From an uncultured Acidimicrobiia bacterium (lineage in GTDB: Bacteria > Actinomycetota > Acidimicrobiia > Spongiisociales > JAENVV01), in assembly GCA_963752075.1 (NCBI GenBank), contig CAVVWO010000007.1, positions 14,840 through 78,839 of the forward strand: a DNA stretch of 64,000 nt. The letters are read 5' to 3'. A program made the position numbers and the translations under genes. Below are positions 1 through 64,000 of the stretch, piece after piece. The notes beneath the pieces were generated by a model. It saw nothing but the letters and a program-made list of their open reading frames with translations, made no database searches and was not told where the DNA came from. The first letter of the stretch is position 1, and each line of letters opens with the position of its first letter.

Positions 1-343
1 CATCCATCCCCTCGGCAATGATCAGCGACCCAAGGCAACCATGACCGCCAGGGCGTCATTGGAAGCCGTAGACGGCCATGGTCCACGCCGATCAACAAAT
101 ACGGCGCACGAACGCACACTTTGACCAGTGCGCTGGATGGGCACGTCGGCGCTTGGCCTCCACCGTTGGCCACCACTCTCTGTGCCGCGGCGCCATCCAC
201 TCAGGCTGGTGCGTCGCCGTTTCTAGGACGGGCAGAGGTCCTGAACGCTCATCCCCAGCGATGAGCGTGAGCTCGGCCTCCCATCGAGCCATTGCGACTC
301 GAGTGACCCGTCGCCGGCTGGCGGGGCGGATCGCTCCGGAGGT

Positions 344-778
344 TCAACGGGCGTTGATATAGCCTTCGAGTTGTTCGATCATGACCGCCTGCTCGTCGAT
401 GACTGCAGCGACCACATCACCGATCGAGACAACTCCCACCGTCTGGCCGTCCTCGACCACGGGAAGGTGACGAATGCGGTGATCGGTCATCGTCGTCATA
501 CAGTCCTGCAACGTCGCAGTAGGCGAGACGGTGAAGACGTCGGTTGTCATGATCTCGCGGACACGGGTTTCCTTGGATAGGCGATCGAGCAGGATCACTT
601 TGCGCGCGTAATCGCGCTCGGAGATAATTCCAGCCAGGTCTTGGCCGTCCAGCACGAGAAGGGCCCCCACCCTCCTGTTCGCCATGTCCTCCAGCGCCTC
701 GAATACGGTGGCATCGGGGCCGATGCTGAACACCTCGGCGCCTTTAGTTCTCAGCAAATGCGCCACGGTCGACTGCAT
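344..778 (-). CDS. CBS domain-containing protein
   Basis: 144 aa with a tandem CBS pair (VGALLVLD...GIISERDY; IRHLPVV...GVVSIGD); GAGGAG RBS. Confidence 0.9.
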   Translation of the reverse strand: MQSTVAHLLRTKGAEVFSIGPDATVFEALEDMANRRVGALLVLDGQDLAGIISERDYARKVILLDRLSKETRVREIMTTDVFTVSPTATLQDCMTTMTDHRIRHLPVVEDGQTVGVVSIGDVVAAVIDEQAVMIEQLEGYINAR

Positions 779-984
779 GCGCGATTCTCCTCAGGTGTGT
801 CTCCTTCGAACATACAGGCCGGTCTCGTTTCGGAGCGTCTGGAATACCAAAAAGGTCAGTGTCTGGTGGGATCTCCCTGTCGCCCTCGGGCCAAGGTTCG
901 CACCACCCCCGATAGACTGACGAGTAGACCATCAGCGGATCGCCGGCGATCCCTCTTCGATCCCGGCAACGAGAGGAATAGCCC

Positions 985-2163
985 ATGGCTCAACCAAATC
1001 CCGTCGATTTCCTGGACATTCGTTCGCAGCTCGATGACGAGGAGCGGATGATCCAAGACACGGTGCGGCGCTTCGTGGACGAGCAGGTCCTGCCGCACGT
1101 CGCCGACTGGTTCGACGAGGGCACGATCCCCACTGACATCGCCAAGGAACTCGGAGCGTTGGGCCTCCTCGGCATGCACCTCGAAGGGTACGGATGCGCC
1201 GGCACGAACGCGGTTTCGTACGGCCTTGCCTGCCTGGAACTCGAGGCGGGTGACTCGGGAATTCGTTCCCTCGTATCGGTCCAGGGTTCGCTGGCGATGT
1301 TCCCGATCTGGAAATACGGCTCGGAGGAACAGAAACAGGAGTGGCTGCCCCAAATGGCCGCCGGCGAGGCGATAGGCTGCTTCGGCCTGACCGAATCCGA
1401 TTCGGGCAGCGACCCTTCCTCGATGCAGACCCGAGCCAAACAAGACGGTACCGACTGGGTTCTCAACGGCCGCAAGATGTGGATCACCAACGGCAACATC
1501 GCCGACGTGGCGGTGGTCTGGGCGATGACCGATGATGGAATCCGCGGCTTTGTCGTCCCGACAGACACCCCCGGATTCTCGGCGAACCTCATTCACAAGA
1601 AGATGTCGCTACGAGCGTCGATCACCTCGGAGTTGGTGCTCGACGACGTTCGGCTCCCGGCAGAAGCCATGCTTCCCGGCGTGGCCGGCATGCGAGGGCC
1701 GCTGTCCTGCTTGTCGGAGGCCCGGTACGGAATCGCCTGGGGAGCGGTTGGGGCCGCCCGGGCTTGCTACGAAGCCGCCCTCGAGTACTCCAAGGAACGG
1801 GTCCAGTTCGGTGCCCCCATCGCCTCCTTCCAACTCACCCAACGCAAACTGGTGGAGATGATGGTGGCGGTCAATCAGGGCACCATGCTGGCGCTGCGCC
1901 TGGGCCGTCTCAAAGACGGCCCAGGGGTGCACCCGTCGCAGATCAGCATGGGGAAGATGGTCAACGTACGAGCTGCGCTCGAGGTGGCCCGGGAGGCGCG
2001 CAACGTCTTGGGGGCAAACGGCATCACGCTCGAGTACCCGGTCATCCGTCACATGAACAACTTGGAGAGCGTCTACACCTACGAAGGTACGAACGAGATT
2101 CACACCCTGATCCTCGGTCAAGCGATCACCGGCATGGCGGCGTTCAATCCGCCTCAATCGTGA
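985..2163 (+). CDS. acyl-CoA dehydrogenase, glutaryl-CoA dehydrogenase-like
   Basis: GCFGLTESDSGSDP, LNGRKMWITNG, RVQFG and YTYEGTNEIH motifs. Confidence 0.88.
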   Translation: MAQPNPVDFLDIRSQLDDEERMIQDTVRRFVDEQVLPHVADWFDEGTIPTDIAKELGALGLLGMHLEGYGCAGTNAVSYGLACLELEAGDSGIRSLVSVQGSLAMFPIWKYGSEEQKQEWLPQMAAGEAIGCFGLTESDSGSDPSSMQTRAKQDGTDWVLNGRKMWITNGNIADVAVVWAMTDDGIRGFVVPTDTPGFSANLIHKKMSLRASITSELVLDDVRLPAEAMLPGVAGMRGPLSCLSEARYGIAWGAVGAARACYEAALEYSKERVQFGAPIASFQLTQRKLVEMMVAVNQGTMLALRLGRLKDGPGVHPSQISMGKMVNVRAALEVAREARNVLGANGITLEYPVIRHMNNLESVYTYEGTNEIHTLILGQAITGMAAFNPPQS

Positions 2164-3083
2164 AGGTCGGGATCCAACTTCCGGAAGTCGAGCGGGAGGT
2201 CCGCTGGCCGGAACTCGCCGAGATGGCTCGGAGAATCGAGGATGGCGGATTCGACTCGATCTGGGTGGGTGATCACCTCCTGTATCGGGACGACCAAGAC
2301 GAGTTGGGGCCGTGGGAGGCCTGGTCGCAGATGGCTGCGATCGCGGCCATCACCCAACGCGTCGAGATCGGACCTCTGGTGGCGGCTACGTCCTTCCACA
2401 GCCCGGCGATGCTGGCCAAGAAGGCGATCACCCTCGACGAGATCAGCAACGGTCGATTCATCCTCGGTCTGGGAGCGGGGTGGAACGAGGCTGAGTACCG
2501 CGCCTTCGGATTCCCCTTCGACCGGCGCGCCAGCCGCTTCGAAGAGGCTTTCGAGATCATCAGGCGCCTGGTCGCGGGGGAGCGGGTCGACTTCTCCGGC
2601 GAGTTCTATCACGTCGAGGAATCGGTGCTGCTCCCGACCGGCCCGCGGCCGGGCGGTCCGCCGCTCCTGATCGGCTCGGAGGGACCGCGGATGCTGTCTA
2701 TCACCGCTCCGTATATGTCCATGTGGAACGCCTGGTACGCCTGGTACGGAAACCGGCCCGAGGGATTGCCGCCACTGCTCGCCAAGGTGGATGCCGCGCT
2801 GGTCGCGGCGGGACGGGACCCGAGCGAGGTCGTCAAGACCGTGGCCGTGCTGGTCGGCCTCGACGGGTCAGCCGGAAGTACCAGGGCGCTGACGAGAGTC
2901 GAAGCCGAACCACTCCGTGGCAGTGTCGATCAGCTGGCCGGCGCGTTGGCGAGTTGGCAGGACCACGGCATCGGACACATCCAACTCGTGCTCGACCCGA
3001 TCACGGTGGAGTCGATCGACACCATGACGGCCGTGTTGGCCCGCCTCCGTCCCCTGACGGGCGAGGGTGGCGGGAGAGCATGA
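2160..3083 (+). CDS. LLM-class flavin-dependent oxidoreductase (luciferase-like)
   Basis: GTG overlaps the upstream TGA; GFDSIWVGDH, GRFILGLGAGW motifs; true start lies inside ORF 1764..3083. Confidence 0.85.
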   Translation: MKVGIQLPEVEREVRWPELAEMARRIEDGGFDSIWVGDHLLYRDDQDELGPWEAWSQMAAIAAITQRVEIGPLVAATSFHSPAMLAKKAITLDEISNGRFILGLGAGWNEAEYRAFGFPFDRRASRFEEAFEIIRRLVAGERVDFSGEFYHVEESVLLPTGPRPGGPPLLIGSEGPRMLSITAPYMSMWNAWYAWYGNRPEGLPPLLAKVDAALVAAGRDPSEVVKTVAVLVGLDGSAGSTRALTRVEAEPLRGSVDQLAGALASWQDHGIGHIQLVLDPITVESIDTMTAVLARLRPLTGEGGGRA

Positions 3084-4045
3084 GCGAAGTGTGGAGGTTC
3101 GCCCAGTTCTCGACGTTTGCCGGCGTCCCGTCCCGGCATCCCAAAGCGCTGGCTGACGAACCGGCTGATGTCGTCATCATGGGTGCCCCCATCGACTGGG
3201 GAGCCACCTACCGGGGAGGAGCCCGATTCGGGCCCAAGGCCATCCGGGAAGCCGACTACCTCGATGCCGACGCCCGCCGTCCCCATCTGCCGACGGGAAT
3301 CGACCCGTTCGAGGTCCTGAGTGTCGTGGACGTCGGTGACCTGGAGACTGCGCCCGGTTATCTGGAACTCGGTCTCGAACAACTCGCCGACGCAGTCGCA
3401 TCGATCGCTGGCACGGGGGCCGTCCCGATCATCCTGGGAGGCGATCATTCGGTCACCTACGGAAACGGAACAGGGTTGGCGCGTGCCCATGGCGCCGGCT
3501 CGTTCGGGCTCGTTCACTTCGACGCGCACGCCGACACCGGTGAACTCAACATGGGTCAGCTCCATGGCCACGGCACCCCTATGCGGCGTCTCATCGAGTC
3601 CGGAGCAGTGCCAGGTTCTCGTTTCGTGCAGATCGGCCTGCGGGGCTATTGGCCCGCCCCCGAGGTGGTGACCTGGATGCACGAGCACGACATGAAGACG
3701 TTCTTCATGTCCGAGATCGTCGAACGGGGCCTCGGACCTGTGGTCGACGACGCCGTCGCCGCCTGCACCGATAACTCGAAGGGAGTCTTTCTCTCGATCG
3801 ACATCGACGTGGTCGATCCCGGCATGGCACCAGGCACGGGTACGCCAGAACCGGGCGGGCTGACCTCGCGCGAACTCCTGGATACGGTGCGGCGATTGGC
3901 GCGCCAATTGCCGATCCTCGGAGCCGACATCGTCGAGGTTTCACCCCCCTACGACGGTCCTGGCCAGGTCACCGCCTTCCTGGCCAATCGAGTGGTGCTG
4001 GAGATTCTCAACGGGATGGCTGAGCGCCGAGTTGCCGCCCGCTGA
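3080..4045 (+). CDS. agmatinase/ureohydrolase family protein
   Basis: GARFGP, GGDHS, HFDAHAD, SIDIDVVDP..APGTGTP Mn-binding motifs; ATGA overlap with upstream gene. Confidence 0.88.
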   Translation: MSEVWRFAQFSTFAGVPSRHPKALADEPADVVIMGAPIDWGATYRGGARFGPKAIREADYLDADARRPHLPTGIDPFEVLSVVDVGDLETAPGYLELGLEQLADAVASIAGTGAVPIILGGDHSVTYGNGTGLARAHGAGSFGLVHFDAHADTGELNMGQLHGHGTPMRRLIESGAVPGSRFVQIGLRGYWPAPEVVTWMHEHDMKTFFMSEIVERGLGPVVDDAVAACTDNSKGVFLSIDIDVVDPGMAPGTGTPEPGGLTSRELLDTVRRLARQLPILGADIVEVSPPYDGPGQVTAFLANRVVLEILNGMAERRVAAR

Positions 4046-4107
4046 GCCCGGCGGCGTCTGGCATGGCGTCCGGCAGGGGCGTCCGGCCGACGCGCTAGCG
4101 TGGACGT

Positions 4108-4467
4108 ATGGAAACGCTTGAAACGATTCACTCACTATTCCGTTGGATAGTCCTGGCGGTACTCATCGCCGCCCCCGCCCTGGCGCTGGTGCGATGGCGC
4201 CAGAAAGCCGAATGGTCGAGCGAGAAAGCCAAGCCGTTCGCCATGGCGATGGTCGTGTACGACATCCAGGTCTTGATCGGAATCATCCTGTGGATCATCG
4301 GTGGATCCCCACGGGCGGACCATCCCTACATCATGCTGGTAGCGGTGGTCGGCGGCCACATCGCCATCGCACGAGCGCGCAAGACCGAGGGAGAGCGTGG
4401 CTACTTCGTGGTAGGCGTGGGTTTGGCCATCACCTTGTTGCTCACCCTCGCCGGCATCCCCTGGTGA
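4108..4467 (+). CDS. small membrane protein
   Basis: 119 aa with about four hydrophobic segments; TAGCGT -10 six nt before ATG. Confidence 0.75.
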   Translation: METLETIHSLFRWIVLAVLIAAPALALVRWRQKAEWSSEKAKPFAMAMVVYDIQVLIGIILWIIGGSPRADHPYIMLVAVVGGHIAIARARKTEGERGYFVVGVGLAITLLLTLAGIPW

Positions 4468-4500
4468 GATGCTGTCCAGGCGCGTGAAGGGGTCGACCGG

Positions 4501-5154
4501 ATGGAGCTGACCCCACAGGAATCCCGGGTTCTCGGTGCGCTCATCGAAAAGCACATGACGACGCCCGACCTCTACCCGCTCACGACCACTTCGCTCCGGG
4601 CGGCCTGCAACCAATCGTCGAATCGCGAGCCTGTCGTCGCGTACGACGAGGACACGATCATCGAAGCGGTCAATCTGCTCCGCGAAAAGGAAATGGCACG
4701 AACCGTGAAGCGGGCGGGCGAGCGGGCCATCAAACACCTCGAGACTGCTGAAGAAGGCCTCGACCTCGACCGGCGCCAGAAAGCCCTCTTGGCCGTGCTG
4801 CTTCTGCGGGGGCCTCAGACGGTTGGCGAACTACGGGCTCGAACGGAGCGATATTGCAGCTTCGCCGATATGGAAGACGTCGAGTTCACCCTGCATGCCA
4901 TGGAATCTGCCGATATCCCGACGGTACGCCTCCTGGCCAGGCGTCCTGGACAAAAGGAACCCCGGTACGTACACCTTCTTGGCTCGACTGAAGCGTCGGA
5001 TACCGAGGGGTCCGACTTTGCGCACGACTTGACACCCGACGTCGAGCAGACGACCGAGCGTACTGATCTTCGCTCGGAGGTGGCCCAACTCCGCAGCGAA
5101 GTCGAACACCTCCGGAGCGAAGTCGACGAACTCAAGACCCTCCTCGAGGACTGA
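4501..5154 (+). CDS. YceH/DUF480 family protein
   Basis: RVLGALIEK..TTPD.YPLT...L.AACNQ.SNREPV; LLLRGPQT.GELR.RTER. Confidence 0.9.
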   Translation: MELTPQESRVLGALIEKHMTTPDLYPLTTTSLRAACNQSSNREPVVAYDEDTIIEAVNLLREKEMARTVKRAGERAIKHLETAEEGLDLDRRQKALLAVLLLRGPQTVGELRARTERYCSFADMEDVEFTLHAMESADIPTVRLLARRPGQKEPRYVHLLGSTEASDTEGSDFAHDLTPDVEQTTERTDLRSEVAQLRSEVEHLRSEVDELKTLLED

Positions 5155-5309
5155 CAGACTCGACCTCCAGGCAAGGCACAACTCCCGATAGCGCTCCTTC
5201 TCGAGAATATTGCAGGATGCAACGACCCCGTTAACGCTCGATTAACCGCGCGCGGCGTAGAAAGGGCCGCAGACATCTGTGGAGGTGAGCTGTGCGGTCC
5301 CATAGGACC

Positions 5310-7472
5310 ATGATTACGAGGGGTGCGGGACGAGTCCGCTCGAGGACCGTGGCCCTGGCGGTCTTCCTGTGGGCGATGGGCACACTGGTTGCTCCTGCCG
5401 CCCTGGCGCAGACTGTCACGACCGTCTCGATCACCACGACGCTCACCCCGCTGGCCGTCACGGTTGCCCCAGGTACCACGATCTCGTTCGTCAACAACGA
5501 CGGCGAGCGGCACCGGATGCGGACGACCAACTCACCCGTGGACTTCGACTCAGGGAACCTCGAAGCGGGTGAGAGCTTCAACGTGACGCTGGATGTCCCA
5601 GGTATCTATCTCTATGTCGACGACCGAGATGACGCCAACACGGCCTATCACGGGGCGATCACCGTGGAGGAGGCTGCCGTTGATCCAGGAGATCCGCCCC
5701 CGCCTCCGCCCCCATCGGCCACCTCGGGGGATGTGTCGATGGCCGGGCGTCAATTCAGTCCTGCCTCCCTGACCGTTGCCGAGGGGGCAACCGTGTCCTT
5801 TGCCAACGACGACGACCGAGATCATACGGTGACGGCCAACGACGGTTCGTTCGACAGTGGCACCAAAGCTCCGGGCACCGCGTACGCGCGTACTTTCGCG
5901 ACTGCGGGGACCTACAACTACTTCTGTGTGTTCCATCCCGACATGACCGGCACGATCATCGTGACCGGCGCCGATGGGGAGCCGCCACCTCCCGCGGAGG
6001 ACCCACCTCCGCCGCCGCCTCCTGCACCGGTGTCCGGTGATGTCGAGATCGTAGACTTCGCGTTCGCGCCAACTTCGTTGACCGTTCCCATCGGTTCCAC
6101 GGTGACGTGGGGCAACAACGGCCTGGCTCCTCACACCGTGACCGATCGCGCCGGGTCCTTCGACAGCGGGTTCATCGACCCTGGAGCGACGTATCAACGC
6201 ACTTTCGCCACCGAAGGCACCTTCGACTACTTCTGCACTCTTCATCCCGAAATGACCGGCACCGTCTTGGTCAGCGGCTCCAGCGGCGAGCCGCCGCCTG
6301 CGGCGGAACCGATCCCGCCCCCAGCAACCCCGTCACCGGTGTCGGGTGACGTGGAGATGGTCGACTTTTCATTCGGACCGTCGTCGCTCACGGTTTCGGT
6401 GGGTTCTACCGTCACGTGGGGGAACAACGGCGTCGCTCCGCACACGGTGACCGATAAGGCCGGCAGCTTCGACTCCGGAATCGTGCCGGCGGGCGACTCG
6501 TACCAGCGGACGTTCGCAACCCCGGGCACATACAACTACTTCTGCACCCTGCATCCCCAGATGGTCGGCACTCTCGTCGTTCTCGACGCGTCCGGGGAGG
6601 CGCCACCGGCCGCAGACCCGGTCCAAACCAGCTCGGGTGCTCCCGCCCCGCCCGGCGCACTCCAGATGCAAGACTTCTCATATTCCCCCTCTTCCATCAC
6701 CGTCACGGCAGGTACCTCCCTCACGTGGTTCAACAGTGGTTTGGCGCCCCACACTGTCACCGGTCCCGGATTCGACTCCGGCCTCGTGCAACCAGGCAGC
6801 AGTTACCGCTGGAACTTCGACGCCCCCGGCACCTTCAACTACCTCTGCACGATCCACCCACAGATGAGGGGGGTGGTGGTGGTCACCGACGAGAACGGCG
6901 AGGCGCCATCCGCAGAAGAGACCGACGCTTTGGCGGGCGGCGGAGGCATAGCCGAGCTTCTGCGCCAGTCGGCTGCGCGCCGAGCCATTCTGGGACTCGC
7001 CGCTGAGAGCGAAACTCCGATAATCCAGGCGACCATGTTCGAATTCGGATACGACCCGACCCCGTTGGTAGCGCCGGTGGGAAGCACGGTGATGTGGACG
7101 AACACCGGTCAGGCGCCCCACACCGTCACCGATCAGTCAGGAGCGTTCGACAGCGATTGGGTCGACCCAGGCGGGCTGTGGCAACGCCGATTCGACGACG
7201 TCGGAGAGTACGAGATCTTCTGTACCATTCACCCCCAGATGGTGACGACGTTGAAGATCGTCGAAGAAGTAGCCACCAGTACAGCTGGTGACCTCGAAAC
7301 GGATGGCTCACTTGTGTTGGCCGGCGGTATCGATCTCGGACTCGACCAATCTCCGCCCGCTTGGCACCAACGGCCCATGTCGGCGATCGGAGTGGCAGCC
7401 GCGGTCCTCGCTTTGGCTGTGACGCTCGGAGGTGGGGTTCTGGCGATCGTGGTTGTCGGCCGCCGACAGTAA
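5310..7472 (+). CDS. secreted, membrane-anchored multi-cupredoxin protein (six plastocyanin/amicyanin-like domains)
   Basis: Signal peptide ending ALA-Q; five HTVT...C-x2-HP-x-M type-1 Cu sites plus one degenerate domain; Pro-rich linkers; C-terminal TM helix with RR tail; start could be 5292. Confidence 0.88.
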   Translation: MITRGAGRVRSRTVALAVFLWAMGTLVAPAALAQTVTTVSITTTLTPLAVTVAPGTTISFVNNDGERHRMRTTNSPVDFDSGNLEAGESFNVTLDVPGIYLYVDDRDDANTAYHGAITVEEAAVDPGDPPPPPPPSATSGDVSMAGRQFSPASLTVAEGATVSFANDDDRDHTVTANDGSFDSGTKAPGTAYARTFATAGTYNYFCVFHPDMTGTIIVTGADGEPPPPAEDPPPPPPPAPVSGDVEIVDFAFAPTSLTVPIGSTVTWGNNGLAPHTVTDRAGSFDSGFIDPGATYQRTFATEGTFDYFCTLHPEMTGTVLVSGSSGEPPPAAEPIPPPATPSPVSGDVEMVDFSFGPSSLTVSVGSTVTWGNNGVAPHTVTDKAGSFDSGIVPAGDSYQRTFATPGTYNYFCTLHPQMVGTLVVLDASGEAPPAADPVQTSSGAPAPPGALQMQDFSYSPSSITVTAGTSLTWFNSGLAPHTVTGPGFDSGLVQPGSSYRWNFDAPGTFNYLCTIHPQMRGVVVVTDENGEAPSAEETDALAGGGGIAELLRQSAARRAILGLAAESETPIIQATMFEFGYDPTPLVAPVGSTVMWTNTGQAPHTVTDQSGAFDSDWVDPGGLWQRRFDDVGEYEIFCTIHPQMVTTLKIVEEVATSTAGDLETDGSLVLAGGIDLGLDQSPPAWHQRPMSAIGVAAAVLALAVTLGGGVLAIVVVGRRQ

Positions 7473-7621
7473 TCGGGCGATCAGGTAGCATCGGCCCCCG
7501 ATACTGGTGACCCGGGCGACCGGGCGTTGGATGTCGGCTGCCACCGGCGACCTTTGGTCGCCTTGACCACAACCCACGCCAAATCCCCCAACCTCCAGAA
7601 GGTGGGGAGAGAGGAGCGACC

Positions 7622-8500
7622 ATGGGGGACCAACCCCAGAAGGTGAGTGCCCCAGCCATCCGGGCCCGCAAGGGCGGACCGAAGATCGGCATGGTGACTG
7701 CCTACGACACGCCAGGTGCCCACATCGCCTCGGAGGCAGGCGCCGACATCATTCTCGTCGGCGACTCTGTGGCCAACGTAGTGCTTGGGTTCGAGGACAC
7801 CCTTTCCGTCGATGTCGACGTGATGATCCACCACACCGCAGCCGTTGCCCGGGCCAAGCCGCATTCCCTGGTGCTCGGCGACCTTCCATGGATGAGCTAT
7901 CACATCTCTCTCGAAGAATCCGTCCGGAACGCGTCTCGTCTCGTTCGGGAAGGCGGAGCCGAAGCAGTGAAGCTGGAAGGCGGTCGGAAGCGAGTCGAGG
8001 TGATCGAGGCCATCGTCGGCGCTGAGATTCCGGTCATGGGTCACCTCGGCCTCACCCCCCAGTCGGTCCACTCGATGGGTGGGTACAAGGTGCAGGGCAG
8101 GGCGGTGGCGGACGCCAGAGAGATGATCGCCGACGCCGTTGCGTTGGTGGAGGCCGGAGTGTTCGCCATGGTGCTGGAAGGAGTTCCCGAGCTGCTCGCC
8201 CAGTTGATCACCAAAGAAGTGTCGGTACCGACCATCGGAATCGGCGCAGGGAAGTACTGCGACGGCCAGGTGCTCGTCTTCCACGACGCACTGGGATTAC
8301 ACGGCGGCCACTACCCGAAATTCGTCCGCCAATACGCGGATCTCAAGTCACAGGCGGTTGAGGCCTTGCGCCAATACTTCACCGATGTCCAGTCGGGTGA
8401 GTTCCCGAGTGACGACGAGACCTATCACATGTCGGAGGAGGCTGCGGCCGCTCTACTCGAGGAGGAGCCACGCGACCTTTCCTGGCCGCTCTCCTGGTAG
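7622..8500 (+). CDS. panB: 3-methyl-2-oxobutanoate hydroxymethyltransferase
   Basis: TAYD, LVGDS, VKLEGG, GHLGLTPQ, PTIGIGAG..CDGQVLV motifs. Confidence 0.95.
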   Translation: MGDQPQKVSAPAIRARKGGPKIGMVTAYDTPGAHIASEAGADIILVGDSVANVVLGFEDTLSVDVDVMIHHTAAVARAKPHSLVLGDLPWMSYHISLEESVRNASRLVREGGAEAVKLEGGRKRVEVIEAIVGAEIPVMGHLGLTPQSVHSMGGYKVQGRAVADAREMIADAVALVEAGVFAMVLEGVPELLAQLITKEVSVPTIGIGAGKYCDGQVLVFHDALGLHGGHYPKFVRQYADLKSQAVEALRQYFTDVQSGEFPSDDETYHMSEEAAAALLEEEPRDLSWPLSW

Positions 8501-9039
8501 CAGGAGTATCGCTCTCCGCCTGTGGCTCGTCCGGCGTCACCACCTCCGAGGGAGTGGTGGTGGTCACCGCTGCTCCGCAAACGACCGTGGCGACGACGTC
8601 GACTACGTTTGGTGAACCGGTACCGGAAACCACCACCGTCACCACGCTCGGTCTTGCGTCGCTCGACACGGGTGACATCTTGGGTTTCGAAATCGAGACC
8701 GTCACCGTCGGAGGCCAAACGCTCGTCGTAGCGGTGGCGGACGAGGGCGAGTTGCGCCAGCGCGGACTGATGGGCGTCACCGACTTCGGTGACGTAGACG
8801 GGATGCTGTTCGAGTTCGAACTTCCGACGCTGGGCGGCTTCTGGATGAAGGACACACTCGTACCGCTCGACATCGCATTCTTTGACGAGGAAGGCAACCT
8901 CGTCCAGATCATGACCATGACCCCGTGCGTCACCGAAGACTGCCCCTCCTACACACCCGGTGGGGCCTATCGGTGGGCGCTCGAGCGACCGGCCGGCACC
9001 TTGCTCGGCTCTTCCAACGACATCACGCTGATTCGCTAG
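8470..9039 (+). CDS. DUF192 family putative lipoprotein
   Basis: RQRGLM, GMLFEF, FWMKDT.VPLDIAF, ALE motifs; frame extends upstream through a lipobox (LSAC) to an ACG at 8470; first canonical start is 8554. Confidence 0.75.
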   Translation, partial: TRPFLAALLVAGVSLSACGSSGVTTSEGVVVVTAAPQTTVATTSTTFGEPVPETTTVTTLGLASLDTGDILGFEIETVTVGGQTLVVAVADEGELRQRGLMGVTDFGDVDGMLFEFELPTLGGFWMKDTLVPLDIAFFDEEGNLVQIMTMTPCVTEDCPSYTPGGAYRWALERPAGTLLGSSNDITLIR

Positions 9040-9176
9040 GGAGACACCGCTGAACCGTCGCGGACGGTCTTTTTCCTCTCCGTGGGTCGCCAACCTCGGC
9101 GTACAGTAGAGGTGGCATTGGCGAAGGCGGCGTGCAGGAGGTTTGTGGCTGCGGCCTTCCGAAGAAGGGAACGATC

Positions 9177-10565
9177 ATGCGAGTACGCGTGGCGGTTCTT
9201 CCCGTCGTGATCTGTTTGGTGATGTCCCTGGTGACGGCCGCCGTCGCCACGGAGGACTCCCCGATCGGCACGTTCTGGGACGACAACGGCAACACTCACG
9301 AGGGATACATCGAGGCCATGGCGGACGCAGGCGTCACCAAGGGGTGCAACCCTCCGGCCAACACCAAGTACTGCCCATCGCTCGGCGTGACCCGCCAGCA
9401 GATGGCTTCGTTCTTGGTCCGTGCGTTCGATCTACCGGCCAGCACCGAGGATTACTTCGTCGACGATGATGACAGCATCCACGAAGACGACATCAACGCA
9501 CTCTTCGCATCGGGTATCACCAAAGGCTGTAACCCGCCGACCAACGATCGCTTCTGCCCCACCCAGGTGGTGTCGCGCGATCAGATGGCCGCCTTCTTGA
9601 CCCGCGCCCAGGGGTATGTGGACGACGACCCGGCTGCTGATCGGTTCGTCGATGACGACGGTTCGATTTTCGAACCCGAGATCGAGGCCCTCGCTGCGGC
9701 AGGCATCACGCTGGGCTGTAACCCTCCGACCAACGATCGTTTCTGCCCGACTGACACGGTGCTGCGCGATCAGATGGCGTCTTTCCTGGGTCGGGCCATC
9801 CCTTTGACCCCGGTCGTGTTGCCGACTGAGCTCACGGCCATCTTCTTCGCCCTCGATCAGCCGGAAGGGGGCCCATTCCTGGCACCGGTTGCCCGATACG
9901 GCACCCCCGTGCCCACCCCTGAAACCGCGGTGGATCTCCTGCTGGTGGGCCCAAGCGCCGACGAACTCGCTCAGGTGCCGGCGTTTTCCGACGCGATTCC
10001 GGCGGGCGTGACCCGCAACGGCCCGATCGATGTGGTGGCCGGAGTGGCGACCGTCGATCTGTCGAGCAACTTCGAGGCGGGTGGGGAGTCTTTCGGGATG
10101 TTCATGCGGCTCGCTCAGCTCACGTACACCGTCACCGCCTTTGACGACATCGACACGGTCGAGTTGGAGTTGGACGGCGTTGAGGTCGACGTCTTCTCCT
10201 CGGAAGGCATCGACATCGACGGTGGCATGGACCGCGAGTACTTCTTCGGGCCCGGGATCATCCCCGAGCACTTCGTTGACTCGCCGGCATGGTGGGAATA
10301 CGTCGAGAGTCCGATCGAGGTGACCGGCTACTCCCGGGCATTCGAGGCGACGATCGAGTGGGAACTGTACGACCGAGACGGCCTGCTCATCGCCAGCGAT
10401 TTCGAGACAACCGGTTCTGCCGGCCCCGACTTCGGTCCGATGAGTTTCACCGTGGACTACACCGTCGACGAAGTGCAGGTCGGCACGCTGATGGTCTTCG
10501 AGCTCTCCGCCATGGACGGCAGCCGCACCGACGTCAGAGAAACGGTGGTGTGGTTGATCCCATAG
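9177..10565 (+). CDS. secreted protein with three SLH-like repeats, a GerMN domain and a C-terminal Gmad2-like Ig domain
   Basis: Signal peptide; three G(V/I)TxGCNPPxNxx(Y/F)CP...RxQMAxFL repeats; ATVDLS...LAQLTYTVT (GerMN); VTGYSRAFEATI (Gmad2-like). Confidence 0.8.
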   Translation: MRVRVAVLPVVICLVMSLVTAAVATEDSPIGTFWDDNGNTHEGYIEAMADAGVTKGCNPPANTKYCPSLGVTRQQMASFLVRAFDLPASTEDYFVDDDDSIHEDDINALFASGITKGCNPPTNDRFCPTQVVSRDQMAAFLTRAQGYVDDDPAADRFVDDDGSIFEPEIEALAAAGITLGCNPPTNDRFCPTDTVLRDQMASFLGRAIPLTPVVLPTELTAIFFALDQPEGGPFLAPVARYGTPVPTPETAVDLLLVGPSADELAQVPAFSDAIPAGVTRNGPIDVVAGVATVDLSSNFEAGGESFGMFMRLAQLTYTVTAFDDIDTVELELDGVEVDVFSSEGIDIDGGMDREYFFGPGIIPEHFVDSPAWWEYVESPIEVTGYSRAFEATIEWELYDRDGLLIASDFETTGSAGPDFGPMSFTVDYTVDEVQVGTLMVFELSAMDGSRTDVRETVVWLIP

Positions 10566-10624
10566 GCAATCGTTGGCCGGAAGGGAAGTGACGCTCCGGG
10601 TTGATGAGCCTGGCGGCGCCATCA

Positions 10625-10957
10625 CTAGCCGGCGGTGATGAGAACCACCAGGCTGCCGACGGCGGCGCCCGACAACAGCCCAACCACCAGGGCATGGGCG
10701 AGCCGTCGGCGGCTGGGCTTGACCACGAACCAGGAGACGGCAACCGGGACAGCCCCGCCGCCGAAGGCAATCCGAAACACCTCCCAGTCCCAGAAGGGGA
10801 CCCTGGGACACGTTCCGGTGCCCTTCCATCCGGCGCAGTCGCCAAACGTCGCCGCAACGGCCAGCATCGCCGCCCCCACGAGCACCGAAGCCAAGATCAG
10901 CATCGTCTGAGCGACGATTCTGGCGATCCGTACCGCCTGCCGTGTCGTGTGCTCCAT
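10625..10957 (-). CDS. hypothetical membrane protein
   Basis: Three hydrophobic segments with a Cys pair in a loop; start chosen at internal ATG. Confidence 0.55.
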   Translation of the reverse strand: MEHTTRQAVRIARIVAQTMLILASVLVGAAMLAVAATFGDCAGWKGTGTCPRVPFWDWEVFRIAFGGGAVPVAVSWFVVKPSRRRLAHALVVGLLSGAAVGSLVVLITAG

Positions 10958-11212
10958 GCCGACATCTTTCCCGATCGACAAGCCGTTGGCGATAGGTGAA
11001 CACCCTGAATCGGACCTCGGGGTCTCCGGAGCTGCTCGCCAGGTGCGTCCGCGTCGCAACGGGCAGTGGGAGTGAGGGCTCGAGATTGCCCGTATCGAGC
11101 CGGGAGACCGATCGCGAAAACCATTCACCGATGCGACTTCGCCTCGTTCGGGGTTGGCCGTTACACTCTCCTCACCGCAGGTTCCCTTCCGCAGGGAGCC
11201 GTGCGTTGATCC

Positions 11213-11262
11213 TGCTCCGTCGCTGTGACGGGGCCTTCCGTTCCACGGATGCCCGAAGGAGG
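11213..11262 (+). promoter_or_regulatory. probable S6:S18 (rpsF) ribosomal protein leader
   Basis: Two hairpins (ctccgtc/gacgggg; ccttc/gaagg with inner tccgt/acgga) and a CCG-containing bulge abutting the GGAGG RBS of rpsF. Confidence 0.6.
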
Positions 11263-11268
11263 TACACC

Positions 11269-11562
11269 ATGCGGAGATATGAAGTCATGACGATTCATCG
11301 TCCTGAGATACCCGAGGCCGATGTGCAGGGCAAGGTCAAGGAGATCGAAGATCTGCTGGCCGCCCGCGGTGGGTCCGTCACCGAGACCGACCTTTGGGGC
11401 AAACGGCGCTTTGCCTACGAGATCAACCACATCCGCGAAGGCTATTACTCGGTCGTGACCTTCGAGACCGAGCAAGAGGTGGCAGTCGAAGAACTCGATC
11501 GCGCCCTCAGTCTGTCGGATGCCGTGGTGCGTCACAAGGTGATGCGCCTCGACGAGGAGTAG
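11269..11562 (+). CDS. rpsF: 30S ribosomal protein S6
   Basis: MRRYEVM...WGKRRFAYEI...EGYY...VVRHKV; AAGGAGG RBS. Confidence 0.96.
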   Translation: MRRYEVMTIHRPEIPEADVQGKVKEIEDLLAARGGSVTETDLWGKRRFAYEINHIREGYYSVVTFETEQEVAVEELDRALSLSDAVVRHKVMRLDEE

Positions 11563-11629
11563 GACGCTTTTTGTCGGCCCCACCTGAGATAGTCGGGGGG
11601 CGACGAGGACGTTCCGAGAAGAGGAATGT

Positions 11630-12076
11630 ATGACGAACACCGTAACCGTTATCGGCAATCTGGTTGAAGACCCCGAACTTCGCTACACCCAGTCGGGTGT
11701 ACCGATGGCCAAGATCAGAGTGGCCGTCAACCGCCGTTGGAATCAGAACGGCGAATGGCAAGAAGAGACGAGCTTCTTTGGGGGAACCCTCTGGCGCGAC
11801 GCCGCTGAGAACGCAGCCGAATCCCTCCAAAAGGGCGTCCGCGTGATCATCACCGGCAGCCTCGAGCAGCGCTCCTGGGAAACCCAAGAGGGCGAGAAGC
11901 GCTCCGTGGTCGAGCTCCGCATCGACGAGATCGGACCAAGTCTTCGGTGGGCGACGGCATCCGTGACCCGGACGGCCAAGACCAGTGGTGGCTTCGGCGA
12001 TTCCGGAGGCGGAACGGCCATTCCGGCCGCGCCGGTTGCCCGAGAAGATTACGGCCCAGACGAAGCCCCTTTCTAG
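11630..12076 (+). CDS. ssb: single-stranded DNA-binding protein
   Basis: [14 protein letters not shown], acidic DEAPF tail; rpsF-ssb-rpsR synteny. Confidence 0.96.
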
Positions 12077-12101
12077 AACCAGAGTTCAGGAGAATCGAAA
12101 C

Positions 12102-12350
12102 ATGGCGAAACCACAGTCTCGCAAGCGTCGCCCTGACCCACGACGCAAGAAGAAGCCTTGCGCATTCTGCAAGGACAAGAAAGCTGTCATCGACTACAAA
12201 GACGTAGGCGTGCTCCGCAAGTATGTGTCGGATCGTTCGAAGATCCGGGCGCGTCGAGTCACGGGCAACTGCGCCCGCCACCAACGTGAGGTGGCCATGG
12301 CGATCAAGAACGCTCGCGAGATGGCCCTCCTCCCGTACATAAACCGATGA
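12102..12350 (+). CDS. rpsR: 30S ribosomal protein S18 (Zn-binding form)
   Basis: CAFC...IDYKD...[16 protein letters not shown]...AREMALLPY. Confidence 0.96.
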
Positions 12351-12793
12351 AACTCATCCTCACCTCCACAGTGGAAGGGCTCGGGACCGAAGGCGACATC
12401 GTCGAGGTGGCCGACGGGTACGGACGCAACTATCTGCTGCCCCGCAACCTGGCCGCCAGGGCGACCGCCGGCACTCTGAAGCACGCCACGAAGATCAAGG
12501 AAGTCCGTGAGGAATCCGCTCGCAAAGCCCGTCTGGAAGCGGAAGCCATCGCCAGCACCCTCGTCGGCTCGCGGGTCGTGATCGCGGCTCAGTCCGGCGA
12601 CGAAGGAAAGCTGTTCGGTTCCATTGGAGCTTCCGACGTCATAGAGGGAGTGAAGAAGTTCACCGGCGTTGAGCTGGAACGTAAAGCAGTGATCCTCGAA
12701 CGACCCATCAAAGACATTGGGTTGCACGAGGTCCCGGTCAAGCTCCATCCTGAGGTTGAATTCACCCTCACCCTCGACGTCATCCCAGCCTGA
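12347..12793 (+). CDS. rplI: 50S ribosomal protein L9
   Basis: MKLIL...[17 protein letters not shown]; GKLFGSI. Confidence 0.96.
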
Positions 12794-12917
12794 TCAGTGG
12801 ACAACGAGGGGACGTCGATCGCTGACGCAACCGAGCCACCCCCCGACGCCTACTCTGCCCCGGTGGCCGAGCCCGGCGTCAGGGGGGGTTCCCCTTCACG
12901 AGGGATTCCCGGACGGA

Positions 12918-14252
12918 GTGGTGCACGCAGGGGTCCGGACACCACCGCACAGCGCCGAGGCCGAAGAGTCGGTTTTGGGAGCCATCCTCCTCTCGCCTGA
13001 CACGGCCAACCTCGTGCTCGACAAGCTCGATGCCGAGGATTTCTATATCCCGGCGTATCAAGCGGTCTTCGAATCGATCCAGGAGCTCTACAACGGCAGC
13101 CAACCGATCGACGCGGTCACGGTCACCGATCAGCTCCGTCGAAAAGGCGAGTTGGACCGGGTCGGAGGGATCGGCTTCGTCACGGAGCTCATCGACGCGG
13201 TCCCTGTTGCGAGTCGCGTCGAGTATTACGCCAGCATCGTCGAAGAAACCGCTCTCAGGCGCCGCCTCATGGCTGCGGGCACGAGAGTCTCAGACCTGGC
13301 GATGGACGTGGAAGAGGAGATCGATACCGTCATCGACAAGTCGGAGCAGACCGTCTTTCGGGTCGCCGAGCGCCGGGTCGGTGATGGGCTTCAGCTTCTC
13401 AGCACCCACCTCCAGGCCTCCATCGAACTGATCGAAGAGCTCGGTTCGTCCGCCACCCACATCACCGGGACGCCGACCGGCTTTCGCGACCTCGACAAGA
13501 AACTGGCAGGCCTCCACGCTGCCAACCTGATTGTCATCGCCGCTCGGCCCGCCATGGGAAAATCGGCGCTCGGACTGAACATCGCCGCCAACGTCGCACT
13601 GCAGGGCGGGACCGTGGCCGTGTTCTCGATGGAGATGGCCAAAGAGGAGATCATCCAACGGCTCCTGTGCTCGATCGGTCGAGTCGACTCGATGAAGCTC
13701 CGGTCCGGCCAACTCGATCAGCGCCAATGGCAAGGCGTGGTCAACGCGGCGGGGAAACTCTTTGGAGCGGAGGTCTATGTCGACGACTCGGCGAACGTCA
13801 CGGTGACCGATATCCGGGCCAAATGTCGACGTCTGAAACGCTCGAAAGGACTCGACCTCGTCCTGGTGGACTACCTCCAGCTCATGACCGGTCGGAACCG
13901 TGAGAATCGTCAGCAGGAGATCTCCGAGATCAGCCGGAGCATGAAGAACCTGGCCAGGGAGTTGGATATCCCGGTCATCGCCATCTCGCAGTTGAACCGC
14001 AGCCTGGAAAGCAGGGATGACAAACGGCCGCGTCTCGGTGACCTGCGCGAATCGGGCGCAATCGAACAGGACTCGGACATCGTGATGTTCATCTACCGGC
14101 ATGAGTACTACCACCCGGACGACATCGACTCGAAGGGTTTGGCAGAGGTCATCGTGGCCAAGCACCGGGCCGGCTCGACCGGCAAGGTCGAGATGACATT
14201 CCTGCCCGAGTTCACGCTCTTCAGCGACCTCGGCCGCGACGTCGCCCCATAG
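12918..14252 (+). CDS. dnaB: replicative DNA helicase
   Basis: PPHSAEAEESVLG, ARPAMGKS, VDYLQLM, SQLNR, DLRESGAIEQDSD; start uncertain (possibly 12797 with an indel). Confidence 0.95.
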   Translation: MVHAGVRTPPHSAEAEESVLGAILLSPDTANLVLDKLDAEDFYIPAYQAVFESIQELYNGSQPIDAVTVTDQLRRKGELDRVGGIGFVTELIDAVPVASRVEYYASIVEETALRRRLMAAGTRVSDLAMDVEEEIDTVIDKSEQTVFRVAERRVGDGLQLLSTHLQASIELIEELGSSATHITGTPTGFRDLDKKLAGLHAANLIVIAARPAMGKSALGLNIAANVALQGGTVAVFSMEMAKEEIIQRLLCSIGRVDSMKLRSGQLDQRQWQGVVNAAGKLFGAEVYVDDSANVTVTDIRAKCRRLKRSKGLDLVLVDYLQLMTGRNRENRQQEISEISRSMKNLARELDIPVIAISQLNRSLESRDDKRPRLGDLRESGAIEQDSDIVMFIYRHEYYHPDDIDSKGLAEVIVAKHRAGSTGKVEMTFLPEFTLFSDLGRDVAP

Positions 14253-14540
14253 AGCGCCGGTCGCTGAGGATCGAGTCACAACCGGCACTTCGCTGCCGAG
14301 GTAGCGGAGTCCCGCCCCATGGCCGTGATAGTCGCCGATCCCCGCGGGACGGATGGCGAGTGAGCCGTTGGGCGCCACGAACGCGGCGCTCAAAAGCACG
14401 GGTCAGGGCCTCGGTCGGTGGCCGGGGATTTCCGCTCAGATGGGCCGATAACGGCGGCTGGCAATCGCCCCGAGAGCTACGATGCATCGACCAAGGATGA
14501 GAGGTAGCGATGGGCGAAGACGACGCAGCGGTCTGGTATC

Positions 14541-14804
14541 TTGCGGACGGCCGCACTAGCTGTCATTGGATTGTTGACATCGGTTGCCCTCAGCTTGATC
14601 GGTATTGCATTCATGAACTCGGGAGTGCTGCCACAAGTGCTGCCAGACCCTGGAGGATTCCGAGTCGAATACGAAATCGTCGCCGTCGGAGTCGTGGGGA
14701 TCATCAGCGTCGTCCTTGCCGCAGTAAGCCTCGTCTGGACGCTCTTTACAGCGATGGGCTTCTACAAGAAGGGGGTCGCCGCCCAGCTCGACCAGACTGG
14801 CTGA
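14541..14804 (+). CDS. small two-TM membrane protein
   Basis: Two hydrophobic helices; an RBS-preceded ATG at 14510 is out of frame by one base, so the true start may be there. Confidence 0.5.
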   Translation: MRTAALAVIGLLTSVALSLIGIAFMNSGVLPQVLPDPGGFRVEYEIVAVGVVGIISVVLAAVSLVWTLFTAMGFYKKGVAAQLDQTG

Positions 14805-15116
14805 TACCGAAGCGGGCGAAGACTCAATGAGAAGCGCCAGGTGCGGAGAATTCCCGTATGCGGGCTGGCCGGAGGCCCGCAGCGCCCCGATCGCAGGACG
14901 ACCGACTCCCCGGACAGCTACTCCGAGCGATGACCTTCTGCGCTTGCCGCTGTGCCGATATCGAGCGGCTATCTGAGGGGCGGAGTCCCCATTTCTCTAG
15001 ATCGGAACCCTGCGTCCGGCGACGTCGGACATTTCGATGTGAGCTGGAAGTCGATTGCTTCAGAAGCTCGCAACTGCATCGTTTGCGGTACCCGATCCTC
15101 ATCCCGATTTGGGCTC

Positions 15117-15153
15117 AACTGAATGCTCATTCATAATGAATGGACATTCAGTT
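15117..15153. promoter_or_regulatory. tandem palindromic operators, probably for the adjacent TetR
   Basis: Two TGAATG-N2-CATTCA palindromes forming a 37-bp inverted repeat overlapping a CATAAT -10 upstream of the SDR-tetR pair. Confidence 0.75.
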
Positions 15154-15170
15154 TCTCTACGAGGTGCACC

Positions 15171-16119
15171 ATGGCCTGGACCGCAACCAACATTCCCGAC
15201 CTCACAGGAAAGACCGCCGTCGTGACGGGGGGCAATGGGGGCCTTGGACTCGAAACCGTGCGGGAACTCGCCCGCAAAGGCGCCCACGTTGTGATCGGCG
15301 CCCGCAATCTCGAGAAGGCCGCCGCCGCCGAATCGGACGTGAAGACCGAGATCCCGACGGCTGCGATCGAGGTGCGCAAACTCGATCTCTCGTCGCTCGC
15401 GTCTGTCAAGGAATTCGCCGATAGCGTGCTTGCCGACCATCCAGTCATCGATCTGCTCTTCAACAACGCCGGGGTGATGGCGACGCCCGAGTGGGAGACC
15501 GAAGACGGCTTCGAGATGCAATTCGGCACAAATCACCTTGGCCACTTCGCACTGACTGCCCACCTCATGCCTGCCCTCCTGGCCGCCGATGGGGCCAGAA
15601 TCGTCAGTACGAGTTCCACCGCGCGCTTTGCGGCCGGCGCCTACGACCTCAACAACGCCCACCATCGTGGGGTGTACGACTCCTGGCGGGCCTACGGCTA
15701 TTCGAAGCTCGCCAACCTGCAGTTCATCCTCGAACTGAACAAGCGATTGTCGGCTGCCGGGGCGAAGGTCAAAGCCTATGCGGCCGATCCCGGATTCTCG
15801 AAAACGGATCTCCAGGCGACCAGTACCAAGAACACGGGTGGTCACCCGCGTAGCCGCTTCTTCGAGAAGGCTGGTGCCGGTGGTCGGTCAGTCATCGGCC
15901 CGTGGGGCCCTTCCGCAGTTGAGAGCAGGGACCGATCCCGCCGCCGAGGGAGGCACGTTCTTCCGTCCGAAGTGGATCTCTGCGGGCGTTCCGGTGGTTG
16001 GCAAGGTAGGTCAGAGGCTGAGGAAGCCCGCCGACCTGGCGAAGCTGTGGGAGATCTCCGAAGAGGACACCGGCATCGAGTTCGATGTTGCGAAGATGGT
16101 CGCAGAGGCGGCTGCGTGA
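15171..16119 (+). CDS. SDR family oxidoreductase (apparent frameshift near 15870)
   Basis: TGGNGGLG, NNAGVM, FGTNHLGHF, YGYSK; C-terminus (GALPQLRA...LWEISEE.TG) continues in the frame of ORF 15778..16119. Confidence 0.8.
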
Positions 16120-16687
16120 CCACAACCAGGGTGGACCGGGCGGCGCTGGTCCGCCGGGCGCTCGTGGAACTCGTAGCCGAACTCGGCTTTCGAGGCACGT
16201 CGATGGCAGCCGTCGCCGAGCGGGCGGGGGTCGCCACCGGTACTGCCTACGTGCACTATCCGTCGAAGGATGCTCTCGTCATGGCCGCCTACCAGGAGGT
16301 GAAACGTGCTCTCGGTGAGGCAGTGAGCGCGATCCACCTTCCGACGGAGCCTGCCGAACGCTTCAGGGCCTTGTGGTTCGGTGTGTACCGCCACCTTGCA
16401 GGGGACCCGGTTCGGGCGCGGTTTCTCGTGCAGGTCGACTCGTCACCGTGGCGGGACTGGCGCACGATGCAGCAGTGAGCGACGAGGAGAACCAACTCAT
16501 CGGTGCGATCGGCGGGGATCTCATGGGGACGATCGTCGATCTCCCCGTGCTCGTCCTGTACGACCTGTCGCTCGGTCCGGCCGTGCGCCTCGTCGCCTCT
16601 GGGCAAACATTGCCGGCCGACTCGCTCGACCGGTTGGCAACAGCCTGCTGGCGAGCGATCACCGATCCGGAGGCATCCAGGAGATAG
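16116..16687 (+). CDS. TetR family transcriptional regulator (apparent frameshift near 16449)
   Basis: GFRGTSMAAVAERAGVATGTAYVHYPSK HTH; C-terminus in the frame of ORF 16373..16687. Confidence 0.8.
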
Positions 16688-16693
16688 TCGGGG

Positions 16694-17845
16694 TCACGGT
16701 CTCCGTTGTGCTTGGGCAGACTCGGTTTGGCGAGGGTTGGATACCGATCGACCCGGGCGGCTCTTCTCGCTCCGGGCCGCAATTGCGTCCGCGATGTGAG
16801 CTGCGTCCCGTCCTACGCCGTGGATCTGCTCTGACGAAACTGCGTAGAGGAACTTGAGGCCAAGAAAGTAGAGTCCGGGCTCTGACCGGACAACGCCACG
16901 ATCATGGTCGAGCCGTTGCGGATCGATCGCTGGAAGATCGATCCAAGAGAACCCTGGGTGGAATCCGGTGCACCAGATGACGTTGGCGACATCGAGTCGC
17001 CGACCACCTTCGAGCTGAGGCTGTCCCTGTGCGACCCCGGTGACACGAGGAACGCGTTCTACTCCTCTTTCGGCCAGGTCTCGTGGTTTGGTCCTGATCA
17101 AAGGTTCGCCGGTGGATATCATCTTGGGCCGGGCTCTCCTGCCGATCGGTGTGCTCGTGGTCAGCACTCTGTGAAAGATGACCCGCCCGACGAAGGGCAT
17201 GAGAACCCTCGCCAAGACGCTTTCCGGCCGGAATGGGAGGTTGCCGGTACTGGGGCCGGCCAGCCAGACGTCGTGCGTTCTCGACAACTCGCTGGCGACC
17301 TCTGCCCCCGAGTTGCCGGCTCCTACCACAAGGACTCCTCCTTCCGCGAGCTGGCTCGGGTTGCGGTAATCGGCGACATGAAGCTGGACGATGCCCGGAT
17401 CGAGCTCGTCCGCAAACTCAGGGATTCTGGGTTTCTGCCAGCTCGACATGGCAACGACCACGTTGTCGGCCTCGAACCGTCGATCTCCGGCGGTCGCCAC
17501 GAAACGGTCGCCCTCTCGGGAGAGCTGCTCCACTCGCACACCGGTCGCAACGCGTATATCGAAATGGCGGGCGTAGGACTCCAGATAGTCGGCCATCTCG
17601 TCTTTGCTCGGGAATGCCCAGTGGTAACCCGGAAAGGGCATCCCCGGTAGACCGTCGAGGCGTTTGGGGGTGAAGAGCCGAAGAGAGTCCCAGCGGTTGC
17701 GCCAGGCGTCACCGATTCGGTCATTGGCGTCGACCGTCGCGAATGGGAGGCCGCGCTGGGAGAGGTGGTATCCCAAAGCGAGCCCAGCCTGTCCTCCTCC
17801 GATAACGAGAGTCTCCACGTAATCGTTTCCAGGCCGATGGCTCAT
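16694..17845 (-). CDS. flavin-containing monooxygenase (CzcO/ArsO-like)
   Basis: IGGGQAGLA, WDSLRLFTP, VGAGNSG, VIWCTGF, GLYFLG motifs. Confidence 0.88.
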   Translation of the reverse strand: MSHRPGNDYVETLVIGGGQAGLALGYHLSQRGLPFATVDANDRIGDAWRNRWDSLRLFTPKRLDGLPGMPFPGYHWAFPSKDEMADYLESYARHFDIRVATGVRVEQLSREGDRFVATAGDRRFEADNVVVAMSSWQKPRIPEFADELDPGIVQLHVADYRNPSQLAEGGVLVVGAGNSGAEVASELSRTHDVWLAGPSTGNLPFRPESVLARVLMPFVGRVIFHRVLTTSTPIGRRARPKMISTGEPLIRTKPRDLAERGVERVPRVTGVAQGQPQLEGGRRLDVANVIWCTGFHPGFSWIDLPAIDPQRLDHDRGVVRSEPGLYFLGLKFLYAVSSEQIHGVGRDAAHIADAIAARSEKSRPGRSVSNPRQTESAQAQRRP

Positions 17846-17880
17846 CTCACTACCTCCTTGAACGGCGCCCCTTGGTCACC

Positions 17881-17929
17881 TATACTCCACATTGGAGTAT
17901 ATCTAATACTATCTTTTGGAGTATGTCAA
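17881..17929. promoter_or_regulatory. putative PadR operators overlapping the monooxygenase promoter
   Basis: Perfect TATACTCCA-cat-TGGAGTATA inverted repeat, a second imperfect copy, and TTGACA on the minus strand. Confidence 0.7.
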
Positions 17930-17937
17930 GGGGTAAA

Positions 17938-18618
17938 ATGAACGATCAGCTGACGACCACGTCGTATGCGGTGCTGGCCCAGGTGGCGGTGCGCCCTTGG
18001 TCCACGTACGAGCTTGCCCAACAGCGAGTTCGTTACTTCAGATACGTGTGGCCCCGGGCCGAAAGCGCCATCTACCGGGAGGCGAAACGGCTCGCCTCGA
18101 TGGGCCTCATAGAGGGCAAGAAGGAATACACGGGGAAGAGGGCCCGAACGGTCTACTCGATCACCGAAGACGGCACGAAAGCCGTACGGGAGTGGCTGGG
18201 GACTCCGGTCTCACCGTTTTCGGTGGACTTCGAGGCGATCTTGCGTATCTTCGTTGCTCCTCTCGGGACCAAGGACGAGCTCCTCGGCACGCTGAAACAG
18301 GTCCATGCCGACGCCGAGGACATGCTCCAGTTCGGAGGCGAAGTCAAACAAGAGTTCATCGACGGGATCAATGTGACCCAGGATCAGGTCTATATCAGGG
18401 CACTGGCGGTCGACTTCTTCATCAGCCTCTTGAACACCGTCGAGGAATGGGCCGAACGAACAATCGACGTAGTCGAGACCTGGGAAGACCTCGTGGCCTC
18501 CGAGGAGAAGAACGAGAAGGGCCTCGAAATGATCGCCCAACTCCCCGTCGATACCCCCAGCGAGCCGCTCGAAGACATCTCCAAACCCCCCGGAAGCCAA
18601 ATCCGGTCCCGCTCCTGA
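17938..18618 (+). CDS. PadR family transcriptional regulator
   Basis: YAVL...STYEL...SAIY.E.KRL...RTVYSITEDG winged HTH; divergent from the monooxygenase. Confidence 0.85.
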   Translation: MNDQLTTTSYAVLAQVAVRPWSTYELAQQRVRYFRYVWPRAESAIYREAKRLASMGLIEGKKEYTGKRARTVYSITEDGTKAVREWLGTPVSPFSVDFEAILRIFVAPLGTKDELLGTLKQVHADAEDMLQFGGEVKQEFIDGINVTQDQVYIRALAVDFFISLLNTVEEWAERTIDVVETWEDLVASEEKNEKGLEMIAQLPVDTPSEPLEDISKPPGSQIRSRS

Positions 18619-18943
18619 AATGGGCTCTCCGACCCGAGAGAGGGCAGGCGTGATCGCGCCTCCAGTCCATCAATCCGACTGACCGCCCGTTCGAGGACCT
18701 GCCGACCACCGAGTACTACGTCGAGGCCACGACCAAAGCCGTTACCTGCGCCAGATGGGAGCACAGGCGACCGAGAAACCGGGAATCTCGATGAGATCGC
18801 CCCCTCCGGGTTGATGCAAGTGGTCGTTTCGTAGAAGCACCGAACCTTTCCGCCAACAGCCGGTCAACTATTTGGCCGGGCAGGCACGCAAATGTGCGGG
18901 TAGGCCTTGGCTACGATCTGACGTAAGGAGAAGGAGAACATGC

Positions 18944-19210
18944 GTGTTCAATGCCAATGATGCGAGCGAAGCTCTCGAGCTAGCGGGTATAGATATCTCA
19001 AACGAGCGGTACACCGTCGAGGACGTTGCGACGGGGATGAACGTCGAATCGGAACACGGGAAGCGGTTTCCCGATCTAGACGTGACCGGCGACGATCCGG
19101 TTATCACGGCGAAGATCGCCCTCGCTCACCTGCGGGAGTTCCCTGACTACTACGACCGGCTCGAAGTCATGGAGCGTGAAGCAGAAGCGGCCTGGGAGTC
19201 TGAGGACTAG
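18944..19210 (+). CDS. small acidic protein, DUF5661-like
   Basis: GMNVESEHG...DVT.DDP..TAKIALAHL.EFPDYY.RL; AGGAG seven nt before GTG. Confidence 0.75.
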   Translation: MFNANDASEALELAGIDISNERYTVEDVATGMNVESEHGKRFPDLDVTGDDPVITAKIALAHLREFPDYYDRLEVMEREAEAAWESED

Positions 19211-19470
19211 CGAAAGACCGGCCCGATCTAGCGAACCGCAGAACCGAGTCCGTGAGCGCCTCGATGTGCCTCATATAGGGCCTTGCGGGTGACAGTTGGC
19301 TTGGCCATCGCGTGTGGAGCAACCATCCCGACTGCGCGGTCTGGCGGGCGTGACAGACGCACTACGTGTCCCGGTTGTCATGCTTCAGGTTGCCTGCTGT
19401 TTGGAGTCGGGAGAGTTCGTCGCTTCGACGACGTGTGTCCTTGATTCGCTGGTCGGACCACCGTCGGCGT

Positions 19471-19713
19471 TCAGGTGAGGGCTCCGGTGAGCAGCGTCTG
19501 GAGTTCGGCGACTTTGGGAACCCGCCCGGCCAGTACCACTTGCTCGTCGATGACCAGCGCTGGGGTTGACATGACCCCGTAGGCGGCGATAGCTGCGTAG
19601 TCGGTGACTTTCTCGACATCAGCTTCCAGTCCGAGCAGGTTGGCTGCCTGGGTGGCGCGTTCCTCGAGGGCTTTACAGTTGGCGCAACCCGAACCCAGTA
19701 CTTTGATCTTCAT
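19471..19713 (-). CDS. small redox-active disulfide (thioredoxin-like) protein
   Basis: IKVLGSGCANC...YGVMSTPALVID. Confidence 0.9.
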   Translation of the reverse strand: MKIKVLGSGCANCKALEERATQAANLLGLEADVEKVTDYAAIAAYGVMSTPALVIDEQVVLAGRVPKVAELQTLLTGALT

Positions 19714-19723
19714 GTGAGCCTCC

Positions 19724-20779
19724 TTATAGGACCAGATTGAAGAGGAAACCGACTGTCAGTATCCCAACGCCGACTACTCCGACGAAGACGCCGAGCAGGC
19801 GGGGTTTGAGTACCCGCCGCAACAAGACCAGTTCGGGGACCGATAGGGCAACCACCGACATCATGAATGCCAAGACGGTACCCAAGGCGAGGCCTTTGGC
19901 GTAGAGGGCTTCGACCAATGGCAGAATGCCGGCCGCGTTGGAGTAGAGGGGGATTCCGAGGCCAACCGCCACCGGTACCGCAAGAGGGTTGTCGGGACCT
20001 GCGTACTCCACGAAGAACCCCTCCGGAACCCAACCATGGATGACGGCTCCGATTCCTATCCCCACCAAGAGGTAGGGCCAGATCTTTGCGATGATGGAGC
20101 GAACTTCTTCACGGGCGATGTCGAAACGGTCTGCCCAGCTCAGAGCAGTAGACATGTCCACCGGTTGGCCTCGAAGGGTCGTCTCGAAGACGAAGGGTTC
20201 CACCCACCGTTCGAGCCGGAGTCGGCCGATGACCCATCCGGCCAGGATCGCCACAGCGAGGCCGGCAGTGACATAGAGGGCGGCGACCTTCCAACCGAAC
20301 AGCCCGAACAGCAACACCACTGCGACCTCGTTGACCATTGGGCTGGCGATCAGGAAACTCATGGTGATCCCCAGGGGTACTCCGGCTGCGACGAACCCAA
20401 TGAACCCCGGTACTGCACTACAGGAGCAGAAAGGGGTTACCACGCCCAACCCGGCCGCAGCCACATTCCCAACCCCTTCGCGGCGGCCCCCCAGCAAGGC
20501 CCGGGTGCGTTCCACGCTCATGAAACTTCGCAAGACGGTCACCGCGAAGATGATCGAACCCAACAGCAGCAGGATCTTGACGGTGTCGTACAAAAAGAAC
20601 TCGACCGCCAAACCCCAACGGCCGACCGAATCAAACCCGGCTAGGTCGAAGACCGCCCACTCCCAAAAAGGCCTGTTCAGTTGATACGCGATCAACCAGG
20701 CCCCAGCGGCTACCACCAACCCACCCCACGTCCGCCACGGCGCACGCACGACGGGCGCTGATCGCAGGCCGGTGCTCAC
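19724..20779 (-). CDS. DUF318/ArsP-type permease
   Basis: TPFCSCSAVP, FLIASP, GIPLYSN, ALSVPE motifs; multi-TM. Confidence 0.9.
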   Translation of the reverse strand: MSTGLRSAPVVRAPWRTWGGLVVAAGAWLIAYQLNRPFWEWAVFDLAGFDSVGRWGLAVEFFLYDTVKILLLLGSIIFAVTVLRSFMSVERTRALLGGRREGVGNVAAAGLGVVTPFCSCSAVPGFIGFVAAGVPLGITMSFLIASPMVNEVAVVLLFGLFGWKVAALYVTAGLAVAILAGWVIGRLRLERWVEPFVFETTLRGQPVDMSTALSWADRFDIAREEVRSIIAKIWPYLLVGIGIGAVIHGWVPEGFFVEYAGPDNPLAVPVAVGLGIPLYSNAAGILPLVEALYAKGLALGTVLAFMMSVVALSVPELVLLRRVLKPRLLGVFVGVVGVGILTVGFLFNLVL

Positions 20780-21081
20780 CGCCCGGCCTCAACGAGTTCG
20801 GCGGGGAGGGACCCGCGCACCAGGTCGGCTGCCGCAACTGCGAGCTGATAGTCGACCCATCGGCCCCGCTTCGAGGCTTCCACCAAGCCGGCTTCCCGGA
20901 GGACCCGCAGGTGATAGGACAGCAGGTTGGGGGCAACGTCGAGGGTCTCCTGCAACTCACACACACACTTCAATCCGCCGGTCAGTGCATCCAGGACCTG
21001 CAGCCGGATGGGGTCGCCGAGAGCAGAAAACAAGGTCGCCCGTGCTTCAAGCGTTATTGATTCAAGAATCGTTGAACTCAT
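20776..21081 (-). CDS. ArsR/SmtB family regulator
   Basis: FSALGDPIRL...CVCEL...LSYHLRVLREAGLV...GRWVDY. Confidence 0.92.
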   Translation of the reverse strand: MSSTILESITLEARATLFSALGDPIRLQVLDALTGGLKCVCELQETLDVAPNLLSYHLRVLREAGLVEASKRGRWVDYQLAVAAADLVRGSLPAELVEAGR

Positions 21082-21436
21082 GAGCCGATTGTCCACCACC
21101 GGCTGATCGGGCGGTAGAGGCGAAATTCCCTGTTGTGGCCCACAGATCCGGTGCCGCTGGGTCGCGATCGTCGCGGTGACGACCGGTCTGATGGTCCGGA
21201 AACGACGGGAACGCTGAGCTGGGTGGATTCACCTGGGCGGTCGACGGGTTCATGGCGCTCGACACGCTGGGGAACGTAGCATCGCAGAGCCTCCTCGAGC
21301 AGCGAGTGTTCGCTCCCGTCACGGCCGAGCTCACAGGGGGTCGCGATGGCGTCGACCGTAACGGCCGGGACGCTGCCCGACCCCATGGGAAACCTCGATC
21401 GGCCAAACCACCCAGCGGGCTCGGTAACCTCTCTGT

Positions 21437-21946
21437 ATGTCCGCTTCCGTGCTGGGTACCTCGCTGTTCGGCATCGTCTTCTGGTTCGGAGCCCCCCTGG
21501 TGGTTCGCGCATTCGGCCATACACCGCGGTTGTGGGCACGCCTCTGGCTGGTTGCCGCGATCGGAGCGGTGGCGGTGGCCTGGGATCTACCCAGCCCCTT
21601 CTTCACCGAACACACGGCAACCTTCTCACAGCATGCTGTCGGAGGGGGCGTTGCCTCGGTGTGTGTCGCTTACTACCTCCTCCACCATGCCGTCGAACAC
21701 ACGGTGATTCGCCGTGCCCTGGCGGTCTTGGCGGTCGTGTCGGTCCTGGGCGTGTTGAATGAGATACTCGAACTTCTCCTCGACGCGGTGCGGGGCACCC
21801 GGCTGGCCGCCGACGCTTCGTGGGATCTCCTTGCCAACACGGTGGGTGCTGTGTTGAGTTTTCTCGTGATCGAGGTCATCGGCTGGTTCGGCAGGTTTCG
21901 ATCTGGCGTGGTCCTCCCGAGCTCGGATCGACCGAATTTGGGGTGA
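21437..21946 (+). CDS. hypothetical membrane protein (5' end uncertain)
   Basis: Several TM segments; NEILE...D.SWDLLAN resembles DUF2238/VanZ-like membrane proteins. Confidence 0.55.
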   Translation: MSASVLGTSLFGIVFWFGAPLVVRAFGHTPRLWARLWLVAAIGAVAVAWDLPSPFFTEHTATFSQHAVGGGVASVCVAYYLLHHAVEHTVIRRALAVLAVVSVLGVLNEILELLLDAVRGTRLAADASWDLLANTVGAVLSFLVIEVIGWFGRFRSGVVLPSSDRPNLG

Positions 21947-21975
21947 TCGCCACACAATCATCTAGCCTGTCGTCC

Positions 21976-22872
21976 GTGGCTGCCAAAGAACTCAGCACCG
22001 ACCGCCTGCGTCTTCGAGGTTGGCGGCCATCCGACCGGCCCGTCTTCGCGACGATGAACGCCGACCCTGACACGATGCGGTACCTCCCGAGAACTCTGTC
22101 GACCGACGAATCCGATGCGTTCGCCGAGCGGATCGCCGATGACCTCGACCGAAACGGGTACGGACTGTGGGCAGTCGAGGTTCCCGACGTTGCGCCATTC
22201 ATTGGCTTCGTGGGTCTTGCGGTACCCGATTTCGACGCCCCCTTCACACCTGCGGTCGAGGTCGGTTGGCGTATCGCGGCGCACTACCAGGGAAACGGTT
22301 ACGCGCTCGAAGCCGCCCGGGCGGTGTTGGCCTACGCGTTCTCCGAGCTTGGCTTGGACCAGGTCGTCTCTTTCACGTCGGTTGCCAATGAGCCGTCATG
22401 GAGGCTCATGGAGCGTCTCGGAATGGAGGCGGACCCCGCTTCGAGTTTCGATCATCCTCGACTGTCGGCCGACAGCCCGCTTCGCCGCCATGTGCTCTAT
22501 CGAGCGGAGGCGACCAGCTGGCTACGCCGGCACCACAACCGTCGGGTTGTTCGCGCCCCATGGACCGCCAGCCAGAAGCACCCGATTGTGGTGTCCGAAG
22601 GGGATCGGGTCACCGTTGGGAGGCGCGACGACGAGTGGACCGACTATCGATGGTGTGTCGCGGAGACCGGTGAGACCAGTTGGCTACCGGTTTCGATTCT
22701 CGAAATCAGGGAAGACGGAACGGGCGTTGCGCTCCGCGACTATTCAGCGGCCGAACTGACGGTCGGCGCCGGGGATGTCGTGGAAGTCGAAGAACGCATC
22801 GCAGGTTGGAGTTGGTGTGTGACCGAATCCGGCCGCGCCGGCTGGGTGCCCGACCGGGTCTTGGGCGCATGA
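21976..22872 (+). CDS. RimJ/RimL-type GNAT acetyltransferase fused to tandem SH3-like domains
   Basis: RLRLR.W, FIGFVGL, VEVGWR, GNGYA.EAA, N.PS..LMERLGM; C-terminal ~110 aa with two SH3-like units (W.WC...G..GW.P); TAGCCT seven nt before GTG. Confidence 0.8.
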   Translation: MAAKELSTDRLRLRGWRPSDRPVFATMNADPDTMRYLPRTLSTDESDAFAERIADDLDRNGYGLWAVEVPDVAPFIGFVGLAVPDFDAPFTPAVEVGWRIAAHYQGNGYALEAARAVLAYAFSELGLDQVVSFTSVANEPSWRLMERLGMEADPASSFDHPRLSADSPLRRHVLYRAEATSWLRRHHNRRVVRAPWTASQKHPIVVSEGDRVTVGRRDDEWTDYRWCVAETGETSWLPVSILEIREDGTGVALRDYSAAELTVGAGDVVEVEERIAGWSWCVTESGRAGWVPDRVLGA

Positions 22873-23744
22873 AGGGAGACAGTCGGATGGCGGCCGCTCC
22901 ACAAGCCATCAGGGCGGCGGTGCCGCTCATCAAGCAAGCCATGGCCGGCTTCAAACGTCATCGCGTCCCTCGGATGGCCGCTGCCTTGGCGTATTACACC
23001 CTCTTCTCGCTGGCGCCGCTGCTCCTCTTGCTCTTTGCGATCGCCGGCTTCGTGGTGGGTGACGACGCCGCCCAGGACACCTTCCTCGCCCAGGTCGAGG
23101 AAGTCGCCGGAGAGGACATCGCCGCCACGCTCGACGATTTGGTGTCTGCTCGCGACGGAGGGACCGGCAACGATGTGATCGCATCCGTGTTCGGTTTGGT
23201 GCTGCTCTTCGTGGGGGCGTCTGGCGTGTTCCTCCAACTACAGGCGTCACTCAACACGGTCTGGGAGATCCCCATCGAGGAAACCACCGGCCTGGTGCCG
23301 ATGCTCTGGAAGCGGCTCCGGGGCTTTGCCGCGGTCCTCGTGCTCGGAATCGGACTCATTGTGTTCACCGTGGGAACAGGCCTCGTGGCTTACTTCGCCG
23401 ATGAAATCGCTGAACGGATGCCAACGGGAAACGCCATCATCCAAGTACTCAATCCACTGGTCGCGATTCTCGGCGTTTCGGCGCTCATGGCTCTGGTGTT
23501 TCGCTATCTGCCCGCTCGCCAGGTGAGCTGGAGGGTCGCAGGACTTGGTGGGCTTCTCACCACGGTGGTGATCATCCTCGGCTCGGCGGTGATCGGCGTT
23601 GTCTTTGCGCTCTCAGATCCCGGGGCGAGCTTCGGTCGGTTCGCCGCAATCGTGGTTCTACTCGTCTACATCTACTACCTGGCTCAGGCCTTCTTCCTGG
23701 GAGCCGAAATCACGGTGGCCATCGACAACGGTCCGGAGAATTAG
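22869..23744 (+). CDS. YihY/BrkB family membrane protein
   Basis: AAALAYYTLFSLAPLL, LQASLNTVW, FFLGAEI. Confidence 0.9.
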   Translation: MKGDSRMAAAPQAIRAAVPLIKQAMAGFKRHRVPRMAAALAYYTLFSLAPLLLLLFAIAGFVVGDDAAQDTFLAQVEEVAGEDIAATLDDLVSARDGGTGNDVIASVFGLVLLFVGASGVFLQLQASLNTVWEIPIEETTGLVPMLWKRLRGFAAVLVLGIGLIVFTVGTGLVAYFADEIAERMPTGNAIIQVLNPLVAILGVSALMALVFRYLPARQVSWRVAGLGGLLTTVVIILGSAVIGVVFALSDPGASFGRFAAIVVLLVYIYYLAQAFFLGAEITVAIDNGPEN

Positions 23745-24697
23745 ACCGAGGCGTCGGATGGCCGAGCCACGGGCCCCGTTTTGGGTGATCCGATGACCGC
23801 GTCGACGATGAGTTCGATCACTGCCTGGATCGTGTCGTCGAGCTGTTCCATGAGAATCACCGGAACCTGGCGGGTGGCGGCGACCGATCGAAGGTAGCGG
23901 TCGATCCTTCGCAGTTCGTCAAAGGAGTCCAGATATCGATCGGCGCTGCGGGTTCTGGCCTGCTCGGCTCGAGCCAGGAAGTGCGACCTGTGGGCGTCGC
24001 TGTCCTTGACTGCCAGGACTCCCTGGCAGATCACGGCGCTGTCGCTCCAACCGTCCATCTCGTCGTCGAAAAGACCGGGCACCAAATGAACTCCCTCCAC
24101 CACCAGGCCGGTGCCCTCAGAGATGGCTCGGTCGACGAGGCCTCGGATACCGCCTGCGACCATCTCGGCCTGTTGCTGAAAGCCGACAATGACCGGATCG
24201 TGATCGGACGGAACCGGGGCTCGCAACGCTTGATGGGCTTCAAACGAAGAGACGTGCAGTATCGGCACCAGCGACGGCGAAACCAGTTGTCGCATCACCT
24301 GCCTGACGGCATCGGTCGGGATCACACTGGGGATCCGGAGCCGCGCCCCGATTGCACCGGCCACGGATGATTTTCCGACCCCGGGGGCCCCTCCCAGGAG
24401 GACGATGATGGGATGCCCAAGGCGTCGACCTGCCACCCAGGCCCGGTAGCGGGTCGCTTTCCCGAGCCCGGCGTTCTGTTCGATCGCCTTCGCCGTGATC
24501 TCCAGCAGCTCCTCGACCGAGACCTCTGTCGAAGTCCGCTCGAACAGGCGCACTTCGGTTTCCTCGGCGATCGTGTAGGCGATCTCGGGTTCGATGCCGG
24601 CGACCATCATCGAGGAAGCGACGACGAATTTGGAGAAAGGCAACGGTGTCTCCTGCCGATCCAGAACCCAGATATATCGTCCGTGCGTACCTGCCAT
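23741..24697 (-). CDS. 2-phosphoglycerate kinase (archaeal type)
   Basis: N-terminal ATP-cone-like PFSK...S...AG; PIIVLLGGAPGVGKS; TDAVRQVMR; LHVSSF; VVEGVHLVPG; HRSHF..R; start could be 24745. Confidence 0.85.
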   Translation of the reverse strand: MAGTHGRYIWVLDRQETPLPFSKFVVASSMMVAGIEPEIAYTIAEETEVRLFERTSTEVSVEELLEITAKAIEQNAGLGKATRYRAWVAGRRLGHPIIVLLGGAPGVGKSSVAGAIGARLRIPSVIPTDAVRQVMRQLVSPSLVPILHVSSFEAHQALRAPVPSDHDPVIVGFQQQAEMVAGGIRGLVDRAISEGTGLVVEGVHLVPGLFDDEMDGWSDSAVICQGVLAVKDSDAHRSHFLARAEQARTRSADRYLDSFDELRRIDRYLRSVAATRQVPVILMEQLDDTIQAVIELIVDAVIGSPKTGPVARPSDASV

Positions 24698-24763
24698 GGA
24701 CTCGTCGCCCCTTCTCAAAAGCGTCCGGATCACCAGGGTGCTCATGGGTAGTATGACACTGCC

Positions 24764-25600
24764 ATGGCCTCGCTGACGATCGCCCAGCTTTCGGATATCC
24801 ATTGTGGCTCGCCGTTCTTCGATCCGAAGCTGCTCGAGGCCGCCGTCGAGGAGGTTCTCGACCTCCAGCCGGATATCGTTGTCATAGCCGGCGACCTGAC
24901 GCAAGAGGGCTACGCCGGAGAGTTCGAGACCGCCCGGGACGCGCTCCGACCGCTTCGAGAAGCCTTCACCACCGTGGTCGTGCCCGGAAATCATGACTCG
25001 AAGAACGTCGGCTATCTCCACTTCTACGACCACTTCGGCAAGGGGACGGCCGGACCGAAGGGTGATTGGTCCCTGACCATGGACCGGGCTCACTTCCCCC
25101 AGAGAGTGCGGCTCCTCGCGGTCGACAGTTCGAAACCCGACCTGGCGGAAGGCGAGATCGGCCGGGCGCGCTACGAGTGGATTCGTCAAGAGTTTGGAGA
25201 TCACGCCGACCTACGTCTCTTTGTCATGCATCACCATCTCGTTTCGGTTCCTGGCACCGGCCGGGAGCGGAACATCGTGTGGGATGCCGGCGACGTCCTG
25301 GCGCTGCTCGAGGATTCGGGTGTCGACATCGTTCTGGCCGGCCACAAGCACGTACCCCACGTGTGGCAGGTGGGTCGGATGCTGATCATCAACAGCGGGA
25401 CCGTGTCCTCGTACCGACTCCGGGGTTACACGCGCCCCTCCTACAACGTCGTGCGCATCGACGAAGAGTCGGTTGAAGTGACGTTGGTGTATCCAGGATC
25501 CGGACAACAGACCGCCGCACAGTTCGATCGAAGAACCACAGAGCTCACTCGCAATCCCGACATGGCCGGGATGTTCTCGAAGGCGGCCTGGCGATGGTGA
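24764..25600 (+). CDS. calcineurin-like metallophosphoesterase (Icc/CpdA-like)
   Basis: SDIH, AGDLT, PGNHD, MHHH, GHKH motifs complete. Confidence 0.9.
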   Translation: MASLTIAQLSDIHCGSPFFDPKLLEAAVEEVLDLQPDIVVIAGDLTQEGYAGEFETARDALRPLREAFTTVVVPGNHDSKNVGYLHFYDHFGKGTAGPKGDWSLTMDRAHFPQRVRLLAVDSSKPDLAEGEIGRARYEWIRQEFGDHADLRLFVMHHHLVSVPGTGRERNIVWDAGDVLALLEDSGVDIVLAGHKHVPHVWQVGRMLIINSGTVSSYRLRGYTRPSYNVVRIDEESVEVTLVYPGSGQQTAAQFDRRTTELTRNPDMAGMFSKAAWRW

Positions 25601-25902
25601 CCGTCCTCCGTTTGTTCCTGTCAGCCGTATCCGAAGCGGATCTGGACGAACTGATGTCCGGTTTTCGCGAGGATGTGGTTCCTGCCTTCGAAGCGGTTCC
25701 CGGGTGTCTGGGCATCGAGTTGGTGAGGGCCGATCAGGCCGGGGTGGGAGGACTGATCGAGGGGGGAGTGATCACCCGATGGGTTTCGAGTGAAGCAATG
25801 GAGGCCGGGCTCCAAGACCCCACGGTGATCGCCAGTCAGACGAGAGTGAGGGCGTTGCTGCGGCGCGAACCCTTGCGAAAGGTCTACGAGATCATCGGCT
25901 GA
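25594..25902 (+). CDS. ABM-like (antibiotic biosynthesis monooxygenase fold) protein
   Basis: 102 aa with PG.LG.EL and ITRW.S.EA..A pattern; overlaps the phosphoesterase stop. Confidence 0.6.
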   Translation: MVTVLRLFLSAVSEADLDELMSGFREDVVPAFEAVPGCLGIELVRADQAGVGGLIEGGVITRWVSSEAMEAGLQDPTVIASQTRVRALLRREPLRKVYEIIG

Positions 25903-27197
25903 GGGGGCCACGCGCCTTCAGCAACCGCAACGAGCTCCATCAGGCCCCCGCCCGGGAAGAGCACCCGGTTGTGGATAAGGCCGACGTCCATCTCTCGCCG
26001 GGTAGCCCATGGCAACACCAGGTCCACGGCGGCGGCCTTCACCTCGACCAGCATCAGATCGGCGGGTTTGGTCGAATCGAGGTCGGCAATCAGGCTCGTG
26101 CGATCCGAGAGGCTGTGCACCACCGTCACCGACCTCGCACCTGCTTGCACCAAGTCATCGGTCAGGTGGGCTCCCGCAGAGGGGGGAGCGGTGGTGGCCA
26201 CCACAACGCTTCGCCCGGACACCGACACGCTCGGCTCCAGCCGGTAGCCGCCCTCGACCACCACGATCTCCGGGTTGATGGAGCTGAGAATGGTCCGGAG
26301 ACGAGCCACGCTCTCGGGTTGACGGAGAGCCGGGTCGATGATCACCGCGGCCGCGGCGGTTCGCACCCGATACGGGCCGAGGTAGCCCCTCAGGTACTCG
26401 TGGTCGATATCCGCCGGCATGACCAGGATCTGGCTGTCCGCTCGGGCGGGTGGCACCGCGGTGCCGCTCCCCTCGAAGAGAAGAAGATCCGCCCCCAGTG
26501 TCGAAGCCACGCTGACGCCCGCCGCGAAATTGTGGCGGTCGGTTTCACCCGACAGGCCCGCTCCGCAGCGGTAGGTACCGATGGTGTCGACCCCTGCGAA
26601 GACGGCATCTTCGACATAGTCCGATGCGGCGTGAAGGCCGAGCTCCGCCATACGAGCGAGTCCGACGACCGATGCCTCGAACTCGCCGACCTCGAGAATC
26701 ACCGGGTCGGGCGGCCCGCCACGTCCCATGGTCACGATGCAGACCCGCCGTCCAGAATCTCGCCAGTGCCTAGCCAGCTCGATAGCCACCGCGGTCTTGC
26801 CTGTCCTCTTGCCGGTTCCGGTCACGGCCACCGTGGGAATGGAAGTGAGCGTTGGTTGGGTGGGAGGATCAAACCGGTAACCCGCACCCTGGTACGACAC
26901 TCCTCCCTGAAGGGAAACCGAAATCAGAGCGAAACGTCTCCGGTGGTCCAGCACGGGCTCGTCGCTGAGATCGACGACGAGATCAGGGCGGTGGGTCTCG
27001 ATGAGCTGTTCCAGCACCCTCAGCGGATCACCGGCGACCACGGGCACAGACAGAGTCGGTGGCCGATCCGTTTTCTCGCTGCCTCCGAGAAAGAGTGCCG
27101 CAACCAACGTCAGCCCGTCCGCCCGAAGCTCGCCAAGGGTCCGCTCGACGACCGGTGGGTAGTGCTGTCCGTCGATGAGCACAAGGCACCGTGGCAT
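25884..27197 (-). CDS. cpgS: cyclic 2,3-diphosphoglycerate synthetase
   Basis: LIDGQHYPPVV, FLGGSEK, DLSDEPVL, GTGKRTGKTAV, MGRGGP, HAASDY.EDA, EGSG, EVKAAAVD. Confidence 0.85.
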   Translation of the reverse strand: MPRCLVLIDGQHYPPVVERTLGELRADGLTLVAALFLGGSEKTDRPPTLSVPVVAGDPLRVLEQLIETHRPDLVVDLSDEPVLDHRRRFALISVSLQGGVSYQGAGYRFDPPTQPTLTSIPTVAVTGTGKRTGKTAVAIELARHWRDSGRRVCIVTMGRGGPPDPVILEVGEFEASVVGLARMAELGLHAASDYVEDAVFAGVDTIGTYRCGAGLSGETDRHNFAAGVSVASTLGADLLLFEGSGTAVPPARADSQILVMPADIDHEYLRGYLGPYRVRTAAAAVIIDPALRQPESVARLRTILSSINPEIVVVEGGYRLEPSVSVSGRSVVVATTAPPSAGAHLTDDLVQAGARSVTVVHSLSDRTSLIADLDSTKPADLMLVEVKAAAVDLVLPWATRREMDVGLIHNRVLFPGGGLMELVAVAEGAWPPQPMIS

Positions 27198-27275
27198 AGG
27201 GAATCGTACCCCGCCGACGCGCCGATGCGTCGGGACGGATTCCGCGATCCCCGGATCGGCGCTTAGGCTGCTGCC

Positions 27276-28206
27276 ATGGTTTCTCCCCGAATCGACGCAT
27301 TGCTCGACCGCACGGTCGTTCTCAGTTTCACGAACTTCGGCTACCAGCTGCGGAAATCGGAATGGTCCGAGATCCCTCGTATGGACGGCAAGACGGTAGT
27401 GATCACCGGGGCCACCTCGGGACTCGGACAGCGCCGCCGCCCATCGTCTCGACGCCTTGGGCGCCAACCTCGTGATCGTTGGGAGGAATGAGGCGAAACT
27501 GAACACAGTCCAGGCCGAGCTCGGGGGCCGTGTGGCCGTCGAGCAGTGCGATCTCTCGAGTTTGGCGGAGACGCGCGACCTCGCCGAACGGTTGCTTCGT
27601 CTCGACCGGATCGATGTGCTCATCAACAACGCCGGGGCAATGTTCGGGAAGCGGGAGCTGACCCCGGAAGGCTTCGAACGAACCTTTGCCACCAACCTCC
27701 TGAGCGGGTTCCTCCTCACCGAACTCCTCATACCGAAGCTCGTCGATTCTTCGCCCGCCCGGATCATCAACATGTCCTCTGGAGGCATGTACGCGCGTCG
27801 ACTCCAAGTCTCCGACCTGCAGAACGAACGTGACTACAAACCGGCGGATGCGTACGCCCACACGAAGCGAGCGCAAGTGATTCTCACCGAGGTGTGGGCG
27901 GAGCGCCTGGCTCCCCAGGGAGTCACGGTGCACGCCGTTCACCCCGGCTGGGCGGACACGGCCGGGGTACAGGACGCCATGCCGGTGTTCCGCAAGGTAA
28001 TGGGGCCGTTCCTGCGTTCGGCCGACCAGGGAGCAGACACGATGGTCTGGCTAGCCGCCGCGGACGAGCCGGCGCAAGCCTCCGGACAGTTTTGGCTAGA
28101 CCGCCGCCCGCGACCCACCCACCGGCACACGTCGACCGTCGAGTCGGAAGCCGATCGGATGAGCCTTCTATCTCAACTGCGCGACTACGCCGGCCTCAGA
28201 CCCTGA
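27276..28206 (+). CDS. SDR family oxidoreductase, DHRS12-like (apparent frameshift near 27433)
   Basis: TGATSGLG in ORF 27276..27491; NNAG, SSGGMY, YAHTK, HPGWADT in ORF 27457..28206. Confidence 0.8.
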
Positions 28207-28220
28207 GTCGAACGGTTAAC

Positions 28221-28321
28221 GGTGAAACCCCCCGGAGGAGTGGGGGGTTTCGGTGTCCTCAGGCCCTGGGGATTCGGGAAAGGGGGTACCCGTTCCGCAT
28301 AGCCTGAGAAAGTGTTGCACC
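28221..28321 (-). ncRNA. candidate small RNA with two C-rich loops (6C-like)
   Basis: Long interrupted hairpin with UACCCCCUUU loop, then a perfect 10-bp hairpin with ACUCCUCC loop; upstream TCAAG-N15-GCCGATAT. Confidence 0.5.
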
Positions 28322-28389
28322 ATAGATATCGGCTGAGCCAGACGCGAACTTGAGAGATTGTTTCGAAGCCTGGGTAGGCTCCACGACCC

Positions 28390-29289
28390 ATGAAGAAACC
28401 CTTGCTCGGCCCGGCGTTGGTCATGGCCGTCCTCGCCACATCGCTCGGTGCGATCCCCTTGCTGGTGCTGGAAATCGACTTGCCGGAACTCCAAATCGTC
28501 GCCCTTCGGGTCTGGTTGGGCGCCGCGTTGCTCTTGCTCCTCACCCGTCGAAATCCGTTCGCCCTACCGAAGGGTCTCGGGTTTCGGGTGAGCGTGGTGG
28601 GCGTCCTTCTGGCAACCCATTGGTTCACGTTCTTCTACGCGATAACTCATTCCTCTGTTGCCGTCGCTCTCTCCCTTGTCTTCCTTGCCCCGGTTCTGGC
28701 GGCGACCGCGGCATCTCGAATCTTCGGCGAGGCAGTCACTCCGGCAGTTGGCTTGGCCCTCCTCGTGTCGCTCCTGGGGTCGGTGCTCGTCGTCTGGGGT
28801 GCAGTCGCCGTGGATCCGTTGGGCCTGGTAGCCGGCGTGGTGAGTGCGGTCACCCTCGCGACGATGCTTATCGTGGGGAAGCCGATTGCGGAAGCGACCG
28901 GCGGACTGGCTACCGCCACGGCCCAGATGAGCGTGGCCGCCATCACCCTCGCTCCGTGGATGGTGGCGGCGTTCGCCCAGGTGCCGTGGGAGCCGCCCTC
29001 GTCGGCTTCCGCTCTCGAGTTCCTGGTTCCCGTGGCGATCCTTGGATTTGTTCTCACGGGGGTCGGGGCTCTCGTGAGCTGGTGGGTGATCGCCCGCATT
29101 CCGATCGCCACGGTGGGGGTGCTCTCGTACCTCGAACCTGCCTCAGCGGTCCTGTGGGCAGCTCTCGTCCTCGGACAGCGCCCCGAATTGCTCGCCTGGG
29201 TCGGAGTGGTGCTGGTGATCGGTGGCGGGATGCTGGTTGCGGTGGGCCAGGGATGGGGGGCACGGGACATTCGCGTGGCCGCGCCGTAG
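28390..29289 (+). CDS. EamA/DMT family transporter
   Basis: About 10 TM segments, two EamA repeats, LSYLEP motif. Confidence 0.88.
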   Translation: MKKPLLGPALVMAVLATSLGAIPLLVLEIDLPELQIVALRVWLGAALLLLLTRRNPFALPKGLGFRVSVVGVLLATHWFTFFYAITHSSVAVALSLVFLAPVLAATAASRIFGEAVTPAVGLALLVSLLGSVLVVWGAVAVDPLGLVAGVVSAVTLATMLIVGKPIAEATGGLATATAQMSVAAITLAPWMVAAFAQVPWEPPSSASALEFLVPVAILGFVLTGVGALVSWWVIARIPIATVGVLSYLEPASAVLWAALVLGQRPELLAWVGVVLVIGGGMLVAVGQGWGARDIRVAAP

Positions 29290-29319
29290 GATTGACCGTC
29301 ACAAGCGAAGGACATCGCG

Positions 29320-30504
29320 GTGGACGGTGATCAGATCATCATTGGAATCGATGACGACTCCGCACAGGCCGCGCCTCCGAGCCGTTCCGGTGGCTGGCCT
29401 CTCGTGGTGATGGGCCTGGCCGCTGCCCTGGCCATCGGTGTATTGATCGGAAACGGCCGGACCTCAGCGGAACCCACCGCCGCTGAAATCGAGCAGGTGG
29501 CCAGAGTGGAAGCCGTTCGTGATCGAGCCAATCTGGTGACCGAGTTCCCGGAAGTGAGAGAGTCCGAGCCCGCGGGGGAACCACGGCCGCTCGGACGCCC
29601 GCTCCGAGAACTCATCCCGGGCTTCTCCGACGTGCTGATCGTCAGCTTGCTCGACTCGGCCGGCGAACCCCTCTACCAACTCGTGTGGGGGCCCGGTGCC
29701 AGCAGTGCAGTCCGCGCGACAACCCTCGACCACGGCGTCTTCGACCAATCCGGCAACTTCTTTGCTCGAGTCGAACATACGTTGTGGAACGGTCAGATGC
29801 TGGCGGTGGGGGACCTGTCTTCCCGGTCGACCGGCCCCGTCGCCATCGGTGCCGATGGCTTCGTATGGCATGACTCCGAGGATGCCCGGATCGCCTACAC
29901 CGGCGAGGTCGAAGATGCCCGGCGGGCGTTGTTCACCGGAAAGCTCGAGCGCATCGTCGGTGACGGGGAGGTGGCGATTTCCTATGTGACCGATATCGGA
30001 GGCGCCCGGCTGCTCGCTTGGGACGAATGGGGGTTCGCGCTGGAGGCGGACGGAGAACTCATTCTGCTCAACCCGCCAGGGGGCGATCTCGGTCGAGGGA
30101 CACTTCGCTTTCTCGGTTCGGCGTCTCGGAGCACCGTGGCCGTCGCCGACGGCCAGACCGTGCTGGTTGGCCCACCCGACCTCCAAGACCTCGTCGAGCC
30201 CTGGTGGGCGAGCCGAATCGGGGGCGAGGTCCTGGCGGTCCACAGATCTCCTGCCAGGAGCGTCCTGGCTGTCGAAGCCATTGAGGCGGAGGGAACGGTG
30301 ACCTACGTGGTGACCGACGATGACATCGTCAGATTGGCGTTTGCGTCGGCGGATCCGCAGCGCTGGTCCTCAGACGGGCGATTCCTCATCTTCAGCTCAA
30401 CGGGCGTCGAATCCTCGGCCCTCACCTTCTACGACATCGACTCCGACACGAGCTACGTCCTGGAGATGGCCGACCAGGTCGATCGCGTGTTCGTTCGTCC
30501 CTAG
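29320..30504 (+). CDS. hypothetical membrane-anchored protein, possible beta-propeller
   Basis: N-terminal TM; WSSDGRFLIF PD40-like motif. Confidence 0.6.
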   Translation: MDGDQIIIGIDDDSAQAAPPSRSGGWPLVVMGLAAALAIGVLIGNGRTSAEPTAAEIEQVARVEAVRDRANLVTEFPEVRESEPAGEPRPLGRPLRELIPGFSDVLIVSLLDSAGEPLYQLVWGPGASSAVRATTLDHGVFDQSGNFFARVEHTLWNGQMLAVGDLSSRSTGPVAIGADGFVWHDSEDARIAYTGEVEDARRALFTGKLERIVGDGEVAISYVTDIGGARLLAWDEWGFALEADGELILLNPPGGDLGRGTLRFLGSASRSTVAVADGQTVLVGPPDLQDLVEPWWASRIGGEVLAVHRSPARSVLAVEAIEAEGTVTYVVTDDDIVRLAFASADPQRWSSDGRFLIFSSTGVESSALTFYDIDSDTSYVLEMADQVDRVFVRP

Positions 30505-31268
30505 GCGCCCGGTCGGCAGACCCGACACGCCCGAAACCCGGCCTCGAGTGCTTCGCCCATGGTGCGGAACCATTGCTGGTGGCGGTCAGTGATCCGGCGG
30601 GCATGAGAGCACGTCGGGTGGCACACGATGTGGGTGGTCTCGCTGCCGAGCAACAATCGCCCGACCGTTGCGTTGGCCTCGGCGTCGGCAGTGTCGATGC
30701 CTTCGGCCTCCAAGAGGGCTCTCTTGGCGTCCACACCAAAGAGGTAGTTGCCGAGATGGCCGTCACCCTTGATCACCCGGTGGCAGGGGATGAGCACCGG
30801 AATGGGGTTCCGAGCCATGGTCGTTCCAACCGCCCTGGATGCGCCAGGGTTGTGAGCTTCGCGCGCTACCCATCCGTACGGCCGTACCTGACCGGGCGGG
30901 ATCTTGGCGACCACCTCGAGCACGGTCTTCTGGAAAGGGCTCACCGAGCGTAGGTCGACTGGCAATGCACCCAGCTTCCCCGTGGTGAGTGCCTGATCGA
31001 GCTTGGAGGCAAGCGACGGCGGCATGGCAGAGACGGGATACGCCGACCGCCCAAACCGTCTCGCGATGTTCTCGACGAAGCCCTGGCGATCGCCGGAAAG
31101 CGCGGTGGCGGAAACACCATGCGTGTTGAAGGCAACCTGGAGCGTTCCCGCAGGGGTGGTGCGTTCAACGATTCCGTCTGCCAGCCCAGTGGACAGCAGA
31201 ACGGTCGGGGCGACCGTCGGCGGCGCCGTGCGGTTCAGTGCTGCGAGTCGGTCGGCGATATCAGACAT
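30501..31268 (-). CDS. methylated-DNA--protein-cysteine methyltransferase with C-terminal Ada Zn-binding domain
   Basis: IPPGQVR.YG, SRAVG, NP..VLIPCHRV active site; C-terminal CHPTC...AGFRACRVCRP. Confidence 0.9.
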   Translation of the reverse strand: MSDIADRLAALNRTAPPTVAPTVLLSTGLADGIVERTTPAGTLQVAFNTHGVSATALSGDRQGFVENIARRFGRSAYPVSAMPPSLASKLDQALTTGKLGALPVDLRSVSPFQKTVLEVVAKIPPGQVRPYGWVAREAHNPGASRAVGTTMARNPIPVLIPCHRVIKGDGHLGNYLFGVDAKRALLEAEGIDTADAEANATVGRLLLGSETTHIVCHPTCSHARRITDRHQQWFRTMGEALEAGFRACRVCRPGA

Positions 31269-31803
31269 GTTGTCCTCCCAAGATGGTGTGAAGGCGCTGG
31301 AGGCCTCGGTGTACGTCGGACTTCAGAGTCCCTTCGGGTCGACCGGTTGCTTCGCTCATTGCCGGGTAACTCAGCCCGACTACATGCCGGAGTACCACGC
31401 ACTCGCGCTGGTTCTTCGGTAGCTTCGCCAGCGCTTCGATCAGTGGACCTTCGCTCGCCAGTGCCTGCGCCTCGGTGTTGTCGCTCCCCGGCGGGTCGAT
31501 GTCGATCAGCGGGACCACTCGGGGTCGGCGGCTCCGACTCCGTGCTCGGTTGCGGCAGAGGTTGAGAGCGATCGTCCACAACCACCCCTCGAGGCGGAGT
31601 TCCCGGATCCGTTCGCTGTCATAGTCGCGCAGTGCTCGGTAGGCCCGCACGAACGTTTCCTGGGTGAGGTCGGCCGCATCCTCGCGACTCGACGTCATCC
31701 GGAGGATGCCGCCGTAGATGCCGTTCTGGTGGGTCGTCACCAGTTCCGGAAACGCGGTATCGACGTCTCGGGAAAGCTTGGTTGTGATCGAGAGTGTGTT
31801 CAT
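31261..31803 (-). CDS. ECF sigma-70 factor
   Basis: DLTQETFVRAY, WLWTIALN (region 2); GTLKSDVHRGL (region 4); start could be 31812. Confidence 0.9.
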   Translation of the reverse strand: MNTLSITTKLSRDVDTAFPELVTTHQNGIYGGILRMTSSREDAADLTQETFVRAYRALRDYDSERIRELRLEGWLWTIALNLCRNRARSRSRRPRVVPLIDIDPPGSDNTEAQALASEGPLIEALAKLPKNQRECVVLRHVVGLSYPAMSEATGRPEGTLKSDVHRGLQRLHTILGGQHV

Positions 31804-31859
31804 GGTCGGCACATGAGATAGAACCCCGCTCCGTTGCCAGAGGTTGCACTCATCTCCTA

Positions 31860-31943
31860 GCCGTCAAGGTTGGGCCGTCAAGGTTGGGCCGTCACGCTTG
31901 GGCCGTCACGGTTGGGCCCTCAACGTCGAGCCGTCACCGTCGG
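31860..31943. repeat. six tandem 14-bp degenerate repeats (GCCGTCAnGnTnGG)
   Basis: gccgtcaaggttgg x2, gccgtcacgcttgg, gccgtcacggttgg, gccctcaacgtcga, gccgtcaccgtcgg. Confidence 0.9.
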
Positions 31944-31957
31944 GCGTCCGAGCCGGA

Positions 31958-32521
31958 CTACTTGAAGTCCCGGTGAATCCGGCTCGGAGTCGGCCCCCGC
32001 TGGCCCTGGTATTTCGAGCCCGCCTCTGCCGATCCATACGGGTTCTCGGCCGGGGTCGTCATCTGATAGAAGGAGATCTGGCCGATCCTCATCCCCGGGT
32101 AGATCGCGATCGGTAGGTTGGCGACATTGGAGAGCTCCAAGGTGAGGAAGCCATCGAATCCCGGATCGACGAATCCGGCGGTGGAATGAATGAGCAGTCC
32201 GAGCCGCCCCAAGCTCGACTTCCCCTCGAGTCGGGCCACGACGTCGTTGCCCAGGTGCACGCGTTCGAGGGTGGATCCGAGCACGAACTCGCCTGGGTGA
32301 AGCACGAACGCTTCTTCCTCGGCGACCTCGACGATGGTGGTCAGATCTTCCTGGCGAGCCATGGGGTCGATGTGGGGATACTTGTGGTTTTCGAAGACGC
32401 GAAAGAAGCGGTCCACTCGCAAATCCACCGACGAGGGCTGCACGTGAGACTCCTCGTAGGGGGTGATCGTGATGCGACCCTCCGCGATTGCCTCTTTGAT
32501 GGTGCGATCAGAGAAGATCAC
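31958..32521 (-). CDS. dcd: dCTP deaminase
   Basis: [41 protein letters not shown]. Confidence 0.95.
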
Positions 32522-32618
32522 CGCAGCTGCCTTTCGTCGTGGTCCGTCGGCGATTGTAGAGCCGTCTTCCGGTGGCCGCGACAGCCGGCCGTTCGAGCCC
32601 GTGGCGAACTCGGCTCGG

Positions 32619-32689
32619 AGCGGGTGAGGGGAATCGAACCCCCATTCCAAGCTTGGGAAGCTTGTGTTCTGCCTTTGAACTACACCCGC
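32619..32689 (-). tRNA. tRNA-Gly(CCC)
   Basis: GCGGGTG/CACCCGC acceptor stem, anticodon loop TTCCCAA, GGTTCGATTCC T-arm; followed by CCG, so CCA is not fully encoded. Confidence 0.95.
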
Positions 32690-32766
32690 AGTTCGCCTCG
32701 CATCCTAGCGGTCGCATAGTCGACCGGCCTCTCCGGGGTACTGGAGCAGCCGAGGTTGAGCGAGGG

Positions 32767-32973
32767 TCAGAAGCTCAAGGCTCCCCACACCGCCATGATC
32801 AGTCCGATACCCATGAGAAAGACCACCCGGCCCTTCCTGAATTCGCCTTGGATCTCCTCGGGTCGCTCCCCGCGAGACGCCTTGTACCACGCATATCCGT
32901 TGCCGACCATGAGGGCCAAACCCAGGCCCAGCGTCAACTCTGCAAAGAGGGTGTCTCCGAGTAACTCTGACAT
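32767..32973 (-). CDS. small two-TM membrane protein
   Basis: 68 aa with two hydrophobic helices. Confidence 0.65.
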   Translation of the reverse strand: MSELLGDTLFAELTLGLGLALMVGNGYAWYKASRGERPEEIQGEFRKGRVVFLMGIGLIMAVWGALSF

Positions 32974-33027
32974 GAGGCATCACCGTAGCGGTATCGTGGC
33001 ATGCCTCGAAGCCGGGAAAGGACACCA

Positions 33028-33825
33028 ATGCGCCACTGTTATGTCTTGCGGGTCTTCACCCGTGACGGGCTCGGCGGAAACCACCTAGGCGTGGTCACGG
33101 ACACCACTTCGTTGACCGACCAGGCGATGCAGGGAATCGCCGCAGGGCTGGGTTTCTCCGAGACCGTGTTCCTCGACTGGAACGAACGCGAGGTTCCCCA
33201 CGCTCGCATTTTCACCCCGACCACGGAGATGCCTTTCGCGGGACATCCGCTGGTCGGGGCGGCCTGGATCCTCCACGCTCTGGGTCCTGGGGGACCGGAG
33301 GAGCTCACCTGCGAGATCGGTCGGATCGGGATTTCGTACGACGGGACGGCAGCATGGATCGACGCTCCTCTCGGACAGGCTGTGTCAACGATTGACCGCT
33401 TTGACGCAGCCGCGCTGGGACTTCCGGTGCCGAGATCTGCCGTGGCGGTGGAGATGCCGCTCAGGTACGTGCTGGTGGAGTTGAGCGGAGCGAGTGAAGT
33501 CGCCTCTTTCCGTCCCGATCCGGAGATCATGGCCGCCCATCCGGACGGCGAGCACACCTATGTCTGGGCGCGAGCAGGTGACGGCCGGGTCCGAGCCCGT
33601 TTCTTCGCACCGGCGTCGGGCATCTTCGAAGACCCAGCCACCGGAAGCGCCGCCGTGGCTCTCGCCCGCGCCCTCCAAGCGGCGGGAGAACCGGAGGGAG
33701 ACTTGTTGATTCGACAAGGTGAAGAGATCGGAGCCGCTTCCGTTATCCATCTATCGTGGACGCCGGATGGTGCTCGAATCGGAGGATCGGTCATGAGGGA
33801 CGAAGTGCGAGAATTGGATGCATGA
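33028..33825 (+). CDS. PhzF family isomerase
   Basis: GGNHLGVV, FSETVF, RIFTP..EMPFAGHP, EDPATGSA. Confidence 0.92.
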   Translation: MRHCYVLRVFTRDGLGGNHLGVVTDTTSLTDQAMQGIAAGLGFSETVFLDWNEREVPHARIFTPTTEMPFAGHPLVGAAWILHALGPGGPEELTCEIGRIGISYDGTAAWIDAPLGQAVSTIDRFDAAALGLPVPRSAVAVEMPLRYVLVELSGASEVASFRPDPEIMAAHPDGEHTYVWARAGDGRVRARFFAPASGIFEDPATGSAAVALARALQAAGEPEGDLLIRQGEEIGAASVIHLSWTPDGARIGGSVMRDEVRELDA

Positions 33826-33857
33826 CGAGGTTCAGGCAGGCGCGGGGATGGTCAGGC

Positions 33858-34724
33858 ATGGCTAAGGCTTCTGCACCGGCTTCATCCGGCAATCTGGGAC
33901 CAGGCTTCGACGCCTTTGCTTTGGCGTTGGAGCTTTGGTGTGAGGTAACGGCCGAGCGGTCCGATCGGTGGTCAGCCATGCACCTCGGTCCTCATGAGCT
34001 TCCTGCGGGCGCTCCTGATCTGGTTCTGGCGGCAGCTCAGAAGGCCGTGGGGGATCAGCCGCTCAAGCTCACGGTCGCCAACTCGATACCACTTGCGCGT
34101 GGATTGGGCTCATCGTCTGCTGCCGCTGCTGCGGGTGCGGCGGCCGCTCTCCTGGCCGTGGAGGCCAAGGTTGATCGGAAAGAGGTGTTCGACCTCGTGA
34201 CCGAATTCGAGGGACATGCAGACAACTCGGGGGCAGCAGTGTACGGAGGGGTCATCGCCGTTGACTCGACCGGCTCTCCATTCTCACTGACGATGTCCGA
34301 CGTTTGGCGGGTCCTGGTCGCGGTGCCTTCCTACGGCCTCGCTACGTCGCGAGCGCGGGCAGCGCTCGGCCCAACGGTCGACCGACAAGCCGTGGTGCGC
34401 AACATGGGAAGGGTGGCTGCTCTGATCGAGGGCTTGCGAACCGGTGAGGCAGCCCTTCTCCGACGCGCGGCCGGTGACGAACTCCATGAACCCGTTCGTG
34501 CGCATCTCCACCCCCGGGCCACCGAGCTGATGGCAGCCGCCCGTTCGGCCGGGGCCGCCCACTCGGCCTGGAGTGGTGCTGGTCCCGCCATAATCGCATT
34601 CACCACAGCCGATGCCGTTGCCCCCGTTGTGGCTGCCATGACCGAAGCCCTTCAGGGCGAAGGCGAGGTATGGGAGCTGCCGGTGGCGTATGGCGGCTTG
34701 TTCTTGCACCCGACCGACAGCTGA
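33858..34724 (+). CDS. thrB: homoserine kinase
   Basis: PASSGNLGPGFD, IPLARGLGSSSAA, EGHADN, SGAGP; start could be 33822. Confidence 0.92.
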   Translation: MAKASAPASSGNLGPGFDAFALALELWCEVTAERSDRWSAMHLGPHELPAGAPDLVLAAAQKAVGDQPLKLTVANSIPLARGLGSSSAAAAAGAAAALLAVEAKVDRKEVFDLVTEFEGHADNSGAAVYGGVIAVDSTGSPFSLTMSDVWRVLVAVPSYGLATSRARAALGPTVDRQAVVRNMGRVAALIEGLRTGEAALLRRAAGDELHEPVRAHLHPRATELMAAARSAGAAHSAWSGAGPAIIAFTTADAVAPVVAAMTEALQGEGEVWELPVAYGGLFLHPTDS

Positions 34725-34812
34725 GGCCGGACCTGGCGGGCCGTTCGGTTTGCGATCGGCGGCCCAACCCGGCAAGCTATGAACCCGCATCGTTCATGTT
34801 GAGGAAGTTTGT

Positions 34813-34905
34813 ATGGGCTCGCTGATCAAGAAGCGACGCAAGAAGATGTCGAAACACAAGTACCGTAAGCGTCTCAAGGCGAACCGCCACAAGCGCAAGC
34901 GTTGA
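34813..34905 (+). CDS. 30S ribosomal protein bS22 (AURKAIP1/COX24-like); absent from ORF track
   Basis: MGSLIKKRRKKMSKHKYRKRLKANRHKRKR; GAGGA RBS. Confidence 0.9.
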   Translation: MGSLIKKRRKKMSKHKYRKRLKANRHKRKR

Positions 34906-34954
34906 CCAGCCGCGGTCGGCCACCGTTGGGTCGTTTGCGTAGAGCTCCGATTGC

Positions 34955-35335
34955 CTAGAGCGCGGTAGCTGCAGCAAAGATCCCCAGGCTGACCAAGAGC
35001 GTCGCCCCCTGGAGGGCTCCCCGGACGGCAGGTGTCGTTCGGCGCGCCGTGATCTGGTGTGCGAGCGCGATCCCGGCCACCAACCCCACGAGCGCGATCT
35101 TGGTCCGAAACCAGAGAGCTCCGTCCAAACCGACCCGGTTCGGCCAGTAGCGAAGCCCACCCGAGACCACGAGCACGGCCATCGCAGACCACGACACCCT
35201 GCCGAACTGTCGGGCCATCGCCTGTAGCTGGGCTCGGTCGACTCCGGCTCGTCTGAGCGCCGGAACGAGTGCTCCGAGCGTGATGAGCCCCCCCAACCAC
35301 ACTGCCGCCGCTACCTCGTGAACGAACTCGAGCAT
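34955..35335 (-). CDS. small membrane protein, CopD-like
   Basis: H..AAAVWLGGL motif, four TM; downstream of the cop genes on the same strand. Confidence 0.65.
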   Translation of the reverse strand: MLEFVHEVAAAVWLGGLITLGALVPALRRAGVDRAQLQAMARQFGRVSWSAMAVLVVSGGLRYWPNRVGLDGALWFRTKIALVGLVAGIALAHQITARRTTPAVRGALQGATLLVSLGIFAAATAL

Positions 35336-35363
35336 GCGTGTTCCTCCTTCTTCTAGGACGGTG

Positions 35364-36101
35364 TCATCCGTCGGCACCGGACCCGATGTCGATGAACCTG
35401 ACGGCGAGTAGGACGGCCGCAGCTCCCGCCAAGGCAACGAGACCCACCGTCAACATGAGGCTCCTGTCGGAGCCCACCGGCGCGGCTCGCTCGGCGCAGC
35501 CCCCCACCTTCATCGCCTCGGCAACGAATGCGCTGCGCTCGACACGGCCCCCGTTGATGAACACGAAGTCGCCAAAGAGGTCGGACCTCTCGAAGGGCAA
35601 CAGGTAGGTGCTGTCTCCGACCATGATCAGCTCGAGGCGCCCGACCGGAAGTCGCTCGAATGTGACGAGCTCCTCGAAGGGTTCGGGAGGTTGGCCGGCG
35701 ATGAACGTCGTACGGCTATCCGTGTCCGCTCCGGAGAGGTGCCAGAGGAGATCGCCGGTCCGTACCTCCCGGATTTGGATGTCACTGATCGTTTCGGTCC
35801 CGCAGGGGAGGAAGCGGGCCGCCACCGTCTCTTCGGCCTCGATCCAGGTGACCCCGATCGGTACTCCGATCGCGCAGGACCGGTCCTCACATCCGTCGGG
35901 CGATGGCAGGAGAGCCAGGATGCCGAGGATCAACACGCCCAAACCGACGATCCCGACCACGGCGAGCAACACCTGGTTCTCGTCGAGCACCGACCAGTGG
36001 AGGATGGGTCGCGGTGGTCCCTGAAGCGATCGGGGTGCTGCCCGGGGAGTGGGTGTGGTTCCGGAGCCCCACGGATCGGTTGGTGGTTCGTCGGTGATCA
36101 T
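35364..36101 (-). CDS. hypothetical protein with two TM segments
   Basis: TM segments flanking a Cys-containing extracytoplasmic region. Confidence 0.6.
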   Translation of the reverse strand: MITDEPPTDPWGSGTTPTPRAAPRSLQGPPRPILHWSVLDENQVLLAVVGIVGLGVLILGILALLPSPDGCEDRSCAIGVPIGVTWIEAEETVAARFLPCGTETISDIQIREVRTGDLLWHLSGADTDSRTTFIAGQPPEPFEELVTFERLPVGRLELIMVGDSTYLLPFERSDLFGDFVFINGGRVERSAFVAEAMKVGGCAERAAPVGSDRSLMLTVGLVALAGAAAVLLAVRFIDIGSGADG

Positions 36102-36169
36102 GCGCCGCAAGGGTACCCAGCGTCCCGGTTCAGATGGCTGATTGGCCTCCCACCCAAAGGGCCGGTGGA

Positions 36170-38383
36170 TCAGCGATCGGGGTCGAACCGACGCAGGCGA
36201 AGACTGTTGCTGACCACCGTGACACTCGAGGTCGCCATGGCCGCTGCGGCGAACATCGGATTGAGGAGACCTGCCGCCGCCAGAGGGATCATGGCCACGT
36301 TGTAGAAGAACGCCCAGAAGAGGTTCTGCTTGATCGTGCGGAAGGTAGCTCTGGCCAGCCGCAGGGCTGTCTTGACGAGGAGGGGGTCTCCCGACATCAG
36401 GATCACGTCGCCGGCCTCGATGGCTATGTCGGTTCCCGTGCCAATCGCCATTCCCAAATCGGCCTGGGTGAGGGCGGGCGCATCGTTGATGCCATCGCCG
36501 GCAAAGGCCACTCGGGTACCTTCTGCCATCAGCCTGGCTACCTCGGCAGCTTTGTCACCTGGAAGCACTTCCGACAAGACTCGATCGATCCCCACCTGAC
36601 GGGCTATTGCCGAGGCCGTTCGGTGGTTGTCCCCGGTGATCATCGCCACGTGGACGCCCATTTCGTGAAGCTGGTCGACCGCTGAGCGAGCAGTAGACCG
36701 GAGCGTGTCCGCCACCGCCAAGACACCTCGAACCTCGCCGTCCCAACCAGCCACGAACGCCGTGTGTCCGTCTCCCTCCAGGCGGTCGAGCGCTTCGGCC
36801 AGGTCGGTGGGTAGCAACAAGCCCTCGTCGGCCAGGAACTTGGTGGTGCCGGCCGCGACCACCAACCCGTCCACCTGTCCGGTAACGCCGCGACCGGGGA
36901 CATTGCGAAAATCGCTGGGGGTCATCAGTTCGAGGTCGCGTTCCTCGGCCCCGAGCGCCACTGCCCGTGCCACCGGGTGCTCGCTCGCCCCCTCGAGTGA
37001 GGCCACCACGTGAAGGAATCGGTTCTCGTCGATGTCGTCGGCGGTAACGACCCCGGCCAGGGTCATCACTCCGCGGGTCAGCGTCCCGGTCTTGTCGAAT
37101 ACCACGGCATCGATGCCACGAGAGCGCTCAAAGATCTCGGCGCCCTTGAAGATCACTCCAAGTTCGGCGCCTCGGCCGCTGCCAACCATGATGGCCGTCG
37201 GGGTGGCAAGACCGAGGGCACATGGGCACGCAATGATCAGCACGGCGACGGCATTCCGAACGCCGGTAGCGACATCACCCGAGGCCACCCACCAGCCGAA
37301 GAACGTGAGGAGTGCAAGCGTGATCACTATCGGAACAAAGACGCCGCTGATCTGATCGGCCAGTTTCTGGATCGGGGCCTTGGATGCCTGGGCATCCTCG
37401 ACCAGCTTGACGATCTGGTGCAGCGCCGTCTGGCTGCCCACCTTGTTCACCTCGACCACCAACCGACCTTGCTGGTTGAGCGTGGCACCGAACACGTCGT
37501 CGCCGGCGATCTTGTCGACCGGTACCGATTCCCCGGTCAGCATGCTCTCGTCGAGGGAGCTCGCTCCCTCCCGGATGACACCGTCGCTCGGGATCTTCTC
37601 GCCGGGTCTCACGACCACGAGGTCACCCGGGCGCACTTCGTCGATGGGGACGCGAACCTCGGTGCCATTGCGAAGTACGACCGCGTCCTTGGCTCCGAGT
37701 TCCAGGAGCTTGGTGATGGCGGCCGAGGCGTTTCCCTTCGCCCGCGCCTCGAAGTACCGGCCGAGCAGGATGAACGTGATGATGGCGCCTGCTGTTTCGA
37801 AGAAGACCGGGGCGTCGGCAAAGAAGGCCCACACCGAAAATCCGTAGGCGGCCAACGTGCCGATGGACACGAGGGTGTCCATGTTGGCGGTGAAGCTACT
37901 CAGGCGCTTGGCGGCCGCCCGGTGGAACTGGGCGCCGAAGACGAACTCGACAGGGGTGACGAGCGCCCATTGCAGAGCGAGGCTCCAGGTCGTATCGGGG
38001 CCGGCCATCGCGAGCACCATGACAGGGAGGGTGAAGAGAGCCGCCAGCAAGAAGTTCCGCCACTGCTCGCGCTGCTCTTCGGTGTACCTCTCGACCTGGC
38101 TCTGCCGCTCGGTGTCCTCCTCGACCAGGGTGAGGTCGTAGCCGATCTTGCGGACCGCATCGAAGAGGGAAGCCGGGTCGACGCCCGGTTGGACTCGGAC
38201 GTGGGCTTCGCCGCCGGCGAAGTTGACGACCGCGCCGTCGACGGTGTCCTGCTTGGACAGCACTCGCTCAACGCGCACCGCGCAGGATGCACACGTCATT
38301 CCCCCGACCTCGAAAACGAGCTCCTCGGATGCGGCGGGGGAGCCCACAGAGCCGGTGCGAGCGTCGATGTCTGACTTGGCCAC
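36170..38383 (-). CDS. copA: copper-translocating P1B-type ATPase
   Basis: GMTCASC, TGES, CPC, DKTGT, SEHP, GDGIND, YN and M..SS Cu(I) signature. Confidence 0.95.
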
Positions 38384-38384
38384 G

Positions 38385-38597
38385 TTACGAACGGGCTACG
38401 TCGTAGCCCTGTTCTTCGATCGCTTCGATGATGACATCGAGCGAGGTCGTCGACTCGTCGAAAGCGACGTCGACCGTCTTGGGGTCGATGTGCACCTCGA
38501 CCTTGTCGACACCCGCAAGAACGTCGACTGCGCCTTCGATGGAGCTCTTGCAGTGACCGCAGGAGATGTCGGGGACTGAGAGGGTCAAGTTGGTCAT
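38385..38597 (-). CDS. copZ: copper chaperone (HMA domain)
   Basis: VPDISCGHC...IEEQGYDV. Confidence 0.92.
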
Positions 38598-38920
38598 GTT
38601 GGTTCCTTTGCTGTGATCGGGTCGTCGATGAGCGGCCGTGCGGCCGGACCGGTGACGGCTGCGGTGTACCGCATCGTTTCCATGAGCTCGTCCACGATCT
38701 CGGCTCCTCGGCCTTCCTGAACCGCGTGGGCGACGCACGTCTCGAGATGGTTCTGGAGCAGGATCCGGTTCACTCCCTCGAGTGAGCCCTGCAGCGCCGA
38801 CACTTGCTTCATGATGTCGGGGCAGTATCGCTCGTCCTCGACCATGGCGATCACGCTCTCGAGGTGGCCACGCACCGTCTTGAGGCGGTTGAGGGAGTTT
38901 TTCTTGTGGAGATCCTTCAT
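38594..38920 (-). CDS. csoR: CsoR family copper-sensing repressor
   Basis: RLK..RGH......M.E.ERYC.D...Q...HLETCV. Confidence 0.92.
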   Translation of the reverse strand: MKDLHKKNSLNRLKTVRGHLESVIAMVEDERYCPDIMKQVSALQGSLEGVNRILLQNHLETCVAHAVQEGRGAEIVDELMETMRYTAAVTGPAARPLIDDPITAKEPT

Positions 38921-38926
38921 GCCGTG

Positions 38927-38953
38927 ATTGTACCACCCCACCGGGGGTGGGGT
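38927..38953 (-). promoter_or_regulatory. CsoR operator overlapping an extended -10 (leaderless csoR)
   Basis: Perfect ACCCCACC-ggg-GGTGGGGT inverted repeat next to TGGTACAAT, six nt before ATG. Confidence 0.8.
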
Positions 38954-39140
38954 AGAAGCGCGTGGTTTTCTCGCTCATGAGCAGATTTCGGGGAACCAAA
39001 ACCTCATCGGCTGCGTATTAAGGGCAAACGCTCCTCACAAGGTCGAAATACAACCGGAGTCAGTTTGGTTGTACCAGACGCAATCTGTATCGAATGAATA
39101 GAGCCCGATACCTAGCCCGTTACAAAGGAGGGCGAACATC

Positions 39141-39341
39141 ATGGCTGAGACCAATTTGAAAGGCCGCCGTATCACCGGATCGGCACGACCATCCCGAACC
39201 GTGAAGGGCGACCGACGCTGTTCGAAACGCGGCTGCGAGACCATTCTCTCGCAGTACAACAAGCGTGAGTTTTGCTACGCCCACGCTCCGGTCAAGTTCC
39301 CCCGAGTCCGGGGCCGCGTCATCACCGACGGCATGGCGTAG
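39141..39341 (+). CDS. small basic putative Zn-binding protein
   Basis: C-x4-C...C-x2-H; strong AAGGAGG RBS. Confidence 0.7.
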   Translation: MAETNLKGRRITGSARPSRTVKGDRRCSKRGCETILSQYNKREFCYAHAPVKFPRVRGRVITDGMA

Positions 39342-39552
39342 AACAACCGTACGGCGCCGTCGCTCCGGTCGACTCTCTCCCCGATCTGACCGGCGCCGTG
39401 TGCTGGACCTGGGTTGCCCGCTCTGTCCAGCAATCGACTGAGGTCCCGGACTCCCTCCCCGGGACCTCAGTCATGTGATGCACGACCCGAAACCAACGCC
39501 GCCACGTCCTGACTTCGCCGGCGCCTGGTCTCGTTGCGCTACCGGCTCTCGA

Positions 39553-41523
39553 TCACGGCGTCGAGGTGTGAGCTTCGATCCCGAGCTTGCGCAGAAAGGC
39601 GGCGTTGGAAGGTTCTCGACCGAGGAAAGCCCGGAGCAACTCTGCTGCGTCGCGGATGCCATTCGGCTCGAGCACCTCGCGACGGTAACGCGCTCCCACC
39701 CCGGCGTTGGCGAGTCCCTCTTTCTCGAAGACCGAGAACATGTCGTCACCGAAGACCTCTGCCCAGAGGTACCCGTAGTAGCCGGCGTCGTAGCCGTACA
39801 TGTGTCCGAAAGACGCCGGGAAGAAGGTGTGCGGTTGGTGGGGGAACGGGGTCACGCTGCTCGACTCGATCGCCGCCTCCTCGAGGGAAACAACCGGCTC
39901 AGGACCGTGGATCGCCATGTCGAAGACCCCGAATGACACCTGGCGGAGGGTCTTGATGGCGACATTGAGATTCTGGACGAGGGCCATCTCTTCGATGAGC
40001 TCGGCCGGAATGGGCATCTCTGTCTCGTAATGATGTCCAAAACGGGCGAGGATCTCCGGCTTCCAGCACCAGTGCTCCATGATCTGAGAGGGCGCCTCAA
40101 CGAAGTCCCACTCTGTCCCTGCTCCTGAGAATCGCCCAAAATGGGCTTTCGTCAGCGACATATGGAGCACATGCCCGAACTCGTGGAACAAGGTCACGAC
40201 TTCGTTGTGCATCAGCAGTGACGGTCTGTCGGCGCTGGGTTTGGTGAAGTTGGCCAGCACGGCGGTGACGGGCCGAACGTAACCATCGGTGTTGTGCCGG
40301 CCCTGGACGAGCGGAAAGGCCGCCGCGTGTCCGAATTTCCCCTCCCTGGGGAAGAGGTCCATGTAGAAGTGAGCGATCAGGTTGTCCGAGCCTGCGTCGC
40401 GAATCTCATAGAGCGTGGCGTCGGCGTGCCAGGTCTCGGGGTCGGCAACCTCGACGTATCGAAGACCGAATACCTCGGCGGTGAGATCCAGCATTCCTGC
40501 CACGACTCGTTCGAGGGGAAAGAACTTGGCGACTTCGAGGTGGTCGATACCGTATTCGGTCCTGAGCAGTTGCTGGTCGTAGTAGCGCCAGTCCCACAGC
40601 TGCACCTGTCGGTCACCGGATTCGGCCTCGAGGAGATCGGCGATACGCTCTACTTCTCGTTCCGCAAGGGCGGTGAGAGGAGGGATGAGATCCTCGTAGA
40701 AGGCAAGAACCGCCTCCGGACCCTCCGCCATCTTTTCCTGCATTCGGTAGTCGGCCCACGAGGGAAGCCCAAAGATCTCCGCGCTTCGAGCCCGGAGATC
40801 GACGGTTTCGCGGAGCAGGGGACGGTTCTGTTTCTCTGCGCGGCTGTTGAACTTCTGAGAGAGCGCCTCACGGAGATCGCGTCGCTCGGCGTGGTCGAGA
40901 AACGGGATGACGTCGGGGTAGTCCATCGAGACACAGAACGTGTTCTTCTTCTCGCCCTTGTCGAGTTGATCGATGTAGTCCTCGGGAAGGCCGGCCAGAT
41001 CTGCTCGCGTGACGACCAGATAGTCCTGATAGTCGGCGAGGTTGGTCTGGAATTCGATGCTCAGCTCGACAAGCCGGTCGTTGATCTCTCTGAGCTCTGC
41101 CCGGGCGGCCGGGTCCAGCTCATGGCCCGCCATCCTCAGGTCTCGTAGGGTGAAATCGAGCAGCCGGCGGTGTTCCCCGTCGAGGTCGGCAGCCTCGTCG
41201 GTGTCTGCATACTCCTTGACCGCCACGTAGAGGTCGTCCCGGAACATCAGTTCGACCTGCCACTTGGACATGCGTTCTTCCGCGCTTCGAGCCGTCTCTC
41301 GAATTGCCGGATCGGGTGAAGCCTGCGCCAGGAAGGGTCCGCGCCCATAGAGGTCGCCGAGGAGGTCCGACATGTCGGCCAGCGGTTGCATCGTGTTGGC
41401 AAACGACCGAGGGCCCGCCTGGGACACCACCGAGGCAACGATCTGGTCAGCCCGGGTCAGAGTGTCGCTGACATCGCCGGCGATCACCTCTGGAGTTGCG
41501 GTGGTGTAGTCGTAGAGCATCAT
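39553..41523 (-). CDS. M3 family metallopeptidase (thimet oligopeptidase-like)
   Basis: FYMDLFPREGK, FHEFGH, DFVEAPSQ, YDAGYYGYLW. Confidence 0.93.
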   Translation of the reverse strand: MMLYDYTTATPEVIAGDVSDTLTRADQIVASVVSQAGPRSFANTMQPLADMSDLLGDLYGRGPFLAQASPDPAIRETARSAEERMSKWQVELMFRDDLYVAVKEYADTDEAADLDGEHRRLLDFTLRDLRMAGHELDPAARAELREINDRLVELSIEFQTNLADYQDYLVVTRADLAGLPEDYIDQLDKGEKKNTFCVSMDYPDVIPFLDHAERRDLREALSQKFNSRAEKQNRPLLRETVDLRARSAEIFGLPSWADYRMQEKMAEGPEAVLAFYEDLIPPLTALAEREVERIADLLEAESGDRQVQLWDWRYYDQQLLRTEYGIDHLEVAKFFPLERVVAGMLDLTAEVFGLRYVEVADPETWHADATLYEIRDAGSDNLIAHFYMDLFPREGKFGHAAAFPLVQGRHNTDGYVRPVTAVLANFTKPSADRPSLLMHNEVVTLFHEFGHVLHMSLTKAHFGRFSGAGTEWDFVEAPSQIMEHWCWKPEILARFGHHYETEMPIPAELIEEMALVQNLNVAIKTLRQVSFGVFDMAIHGPEPVVSLEEAAIESSSVTPFPHQPHTFFPASFGHMYGYDAGYYGYLWAEVFGDDMFSVFEKEGLANAGVGARYRREVLEPNGIRDAAELLRAFLGREPSNAAFLRKLGIEAHTSTP

Positions 41524-41564
41524 GAGAGGGTAACGGAAGCCCATCCTCGAGGAATCTCAGGCGG

Positions 41565-41801
41565 TCAGCTCAGGGTTGCCCGAAGGGCTTCAGCCACCTC
41601 GTCGAATTCGGCGTGCCGACCAGTTGCCTTTTTGGAATAGATGAGATCGTCGCCGGCCATGACCTCAAATCGCCCACCGGACGACGGAATGAGTTCGAGG
41701 GAAGTCACGGACCCCGCGAAGGTATCGAGAAGCTGTTCTGCCATGCTGACCGCACGGGGCAGATAGTTTCACTGGGTGCAGTATTCGATGCTGACCCGCA
41801 C
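41565..41801 (-). CDS. Rdx/SelW family selenoprotein (UGA at codon 11 read as Sec)
   Basis: VRVSIEYCTQ-U-NYLPRAVSMAEQLL...LELIPSSGGRFEV....LIYSKK..GR; GAGGAGG RBS; hairpin just after UGA. Confidence 0.88.
41737..41763 (-). promoter_or_regulatory. bacterial SECIS-like stem-loop
   Basis: UCUG-CC-CCGUGC-[GGUCA]-GCAUGG-CAGA beginning five nt after the in-frame UGA. Confidence 0.7.
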
Positions 41802-41877
41802 GGGGTCCTCCTCAGTCGAGCGTGCGGTGATGGTAGTGCGGCCGTTGGCAGCCTCCTTGGCGACCGACCCAACGGCC

Positions 41878-43464
41878 CTAGTCCCAGATGAGGGCAGACG
41901 GATCGAAGGGGTGTGATTCGCCGTCGATCCAGGTACTGAGCACCGTCGTCCTTCGCAGGGCGTCGGGGTCGGCAGTAACCGGATCCCCATCCAGGATGGT
42001 GAGATGGGCCGGGCTGCCAACCGAGAGAGGTGTCTCGGCACGGAGGGCCAGTGCGACACCGTCGGTGAAGAGGCCGAGAGCTTCTGACCCGGAGATGGCT
42101 TCCGCAGGGACCAACCCGCATCGATCACGGGCGGCAGCCATCCCCAGCAGCGGGTTTGGTGGTTCCACCGGACAGTCGGACCCCCCGGCCAGGGAGATGC
42201 CTGCATCGAGCATGGAGCGAAAGGCGTAGGTTCGCTTCGTCCGCTCCGGTCCAAGCCTGTTCTCGAGCCAGTCGAACTCCGAGGCCAGAAACGCCGGCTG
42301 AACGGATGCGGTGGCTCCCACTCGGGCGAGGCCCTCCAGATCGGCCTCATCGAGCACGGAGGCATGTTCGACGCGCAGAGCGTCGGGGGGTGCGCCCTCC
42401 GAGCGGAGGGTCTCGAAGAAGTCGACCACGCGTCCCGAGGCTGCATCGCCGATGGCGTGGATGGCGACGGCGCCGCCCAGCGCGAGCGACGCTCGGGCCA
42501 CAGGCCCAATGAGTTCCTCTTCGAATCGGAGGGTGCCGAGCTCGCCCGGATTATCTGCGTAGCCGGCCCGCATGGCTGCGGTGTGACCCCCCAGACTTCC
42601 GTCGGCGAAGTCCTTCATACCCAGAAAGCGCAATCTGCGGCCCGCCCCGTCGAGGCGTTGGGCGGCCCATTCCAAAGTGTCGGGGGAGTCGGCGATCGCG
42701 AGAACTGCCAGCTCCAAGGGCAGGTCCGGGGCCACGTCGAGGAGGAGCTCGAGGTCGTCACCCGACCCGCCCCACATGGGGTTTCCGACTTTTATGATGG
42801 CTCCGAGACGTGTCAAACCCTGGGTGACCAAACCCCTCAATGAAGCGAGAAAGGCTTCGGGATCCAGTCCTTGGCTTCGCCCGCCGATACGGTCGGACAC
42901 GAGGCCGATGGCCGTCTCGCGCAGCACGCCGGTGGGCAGTCCGGCTTCGTCGCGATCGATCGATCCACCAGGGGGATCCAAAGTCGACGCGGACAGGTCG
43001 GCGGCTGCCAGGGCGGCGGTATTCGCAACGGCGACATGGCCGCAGTATCGAAAGAGGAGCACAGGTCGATCGCTGAGCGCCGAGTCGAGATCCTCCCTGG
43101 TGGGTAGCCTGCCTTCAGCCAAGTGCTCATTGTCGAGCCGGATTCCGATGAGGGGGCGGTCCGAGGGAAGTTCCCTTCCGGCGAATCTGACTTGGTCGAG
43201 CAATTCGGCCAAGTCCCGGGCACCGGAAACATTGAGGCGAGTGAGCGCCGCGGTGTAGCCCGTGGGATGAAAGTGGGCGTCGCCGAGACCCGGCACGATC
43301 ACGGCGTTGGAATACCGCTCCTCGATCTGGCCCGGTGCTCGCAGGTCTTCTGACCGACCAACGCCCCGGATCACGCCGCCCTCGACCAGCACGGCATCGC
43401 CGACGACACCCTGGGCCGTCCTCACGTGGTCTGCGACGACGAGGGTGGGTCGGTTCAGCTCCAT
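41878..43464 (-). CDS. amidohydrolase (YtcJ-like)
   Basis: PGLGDAHFH, PTGVLRE, K.FADGSLG, HAIGD, RVEHA, GGSDCPV. Confidence 0.9.
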   Translation of the reverse strand: MELNRPTLVVADHVRTAQGVVGDAVLVEGGVIRGVGRSEDLRAPGQIEERYSNAVIVPGLGDAHFHPTGYTAALTRLNVSGARDLAELLDQVRFAGRELPSDRPLIGIRLDNEHLAEGRLPTREDLDSALSDRPVLLFRYCGHVAVANTAALAAADLSASTLDPPGGSIDRDEAGLPTGVLRETAIGLVSDRIGGRSQGLDPEAFLASLRGLVTQGLTRLGAIIKVGNPMWGGSGDDLELLLDVAPDLPLELAVLAIADSPDTLEWAAQRLDGAGRRLRFLGMKDFADGSLGGHTAAMRAGYADNPGELGTLRFEEELIGPVARASLALGGAVAIHAIGDAASGRVVDFFETLRSEGAPPDALRVEHASVLDEADLEGLARVGATASVQPAFLASEFDWLENRLGPERTKRTYAFRSMLDAGISLAGGSDCPVEPPNPLLGMAAARDRCGLVPAEAISGSEALGLFTDGVALALRAETPLSVGSPAHLTILDGDPVTADPDALRRTTVLSTWIDGESHPFDPSALIWD

Positions 43465-44444
43465 CGGGTTCGAATTGCCCAGTCCGGATCGATAGAGAGG
43501 ACCGGCTCTATCGGGTGGGATCCGACCGATTCGACCCATGCATCGATCGACTCTTCGACGTTCTCGAAGGGCCTCACGAAGAAGTGCAGTCGCCGAATGC
43601 AGTCCTCGGTTTCCCTGGCCGCGAAGATGGCGTTCTCTCCGAGGGTGTGGATGAGGTCCTCTTCCAGAAGGGTGAGATCCTCCGATTCGTCCTCTGTTGG
43701 GAGTCCGAGGTCGGTCCATTTGTTCATCTCGATGATCATCTCGAGGTGCAGGGTGTGCCGCAGGTGATCGAGAGGCTTGAGGGCCCGATTGATCGAGCTG
43801 ATGGCCGGAAGTGCTCCCGGTGCCTGCTCCTCGACGACGTCCCACTGCTCTCCCGTGGCCTTCGGGGCAAAGGCGTCAACGATCTCCGCCAGGCTACGCA
43901 GGGGTACGCCGTCGGCGGGCGGCTCGTCCACGGTGTCGATGAAACCGACCCAACGCTCGACCTCGTCTTCGCCGAGGCTTGCGTCCAGCAGAAGGAGCGC
44001 GACTCGCATCTGGATTTCCGGGTCCACCTCTTCGAATCCGGGCACGTAGATCGTCACCTCGAGTTGCTCGTAGAGCCCATCCTCCTCGGTACGAATGATG
44101 GCGCTGCCGGAGTCGACCGCCATTCCGTCCATCTCGAAGGGTGCGATGTCGATGGGCACTCGAGCGGGGCGGTATTCCCATGTCTCGGTGGCCTCCGGCC
44201 CGAGATCGACCCAACGCTGGGTGACCAACCTGAGTGAGGGGTCGCCGCCTGCCGATAGAGCCAGGGCGTGGGTGGCCGTCGGGCCCGGAGCTAGTTGCCA
44301 CTGCAGTTCGGGATGAATGTCGTCTACGAGACCCGAAATCGTATCCGGTAGATCGGTGGGCCCTCCCTGAGTGACAGCCTCTTCGAGGAGGGCACGACCC
44401 GACTCCCACCATGACCAGAACGCTTCGATCGCTTCGTCGTACAT
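43455..44444 (-). CDS. DUF695-like hypothetical protein
   Basis: FW.WW start, IHP.L.W.L, LLD..LGE, G.P...E...L..LE pattern. Confidence 0.65.
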   Translation of the reverse strand: MYDEAIEAFWSWWESGRALLEEAVTQGGPTDLPDTISGLVDDIHPELQWQLAPGPTATHALALSAGGDPSLRLVTQRWVDLGPEATETWEYRPARVPIDIAPFEMDGMAVDSGSAIIRTEEDGLYEQLEVTIYVPGFEEVDPEIQMRVALLLLDASLGEDEVERWVGFIDTVDEPPADGVPLRSLAEIVDAFAPKATGEQWDVVEEQAPGALPAISSINRALKPLDHLRHTLHLEMIIEMNKWTDLGLPTEDESEDLTLLEEDLIHTLGENAIFAARETEDCIRRLHFFVRPFENVEESIDAWVESVGSHPIEPVLSIDPDWAIRTRWS

Positions 44445-44491
44445 GCGATCAGGATAGGCAGGTCAGGGCGGCGTGGTTTGTGTGGCGGACA

Positions 44492-45259
44492 TCACCGACG
44501 CAGGGTGTCGAAGAGCTGGTTGTGGATGGCGCCGTTGGTGGCGAGCACCGAGTCGAAAGTATCGATGGAGATGGCGGCTCCCGACAGATCGGAGACCCGT
44601 CCGCCGGCTTCGGTCACGAGAAGTACTCCAGCTGCGATGTCCCAGGGAGCCAGGTTGCGTTCGAAGTAACCATCGAATCGGCCTGCTGCGACGTACGCCA
44701 GGTCGAGGGCGGCCGCACCCATCCTCCGCAATCCGCGCACCGCCCGCAGGGCCTTCGCCACGTCAGCTGCGTAGGCGTCGGCTCGCTCGCGACGATCGTA
44801 GGGGAATCCGGTTGCGATCAGTCCGGCGCCGATTTCATCGGTTTGGGACACCGTCATCGGATGACCATTGAGGCTGGCACCCCGACCCCGCTGGGCCGAG
44901 TACACGTCGTTGCGAAAGACGTCATGGATGACTCCCACGAGCGGCTCTCCCGCTTCGAAGAGGGCGATCGATACCGCCACATGCGGGACCCCGTGTACGA
45001 AGTTGACCGTGCCATCGAGAGGGTCGACGATCCAGGTTCGATCCGGGCCGATGGTTCCCCCGCCCTCCTCGGCCATGATCGCATCTGCGGCTCGGTGCGC
45101 CCCCAGCGCTTCGATGACGGCCGCTTCCGCTTCCCGATCCGCCTCGGTGACAGGGTTGACGACCCCTTTCATTTCGGGGGCAATCACGTCGTGTGACCAC
45201 CTCGTCACGACGGCAGCCGCCAGTGAGGCGACGTGGATGGCCAGCTCGAGATCGTTCAC
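44492..45259 (-). CDS. suhB: inositol monophosphatase family protein
   Basis: VTEAD, WIVDPLDGTVNF, GAAALDLAYVAAGRFDG, PWDIAAG. Confidence 0.9.
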   Translation of the reverse strand: MNDLELAIHVASLAAAVVTRWSHDVIAPEMKGVVNPVTEADREAEAAVIEALGAHRAADAIMAEEGGGTIGPDRTWIVDPLDGTVNFVHGVPHVAVSIALFEAGEPLVGVIHDVFRNDVYSAQRGRGASLNGHPMTVSQTDEIGAGLIATGFPYDRRERADAYAADVAKALRAVRGLRRMGAAALDLAYVAAGRFDGYFERNLAPWDIAAGVLLVTEAGGRVSDLSGAAISIDTFDSVLATNGAIHNQLFDTLRR

Positions 45260-45311
45260 GCGCAGCACTCTAGAGGCTACGTGAGTTGCTGTTCCCGCTA
45301 CGCTCGCCGCC

Positions 45312-46829
45312 GTGGCTCGTTCGATCGTGATTGCTCTCGTGTCGGCCCTCCTCCTGTGGGCTTCGTTTCCGCCGTTGGAGTGGCCTGTCCTCGTCCTGGT
45401 GGCGCCGGCCGGCCTCATGTACGCCGTCGTGTCGGCCCCGAGCAGACGGGCCGCAACACTGGCCGGGGCCCTTTTCGCCCTCCTGTTCTTCGGTGCGCTC
45501 ATGGAATGGATCGCCAACCTCGGCGAGGAGGCCATCATCGGGCTGTTGGTCGTCCAGGTCCCCTTCTACGCGGTGTACGCCGCTCTCCTCTGGGGATTCA
45601 AGAAGAACCCGAGTTGGGAGGTCGTGGTCGTGGCCACCGGTGGGTGGGCGGCCCTCGAGTTCCTCCGGGAGCGCATCCCTGTTGGTGGACTCAATTGGGG
45701 GGCGCTGGGCTATCCCCTCGGGGCGTGGGACTGGGCTCGTGACAGTGCCCAGTTGGTTGGCACCTCGGGGCTGACCATCGTCGTGGCTGGGGTGGCCTCC
45801 GGACTGCTCCTGCTGCTGTGGCGCAAGGACAGGCGATGGCTGGTGGGCGCCGTGGGCGTGCTGGTGGTCGTTGGCGTCTTCGGCGCCTCCTCTGCCGAGC
45901 TGCCTTCCGGGCCGGTGGTGCGGGTGGCGATCGTCCAGGGCAATTCACCCTGCCCGCTGGAACACTGTGCCGGGGAGCGAGAAGCCATCTTTCAGAACCA
46001 CCTCCGTCTCACCCGTCAGATCGAAGAAGGCTCCGTCGATCTCGTCGTGTGGCCCGAGAGTTCCACCACATTCGAGGTGGACCCGACGAATCCGTCTGAA
46101 GGGCAGCGTCTGGTCGCCGCAGAAGCACGGCGTCTCGGCGCCACCCTGCTGGCCGGGGGTGATCGTCCCGCCAGCAGTGAGACCTTCATCAACTCCAATG
46201 TTGCGTTCGGACCGGACGGTGAGTTGTTGGGTGAGTATCTGAAGAACCACCCTGTGCCCTTCGGCGAATACGTACCCCTCCGCGCCGTGTTCGGGCTCAT
46301 TCCCGAGACCGCCCGGGTGCCACGCGACATGGTGCGAGGTTCCGATCCCACAGTGTTCTCGGCACCATTCGGCGAGTTCGCGTCCGTGATTTCATTCGAA
46401 GGGGCGTTTGCTCGATATGCCCGCGAGGCCGCAGGGCAAGGGGCGAACCTGCTCGTCGTGGCCAGCAACGAAGCGTCCTACGGCATCTCTTCCGCCGCCG
46501 ACCAATTCATCGGCATGACTCGGATGCGAGCTGCAGAGAACGGCGTCGACCTGGTGCACGGCGCGGTGACCGGTGCCTCGGTGATCATCACCGAGGGTGG
46601 TCGCCTCGGACCTGTGTCGGCACTGTTCGGCGAAGACATCGTGCGCGGTGAGGTGTCGATGAGATCGACCGGACCGACGTTCTACACTCGATGGGGAGAC
46701 TGGGTGGCCGTATTCGCCATGGCTGCCCTCGTCTCTACGTTGATGTGGCGGTGGCTCCAGGAGTGGGGCGGGCGGGAAGCCAGGTCGGCGGAGCCATCAA
46801 GGGCAGACCTGAAGACCCTGCCTCAATGA
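45312..46829 (+). CDS. lnt: apolipoprotein N-acyltransferase
   Basis: Multi-TM N-terminus, VQGN, VVWPES, Y.K.H.VPFGEYVP; the expected ICFE nucleophile motif reads ISFE. Confidence 0.88.
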   Translation: MARSIVIALVSALLLWASFPPLEWPVLVLVAPAGLMYAVVSAPSRRAATLAGALFALLFFGALMEWIANLGEEAIIGLLVVQVPFYAVYAALLWGFKKNPSWEVVVVATGGWAALEFLRERIPVGGLNWGALGYPLGAWDWARDSAQLVGTSGLTIVVAGVASGLLLLLWRKDRRWLVGAVGVLVVVGVFGASSAELPSGPVVRVAIVQGNSPCPLEHCAGEREAIFQNHLRLTRQIEEGSVDLVVWPESSTTFEVDPTNPSEGQRLVAAEARRLGATLLAGGDRPASSETFINSNVAFGPDGELLGEYLKNHPVPFGEYVPLRAVFGLIPETARVPRDMVRGSDPTVFSAPFGEFASVISFEGAFARYAREAAGQGANLLVVASNEASYGISSAADQFIGMTRMRAAENGVDLVHGAVTGASVIITEGGRLGPVSALFGEDIVRGEVSMRSTGPTFYTRWGDWVAVFAMAALVSTLMWRWLQEWGGREARSAEPSRADLKTLPQ

Positions 46830-46902
46830 GGAAGACCGCCTTGCGGCGGCCTTCCATGTCGGCTTGGGGATCGAAAACGACCCCGCCAGGGACAAGCCGA
46901 CG
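46826..46902 (-). ncRNA. candidate orphan small RNA (about 75 nt)
   Basis: TGGACA-N17-TAGAAA with an A-rich upstream tract, then a bulged hairpin and a GCAA-capped 11-bp hairpin; no ORF. Confidence 0.45.
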
Positions 46903-46981
46903 AGCTGATTTCTACCTTTTTCCAGACCGCTTGTCCAGCCAATGCGGCCTTTTTTCTTTGCAGAGTGCAAAAAGTTTCGTC

Positions 46982-48007
46982 CTACGGGCCGACGCCCTCG
47001 ATTCGGACCCGCCCCGCGCCGGAGACGATTTCGCCGATCGGCGTGGCGTGGTGTCCGTGGAGCGCCAGGATCTCGATCACCTCATCCGATCCCGAGGCGT
47101 CGATCACCGCCACGAACCCGATCCCCATGTTGAAGGTCCGGAACATCTCGGGCGCGGTCACGCTTCCCCGAGCCGCGATAGCCCCGAACACGCTTGGTGG
47201 TTCCCACCGGGCTGAATCCAGGACTGCGTCAACCTGCTGGGGGAGGATGCGAGCCACGTTCCCAGGGAGGCCGCCTCCGGTGATGTGGGCCAGGCCGTGG
47301 ACGTGACCTGTTGCCACGGCATCGGTGACCGCCGGTGCGTAGATCACGGAAGGCTCGGTGAGGACCTCGCCCCAGGAGCGATCGGTCCCGGGACACATCT
47401 CGTCGAGACGGTCGAGATCGACAATGGCCCTGACGAGTGAGAAGCCATTCGAACGCAGGTTGGGGCTGGCCACTCCGAGGAGGAGATCGCCGGGACGGAT
47501 CGTGGCACCGGTGACCTCGTGGCCTTCCTCGACCACTCCAAGAGCGGCTCCGGCCATGTCCACATGATGTTCGGCGACCACCCCGGGGTGTTCTGCGGTT
47601 TCGCCTCCGAGCAAGGCGCATCCGGCGGCGATGCACGCGGCGGCCACGCTGGCGACGATGGCCTCGTCCCGTTGCGGATCCAGATGGCCCACTGCCAGGT
47701 AGTCGGTGAAGCCGATCGGACGCGCCCCAACCGCAGCCAGGTCGTCGACGCACATGGCGACCAGGTCGAAACCGATTCCATCCATCCGGCCCGCCCGGCG
47801 CGCCACCTCCAACTTGGTGCCCACTCCGTCGGTCGTCATCATCAGGACGGGGCGCTGGTACCCGGGTGGGATGCGCACACCGGCCGCGAAACCGCCGAAC
47901 CCCCCCAGAACGTCTGGACCCCAGGTGCCTGTGACGGTCGGGCCGATGGCTTCCACCAGGCGTTCTCCCGCTTCGATGTCGACACCCGACTCCCGGTAGC
48001 TCGCCAT
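46982..48007 (-). CDS. purM: phosphoribosylformylglycinamidine cyclo-ligase
   Basis: SY.ESGVDI, GGFGG, TDGVGTK, GGETAE, AHITGGG, TFNMGIG. Confidence 0.96.
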   Translation of the reverse strand: MASYRESGVDIEAGERLVEAIGPTVTGTWGPDVLGGFGGFAAGVRIPPGYQRPVLMMTTDGVGTKLEVARRAGRMDGIGFDLVAMCVDDLAAVGARPIGFTDYLAVGHLDPQRDEAIVASVAAACIAAGCALLGGETAEHPGVVAEHHVDMAGAALGVVEEGHEVTGATIRPGDLLLGVASPNLRSNGFSLVRAIVDLDRLDEMCPGTDRSWGEVLTEPSVIYAPAVTDAVATGHVHGLAHITGGGLPGNVARILPQQVDAVLDSARWEPPSVFGAIAARGSVTAPEMFRTFNMGIGFVAVIDASGSDEVIEILALHGHHATPIGEIVSGAGRVRIEGVGP

Positions 48008-49425
48008 CAGCTGGTTGATTCCAGGGCGAACTTCCCAATCGTGACAGGCACCTCGGTCGGGTAGTCGCCGCTCAGGCATGCCGTGCAGAAGGCGTCGATC
48101 TGAGCCCCTGTCGACGAGAGAAGACCATCGAGCGAGAGGTAGGCCAGCGAGTCCACACCGAGATACTCTTGGATCTCTTCCACTGTCTTGTCTGCTGCCA
48201 GGAGGCGGCTCCGGTCCGAGGTGTCCATGCCGTAGAAACACGGCCAGCGATAGGGCGGCGACGAAATCCGAAGATGGATCTCCTTGGCGCCTGCTTCTCG
48301 CACCATGCTGACCAGCTGTCGTGTGGTGGTTCCCCGGACGATGGAGTCGTCGACGAGCGCCACCCGCTGGCCGTCCAGGTTCGAGGGGATAGGATTGAGC
48401 TTCATGCGGATCCCCCGGTCTCGCAGTAGCTGGGTCGGCTGGATGAACGTACGCCCCACGTAGCGATTCTTGACCAACCCGTCGGCGTAATGAATGCCGG
48501 AGGCCTCTGAAAAGCCCTGGGCCGCCGGAATGCCGGACTCGGGTACCGGAACGACGACATCGGCCTCGGCGGGTGCCTCGGTGGCGAGTCGCCGGCCCAT
48601 CTGCTGGCGCGCCGCGTGGATGTTCTGGCCGTAGAGGCGACTGTCGGGTCGGGCGAAATACACGAACTCGAAGACGCACAGACGATTCGGGTCTGACCCG
48701 GAGAATGGGTGGTAGGTACGCAAGCCCTGGGCGTTGATGACCACCATTTCGCCGGGTTCGACCTCCCTCACGAACTCGGCCCCGACGATATCGAGTGCGG
48801 CTGTTTCCGAGGCGATCACCCATCCACCCCCGTCCAGCCGACCCAGACAGAGCGGTCGAAAGCCGTGTGGGTCTCGCACTCCGACCAGGTTGCCCTGATC
48901 CATGATCGCCAGGGAGAATGCTCCCTCGAACAGGGGCAGAACCTCGTTCAGTGCTGTGGCGAGTCCTCGTCCGTCGGATCGCTCGTCGCTCAGCGCCCGG
49001 GCAATGGTCTCCACCATCAACTCGGAATCGGTGATCCCGGCCAGTTCGAGGGAATCTGCCAGTGCGACGGTGTTGGTGAGGTTCCCGTTGTGAGCCAGGG
49101 AGATGGCGGTGTCGCCGACCTGGCGATAGGTGGGTTGAGCATTCTCCCAGGTGGTCGATCCGGTGGTCGAGTAGCGGGTGTGGCCCACTGCGACGTGACC
49201 GGTCAAGGCGGCGAGGGAGGCAACGTCGAACACCTGCGTGACCAGTCCCATGTCCTTGCTGATCATCGTGGTCACGCCGTCTGAGACGGCGATTCCGGCA
49301 CTTTCCTGGCCCCGGTGCTGCAATGCAAAGAGCCCGAAGTAGGTGAGTTGAGCCACATCCGAGCCGGGTGCATACACCCCGAACACTCCGCACGCTTCAC
49401 CGGGTCGAGAGGCTTCGTCGATCAC
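48007..49425 (-). CDS. purF: amidophosphoribosyltransferase
   Basis: EACGVFG, QHRGQES, GHTRYST, VDDSIVRGTT, PCFYG.D. Confidence 0.97.
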   Translation of the reverse strand: MIDEASRPGEACGVFGVYAPGSDVAQLTYFGLFALQHRGQESAGIAVSDGVTTMISKDMGLVTQVFDVASLAALTGHVAVGHTRYSTTGSTTWENAQPTYRQVGDTAISLAHNGNLTNTVALADSLELAGITDSELMVETIARALSDERSDGRGLATALNEVLPLFEGAFSLAIMDQGNLVGVRDPHGFRPLCLGRLDGGGWVIASETAALDIVGAEFVREVEPGEMVVINAQGLRTYHPFSGSDPNRLCVFEFVYFARPDSRLYGQNIHAARQQMGRRLATEAPAEADVVVPVPESGIPAAQGFSEASGIHYADGLVKNRYVGRTFIQPTQLLRDRGIRMKLNPIPSNLDGQRVALVDDSIVRGTTTRQLVSMVREAGAKEIHLRISSPPYRWPCFYGMDTSDRSRLLAADKTVEEIQEYLGVDSLAYLSLDGLLSSTGAQIDAFCTACLSGDYPTEVPVTIGKFALESTS

Positions 49426-49512
49426 GCGGCGATTGTAGGCAGATCGGGAAGCCGGAACGACTTTCGGTGCGAAGGTCGAGGAGTTGGAGGTCCGGGAGCG
49501 CCAGATGTGGGT

Positions 49513-50316
49513 TCAGGCGACGCCGGGGGTTTGCGATCCCCGCCAACTATCGAGCGTCGCAGAGATTCGTTCTCGGGTCTCATCGAGAATCTCCGCAGCA
49601 TTCTCCCCGCTCTTCCGGAGGATCGGCGCGTCGAACCGGACGTTGATGCGAGTGCCATAGGGAATGGGAAAGAGTTTGTGCTTGAGAAGTTCCCACGAGC
49701 CGTCGATGGCGGTCGGGACGACTGGCAATTCCGGAGCGGCCCGCAGCAATGCGGCTGTGCCACCTGGCTTGAACTCTTTGAGTCGGCCGTCACGGGAACG
49801 GGAACCCTCCGGGAAGATGACCGGCGAAACACCACGCTGCTGACACGTCCTCCCGAAGTCGCGGATGATCCGGATGGCCTGGGTGCCCCCGCCACGGTCG
49901 ATGATGGCGTTGCCTCCACGCCTCAGATTGTAAGAAACGAGCGGGATCCGTTTGGCAAGCTCGATCTTGGCGATGTATTTCGGGTAGTTGGAGAAGAGAA
50001 TCCCCCCGAAGATGGGGACGTCGAGAAGGCTCTGGTGGTTGGAGAGAAAGATGTAGGCGCTCCTCTCCTCGACGGCGGGATGGCGCTCGACGGTTATCCG
50101 GGCGCCGGAGAGACGGAAACACCACAACAGGACCCGCTGAACGGCGCCGGCCGTTACTTCCATAGCGTGAAGGCCGAAGAGCCGGGCGATCCGAATGGCG
50201 AGGTCGCCGAACAGAAAGGTGAGCCCAAACGCGACGAGGGTGGGGATGGTGGTGACCCAGTCCCTAATGGTGCGCAAGGTGGAGGAGAGGCCCATGGAAT
50301 CCCTGATATCGGTCAC
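49513..50316 (-). CDS. lysophospholipid acyltransferase (PlsC-like)
   Basis: NHQS.LD, FPEGSRS, VVPTAI. Confidence 0.88.
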   Translation of the reverse strand: MTDIRDSMGLSSTLRTIRDWVTTIPTLVAFGLTFLFGDLAIRIARLFGLHAMEVTAGAVQRVLLWCFRLSGARITVERHPAVEERSAYIFLSNHQSLLDVPIFGGILFSNYPKYIAKIELAKRIPLVSYNLRRGGNAIIDRGGGTQAIRIIRDFGRTCQQRGVSPVIFPEGSRSRDGRLKEFKPGGTAALLRAAPELPVVPTAIDGSWELLKHKLFPIPYGTRINVRFDAPILRKSGENAAEILDETRERISATLDSWRGSQTPGVA

Positions 50317-50337
50317 GGCCGGTTGCCAGCTACCACG

Positions 50338-52557
50338 CTACCCCATGCGGCTGGGGATGGCACCTCGCCACGCCCGGGCGGCGTCCGAGAGAGCGACCCG
50401 GGCCGATTCGGGCCCTCCGTTGTCGAACACCAGGTCTTCGCCTCCGAAGACCCCCAATCGCGAAGCGGTCACACCCAACTCTCCGGCCACCCGCTCGATG
50501 TGATCGGCGTGGCGGCTGGGGACGGCGGCGAGGAATCGGTGAGGGTTCTCCGCGAAGAGTCCCACCCAGTCTGTGAAGTGGAATTCGGCGCCGACTCCGG
50601 ACCGGATACACATCTCGGCCAGCGTCACAGCCACACCTCCGAGCGAAACATCGTGGAGGCACGGGCTCAGCTCCTCGCCAACCATCAGGGCGGCGAGCGT
50701 CATGACCCCCTTGGCCATCGCGGCGTCCGGAGCATCCGGTCGCCCGCCCACATGGCCGTGCATCACCTTCTCGAACGCGCTCCCGGCGAGGTTGCGCGAA
50801 TGGCGCGGGCCGAGCATCCAGACCTCCATGCCCGCCTCGGCTCGATCGAGGCGCGGGGGATTGTCGGGGATGGGCTCCACCATGCCCAGCATTCCGACGA
50901 TCGGGGTGGGATAGATGTCCTGTCCGTCCGTTTCGTTGTAGAAGGAGACGTTGCCGCCGATGACCGGGATCCCGAGAGCTTCGCAAGCCTCCGAGATACC
51001 CTCGACCGTTTCGGTGAACTGCCACATCACCTCGGACTTCTCAGGATTTCCAAAGTTGAGGTTGTCGACAACGGCCATCGGGTGGGCCCCGACCATCGCC
51101 ACGTTCAGCGCCGCCTCGAATACCAAGCGCGCCGCTCCGCGCCGCGGATCGAGGTAGCAATGACGTCCGTTCCCGTCGGTGGAGACCGCCAGACCTTTCT
51201 CGGTGCCTTTGACCCGAAGGAGGGAGCCATCGTGCCCTGGTCCAACCATGGTGTTGAGGAAGAGCTGGTGGTCGTACTGTTCGTATGCCCAGGCAGGGTC
51301 GGCCAGAGAAGGGTCGTCGAGCAACTGGAGGAGGCAGGCGCCGACGTCGGGCGACTGCAGGACCTGGAGAGTGTGAGTCCACACGTCTTCGAGCCAGTAC
51401 GGTTCCCCGGACGGTCGATGGTAGAGAGGCGCATCCTCGGTCAACGAGGCTGCCGGTAGGTCCGCCACAAGTTCCCCGTTGTAGCGAATCCGTAGGGCAC
51501 CGCCCTGCTTGACTTCCCCGACCACTGAGGCATCGATCTCCCACTTTCGGGCAATGGCGAGGACCTCGTCGACGCGGCTCGGTTCTACGAACGCCATCAT
51601 GCGCTCCTGCGACTCGGACATGAGGAGTTCTGGGGCGGTCATGCCGCTTTCGCGAACATGGACGTTGTCGAGATCCACCTCCATGCCTACTCCAGCCCGA
51701 GCGGCTGGTTCTGACGTGGCACACGAGAGGCCGGCCGCTCCGAGGTCTTGGACGCCCACGACCAATCCCTTCTCGTACAGCTCGAGGCAGGCTTCGATCA
51801 GTTTCTTCTCTTCGAACGGATCCCCGACTTGCACGGAGGGGCGTTTGGATTCGGAGGCTTCGTCGAAACTCGCAGAGGCTAGGACGGAGGCGCCTCCGAT
51901 CCCGTCGCGGCCGGTCGAAGACCCCAGCAGGACGGATACCGAGCCGGGGGCGCCGGCCGTCCCGAGCACCAACTGCTCGCGACGGAGAATGCCAAGGCAC
52001 ATCACATTGACGAGGGGGTTGCCGCTGTAGCACTCCTCGAAGGCGATTTCTCCCCCAACCGTCGGCACGCCGACCGCGTTGCCGTACCCCGCGATGCCCT
52101 CGACGACCCCGGAGAAGAGGTAGCGGTTGTGGGGATCGTCGAGCGGTCCGAAGCGGATCTGGTCCCAGAGGGCGATCGGACGGGCTCCCATCGTGAAGAT
52201 GTCGCGCAGAATGCCGCCGACGCCGGTTGCCGCCCCCTGGACCGGCTCGACATAGGAGGGGTGATTGTGGGATTCGATTCGCAACGCCGCCAGCCAGCCG
52301 TCCCCGATATCCACCACCCCGGCGTTCTCGCCCGGCCCTACGACCACCCACGGCGCCTCCGTCGGAAACCGACCGAGGTGGGCGCGCGAGGATTTGTATG
52401 AGCAATGCTCGGACCACATCACCGAATACATGGCCAACTCGGTGTCTCGGGGCACTCGGCCAAGGATGTCGACGACCGTTCCGTACTCCTCGTCGGTCAT
52501 GCCCAGAACCTGATGGAGTGGTCGGTCGATGGTTTCGGACGTCTCGGATTCAGACAA
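50338..52557 (-). CDS. purL: phosphoribosylformylglycinamidine synthase subunit L
   Basis: [39 protein letters not shown]; start approximate. Confidence 0.96.
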
Positions 52558-53248
52558 TGGCCGGCTCCATGGAGACGACAAACGATTCCAGGAGGACCCG
52601 ACCATCGGTCGAACCGAGCACGGCCTCGATCGCACGCTCGGGATGTGGCATGAGTCCGGCCACGTTGCCGGCAGGGTTGCTCACACCGGCGATGTTGGCC
52701 ATCGACCCGTTCGGGTTGGTGCTCTCACCAACGCTGCCGTCTGGCCCCGAGTAGCGAACGATCACCTGGCCGTCGGTTTCGAGGGCCGCCAGCTCAGATT
52801 CGGGCACCGTGAAGTTGCCCTCATAGGAGTTCAACGGAATCCGCAGTACCTGGCCGGGCGTGGCGGCGCGGGTGAGCACGGATGCTGTGCTCTCGACACG
52901 AAGATGGACGTCGCGACAGATGAACTTCAAATCTCTGTTCTGAAGCAGGACGCCCGGGAGCAGACCGGCTTCGCAGAGAATCTGGAAGCCGTTGCAGATT
53001 CCCAGGACCGGCTTCCCTCCTTCGGCCATCTTCTCGACCTCGGACATGATCGGCGAGAACCTCGCGATGGCGCCGGTGCGGAGGTAGTCACCATGGGCGA
53101 AACCGCCGGGGAGGATGGCTCCGTCGAACTCTGAGAGATCGGTTTCACGATGCCAGACCAACTCGGCCTCGGCGCCAACCGAGCGGAGTGCGTAGACGGC
53201 GTCGTGTTCACAGTTTGACCCGGGGAACACGATCACCGCGGCCTTCAC
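52550..53248 (-). CDS. purQ: phosphoribosylformylglycinamidine synthase subunit Q
   Basis: FPGSNC, PGGF..GDYLR, GICNGFQ, MPHPER. Confidence 0.96.
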
Positions 53249-53487
53249 CCGTGGACCTCGATTTCGAAATCCTCCATGACCGGATTGGCGAGGAGTTTCC
53301 GACACATTTCGGCTACCCGCGATTCCACTTCGGCGCGATCGGCGCCCTCGACCTCGAGGGTCACCACCTTGTCGATTCTGACCCGGGTGACCTCTTTGTA
53401 GCCGAGATCGCGTAAGGCGCGACCGACCGTGCTCCCTTGAGGGTCGGAGATCATCGGCCTCCGTTTGACCATCACGGTCACTTTCAT
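53245..53487 (-). CDS. purS: phosphoribosylformylglycinamidine synthase subunit S
   Basis: DPQG, LLANPVME. Confidence 0.95.
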   Translation of the reverse strand: MKVTVMVKRRPMISDPQGSTVGRALRDLGYKEVTRVRIDKVVTLEVEGADRAEVESRVAEMCRKLLANPVMEDFEIEVHG

Positions 53488-54362
53488 AGATTCTCCATGT
53501 AGGAATCGAAGGGGTTGCCGGTGACCCGGGCATAGGCCTCGGTGTAGCGTGCCCGGGTTCCGGCGATGATGTCCGGCGGCAACGCAGGAGACGGGGGATT
53601 GTGATCCCAGCCGGTCGAGTCGAGCCAGTCGCGCACATACTGCTTGTCGAAGGAAGGCACCGGACTCCCGGGTCGCCACTCGTCGGCCGGCCAATAGCGA
53701 GACGAGTCGGGCGTCAGAACCTCGTCGATGAGGAGTAGCTCATTGCCGACGAACCCGAACTCGAATTTCGTATCGGCGAGAATGACCCCACGTTGGGCGG
53801 CGTACTCGGCTGCCTCGACGTAGATGGCCATCGAGGAGTCGCGGAGTCGCGTATACAGGGCATCTCCGAGCGCTTGGCGGGCCTCAGCCTCGGTGAGGTT
53901 TTCGTCGTGGCCACTCTCGGCCTTGGTGGCCGGCGTGAAGATCGGTTCGGGTAGCTTGTCGGCAAGTCGGAGGCCGGCCGAAAGGTGCTCGGTCGTCGGT
54001 CCACCTCCGTCGCGGTACTCCCGCCAGGAGGAGCCGTACAGGTATCCCCGCACGACACATTCGACCGGAACGACCTGAGCTCGTCTGACGATCATCGATC
54101 GGCCGGCCAAGTCCTTCTTCTCTTCCTCGGTGAGGCCGTCGATCGTCGAGAGGTCCGTCGAGATGAAGTGATTCGGAGCCTCGAGAAGATCGAAGAAATG
54201 CAGGGACAACCCGGTGAGGACCCTGCCCTTGTCCGGGATCGGGTCTCCCAGGATCACGTCGTATGCGGAGATTCGGTCGGTGGCCACGAAGAGCAGGCGG
54301 TCAGGGTCGACCTCGTAGATCTCCCGAACCTTGCCTGAACCCAGATGTCGTAACGCCGGCAC
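53484..54362 (-). CDS. purC: SAICAR synthetase
   Basis: SGKVREIY, DRISAYD, ECVVRGY, ADTKFEFG, DEVLTPDSSR; TATGAT seven nt before GTG (alternative start 54374). Confidence 0.96.
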   Translation of the reverse strand: MPALRHLGSGKVREIYEVDPDRLLFVATDRISAYDVILGDPIPDKGRVLTGLSLHFFDLLEAPNHFISTDLSTIDGLTEEEKKDLAGRSMIVRRAQVVPVECVVRGYLYGSSWREYRDGGGPTTEHLSAGLRLADKLPEPIFTPATKAESGHDENLTEAEARQALGDALYTRLRDSSMAIYVEAAEYAAQRGVILADTKFEFGFVGNELLLIDEVLTPDSSRYWPADEWRPGSPVPSFDKQYVRDWLDSTGWDHNPPSPALPPDIIAGTRARYTEAYARVTGNPFDSYMENL

Positions 54363-54479
54363 GGCGGGGATCATACTGGCAAACGAACTGGTTGGGCGAT
54401 CTTGTCGGATCGGATGGCGAATCCGGGCCTCGACCTCCCGTCCGTGACCTTGGCGGCGCGGGAGGGTTAGCCTTGTGGA

Positions 54480-55895
54480 ATGGCGCTGGCAGACGACCTC
54501 CGAAAGCTACTGGGGACCGATCAGGTCCTCTCCGAACCGGTCGAACGGCACCTCTACGCCAAGGACGCCGGCGTCGTCCGGGGAAGCGCCGGTCTGGTCG
54601 TCTTTCCCGAGACCGCCGAAGAGGTGGCAGCCGTGGTTCGTGCCGCCCGGGCTGCGAATACGCCTCTGGTGGCGAGGGGCGCCGGGACGGGGCTGGCCGG
54701 CGGGGCGGTTCCCTTTGGGGATGCGGTGGTCGTCGCCATGACGGGACTCACCGACGTCGACATCGACCCGGAGAATCGCACAGCATGGGTGGGACCGGGC
54801 GTGATCAACCTCGATCTGTCGAACATGACCGCCCCGCATGGTTTCCATTTCGCGCCGGACCCGTCTTCGCAATCGGCATGCACCATCGGAGGCAATGTCG
54901 CCAACAACAGCGGCGGACCGCATTGCCTCTCAGAGGGCACGACCGTGAACCATGTGCTCGCCCTCGAGCTGGTGACGGCCGACGGTGAAATCGTGACTCT
55001 GGGGAGCGCCGCACCAGACCCCATCGGATTGGATCTCCGAGGCGTGGTAGTGGGCTCGGAGGGCACCCTGGGGATACTCACCCGCGTGCTCGTGAAGCTC
55101 ACTCCGAATCCCCCGGCGGTCCGAACGGCGCTGGTGTCGTTCGGTCGGGTTGAAGACGCTGCAGCAACGGTGTCGGGAATCATCGCTCGAGGGGTCGTTC
55201 CGGCTGCGCTGGAGATGATGGACCAGGTGATGACCCAGGCGGTGGAGAACTTCGTCCATGCCGGTTTCAACACCGACGCCGCGGCAGTGCTCTTGGCCGA
55301 GGTGGCCGGCCACGCCCAAGCGGTCGACGCCGAACTCTCGATTGTTGAGGAGGTGGCAAGGGAGAACGGCGCCATCGAGGTCCGGGTGGCCCAATCGGAG
55401 GAAGAACGAGCGCTGCTTTGGCTGGGCCGGAAATCCGCTTTCGGGGCGGTTGCCCAGATGGCCCCCGACTACTACCTGCATGACACAGTGGTTCCGAGAA
55501 CTCGTTTGGTACCGGTCATGAAGGAGGTGTACGAGATTGCGGCCCGATACGGGATCACGATGATGAACGTCTTCCACGCCGGCGACGGAAACCTCCACCC
55601 GCTGATGGCGTTTGACGCCAAGGAGCCAGGGATGCTCGAAAGGGTGCAGGAGGCCGCCGAGGAGCTCGTCACTCTCTGCGTCGACAACGGAGGAGTGTTG
55701 TCCGGGGAACACGGAATCGGACTCGAGAAGCGCGACCTCATGCCGCTCATGTTCTCCGAAGCGGATCTCGACGCCCAGGCCCGACTGAGAGAGGCATTCG
55801 ATCCCGAAGGCCTCTTCAACCCGAACAAGGTTCTCCCGGCCGGCTCCAGGTGTTTCGACCTCGGCCATCCGGTCCCTGAGGGTGCCTGGCTGTGA
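54480..55895 (+). CDS. glcD: glycolate oxidase subunit GlcD-like FAD-linked oxidase
   Basis: RGAGTGL.GG, PDPSSQ..CTIGGN, GSEGTLG, HAGDGNLHP, GEHGIG. Confidence 0.88.
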   Translation: MALADDLRKLLGTDQVLSEPVERHLYAKDAGVVRGSAGLVVFPETAEEVAAVVRAARAANTPLVARGAGTGLAGGAVPFGDAVVVAMTGLTDVDIDPENRTAWVGPGVINLDLSNMTAPHGFHFAPDPSSQSACTIGGNVANNSGGPHCLSEGTTVNHVLALELVTADGEIVTLGSAAPDPIGLDLRGVVVGSEGTLGILTRVLVKLTPNPPAVRTALVSFGRVEDAAATVSGIIARGVVPAALEMMDQVMTQAVENFVHAGFNTDAAAVLLAEVAGHAQAVDAELSIVEEVARENGAIEVRVAQSEEERALLWLGRKSAFGAVAQMAPDYYLHDTVVPRTRLVPVMKEVYEIAARYGITMMNVFHAGDGNLHPLMAFDAKEPGMLERVQEAAEELVTLCVDNGGVLSGEHGIGLEKRDLMPLMFSEADLDAQARLREAFDPEGLFNPNKVLPAGSRCFDLGHPVPEGAWL

Positions 55896-57016
55896 CCAGG
55901 TCCCTCGATGTCCTGCTCGCCGATTCCGATCACGACCGCCCCGCAGCTGCGCCGGATGCGGAGATCATGGTCGCACCCGGCTCGTCCGAGGAGGTCGGAC
56001 ACATCCTCGAGTACGCCTCCGAGAACTCCCTGCGAGTTCTGGTGTGGGGCAGCGGAACCCACCAGGGTTATGGCGACCCGGTCCAGCCGGACATCCTGTT
56101 GTTGACCGCAGGCCTCGACAATGTGGCTGCCTGGGAACCGGACGATCTGACGGTGGTGGTCGGCGCAGGGGCCACGGTTGGGCCTCTCGAGGAACGCCTC
56201 GCCGAGCGTGGCCAGACAGCTGTCCTCCCGGAGTTCGCCCCCGCCGCGACCGTCGGGGGCGTGGTGTCGGCCGGATTGTCGGGTTGGCGGAGGTCTCGCT
56301 ACGGACCGACGCGGGACCGGATCCTCGAAGTGGACCTGGTGACCGGGGACGGGCGCATGGTTCGGGCCGGCGGGCGGGTCGTCAAGAACGTCACCGGGTA
56401 CGACTTACCCAGACTCGCCGTTGGCTCGTTTGGAGGCTTGGGGGTGGTCACGCAGGTCTGCCTGAAGCTGTGGCCGCTTCCTGAGTCGACCATGACCGTG
56501 GATGTTGATGACGGGTCCCGGGCGGCGGGGGCGGCCTACCGGCCCTTGGCGATTCTCGAGGACGACGACGGGGTGCGCGTCTTCCTGTCGGGAACCCGCG
56601 CCGAGGTGGAGGGTCAGGCATCTGCGTTGGGCGGGCGAGCCGAGCCTGGTCTCCAGTGGCCCAAACCGATGACCTGTCCACCGGGGAGCGCCCACTGGTC
56701 GCTGCGCATCCCACCGGCCTTGCTCGATGACGCGCTCACTCGGGTTCCCGCCCGGTGGAGCTTCTTGGCTCAGCACGAGGTGGGCGAGGTCGAGTTGGTC
56801 GACGAGGTGGCGGATGCCGATCGAGCCAGGCGACTACGCCAGTGGGCCGAGGCCGAGGGTGGGGCCCTCGTCATGGTCGACGCTCCCGACTCGGTGCGTG
56901 CGGTCATGGATCCGTGGGGCGCCTTGCCGCCTCTCCTCGAGACTCAGCGTCGGATCGTGGCGAGGTTCGACCCTGCTCGGGTTGTCAATCCTGGCCGGCT
57001 CCCGGGAGGCATCTGA
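55892..57016 (+). CDS. glcE: glycolate oxidase FAD-binding subunit GlcE-like
   Basis: ATVGG, GGRVVKNVTGYDL, FDP..V.NPGR. Confidence 0.85.
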   Translation: MTRSLDVLLADSDHDRPAAAPDAEIMVAPGSSEEVGHILEYASENSLRVLVWGSGTHQGYGDPVQPDILLLTAGLDNVAAWEPDDLTVVVGAGATVGPLEERLAERGQTAVLPEFAPAATVGGVVSAGLSGWRRSRYGPTRDRILEVDLVTGDGRMVRAGGRVVKNVTGYDLPRLAVGSFGGLGVVTQVCLKLWPLPESTMTVDVDDGSRAAGAAYRPLAILEDDDGVRVFLSGTRAEVEGQASALGGRAEPGLQWPKPMTCPPGSAHWSLRIPPALLDDALTRVPARWSFLAQHEVGEVELVDEVADADRARRLRQWAEAEGGALVMVDAPDSVRAVMDPWGALPPLLETQRRIVARFDPARVVNPGRLPGGI

Positions 57017-58248
57017 TGGCGTGGGCGACTGCAGATGCGCCGAGCCGGGCCGAGCTCGACTCCTGCGTGGCGTGCGGTCTGTGCCTCCCGCATTGCCCGA
57101 CCTTTCGGCTGACCGGACGCGAGACCGAGTCTCCTCGGGGACGCCTGGCCGCCATGTCGGCGGTGGCGGAGGGCGCGGTCGAACTCGATGCCACCTTCGA
57201 GTCCATCATGGATTCGTGTCTGCAATGCCGCGCCTGTGAGCCCGTGTGCCCCTCCATGGTCCCCTTCGGAAGAGCGATGGAAGGAGCTCGGATCGAGATC
57301 TCGGTGCAGCGCCCCACACCCGCCCGTCGGCTCAGGCACCTCATCCTTGGTCGGGCGCTCGGTCGACCGGCGCTGGTCGACATGGCCGGGAGAGTCGCCC
57401 GAGTAGCCAGGCGCGGTCCACTCCGGCTGTTGGCGCCGCCTGCCTTTCGGACCTCAATGCGAGGTCTCCGACCAGCCACAGGTCGACCCTCGATCCGTGG
57501 TCGGTCGTATCCGGCCGTGGGCACCAGGCGGGGAAGGGTGGGCTTGCTGTCCGGATGTGTCATGGATTCCTGGTTCGGTGAAGTCCATGAAGCCACCATC
57601 GAGGTTCTCCGACGAGCCGGATACGAAGTGGTCGTTCCCCCGCGTCAGACCTGCTGCGGAGCCCTTTCGGCACATGACGGGGATGCTCCGGGAGCCCGAA
57701 GAATGGCCAAAAAGAATGTGGCCGCTTTCGCCGGCTTCGATTTCATCGTCACCAATTCGGCGGGGTGCGGAGCGCACCTCAAGGAGTACGACCAGTGGGC
57801 GGGCGCGGCCGGCGGAGGCGTCAAGCGGCGAGCTCGCGACGTTTCCGAGTTGGTGGCGGAAGCGCTGGAGGACGGGCGGCTCCCGGCTTTCGAGCAGGGG
57901 GGTGGGCAGGTTGCCGTTCAGGATCCGTGTCACCTTCGGAATGCCCAGAGGATCACCGAGCAACCGCGCGCCATCGTCCGAGCGGCCGGCTTTGAGCCGG
58001 TCGACGTCGATCCAGCGGGCATGTGTTGTGGTGCGGCCGGCGTGTACGCGATTCTTCACGGTGAGAAGTCCGCCGAACTCGGATCTCGAAAACGAGCCGA
58101 GGTACTCGAAACGGGCGCGTCCGTCGTCGCCTCCGCCAACCCCGGTTGTGAAATGCAGCTTCGGTCCCACTTGGGCGACCGTCATCGGGTGGTGCACCCG
58201 GTTGAGCTCTATTGGGAGGCGCTTTCGGGAACCGTTGAGTCCGGTTGA
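57016..58248 (+). CDS. glcF: glycolate oxidase iron-sulfur subunit GlcF-like
   Basis: Two CxxCxxCxxxCP motifs, ESPRGR, two CCG domains. Confidence 0.88.
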   Translation: MAWATADAPSRAELDSCVACGLCLPHCPTFRLTGRETESPRGRLAAMSAVAEGAVELDATFESIMDSCLQCRACEPVCPSMVPFGRAMEGARIEISVQRPTPARRLRHLILGRALGRPALVDMAGRVARVARRGPLRLLAPPAFRTSMRGLRPATGRPSIRGRSYPAVGTRRGRVGLLSGCVMDSWFGEVHEATIEVLRRAGYEVVVPPRQTCCGALSAHDGDAPGARRMAKKNVAAFAGFDFIVTNSAGCGAHLKEYDQWAGAAGGGVKRRARDVSELVAEALEDGRLPAFEQGGGQVAVQDPCHLRNAQRITEQPRAIVRAAGFEPVDVDPAGMCCGAAGVYAILHGEKSAELGSRKRAEVLETGASVVASANPGCEMQLRSHLGDRHRVVHPVELYWEALSGTVESG

Positions 58249-58288
58249 GCTACGCCGGGTAGTCTGACCGCCAACGAGAGGAGCGTGA

Positions 58289-58933
58289 GTGTCGACACCG
58301 CGCGACACCCCACAATTGGATCCGGCGGGTCAACCGCTCGTCGAATCCGGTGAAGTCCCGCCGGAGGGGTCGGTCCGGCGCGCTGTCACCACGTTTGGGT
58401 TTGCGCTGGCCGGCCTCGCCGATATCGGGCTCTTGGTGGCGGGGAGTGCGCTGATGGCGCTGGCGGCGGCAGTCCTGCTCGACGGTTTTGACGTGGTTCC
58501 GATGAACTTGACGGATTCGACGGGGGCAATGCTCGGCTCGGCGCTGGTCATTGCGGTGTTTGGGGGGTTCGCGCTGGGGGTGGCGTTTGAGGGCCCGATC
58601 GGCCACGGTGCACTTGCCAGCTTGAGTGATGCCCTTCAACTCACCATCGCCAGGGTGGTGGCGGCAGTGCTCGTTGGGCTCGGCATCACTGTGCTTGGAA
58701 GCTTCATCGCCGGCTACACCGACGAGTTGCCGTACCCCTTCGAGTTGGGCGCCGAGGTCGTGCGACGGAGCGGAAGGGCAGGGATGATCTTCGCTGCGCT
58801 CGTGGCTGTTCCTCTGACGTTCTTGCTTCGGTGGCGATTTCCGGACGAGAAGTGGATGGAAGAAGCGGAGTTGCCGATCATTTATCTCGTCTGGATGGCA
58901 GCCACCATGGTCTCCGTGATCGAGATCCTGTAG
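58289..58933 (+). CDS. hypothetical membrane protein
   Basis: 214 aa with multiple TM segments. Confidence 0.7.
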   Translation: MSTPRDTPQLDPAGQPLVESGEVPPEGSVRRAVTTFGFALAGLADIGLLVAGSALMALAAAVLLDGFDVVPMNLTDSTGAMLGSALVIAVFGGFALGVAFEGPIGHGALASLSDALQLTIARVVAAVLVGLGITVLGSFIAGYTDELPYPFELGAEVVRRSGRAGMIFAALVAVPLTFLLRWRFPDEKWMEEAELPIIYLVWMAATMVSVIEIL

Positions 58934-58991
58934 GCGTTCGTCGAGGGAACGGCGTGGCGGGAGGCAGCGAGGGCGCCGCGTGGCGGATGAC

Positions 58992-59864
58992 TCAGAGCGT
59001 GATTTCCCAAACCGTGTTGCTGGAGATCTCACACCCGATGCGCGTGAAGGCGCTGATCAACTCAACCGTGGCCGGGGTCGAGAAAGTGAGGCGTTCGGCG
59101 TCGGTCTCGACTGCCCGGTCGAGGATGGCTCGAACGAGCCGGAAGGAGTCATCGGGGGTCGACACCATCCAGTCGACATGCATGGCCCGGGCGTCATCGC
59201 GCGTGATGATCGCCCAACCCGAGGGACAGTCGAAGAAGGAGTGACTCTTGGCCGCCACGAAGAGATCATCCACGGCTAGGCGCCGCCATCTCCACTCGAC
59301 GGCGAAGAGCCCCCGAGCCATCCGCATCAGGCTGCTCGTCGACCACACCAAAAAGGCGGGTTCTGACTCGACGGCCGGCGCGGGCTTGAGCCGCTCCGGG
59401 CCTTCCACCCGCTTGCCGCCGTTGCCGGTCGGCTGCGGGTCTCGGTTCACGATCGGCCGGGTTGCCCACACCCACTTCGATGCCGGCCGGTACCCGGCTT
59501 TGGCGACCTGCGCTTGGGCAGGTTCGTTCCAATCCTCGACCAGCAGCCGAGCAACCAGGGCCCCTTGCGATCTGCCCCAGTCGAGGAGGTGCCTGTTCAT
59601 CGCCAATGCGATCCCCTCACGCCGCCGGTCGGGGTGGACGCGTGTTGCGTGCAGCCAGAGTTCCGTCGGCGAAAGCATGACGGCTCGAGACAGCGCGATC
59701 GGAGCGTCCTCTCCATCGACCGAAACGATCGTCAGCGAATGTGGCTCTTCGAGCCATGCCTCGAACCGGTCGGGAACGTAGTCCCCCCAAGAGAAGGTAT
59801 CAGTGCTGAAGGCGCGAATGCTTTCGAGATCCGAAGTGCGGCCTGGCCTGATCGTCGCGTCCAT
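58992..59864 (-). CDS. GNAT family N-acetyltransferase
   Basis: RVHPDRRREGIA acetyl-CoA-binding motif; N.PA....KAGY. Confidence 0.82.
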   Translation of the reverse strand: MDATIRPGRTSDLESIRAFSTDTFSWGDYVPDRFEAWLEEPHSLTIVSVDGEDAPIALSRAVMLSPTELWLHATRVHPDRRREGIALAMNRHLLDWGRSQGALVARLLVEDWNEPAQAQVAKAGYRPASKWVWATRPIVNRDPQPTGNGGKRVEGPERLKPAPAVESEPAFLVWSTSSLMRMARGLFAVEWRWRRLAVDDLFVAAKSHSFFDCPSGWAIITRDDARAMHVDWMVSTPDDSFRLVRAILDRAVETDAERLTFSTPATVELISAFTRIGCEISSNTVWEITL

Positions 59865-59894
59865 GGGACGGAGCATAAGGTCACCGAACCAGTT

Positions 59895-61661
59895 CTACAT
59901 GCGTTCGGGCACCGAGATACCCAGCAGGTCGAGCACCTGCCTCAGAAGGCGACCGCTCGTTTCTACGAGAGTGAGCCAGGAGGCGCGTCGAGCGGGGTCC
60001 GGTTCTCGCAGGACGTTGCAGTGTTCCCAGAATCGATTGATGTCGCTGGCCACCTCGTAGGCGAACTCTGCCAGATGGTTCGGCGACCGGGTCGCGTAGG
60101 TGCGTTGAATCGTCTCCGGGAGCCTCAACAGTCGGAGGATGAGGTTGCGTTCGACTTCTCGAGTCGGTGGGACGATGGGGCCGGCCTCAAAACCCAGTTC
60201 GGCGGCCTTGGCCAGGAGAGAACTTGTTCTGACCGCCGGATACAGGAGGTACGGTCCGGTTTTGCCCTCGAACGAGGTGAACCGCGTCAGGTCGAAGGTG
60301 TAGTTGGTCGTGCGCTGATTGGAGAGGTCGCCGTATTTGAGAGCGGCCAAACCGACCCGGGTGGCGATCTCGTCGCGCTCCTCGATCGAGTAGTCGGTGG
60401 CGAGTTCCCGACTGGCGAGTTCGGCCAGGGCTGCTTCCTTCACCATGTCGATGAGATCGGCAAGACGGATCACGCCTCCCTTTCTGGTCTGGAAGGGCCT
60501 CCCATCAGGTCCGTTCATCGTCCCGAACCCGATGTGCTCGGCGTCGACATGCTCGGGAAGGATGCCGCCCTTACGCGAAGCCCGGAAGACTTGCTCGAAG
60601 TGGAGTGCCTGGCGACCGTCGACGACGTACCAGATGGCATCTGCCCCGAGACTGGTGACGCGGAGTTGGATGGTGGCCACGTCCGTCGATGAGTAGAGGT
60701 AGGCGCCGTCTGTCTTCGTGAGGAGAAGCGGCGGGATGTCGGCCTTGTCGGACTCCTGTGCCACATCGACCACGAGGGCTCCCTGGCTCTGGCGAGCAAC
60801 TCCGGACTCGACCAAATGGTCGATCATCGGCTCGATCAGATCTTCGACCGTTGATTCCCCATACCAGAGGTCGAAATCGACACCGAGGTCGTGGAAGTCC
60901 CGCCGCTGGGAGGTCTGGGACACGGTGACGAAGTGCTGCCAGAGCGCCCGGTACCCCGGGCGGCCGCGTTGGAGTTCGAACGTGGCACGGGCGATCCGAT
61001 CGGCGAGATTCGCATCCGACTTTGCCTGTGCCGCCATCGCGGGATAGAGCTCCTGGAGATCGGCGAGTGTCACCGGTGAAGATTCGGGGTAGTCACCCGA
61101 GAATTCAGGATCGAAATAGGGGAGATCGGGCTGCGCCTCCTCGACTGCGATGAGCAGCATGCCCATTTGGGTACCCCAGTCACCGAAATGGATGTCGGTG
61201 GTGACCTGGTCACCGACGAATCGGGCGAGACGCTGGAGACTGTCGCCGATGATCGTCGCACGGAGGTGCCCGACGTGCATGGCTTTGGCTACGTTTGGGC
61301 CTCCGTAGTCGACGATCAGATTGAGGGGCTGTTCTTTGGAAGGAACGCCCAGCCGATGATCGTCGGCCGCCGCCTGAGCCCAACGGGCCACGGCTTCGTC
61401 GGTCAGGGTGATGTTGATGAATCCGGGCCCGGCGACGTCCAGGTCGGCAATGAGCGTGTCCCGGTCCACGACCGCTGTCACTTCCTGGGCCAGCTCCCTG
61501 GGGTTGCGGCCGGCAGGCTTGGCCGCCGGGAGGGCGCCGTTGCACTGGAATTGGGCGAGTTCCGGACGCTGGGAGACCACCACGGCCCCAAAGGAACCGT
61601 CGAGGCCGAGCTGCTCGAAAGCAGCCGCGAAACGTTCAGTGAGAGCCTCGAGGAGGGACAT
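59895..61661 (-). CDS. argS: arginine--tRNA ligase
   Basis: AGPGFIN, PNVAKAMHVGHLR, GDWGTQ.G, C-terminal GI.VPERM. Confidence 0.97.
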   Translation of the reverse strand: MSLLEALTERFAAAFEQLGLDGSFGAVVVSQRPELAQFQCNGALPAAKPAGRNPRELAQEVTAVVDRDTLIADLDVAGPGFINITLTDEAVARWAQAAADDHRLGVPSKEQPLNLIVDYGGPNVAKAMHVGHLRATIIGDSLQRLARFVGDQVTTDIHFGDWGTQMGMLLIAVEEAQPDLPYFDPEFSGDYPESSPVTLADLQELYPAMAAQAKSDANLADRIARATFELQRGRPGYRALWQHFVTVSQTSQRRDFHDLGVDFDLWYGESTVEDLIEPMIDHLVESGVARQSQGALVVDVAQESDKADIPPLLLTKTDGAYLYSSTDVATIQLRVTSLGADAIWYVVDGRQALHFEQVFRASRKGGILPEHVDAEHIGFGTMNGPDGRPFQTRKGGVIRLADLIDMVKEAALAELASRELATDYSIEERDEIATRVGLAALKYGDLSNQRTTNYTFDLTRFTSFEGKTGPYLLYPAVRTSSLLAKAAELGFEAGPIVPPTREVERNLILRLLRLPETIQRTYATRSPNHLAEFAYEVASDINRFWEHCNVLREPDPARRASWLTLVETSGRLLRQVLDLLGISVPERM

Positions 61662-61702
61662 CGGTGTTCAGGCTAGCTGCTGACTCGGACGCCCCTCTCG
61701 CC

Positions 61703-63358
61703 CTACTCCGGTCGCCCGATCCAGATCCCTTCGTCCAGGACGATGGCGATCCGCTCCGTTCCGATCGCCATCGAATAGGACGTGCTGGCCGGGAGGAAAT
61801 CAACGATCCAAGCCTCCAGGTCGTCGGTGAAGATCACGGCGGCCCGATTGGGCAGCAACGCCGAAACGGCAGCCACCTCCTCGGCGGTGACTCGCACGAC
61901 CGGTTGGGCGGCCGAATCGAGGTACTGGACCGAGTCGCTCTCGAGGTCGTATTCCACCAGCGCAGGGTCGATCCCGAAGATGGGCTGCGTCCACAGGGTT
62001 TCCTCACCCCTGACGAGCTCGACGGTTCCTGCGATGAGGTCGTACGCCACCCGGGAATCGCCGTGGGCGATCTCAAAGCGGAAAGCATCTCCGGCGTCGT
62101 TCGCAGGCGGATCGCTGCGGTCGACCACCAAGGCGGCGATACCCGCTGGGCCGGCCTCCACGCCGTCCAAGACCGGCTCGGCCTCGAACGCGTCGGGTGT
62201 GGGCAGCGGAGCCCAGGATCGCAGGTCTCCCGACCGGAGCAGAAGCGCCTCGGAAGCTCCGTACCCGGCCAACACGAACTCCCCGCCATGCTCGGTGAGC
62301 TGCCAGCTCGATGCCAGCGGCATGGGATCCCACCTTCTTCGATCTTCTGTGACGTACAGCTTCGAGCCGGTCCGTCCGGCCAAGAACGACTCGTCACCCA
62401 CGTCGAACAGCTCGGTGGGGTCGAAGCCCTGGATGATCTGCCCCGATGGAACCCGAGCCCACGAGACCAGGTCATCGGTCCACCAGTATCCGAGATCGGT
62501 CGGTTCTGAGATCTCGAGTCGCGGTTCGACTCCCCTTTCCGCCCGGTCGAACGAGTAGACCTCGACGAACAGGGTTCGGTGTACCACGCGTACGGTGGTG
62601 TTCGAGACCTCCACGAAGAAGGAAATCGGGGAATAGGTTTCCTCCAACGACAGCCGGATCGCCCTCGTGAGAGGATCCAATCCGTCGTATCCGGCGTAGA
62701 CGAGCAAACCGCCATCCATCTCACCGAGGATGCGAAGCTGCGTGGCAGTTCGAGAGGTCGGCGGAACGGTGCCGCGGCTCCAGGTCGCCCCGTCATCCGT
62801 CTCCCACAGAGAGAGGTTTCCGGTGGTGCCGTTCACGAACACTCCGGCCACGCCATTCCCCCACGGCTCGAGCTGGAGAGGCAGGCCATCGACCGGATTG
62901 CCGAGATCCACCCATTCCTCGCCGGTCAGGGTGCGCCGGAGATGGGCGACCGGTTCCAGTTCCTCTCCGGCGATGAGCGGTCGAAGACCCTGGTCACGAT
63001 CGAAGACGAGGAAACCATCACCGATCGGTACCACGGCGCTCACCTCCACCCCGAGAGTCTTGTTCCAACCGAATTCGAGGTCGCCTACGAGCGGGTCGAG
63101 GCCGCGGACGGAGGGGGTGATGGAGGCTTCCGCCGGGAAGGTCGGTAACACTTCCGAGTCTCCGTCGGAGTTGCCGGCCGCATTGACGAGGTAGCCGAGT
63201 CCCCCCAACGCCAGCGCCACGATCGCTGCGGCTGACAGGGCGTTCCCCGCCCGGCTCTTCCGGGCCGGAATCGGTGTGACCTTCAGGCTTCGCTCGGGAA
63301 CCTCGATGGTCTTTGCTTTTTCGGTGAGGTGGGCGCGCAGGTCCTGTTCGAAACTCAT
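61703..63358 (-). CDS. membrane-anchored hypothetical protein, candidate anti-sigma/sensor
   Basis: Short N-terminus (FEQDLR..L), one TM, large domain with Asp-box-like T/S.DG.TW repeats; coupled to an ECF sigma. Confidence 0.65.
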   Translation of the reverse strand: MSFEQDLRAHLTEKAKTIEVPERSLKVTPIPARKSRAGNALSAAAIVALALGGLGYLVNAAGNSDGDSEVLPTFPAEASITPSVRGLDPLVGDLEFGWNKTLGVEVSAVVPIGDGFLVFDRDQGLRPLIAGEELEPVAHLRRTLTGEEWVDLGNPVDGLPLQLEPWGNGVAGVFVNGTTGNLSLWETDDGATWSRGTVPPTSRTATQLRILGEMDGGLLVYAGYDGLDPLTRAIRLSLEETYSPISFFVEVSNTTVRVVHRTLFVEVYSFDRAERGVEPRLEISEPTDLGYWWTDDLVSWARVPSGQIIQGFDPTELFDVGDESFLAGRTGSKLYVTEDRRRWDPMPLASSWQLTEHGGEFVLAGYGASEALLLRSGDLRSWAPLPTPDAFEAEPVLDGVEAGPAGIAALVVDRSDPPANDAGDAFRFEIAHGDSRVAYDLIAGTVELVRGEETLWTQPIFGIDPALVEYDLESDSVQYLDSAAQPVVRVTAEEVAAVSALLPNRAAVIFTDDLEAWIVDFLPASTSYSMAIGTERIAIVLDEGIWIGRPE

Positions 63359-63906
63359 GGCGTTGCTCCCATTGCTTCCTGAAGCGCCGCCAACGCTCGA
63401 TGGAGGCGGCTTTTGACCGTTCCCTTGGGAATCCTGAGTGCCTGAGAGATCTCTTCGAGCGACCAGTCGAGGTAATACCGAAGCACGATGACTCGCCGAT
63501 GCTTGTCAGAAAGGGACGCCAGCGCAGCATCGAGCCCCGGTTCAACGCGATGTGGCCTGTCGACGGCAGAATCCACCCAGATCGAGGGCAGTTCCCTGTT
63601 GGACTTGCGCAACCGTGTCCGCGCCCAGTTCATGCCCACTCGGTAGACCCATCCTGTCGGGTTGGCGTAGTTCTGCACGTTGGCCCAATGCTGATAGGCG
63701 CGAGTCATGGCTTCATCTGCTGCCTCGATGCCGAGTTCACGGTTGCCGAGCGAGAGAACCAGGGCCTTGACGATCCGGTCGCGTGTGAGGCGGTAGAACT
63801 CGTCGAACGAGCCCACCGCAATCGGCTGCGACGGCGCTGCCAGGGTTCCCTCTATCGGAGTTACAGACTCTTGGGAGGGGTCGTTGGTTCCACGCTTTTT
63901 GCCCAC
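63355..63906 (-). CDS. ECF sigma-70 factor
   Basis: EA..RAY..W, GWVYRV..N; VIVLRYY...GTVKSRLHRAL. Confidence 0.9.
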   Translation of the reverse strand: MGKKRGTNDPSQESVTPIEGTLAAPSQPIAVGSFDEFYRLTRDRIVKALVLSLGNRELGIEAADEAMTRAYQHWANVQNYANPTGWVYRVGMNWARTRLRKSNRELPSIWVDSAVDRPHRVEPGLDAALASLSDKHRRVIVLRYYLDWSLEEISQALRIPKGTVKSRLHRALAALQEAMGATP

Positions 63907-64000
63907 GGCAGCACGTTACCGGGTCAGGTCGCGAGGTCGGCGAACCGGCTGTGCCGTCGCTTCCCTACAATCGCCGGGTGTCGAAGCAACGCTCTCGCGA

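What the first reader, a model, noticed from the sequence alone, without database searches (positions are those of the whole stretch)
23741..27197. Bacterial cyclic 2,3-diphosphoglycerate locus enclosing a candidate cDPG hydrolase
Seen: a 2-phosphoglycerate kinase gene (23741-24697) and a cDPG synthetase gene (25884-27197) flank an oppositely oriented pair, a complete metallophosphoesterase and an ABM-fold protein. The kinase and phosphoesterase are divergent with under 70 bp between them. Established: 2PGK plus cDPGS make cDPG, a solute characterised mainly in methanogenic archaea, and Icc/CpdA-type enzymes open cyclic phosphodiesters. Inference: this is a make-and-break module for cDPG in an actinobacterium, and the phosphoesterase is a candidate cDPG hydrolase, for which I know of no assigned gene. 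cDPG could be an osmolyte, a phosphate/energy store or a small cyclic signal here.
Basis: partly seen in the sequence, partly recalled or inferred. Interest (0 to 1): 0.85.

Follow-up and report, generated by a model that had tools for sequence, protein, structure and literature searches.

The report
Actinobacterial cDPG genes with partner phosphoesterase
An uncultured actinobacterium carries the two genes that make the unusual phosphate-rich solute cyclic 2,3-diphosphoglycerate, together with a phosphoesterase that travels with them across the phylum and is the first gene candidate for the enzyme that breaks the solute down.

Summary
[quoted passage not shown] The host is an Acidimicrobiia genome assembled from a metagenome.

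In 281 sampled genomes of the phylum, 163 carry both cDPGS and this MPE clade, 3 carry cDPGS only, 1 carries the MPE only, and 114 carry neither. In 301 Acidimicrobiia, all 16 genomes with cDPGS carry the MPE, often on another contig. Two MPE subclades became linked to cDPGS separately:
- an MPE>cDPGS>2PGK operon (17 loci);
- an MPE-ABM pair, which in the window's lineage sits between the two synthesis genes.

Caveats:
- the cDPG ring bond is a phosphoanhydride, not a phosphodiester;
- an archaeal sister clade occurs without cDPGS or 2PGK, often inside pst phosphate-uptake operons;
- no enzyme assay exists, and cDPG has never been shown in a bacterium.

Best reading, at about 50% confidence: the MPE is the pathway's hydrolase. 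A functional link to the pathway is about 85% likely. The searched literature assigns no gene to cDPG hydrolase.

The parts
23741..24697 (-). 2-phosphoglycerate kinase (2PGK) homologue, 318 aa, with P-loop GGAPGVGKS. Makes 2,3-diphosphoglycerate from 2-phosphoglycerate and ATP (inferred).
   Evidence: NCBIfam PRK04220 E 3.5e-81, 272.9 bits, below the cut-off of 343. A homologue lies next to cDPGS in 72 of 80 loci. Present in exactly the same 18 of 41 genomes of the order as cDPGS.
24698..24763 (.). 66-bp divergent spacer between 2PGK and the MPE. A TAGTAT box ends 11 nt before the MPE ATG, which suggests a promoter giving a leaderless or nearly leaderless MPE-ABM transcript (inferred).
   Evidence: Sequence. 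The motif GGTAGTATGACAC / GGCTAGTATGACA(C/T) is kept in the window, L013, L014 and L016. The sigma-70 consensus scan found nothing.
24764..25600 (+). Metallophosphoesterase of a compact clade ('A-type'), 278 aa, with a complete dinuclear-metal site. Candidate cDPG / 2,3-DPG phosphohydrolase.
   Evidence: Pfam Metallophos 9.8e-20. D11, H13, D44, N76, H77, H157, H194 and H196 are invariant in 37 sequences. AlphaFold model pLDDT 91.9. Nearest solved folds are GpdQ and Rv0805, TM about 0.70, 18-20% identity. Co-occurrence and linkage with cDPGS.
25594..25902 (+). ABM-fold (ferredoxin-like) small protein, 102 aa, translationally coupled to the MPE. Conserved partner of A-type MPEs; role unknown.
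   Evidence: Pfam ABM 8.3e-5, at the cut-off. Atlas nearest clusters are ABM. Model pLDDT 96, best folds Rv0793, IsdG, SnoaB, LsrG. Directly downstream of the MPE in 20 of the 21 rows of the ABM-linked clade.
25884..27197 (-). [quoted passage not shown]
   Evidence: E 6.8e-74 to M. fervidus cDPGS, PDB 8oru. Its residues E45, K46, K145, R146, K149, T150, D208, E404 and K406 (PMC10690619 section 8) map to E41, K42, K130, R131, K134, T135, D193, E385 and K387, all invariant in 14 bacterial sequences.

Best explanation
The locus is one lineage's arrangement of a three-gene cDPG module (2PGK, cDPGS and an MPE) that is widespread in Actinomycetota outside the best-known orders.

2PGK phosphorylates 2-phosphoglycerate to 2,3-DPG. 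cDPGS then closes the two phosphates into the cyclic pyrophosphate cDPG, using ATP. This follows from homology and conserved catalytic residues. No product has been shown in any bacterium.

The MPE is the pathway's dedicated phosphohydrolase. Most likely it opens the P-O-P bond of cDPG to give back 2,3-DPG, and perhaps goes on to phosphoglycerate plus Pi. The otherwise dead-end, phosphate-rich solute could then be mobilised as a phosphorus, carbon or energy reserve. This step is inferred.

In the window's subclade the MPE is made from its own promoter together with a translationally coupled ABM-fold protein of unknown role. That role could be an accessory, a ligand binder or an isomerase.

Because the synthesis and breakdown genes are linked or co-transcribed, control would have to act on the enzyme itself, as with the Pi- and K+-inhibited hydrolase activity described in Methanothermobacter.
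For: 1. Identity of the synthesis genes.

2. Co-occurrence of the MPE clade with cDPGS:
- Order sample, 41 genomes: cDPGS (E<=1e-30), MPE (E<=1e-10) and 2PGK (E<=1e-10) are each found in the same 18 genomes and in none of the other 23.
- Class sample, 301 genomes: cDPGS in 16, MPE in 17, and all 16 cDPGS-positive genomes carry the MPE. In 9 of them (G045, G050, G070, G073, G126, G221, G253, G271, G287) the two genes lie on different contigs.
- Phylum sample, 281 genomes: both 163, cDPGS only 3 (G650, G813, G884), MPE only 1 (G742), neither 114.
- 5 of 5 genomes whose cDPGS locus lacks a nearby MPE carry one elsewhere, at 54-58% identity.

3. Physical linkage arose at least twice. The B-type MPE sits directly upstream of cDPGS>2PGK in 17 of 80 loci, with median gaps of 31.5 nt and 0 nt. 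The A-type MPE-ABM pair normally lies beside plsC-gpsA and cofC, and sits between or beside cDPGS and 2PGK in 7 of 80 loci plus the window. The two types are separate clades in the tree.

4. Two predicted proteins carry an MPE followed by the N-terminal part of cDPGS in one frame (P0404, P0388). They are unverified.

5. The active site is intact.

6. The archaeal sister clade lies inside pstS-MPE-pstCAB-phoU operons in 7 of 19 sampled loci. This fits a phosphate-mobilising role for the family.

7. Haloarchaeal cDPGS-2PGK loci lack this MPE. All 3 of 3 instead carry an unrelated PHP-family phosphoesterase right after 2PGK, as a non-orthologous replacement would.

8. A cDPG hydrolase activity exists in Methanothermobacter, and cDPG is discussed as a carbon and phosphate store (PMC1224877 section 24, passage read).
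Against: - No biochemical data exist for any member of the clade, and cDPG has not been reported from any bacterium. The abstract of PMC10690619 calls it exclusive to hyperthermophilic methanogens.
- The archaeal sister clade occurs in 59 of 301 Halobacteriota genomes, but cDPGS in only 5; 55 MPE-positive genomes lack cDPGS. 0 of 10 of these tested have a 2PGK-family match. The wider family is therefore not intrinsically a cDPG enzyme.
- In the B-type operon a hydrolase would be co-transcribed with the synthesis genes, a futile cycle unless it is regulated.
- The only described cDPG hydrolase is membrane-bound. This MPE shows no obvious hydrophobic segment and models as a globular protein.
- The nearest characterised relatives are phosphodiesterases at 18-20% identity, and the bond to be cut is an anhydride.
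- 3 of 166 cDPGS-positive actinobacterial genomes and 3 of 3 haloarchaea lack the MPE.
- Related genomes are not independent, and I could not count independent gains and losses on a species tree.
Confidence: 0.5

Rival explanations
1. The MPE works in the pathway, but on 2,3-DPG or another acyclic intermediate. As a bisphosphate phosphatase it would return carbon to glycolysis or keep 2,3-DPG low. Ring opening would then be done by cDPGS running in reverse, or by another enzyme.
For: The co-occurrence and linkage data fit any substrate of the pathway equally well. The haloarchaeal stand-in is a PHP protein most like 3',5'-nucleoside bisphosphate phosphatases (E 1.7e-23, far below cut-off). M. 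fervidus cDPGS is reported to be reversible (PMC1224877 section 24).
Against: A 2,3-DPG phosphatase combined with 2PGK is a plain ATP-wasting loop. The nearest solved relatives are diesterases, which act on doubly substituted phosphates, as the phosphates of cDPG are. No test here separates the two substrates.
Confidence: 0.2
2. The MPE is a general phosphate-starvation phosphodiesterase or cyclic-nucleotide phosphodiesterase, like GpdQ or Rv0805. Its association with cDPGS would reflect shared descent and a shared niche rather than a shared pathway.
For: The best sequence and fold matches are GpdQ and Rv0805. Sources annotate relatives as CpdA/Icc. Archaeal relatives sit in pst operons and occur without cDPGS or 2PGK.
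Against: A general scavenger would not be missing from 114 of 115 cDPGS-negative genomes of the phylum sample and from 284 of 285 of the class sample. It would also not stay with cDPGS when unlinked, nor become physically linked to cDPGS twice. It fails the CpdA and SpdA models: 31.7 bits against 225, and 33.8 against 400.
Confidence: 0.12
3. The MPE, together with ABM in this lineage, is a biosynthetic or modifying step, so the end product in Actinomycetota is not cDPG itself. One example would be a linear glycerate pyrophosphate made by cutting a P-O-C bond. Alternatively, the bacterial cDPGS and 2PGK homologues make a different compound.
For: The MPE is retained almost as faithfully as 2PGK and stands first in the B-type operon. 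This is the pattern of an obligatory pathway member. Phosphatases finish several compatible-solute pathways, for example mannosylglycerate (PMC1224877, passage). ABM-fold proteins include the phospho-sugar isomerase LsrG.
Against: All mappable substrate and catalytic residues of cDPGS are conserved, which argues for the same reaction. Haloarchaea, and 3 actinobacterial genomes, have the synthesis genes without this MPE. No such product is known.
Confidence: 0.1

Closest known systems
cDPG hydrolase activity of Methanothermobacter thermautotrophicus (Sastry et al. 1992, cited in PMC10690619; summarised in PMC1224877 section 24)
   Same: The proposed reaction is the same (cDPG to 2,3-DPG), and so is the physiological logic of mobilising a carbon and phosphate store. 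That activity is inhibited by Pi, which fits the Pho-operon context of the archaeal MPE relatives.
   Different: That activity is described as membrane-bound and has no gene. The window's MPE looks soluble. I could not check whether the classical cDPG-producing methanogens carry this clade, because none is among the named control genomes. I did not see the 1992 paper itself.
GpdQ glycerophosphodiesterase (Enterobacter aerogenes, PDB 2dxl/2zo9/3d03) and Rv0805 / CpdA class III cyclic-nucleotide phosphodiesterases
   Same: The dinuclear metallophosphoesterase fold and metal ligands are shared. These are the best sequence hits (E 5.9e-9 and 3.6e-6) and the best fold hits (TM about 0.70).
   Different: Identity is only 18-20%. 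The protein scores far below the curated CpdA and SpdA cut-offs. It has clade-specific invariant residues (R167, E168, D121, S122, D126, Y137, W201, N228) and, in the A-type, an insert and a conserved C-terminal tail. The proposed bond is an anhydride, not a diester.
Archaeal cDPG pathway: 2PGK plus cDPGS of Methanothermus fervidus (PDB 8ork, 8oru)
   Same: The two enzymes are the same, with conserved P-loop and 2,3-DPG-binding residues. The two genes are adjacent in 72 of 80 loci.
   Different: The hosts are bacteria from sediments, soils and groundwater (record titles), and a third conserved gene, the MPE, is present. The product has not been shown.
Reserve-compound operons that pair a synthase with a hydrolase, such as ppk-ppx for polyphosphate in E. 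coli (recalled, not checked here)
   Same: Synthesis and breakdown genes of a phosphate-rich reserve are co-located or co-transcribed, and control acts on enzyme activity.
   Different: The chemistry and the protein families differ. This is an analogy only.
Metallophosphoesterase pyrophosphatases acting on P1,P2-disubstituted pyrophosphates, such as LpxH/LpxG and ADP-ribose/CDP-alcohol hydrolases (recalled)
   Same: They show that the superfamily can cut P-O-P bonds flanked by two esters, which is the bond type in cDPG. There is a weak NCBIfam hit to LpxG (E 2.6e-7).
   Different: The score of 30.3 bits against a cut-off of 350 means the protein is not a member. No closer relationship is shown.

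Membership tests
[quoted passage not shown] | Full-length sequence similarity to the characterised M. fervidus enzyme, including its unique N-terminal domain | tested here: met
   E 6.8e-74, query residues 4-406 aligned to chain residues 6-424 of 8oru.
[quoted passage not shown] | Walker A P-loop and the residues that bind 2,3-DPG and Mg (E45, K46, K145, R146, K149, T150, D208, E404, K406) | tested here: met
   These map to E41, K42, K130, R131, K134, T135, D193, E385 and K387 through the alignment. All are invariant in alignment A1. The residue list comes from PMC10690619 section 8.
[quoted passage not shown] | Converts 2,3-DPG plus ATP to cDPG | not testable with these tools
   An enzyme assay is needed.
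2-phosphoglycerate kinase (2PGK) | Match to the curated family model above its cut-off | tested here: inconclusive
   PRK04220 at E 3.5e-81, but 272.9 bits against a cut-off of 343. The match covers model positions 10-293 of 306.
2-phosphoglycerate kinase (2PGK) | Genomic pairing with cDPGS | tested here: met
   A homologue is adjacent in 72 of 80 loci. Found in the same 18 of 41 genomes as cDPGS.
Calcineurin-like metallophosphoesterase superfamily | Motifs DxH, GD, GNH[DE], H and GHxH, and the alpha/beta sandwich fold | tested here: met
   Pfam 72.2 bits against a cut-off of 21.5. The motif residues are invariant. The fold matches GpdQ, Rv0805 and purple acid phosphatases.
   PRK11148 at 31.7 bits against 225, and SpdA at 33.8 against 400.
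ABM (antibiotic biosynthesis monooxygenase-like) fold | Pfam match and a ferredoxin-like beta-alpha-beta fold | tested here: met
   Pfam 23.1 bits, equal to the cut-off. Atlas score 0.95 to ABM clusters. Model pLDDT 96, with TM 0.72-0.81 to Rv0793, IsdG and SnoaB.
cDPG hydrolase (orphan activity) | Hydrolyses cDPG to 2,3-DPG | not testable with these tools
   Only association evidence is available.
cDPG hydrolase (orphan activity) | Membrane-bound, inhibited by K+ and Pi (as described for M. thermautotrophicus) | tested here: inconclusive
   No hydrophobic stretch is evident in the translation, and the model is globular. No transmembrane predictor was run, and inhibition cannot be tested.

The most novel reading that the evidence does not exclude
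cDPG is not a curiosity of hot-spring methanogens. It would be a widespread actinobacterial phosphate and energy reserve, made by 2PGK and cDPGS and drawn down by a dedicated metallophosphoesterase. The archaeal sisters of that enzyme sit inside pst phosphate-uptake operons. This clade would then be the long-missing cDPG hydrolase gene, and the ABM protein a new accessory to it.
Probability: 0.35. Interest if true: 0.85.

Novelty: new variant of a known kind. Interest (0 to 1): 0.7.

Why it matters
cDPG is studied as an extremolyte with industrial uses. The papers I read describe it as confined to hyperthermophilic methanogens, and they name no gene for its breakdown. Three points follow from this work:
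- The two synthesis genes, with intact catalytic residues, are common in several actinobacterial lineages from moderate habitats.
- A compact phosphoesterase clade (154 representatives at E<=1e-30 among 1.84 billion) is inherited with them almost without exception.
- An orphan enzyme activity therefore has a concrete, cheap-to-test gene candidate. This opens the question of what a cyclic pyrophosphate solute does in mesophilic bacteria: phosphate store, energy store or osmolyte.

The candidate also matters for production strains, where a hydrolase would lower yield.

Tried and rejected
- ABM as a subunit of the MPE. Complex prediction on MPE plus ABM gave no verdict (score 0.19, mark 0.32). 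This is evidence neither for nor against binding.
- An iPGM supplying 2-phosphoglycerate. Cluster c18, directly upstream of cDPGS in 15 loci, first looked like an archaeal-type phosphoglycerate mutase. It also passes the 'proposed homoserine kinase' model TIGR02535, and it replaces thrB in the hom-thrC-thrB block. I treat it as background synteny.
- A link to F420 through cofC/fbiD, which follows MPE-ABM in many loci. gpsA next to fbiD is a known actinobacterial neighbourhood (recalled), so I read the pair as an insertion into that block. I did not test this.
- SDR, EamA and the 394-aa gene as parts of the module. They are conserved beside cDPGS only in the same-genus locus L013.
- Composition-based gene calling failed twice on this high-GC DNA. 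I replaced it with clustering by conservation.
- Sigma-70 promoter and terminator scan: nothing above shuffles. Rfam: 0 matches at E<=1 in 22500-28500.
- Expression: no RNA holder was listed. One DNA run held 0.21 of the sampled words.
- Classical cDPG-producing methanogens could not be examined. The named control genomes include M. jannaschii but none of them.
- Supplementary files of papers were not consulted. Those of PMC7554672 and PMC10690619 might list bacterial homologues.

Selections and rows left out:
- Clustering used L013-L103 plus window 13001-38000, and left out L001-L012.
- The tree used all 41 MPE hits from loci, the window, P0245, and every sixth of the 120 proteins listed (20).
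- Alignment A2 holds 37 proteins picked by hand from the 240 listed, plus P0002 and P0245.
- Alignment A1 holds 14 of the 120 listed.
- The overlaps and 48/49 were made by reading the handle lists by eye.

Full report
**What is in the window**

- The 318-aa product of 23741-24697 (-) matches the NCBIfam 2-phosphoglycerate kinase model PRK04220 at E 3.5e-81. Its 272.9 bits are below the curated cut-off of 343.
- The 437-aa product of 25884-27197 (-) has no hit in the local Pfam copy beyond a weak DUF1611 match. It matches the solved Methanothermus fervidus cDPG synthetase at E 6.8e-74 over nearly its whole length.
- The residues that paper names as binding 2,3-DPG, Mg and ATP are E45, K46, K145, R146, K149, T150, D208, E404 and K406 (PMC10690619, section 8, read). 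They align to E41, K42, K130, R131, K134, T135, D193, E385 and K387. All are invariant in 14 bacterial homologues.
- Between these two minus-strand genes lie two plus-strand genes. One is a 278-aa metallophosphoesterase (Pfam Metallophos, 72.2 bits). The other is a 102-aa ABM-fold protein (Pfam at its cut-off; fold confirmed).
- The kinase and the MPE diverge from a 66-bp spacer. The MPE stop overlaps the ABM start. ABM and cDPGS converge with a 19-nt overlap.
- The source names of the closest proteins and contigs say Acidimicrobiia. The assembly is a 2.0-Mb, 54%-complete metagenome-assembled genome.
- The flanking genes are a BrkB/YihY membrane protein, a GNAT-SH3 protein, an SDR, an EamA transporter and an unknown 394-aa protein. 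They are conserved next to the locus only in the same-genus contig L013, so I do not count them as part of the module.

**Is the phosphoesterase tied to the cDPG genes?**

- Order: in 41 genomes of the window's order, strong cDPGS matches, MPE matches (E<=1e-10) and 2PGK matches (E<=1e-10) occur in the same 18 genomes and in none of the other 23. One further genome, G038, has only a 27%-identity hit at E 2.2e-5, which I do not count.
- Class: in a sample of 301 genomes at least 80% complete, cDPGS (E<=1e-30) is in 16 and the MPE clade (E<=1e-20) in 17. All 16 cDPGS-positive genomes have the MPE. The extra one, G230, has a more distant copy at 52% identity.
- In nine of these genomes the MPE lies on a different contig from cDPGS, so it is retained with cDPGS even when unlinked.
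- Phylum: in a sample of 281 genomes the counts are 166 (cDPGS) and 164 (MPE). Reading the two lists gives both 163, cDPGS only 3, MPE only 1, neither 114.
- Five of five genomes whose cDPGS locus shows no MPE within 10 kb have one elsewhere, at 54-58% identity.

Three cautions apply. The samples are drawn evenly, not proportionally, so they are not prevalence estimates. Related genomes are not independent. Some counted genomes are unpublished, and they are listed under Tried and rejected. Even so, presence and absence are concordant within single families (f1, f26, f59) and between families of one order.

**Two independent linkages**

A scan of species-representative genomes found at least 573 loci encoding cDPGS relatives. 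The best 80 were fetched.

- 72 of the 80 have 2PGK next to cDPGS, and 24 have an MPE homologue within the fetched flanks.
- 17 show MPE>cDPGS>2PGK on one strand. The estimated gaps have medians of 31.5 nt and 0 nt, which looks like an operon.
- 7 show the window's layout or a variant of it, with ABM.
- A maximum-likelihood tree of 63 MPE sequences separates an archaeal clade from a bacterial one (100/100).
- Within the bacterial clade, a 'B-type' group of 17 rows holds 15 loci, all directly upstream of cDPGS, plus 2 proteins of unknown context.
- The other bacterial group is the 'A-type'. Its ABM-linked subclade (21 rows, 99/94) contains the window.
- A-type MPE-ABM pairs normally lie between plsC-gpsA and cofC/fbiD, in several classes. 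Only in the window's lineage and its near relatives have they moved next to cDPGS and 2PGK.
- Most other cDPGS>2PGK pairs lie between hom-thrC-thrB and rho-rpmE-prfA. That is ordinary actinobacterial synteny.
- Two metagenomic protein predictions join an MPE to the N-terminal part of cDPGS in one frame. This would be a gene fusion if real, but I could not verify it.

**What the protein looks like**

- All metal ligands of the superfamily are invariant, and the clade has further invariant residues, among them R167, E168, D121, S122, D126, Y137, W201 and N228.
- A-type members share an insert of about 20 residues and a conserved C-terminal tail that B-type and archaeal members lack.
- The AlphaFold model is confident (pLDDT 91.9). 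Its nearest solved structures are the glycerophosphodiesterase GpdQ and the cyclic-nucleotide phosphodiesterase Rv0805, at TM about 0.70 and 18-20% identity.
- It scores far below the curated CpdA and SpdA cut-offs.
- The clade is compact: 154 representatives at E<=1e-30 among 1.84 billion.

**The chemistry**

The ring of cDPG is closed by a phosphoanhydride between the 2- and 3-phosphates (PMC10690619 abstract and section 8; PMC12136491 discussion, passage). Each phosphorus is therefore part of a P1,P2-disubstituted pyrophosphate. Members of this superfamily are known to cut such bonds (recalled: LpxH/LpxG, ADP-ribose/CDP-alcohol hydrolases). The proposal remains chemically reasonable, but on a different analogy.

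**Evidence that limits the claim**

- The archaeal sister clade (44% identity) is common. It occurs in 59 of 301 genomes of the phylum that holds haloarchaea and Methanosarcinales, whereas cDPGS is in only 5 of them.
- 4 of those 5 have the MPE, but 55 MPE-positive genomes lack cDPGS. 0 of 10 such genomes tested have a 2PGK-family match.
- In 7 of 19 sampled archaeal loci the MPE lies inside a pstS-MPE-pstC-pstA-pstB-phoU operon.
- The wider family is thus a phosphate-starvation-linked phosphoesterase, not intrinsically a cDPG enzyme. Substrate specialisation in the bacterial clades is an inference.
- The three haloarchaeal cDPGS-2PGK loci lack this MPE. Each carries a PHP-family phosphoesterase immediately after 2PGK, most like nucleoside bisphosphate phosphatases although far below cut-off. 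I read this as a possible non-orthologous replacement. It supports the idea that the synthesis genes need a phosphoesterase partner. It also keeps open that the partner's substrate is 2,3-DPG.
- The only described cDPG hydrolase is membrane-bound and inhibited by K+ and Pi (PMC1224877 section 24). This MPE looks soluble.

**Mechanism proposed**

2PGK and cDPGS build cDPG at the cost of two ATP. This is shown only by homology. cDPG is a dead-end metabolite, and the M. thermautotrophicus synthetase is described as irreversible. A cell that stores it therefore needs a hydrolase, as with polyphosphate, cyanophycin or glycogen, where synthesis and breakdown genes often sit together (recalled). The MPE is the only conserved candidate.

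I put about 85% on a functional link to the pathway. I put about 50% on ring-opening hydrolysis of cDPG specifically. The rest is divided among a 2,3-DPG phosphatase, a general Pho-type diesterase and a biosynthetic or modifying role.

The ABM protein is a faithful partner of A-type MPEs, in 20 of 21 rows. Its role is open, and the complex prediction gave no verdict. A conserved TAGTAT box ending 11 nt before the MPE start codon suggests its own promoter and a leaderless or nearly leaderless transcript (inference).

**Novelty**

Searches of the paper library were made. They found no paper that assigns a gene to cDPG hydrolase or links 2PGK with a metallophosphoesterase (0 papers).

paired 'diphosphoglycerate synthetase' with 'Actinobacteria' and found 2 papers. 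The tool listed only one, PMC7554672, on ammonia-oxidising archaea. Its cDPG passages, read, do not concern bacteria. In one search only 15 of 777 hits were listed, so it is weak evidence of absence.

Database annotators already label many of these bacterial proteins as cDPG synthetase, so the presence of the synthesis genes is visible in databases. What is new is the phylum-wide three-gene module and the gene candidate for the orphan hydrolase. I rate it a new variant of a known kind, with interest 0.7.

Noticed in passing
window 27276-28206 (+): The SDR gene next to cDPGS is frameshifted. The N-terminal frame, which holds the GKTVVITGATSGLG Rossmann motif, starts at 27276 and breaks near 27430. 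The rest continues in the frame of ORF 27403-28206. The same-genus orthologue in L013 is one intact ORF. This is either a pseudogene or an assembly error.
   Followed up: partly
L069:5023-5799, L072:12439-13233, L075:12239-13012; also L015:8221-9042: In all three haloarchaeal loci, cDPGS>2PGK is followed by a PHP-family phosphoesterase. It is most like 3',5'-nucleoside bisphosphate phosphatase, RNase RNM and a cyclic-phosphate diphosphodiesterase, all far below cut-off. It may stand in for the MPE. A 29%-identical copy lies near one Acidimicrobiia locus.
   Followed up: partly
L104:3082-3834 and L109-L112, L119, L122: Archaeal relatives of the MPE (Methanoliparia, ANME and Methanosarcinales-type genomes) are embedded in pstS-MPE-pstC-pstA-pstB-phoU operons, sometimes with a PHO4/PiT transporter nearby. 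Their genomes lack cDPGS and 2PGK, and their substrate is unknown.
   Followed up: partly
genome samples: cDPGS homologues are very common outside archaea. At least 573 species-representative loci encode one, and 166 of 281 sampled genomes of the phylum have one. This includes whole families (19/19, 21/21, 15/15) and complete 3-Mb genomes. The papers I read call cDPG exclusive to hyperthermophilic methanogens.
   Followed up: partly
L040, L066, L068, L073, L076, L077, L080, L086 (clusters c25, c26): Near B-type cDPG loci lies a GDE_N_bis / mannosylglycerate-hydrolase-like (MGH1) glycoside hydrolase and a CvpA-trypsin protease. This hints at a glycerate-solute neighbourhood.
   Followed up: no
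P0379, P0381, P0382, P0384 and about 25 others: Proteins of 490-560 aa hold two tandem MPE domains of this clade, at 30-37% identity to the window's MPE.
   Followed up: no
P0404 (470 aa), P0388 (497 aa): These are predicted proteins with an MPE followed in frame by the N-terminal 170 residues of cDPGS. They could be true fusions or assembly and gene-calling artefacts.
   Followed up: partly
L093-L100, L102, L103, L105-L107: MPE>ABM is directly followed by cofC/fbiD (F420 guanylyltransferase; TIGR03552 at 131 bits against a cut-off of 105) on the same strand, in several classes. I read this as an insertion into a gpsA-fbiD block, but co-transcription with an F420 gene is not excluded.
   Followed up: partly
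window 30501-31268 (-): This is an Ada/MGMT-like protein with unusual domain order. The methyltransferase DNA-binding domain (residues 111-191) precedes the Ada zinc-binding domain (201-253).
   Followed up: no
window 21820-22872 (+) and 29320-30504 (+): The first is a GNAT acetyltransferase with a C-terminal SH3 domain. The second is a 394-aa protein with no Pfam or NCBIfam match.
   Followed up: no
window 24690-24698, 24759-24767, 27271-27279: The 9-mer CTGCCATGG occurs at the start codons of 2PGK (on the opposite strand), of the MPE and of the SDR. I did not test it against chance.
   Followed up: no
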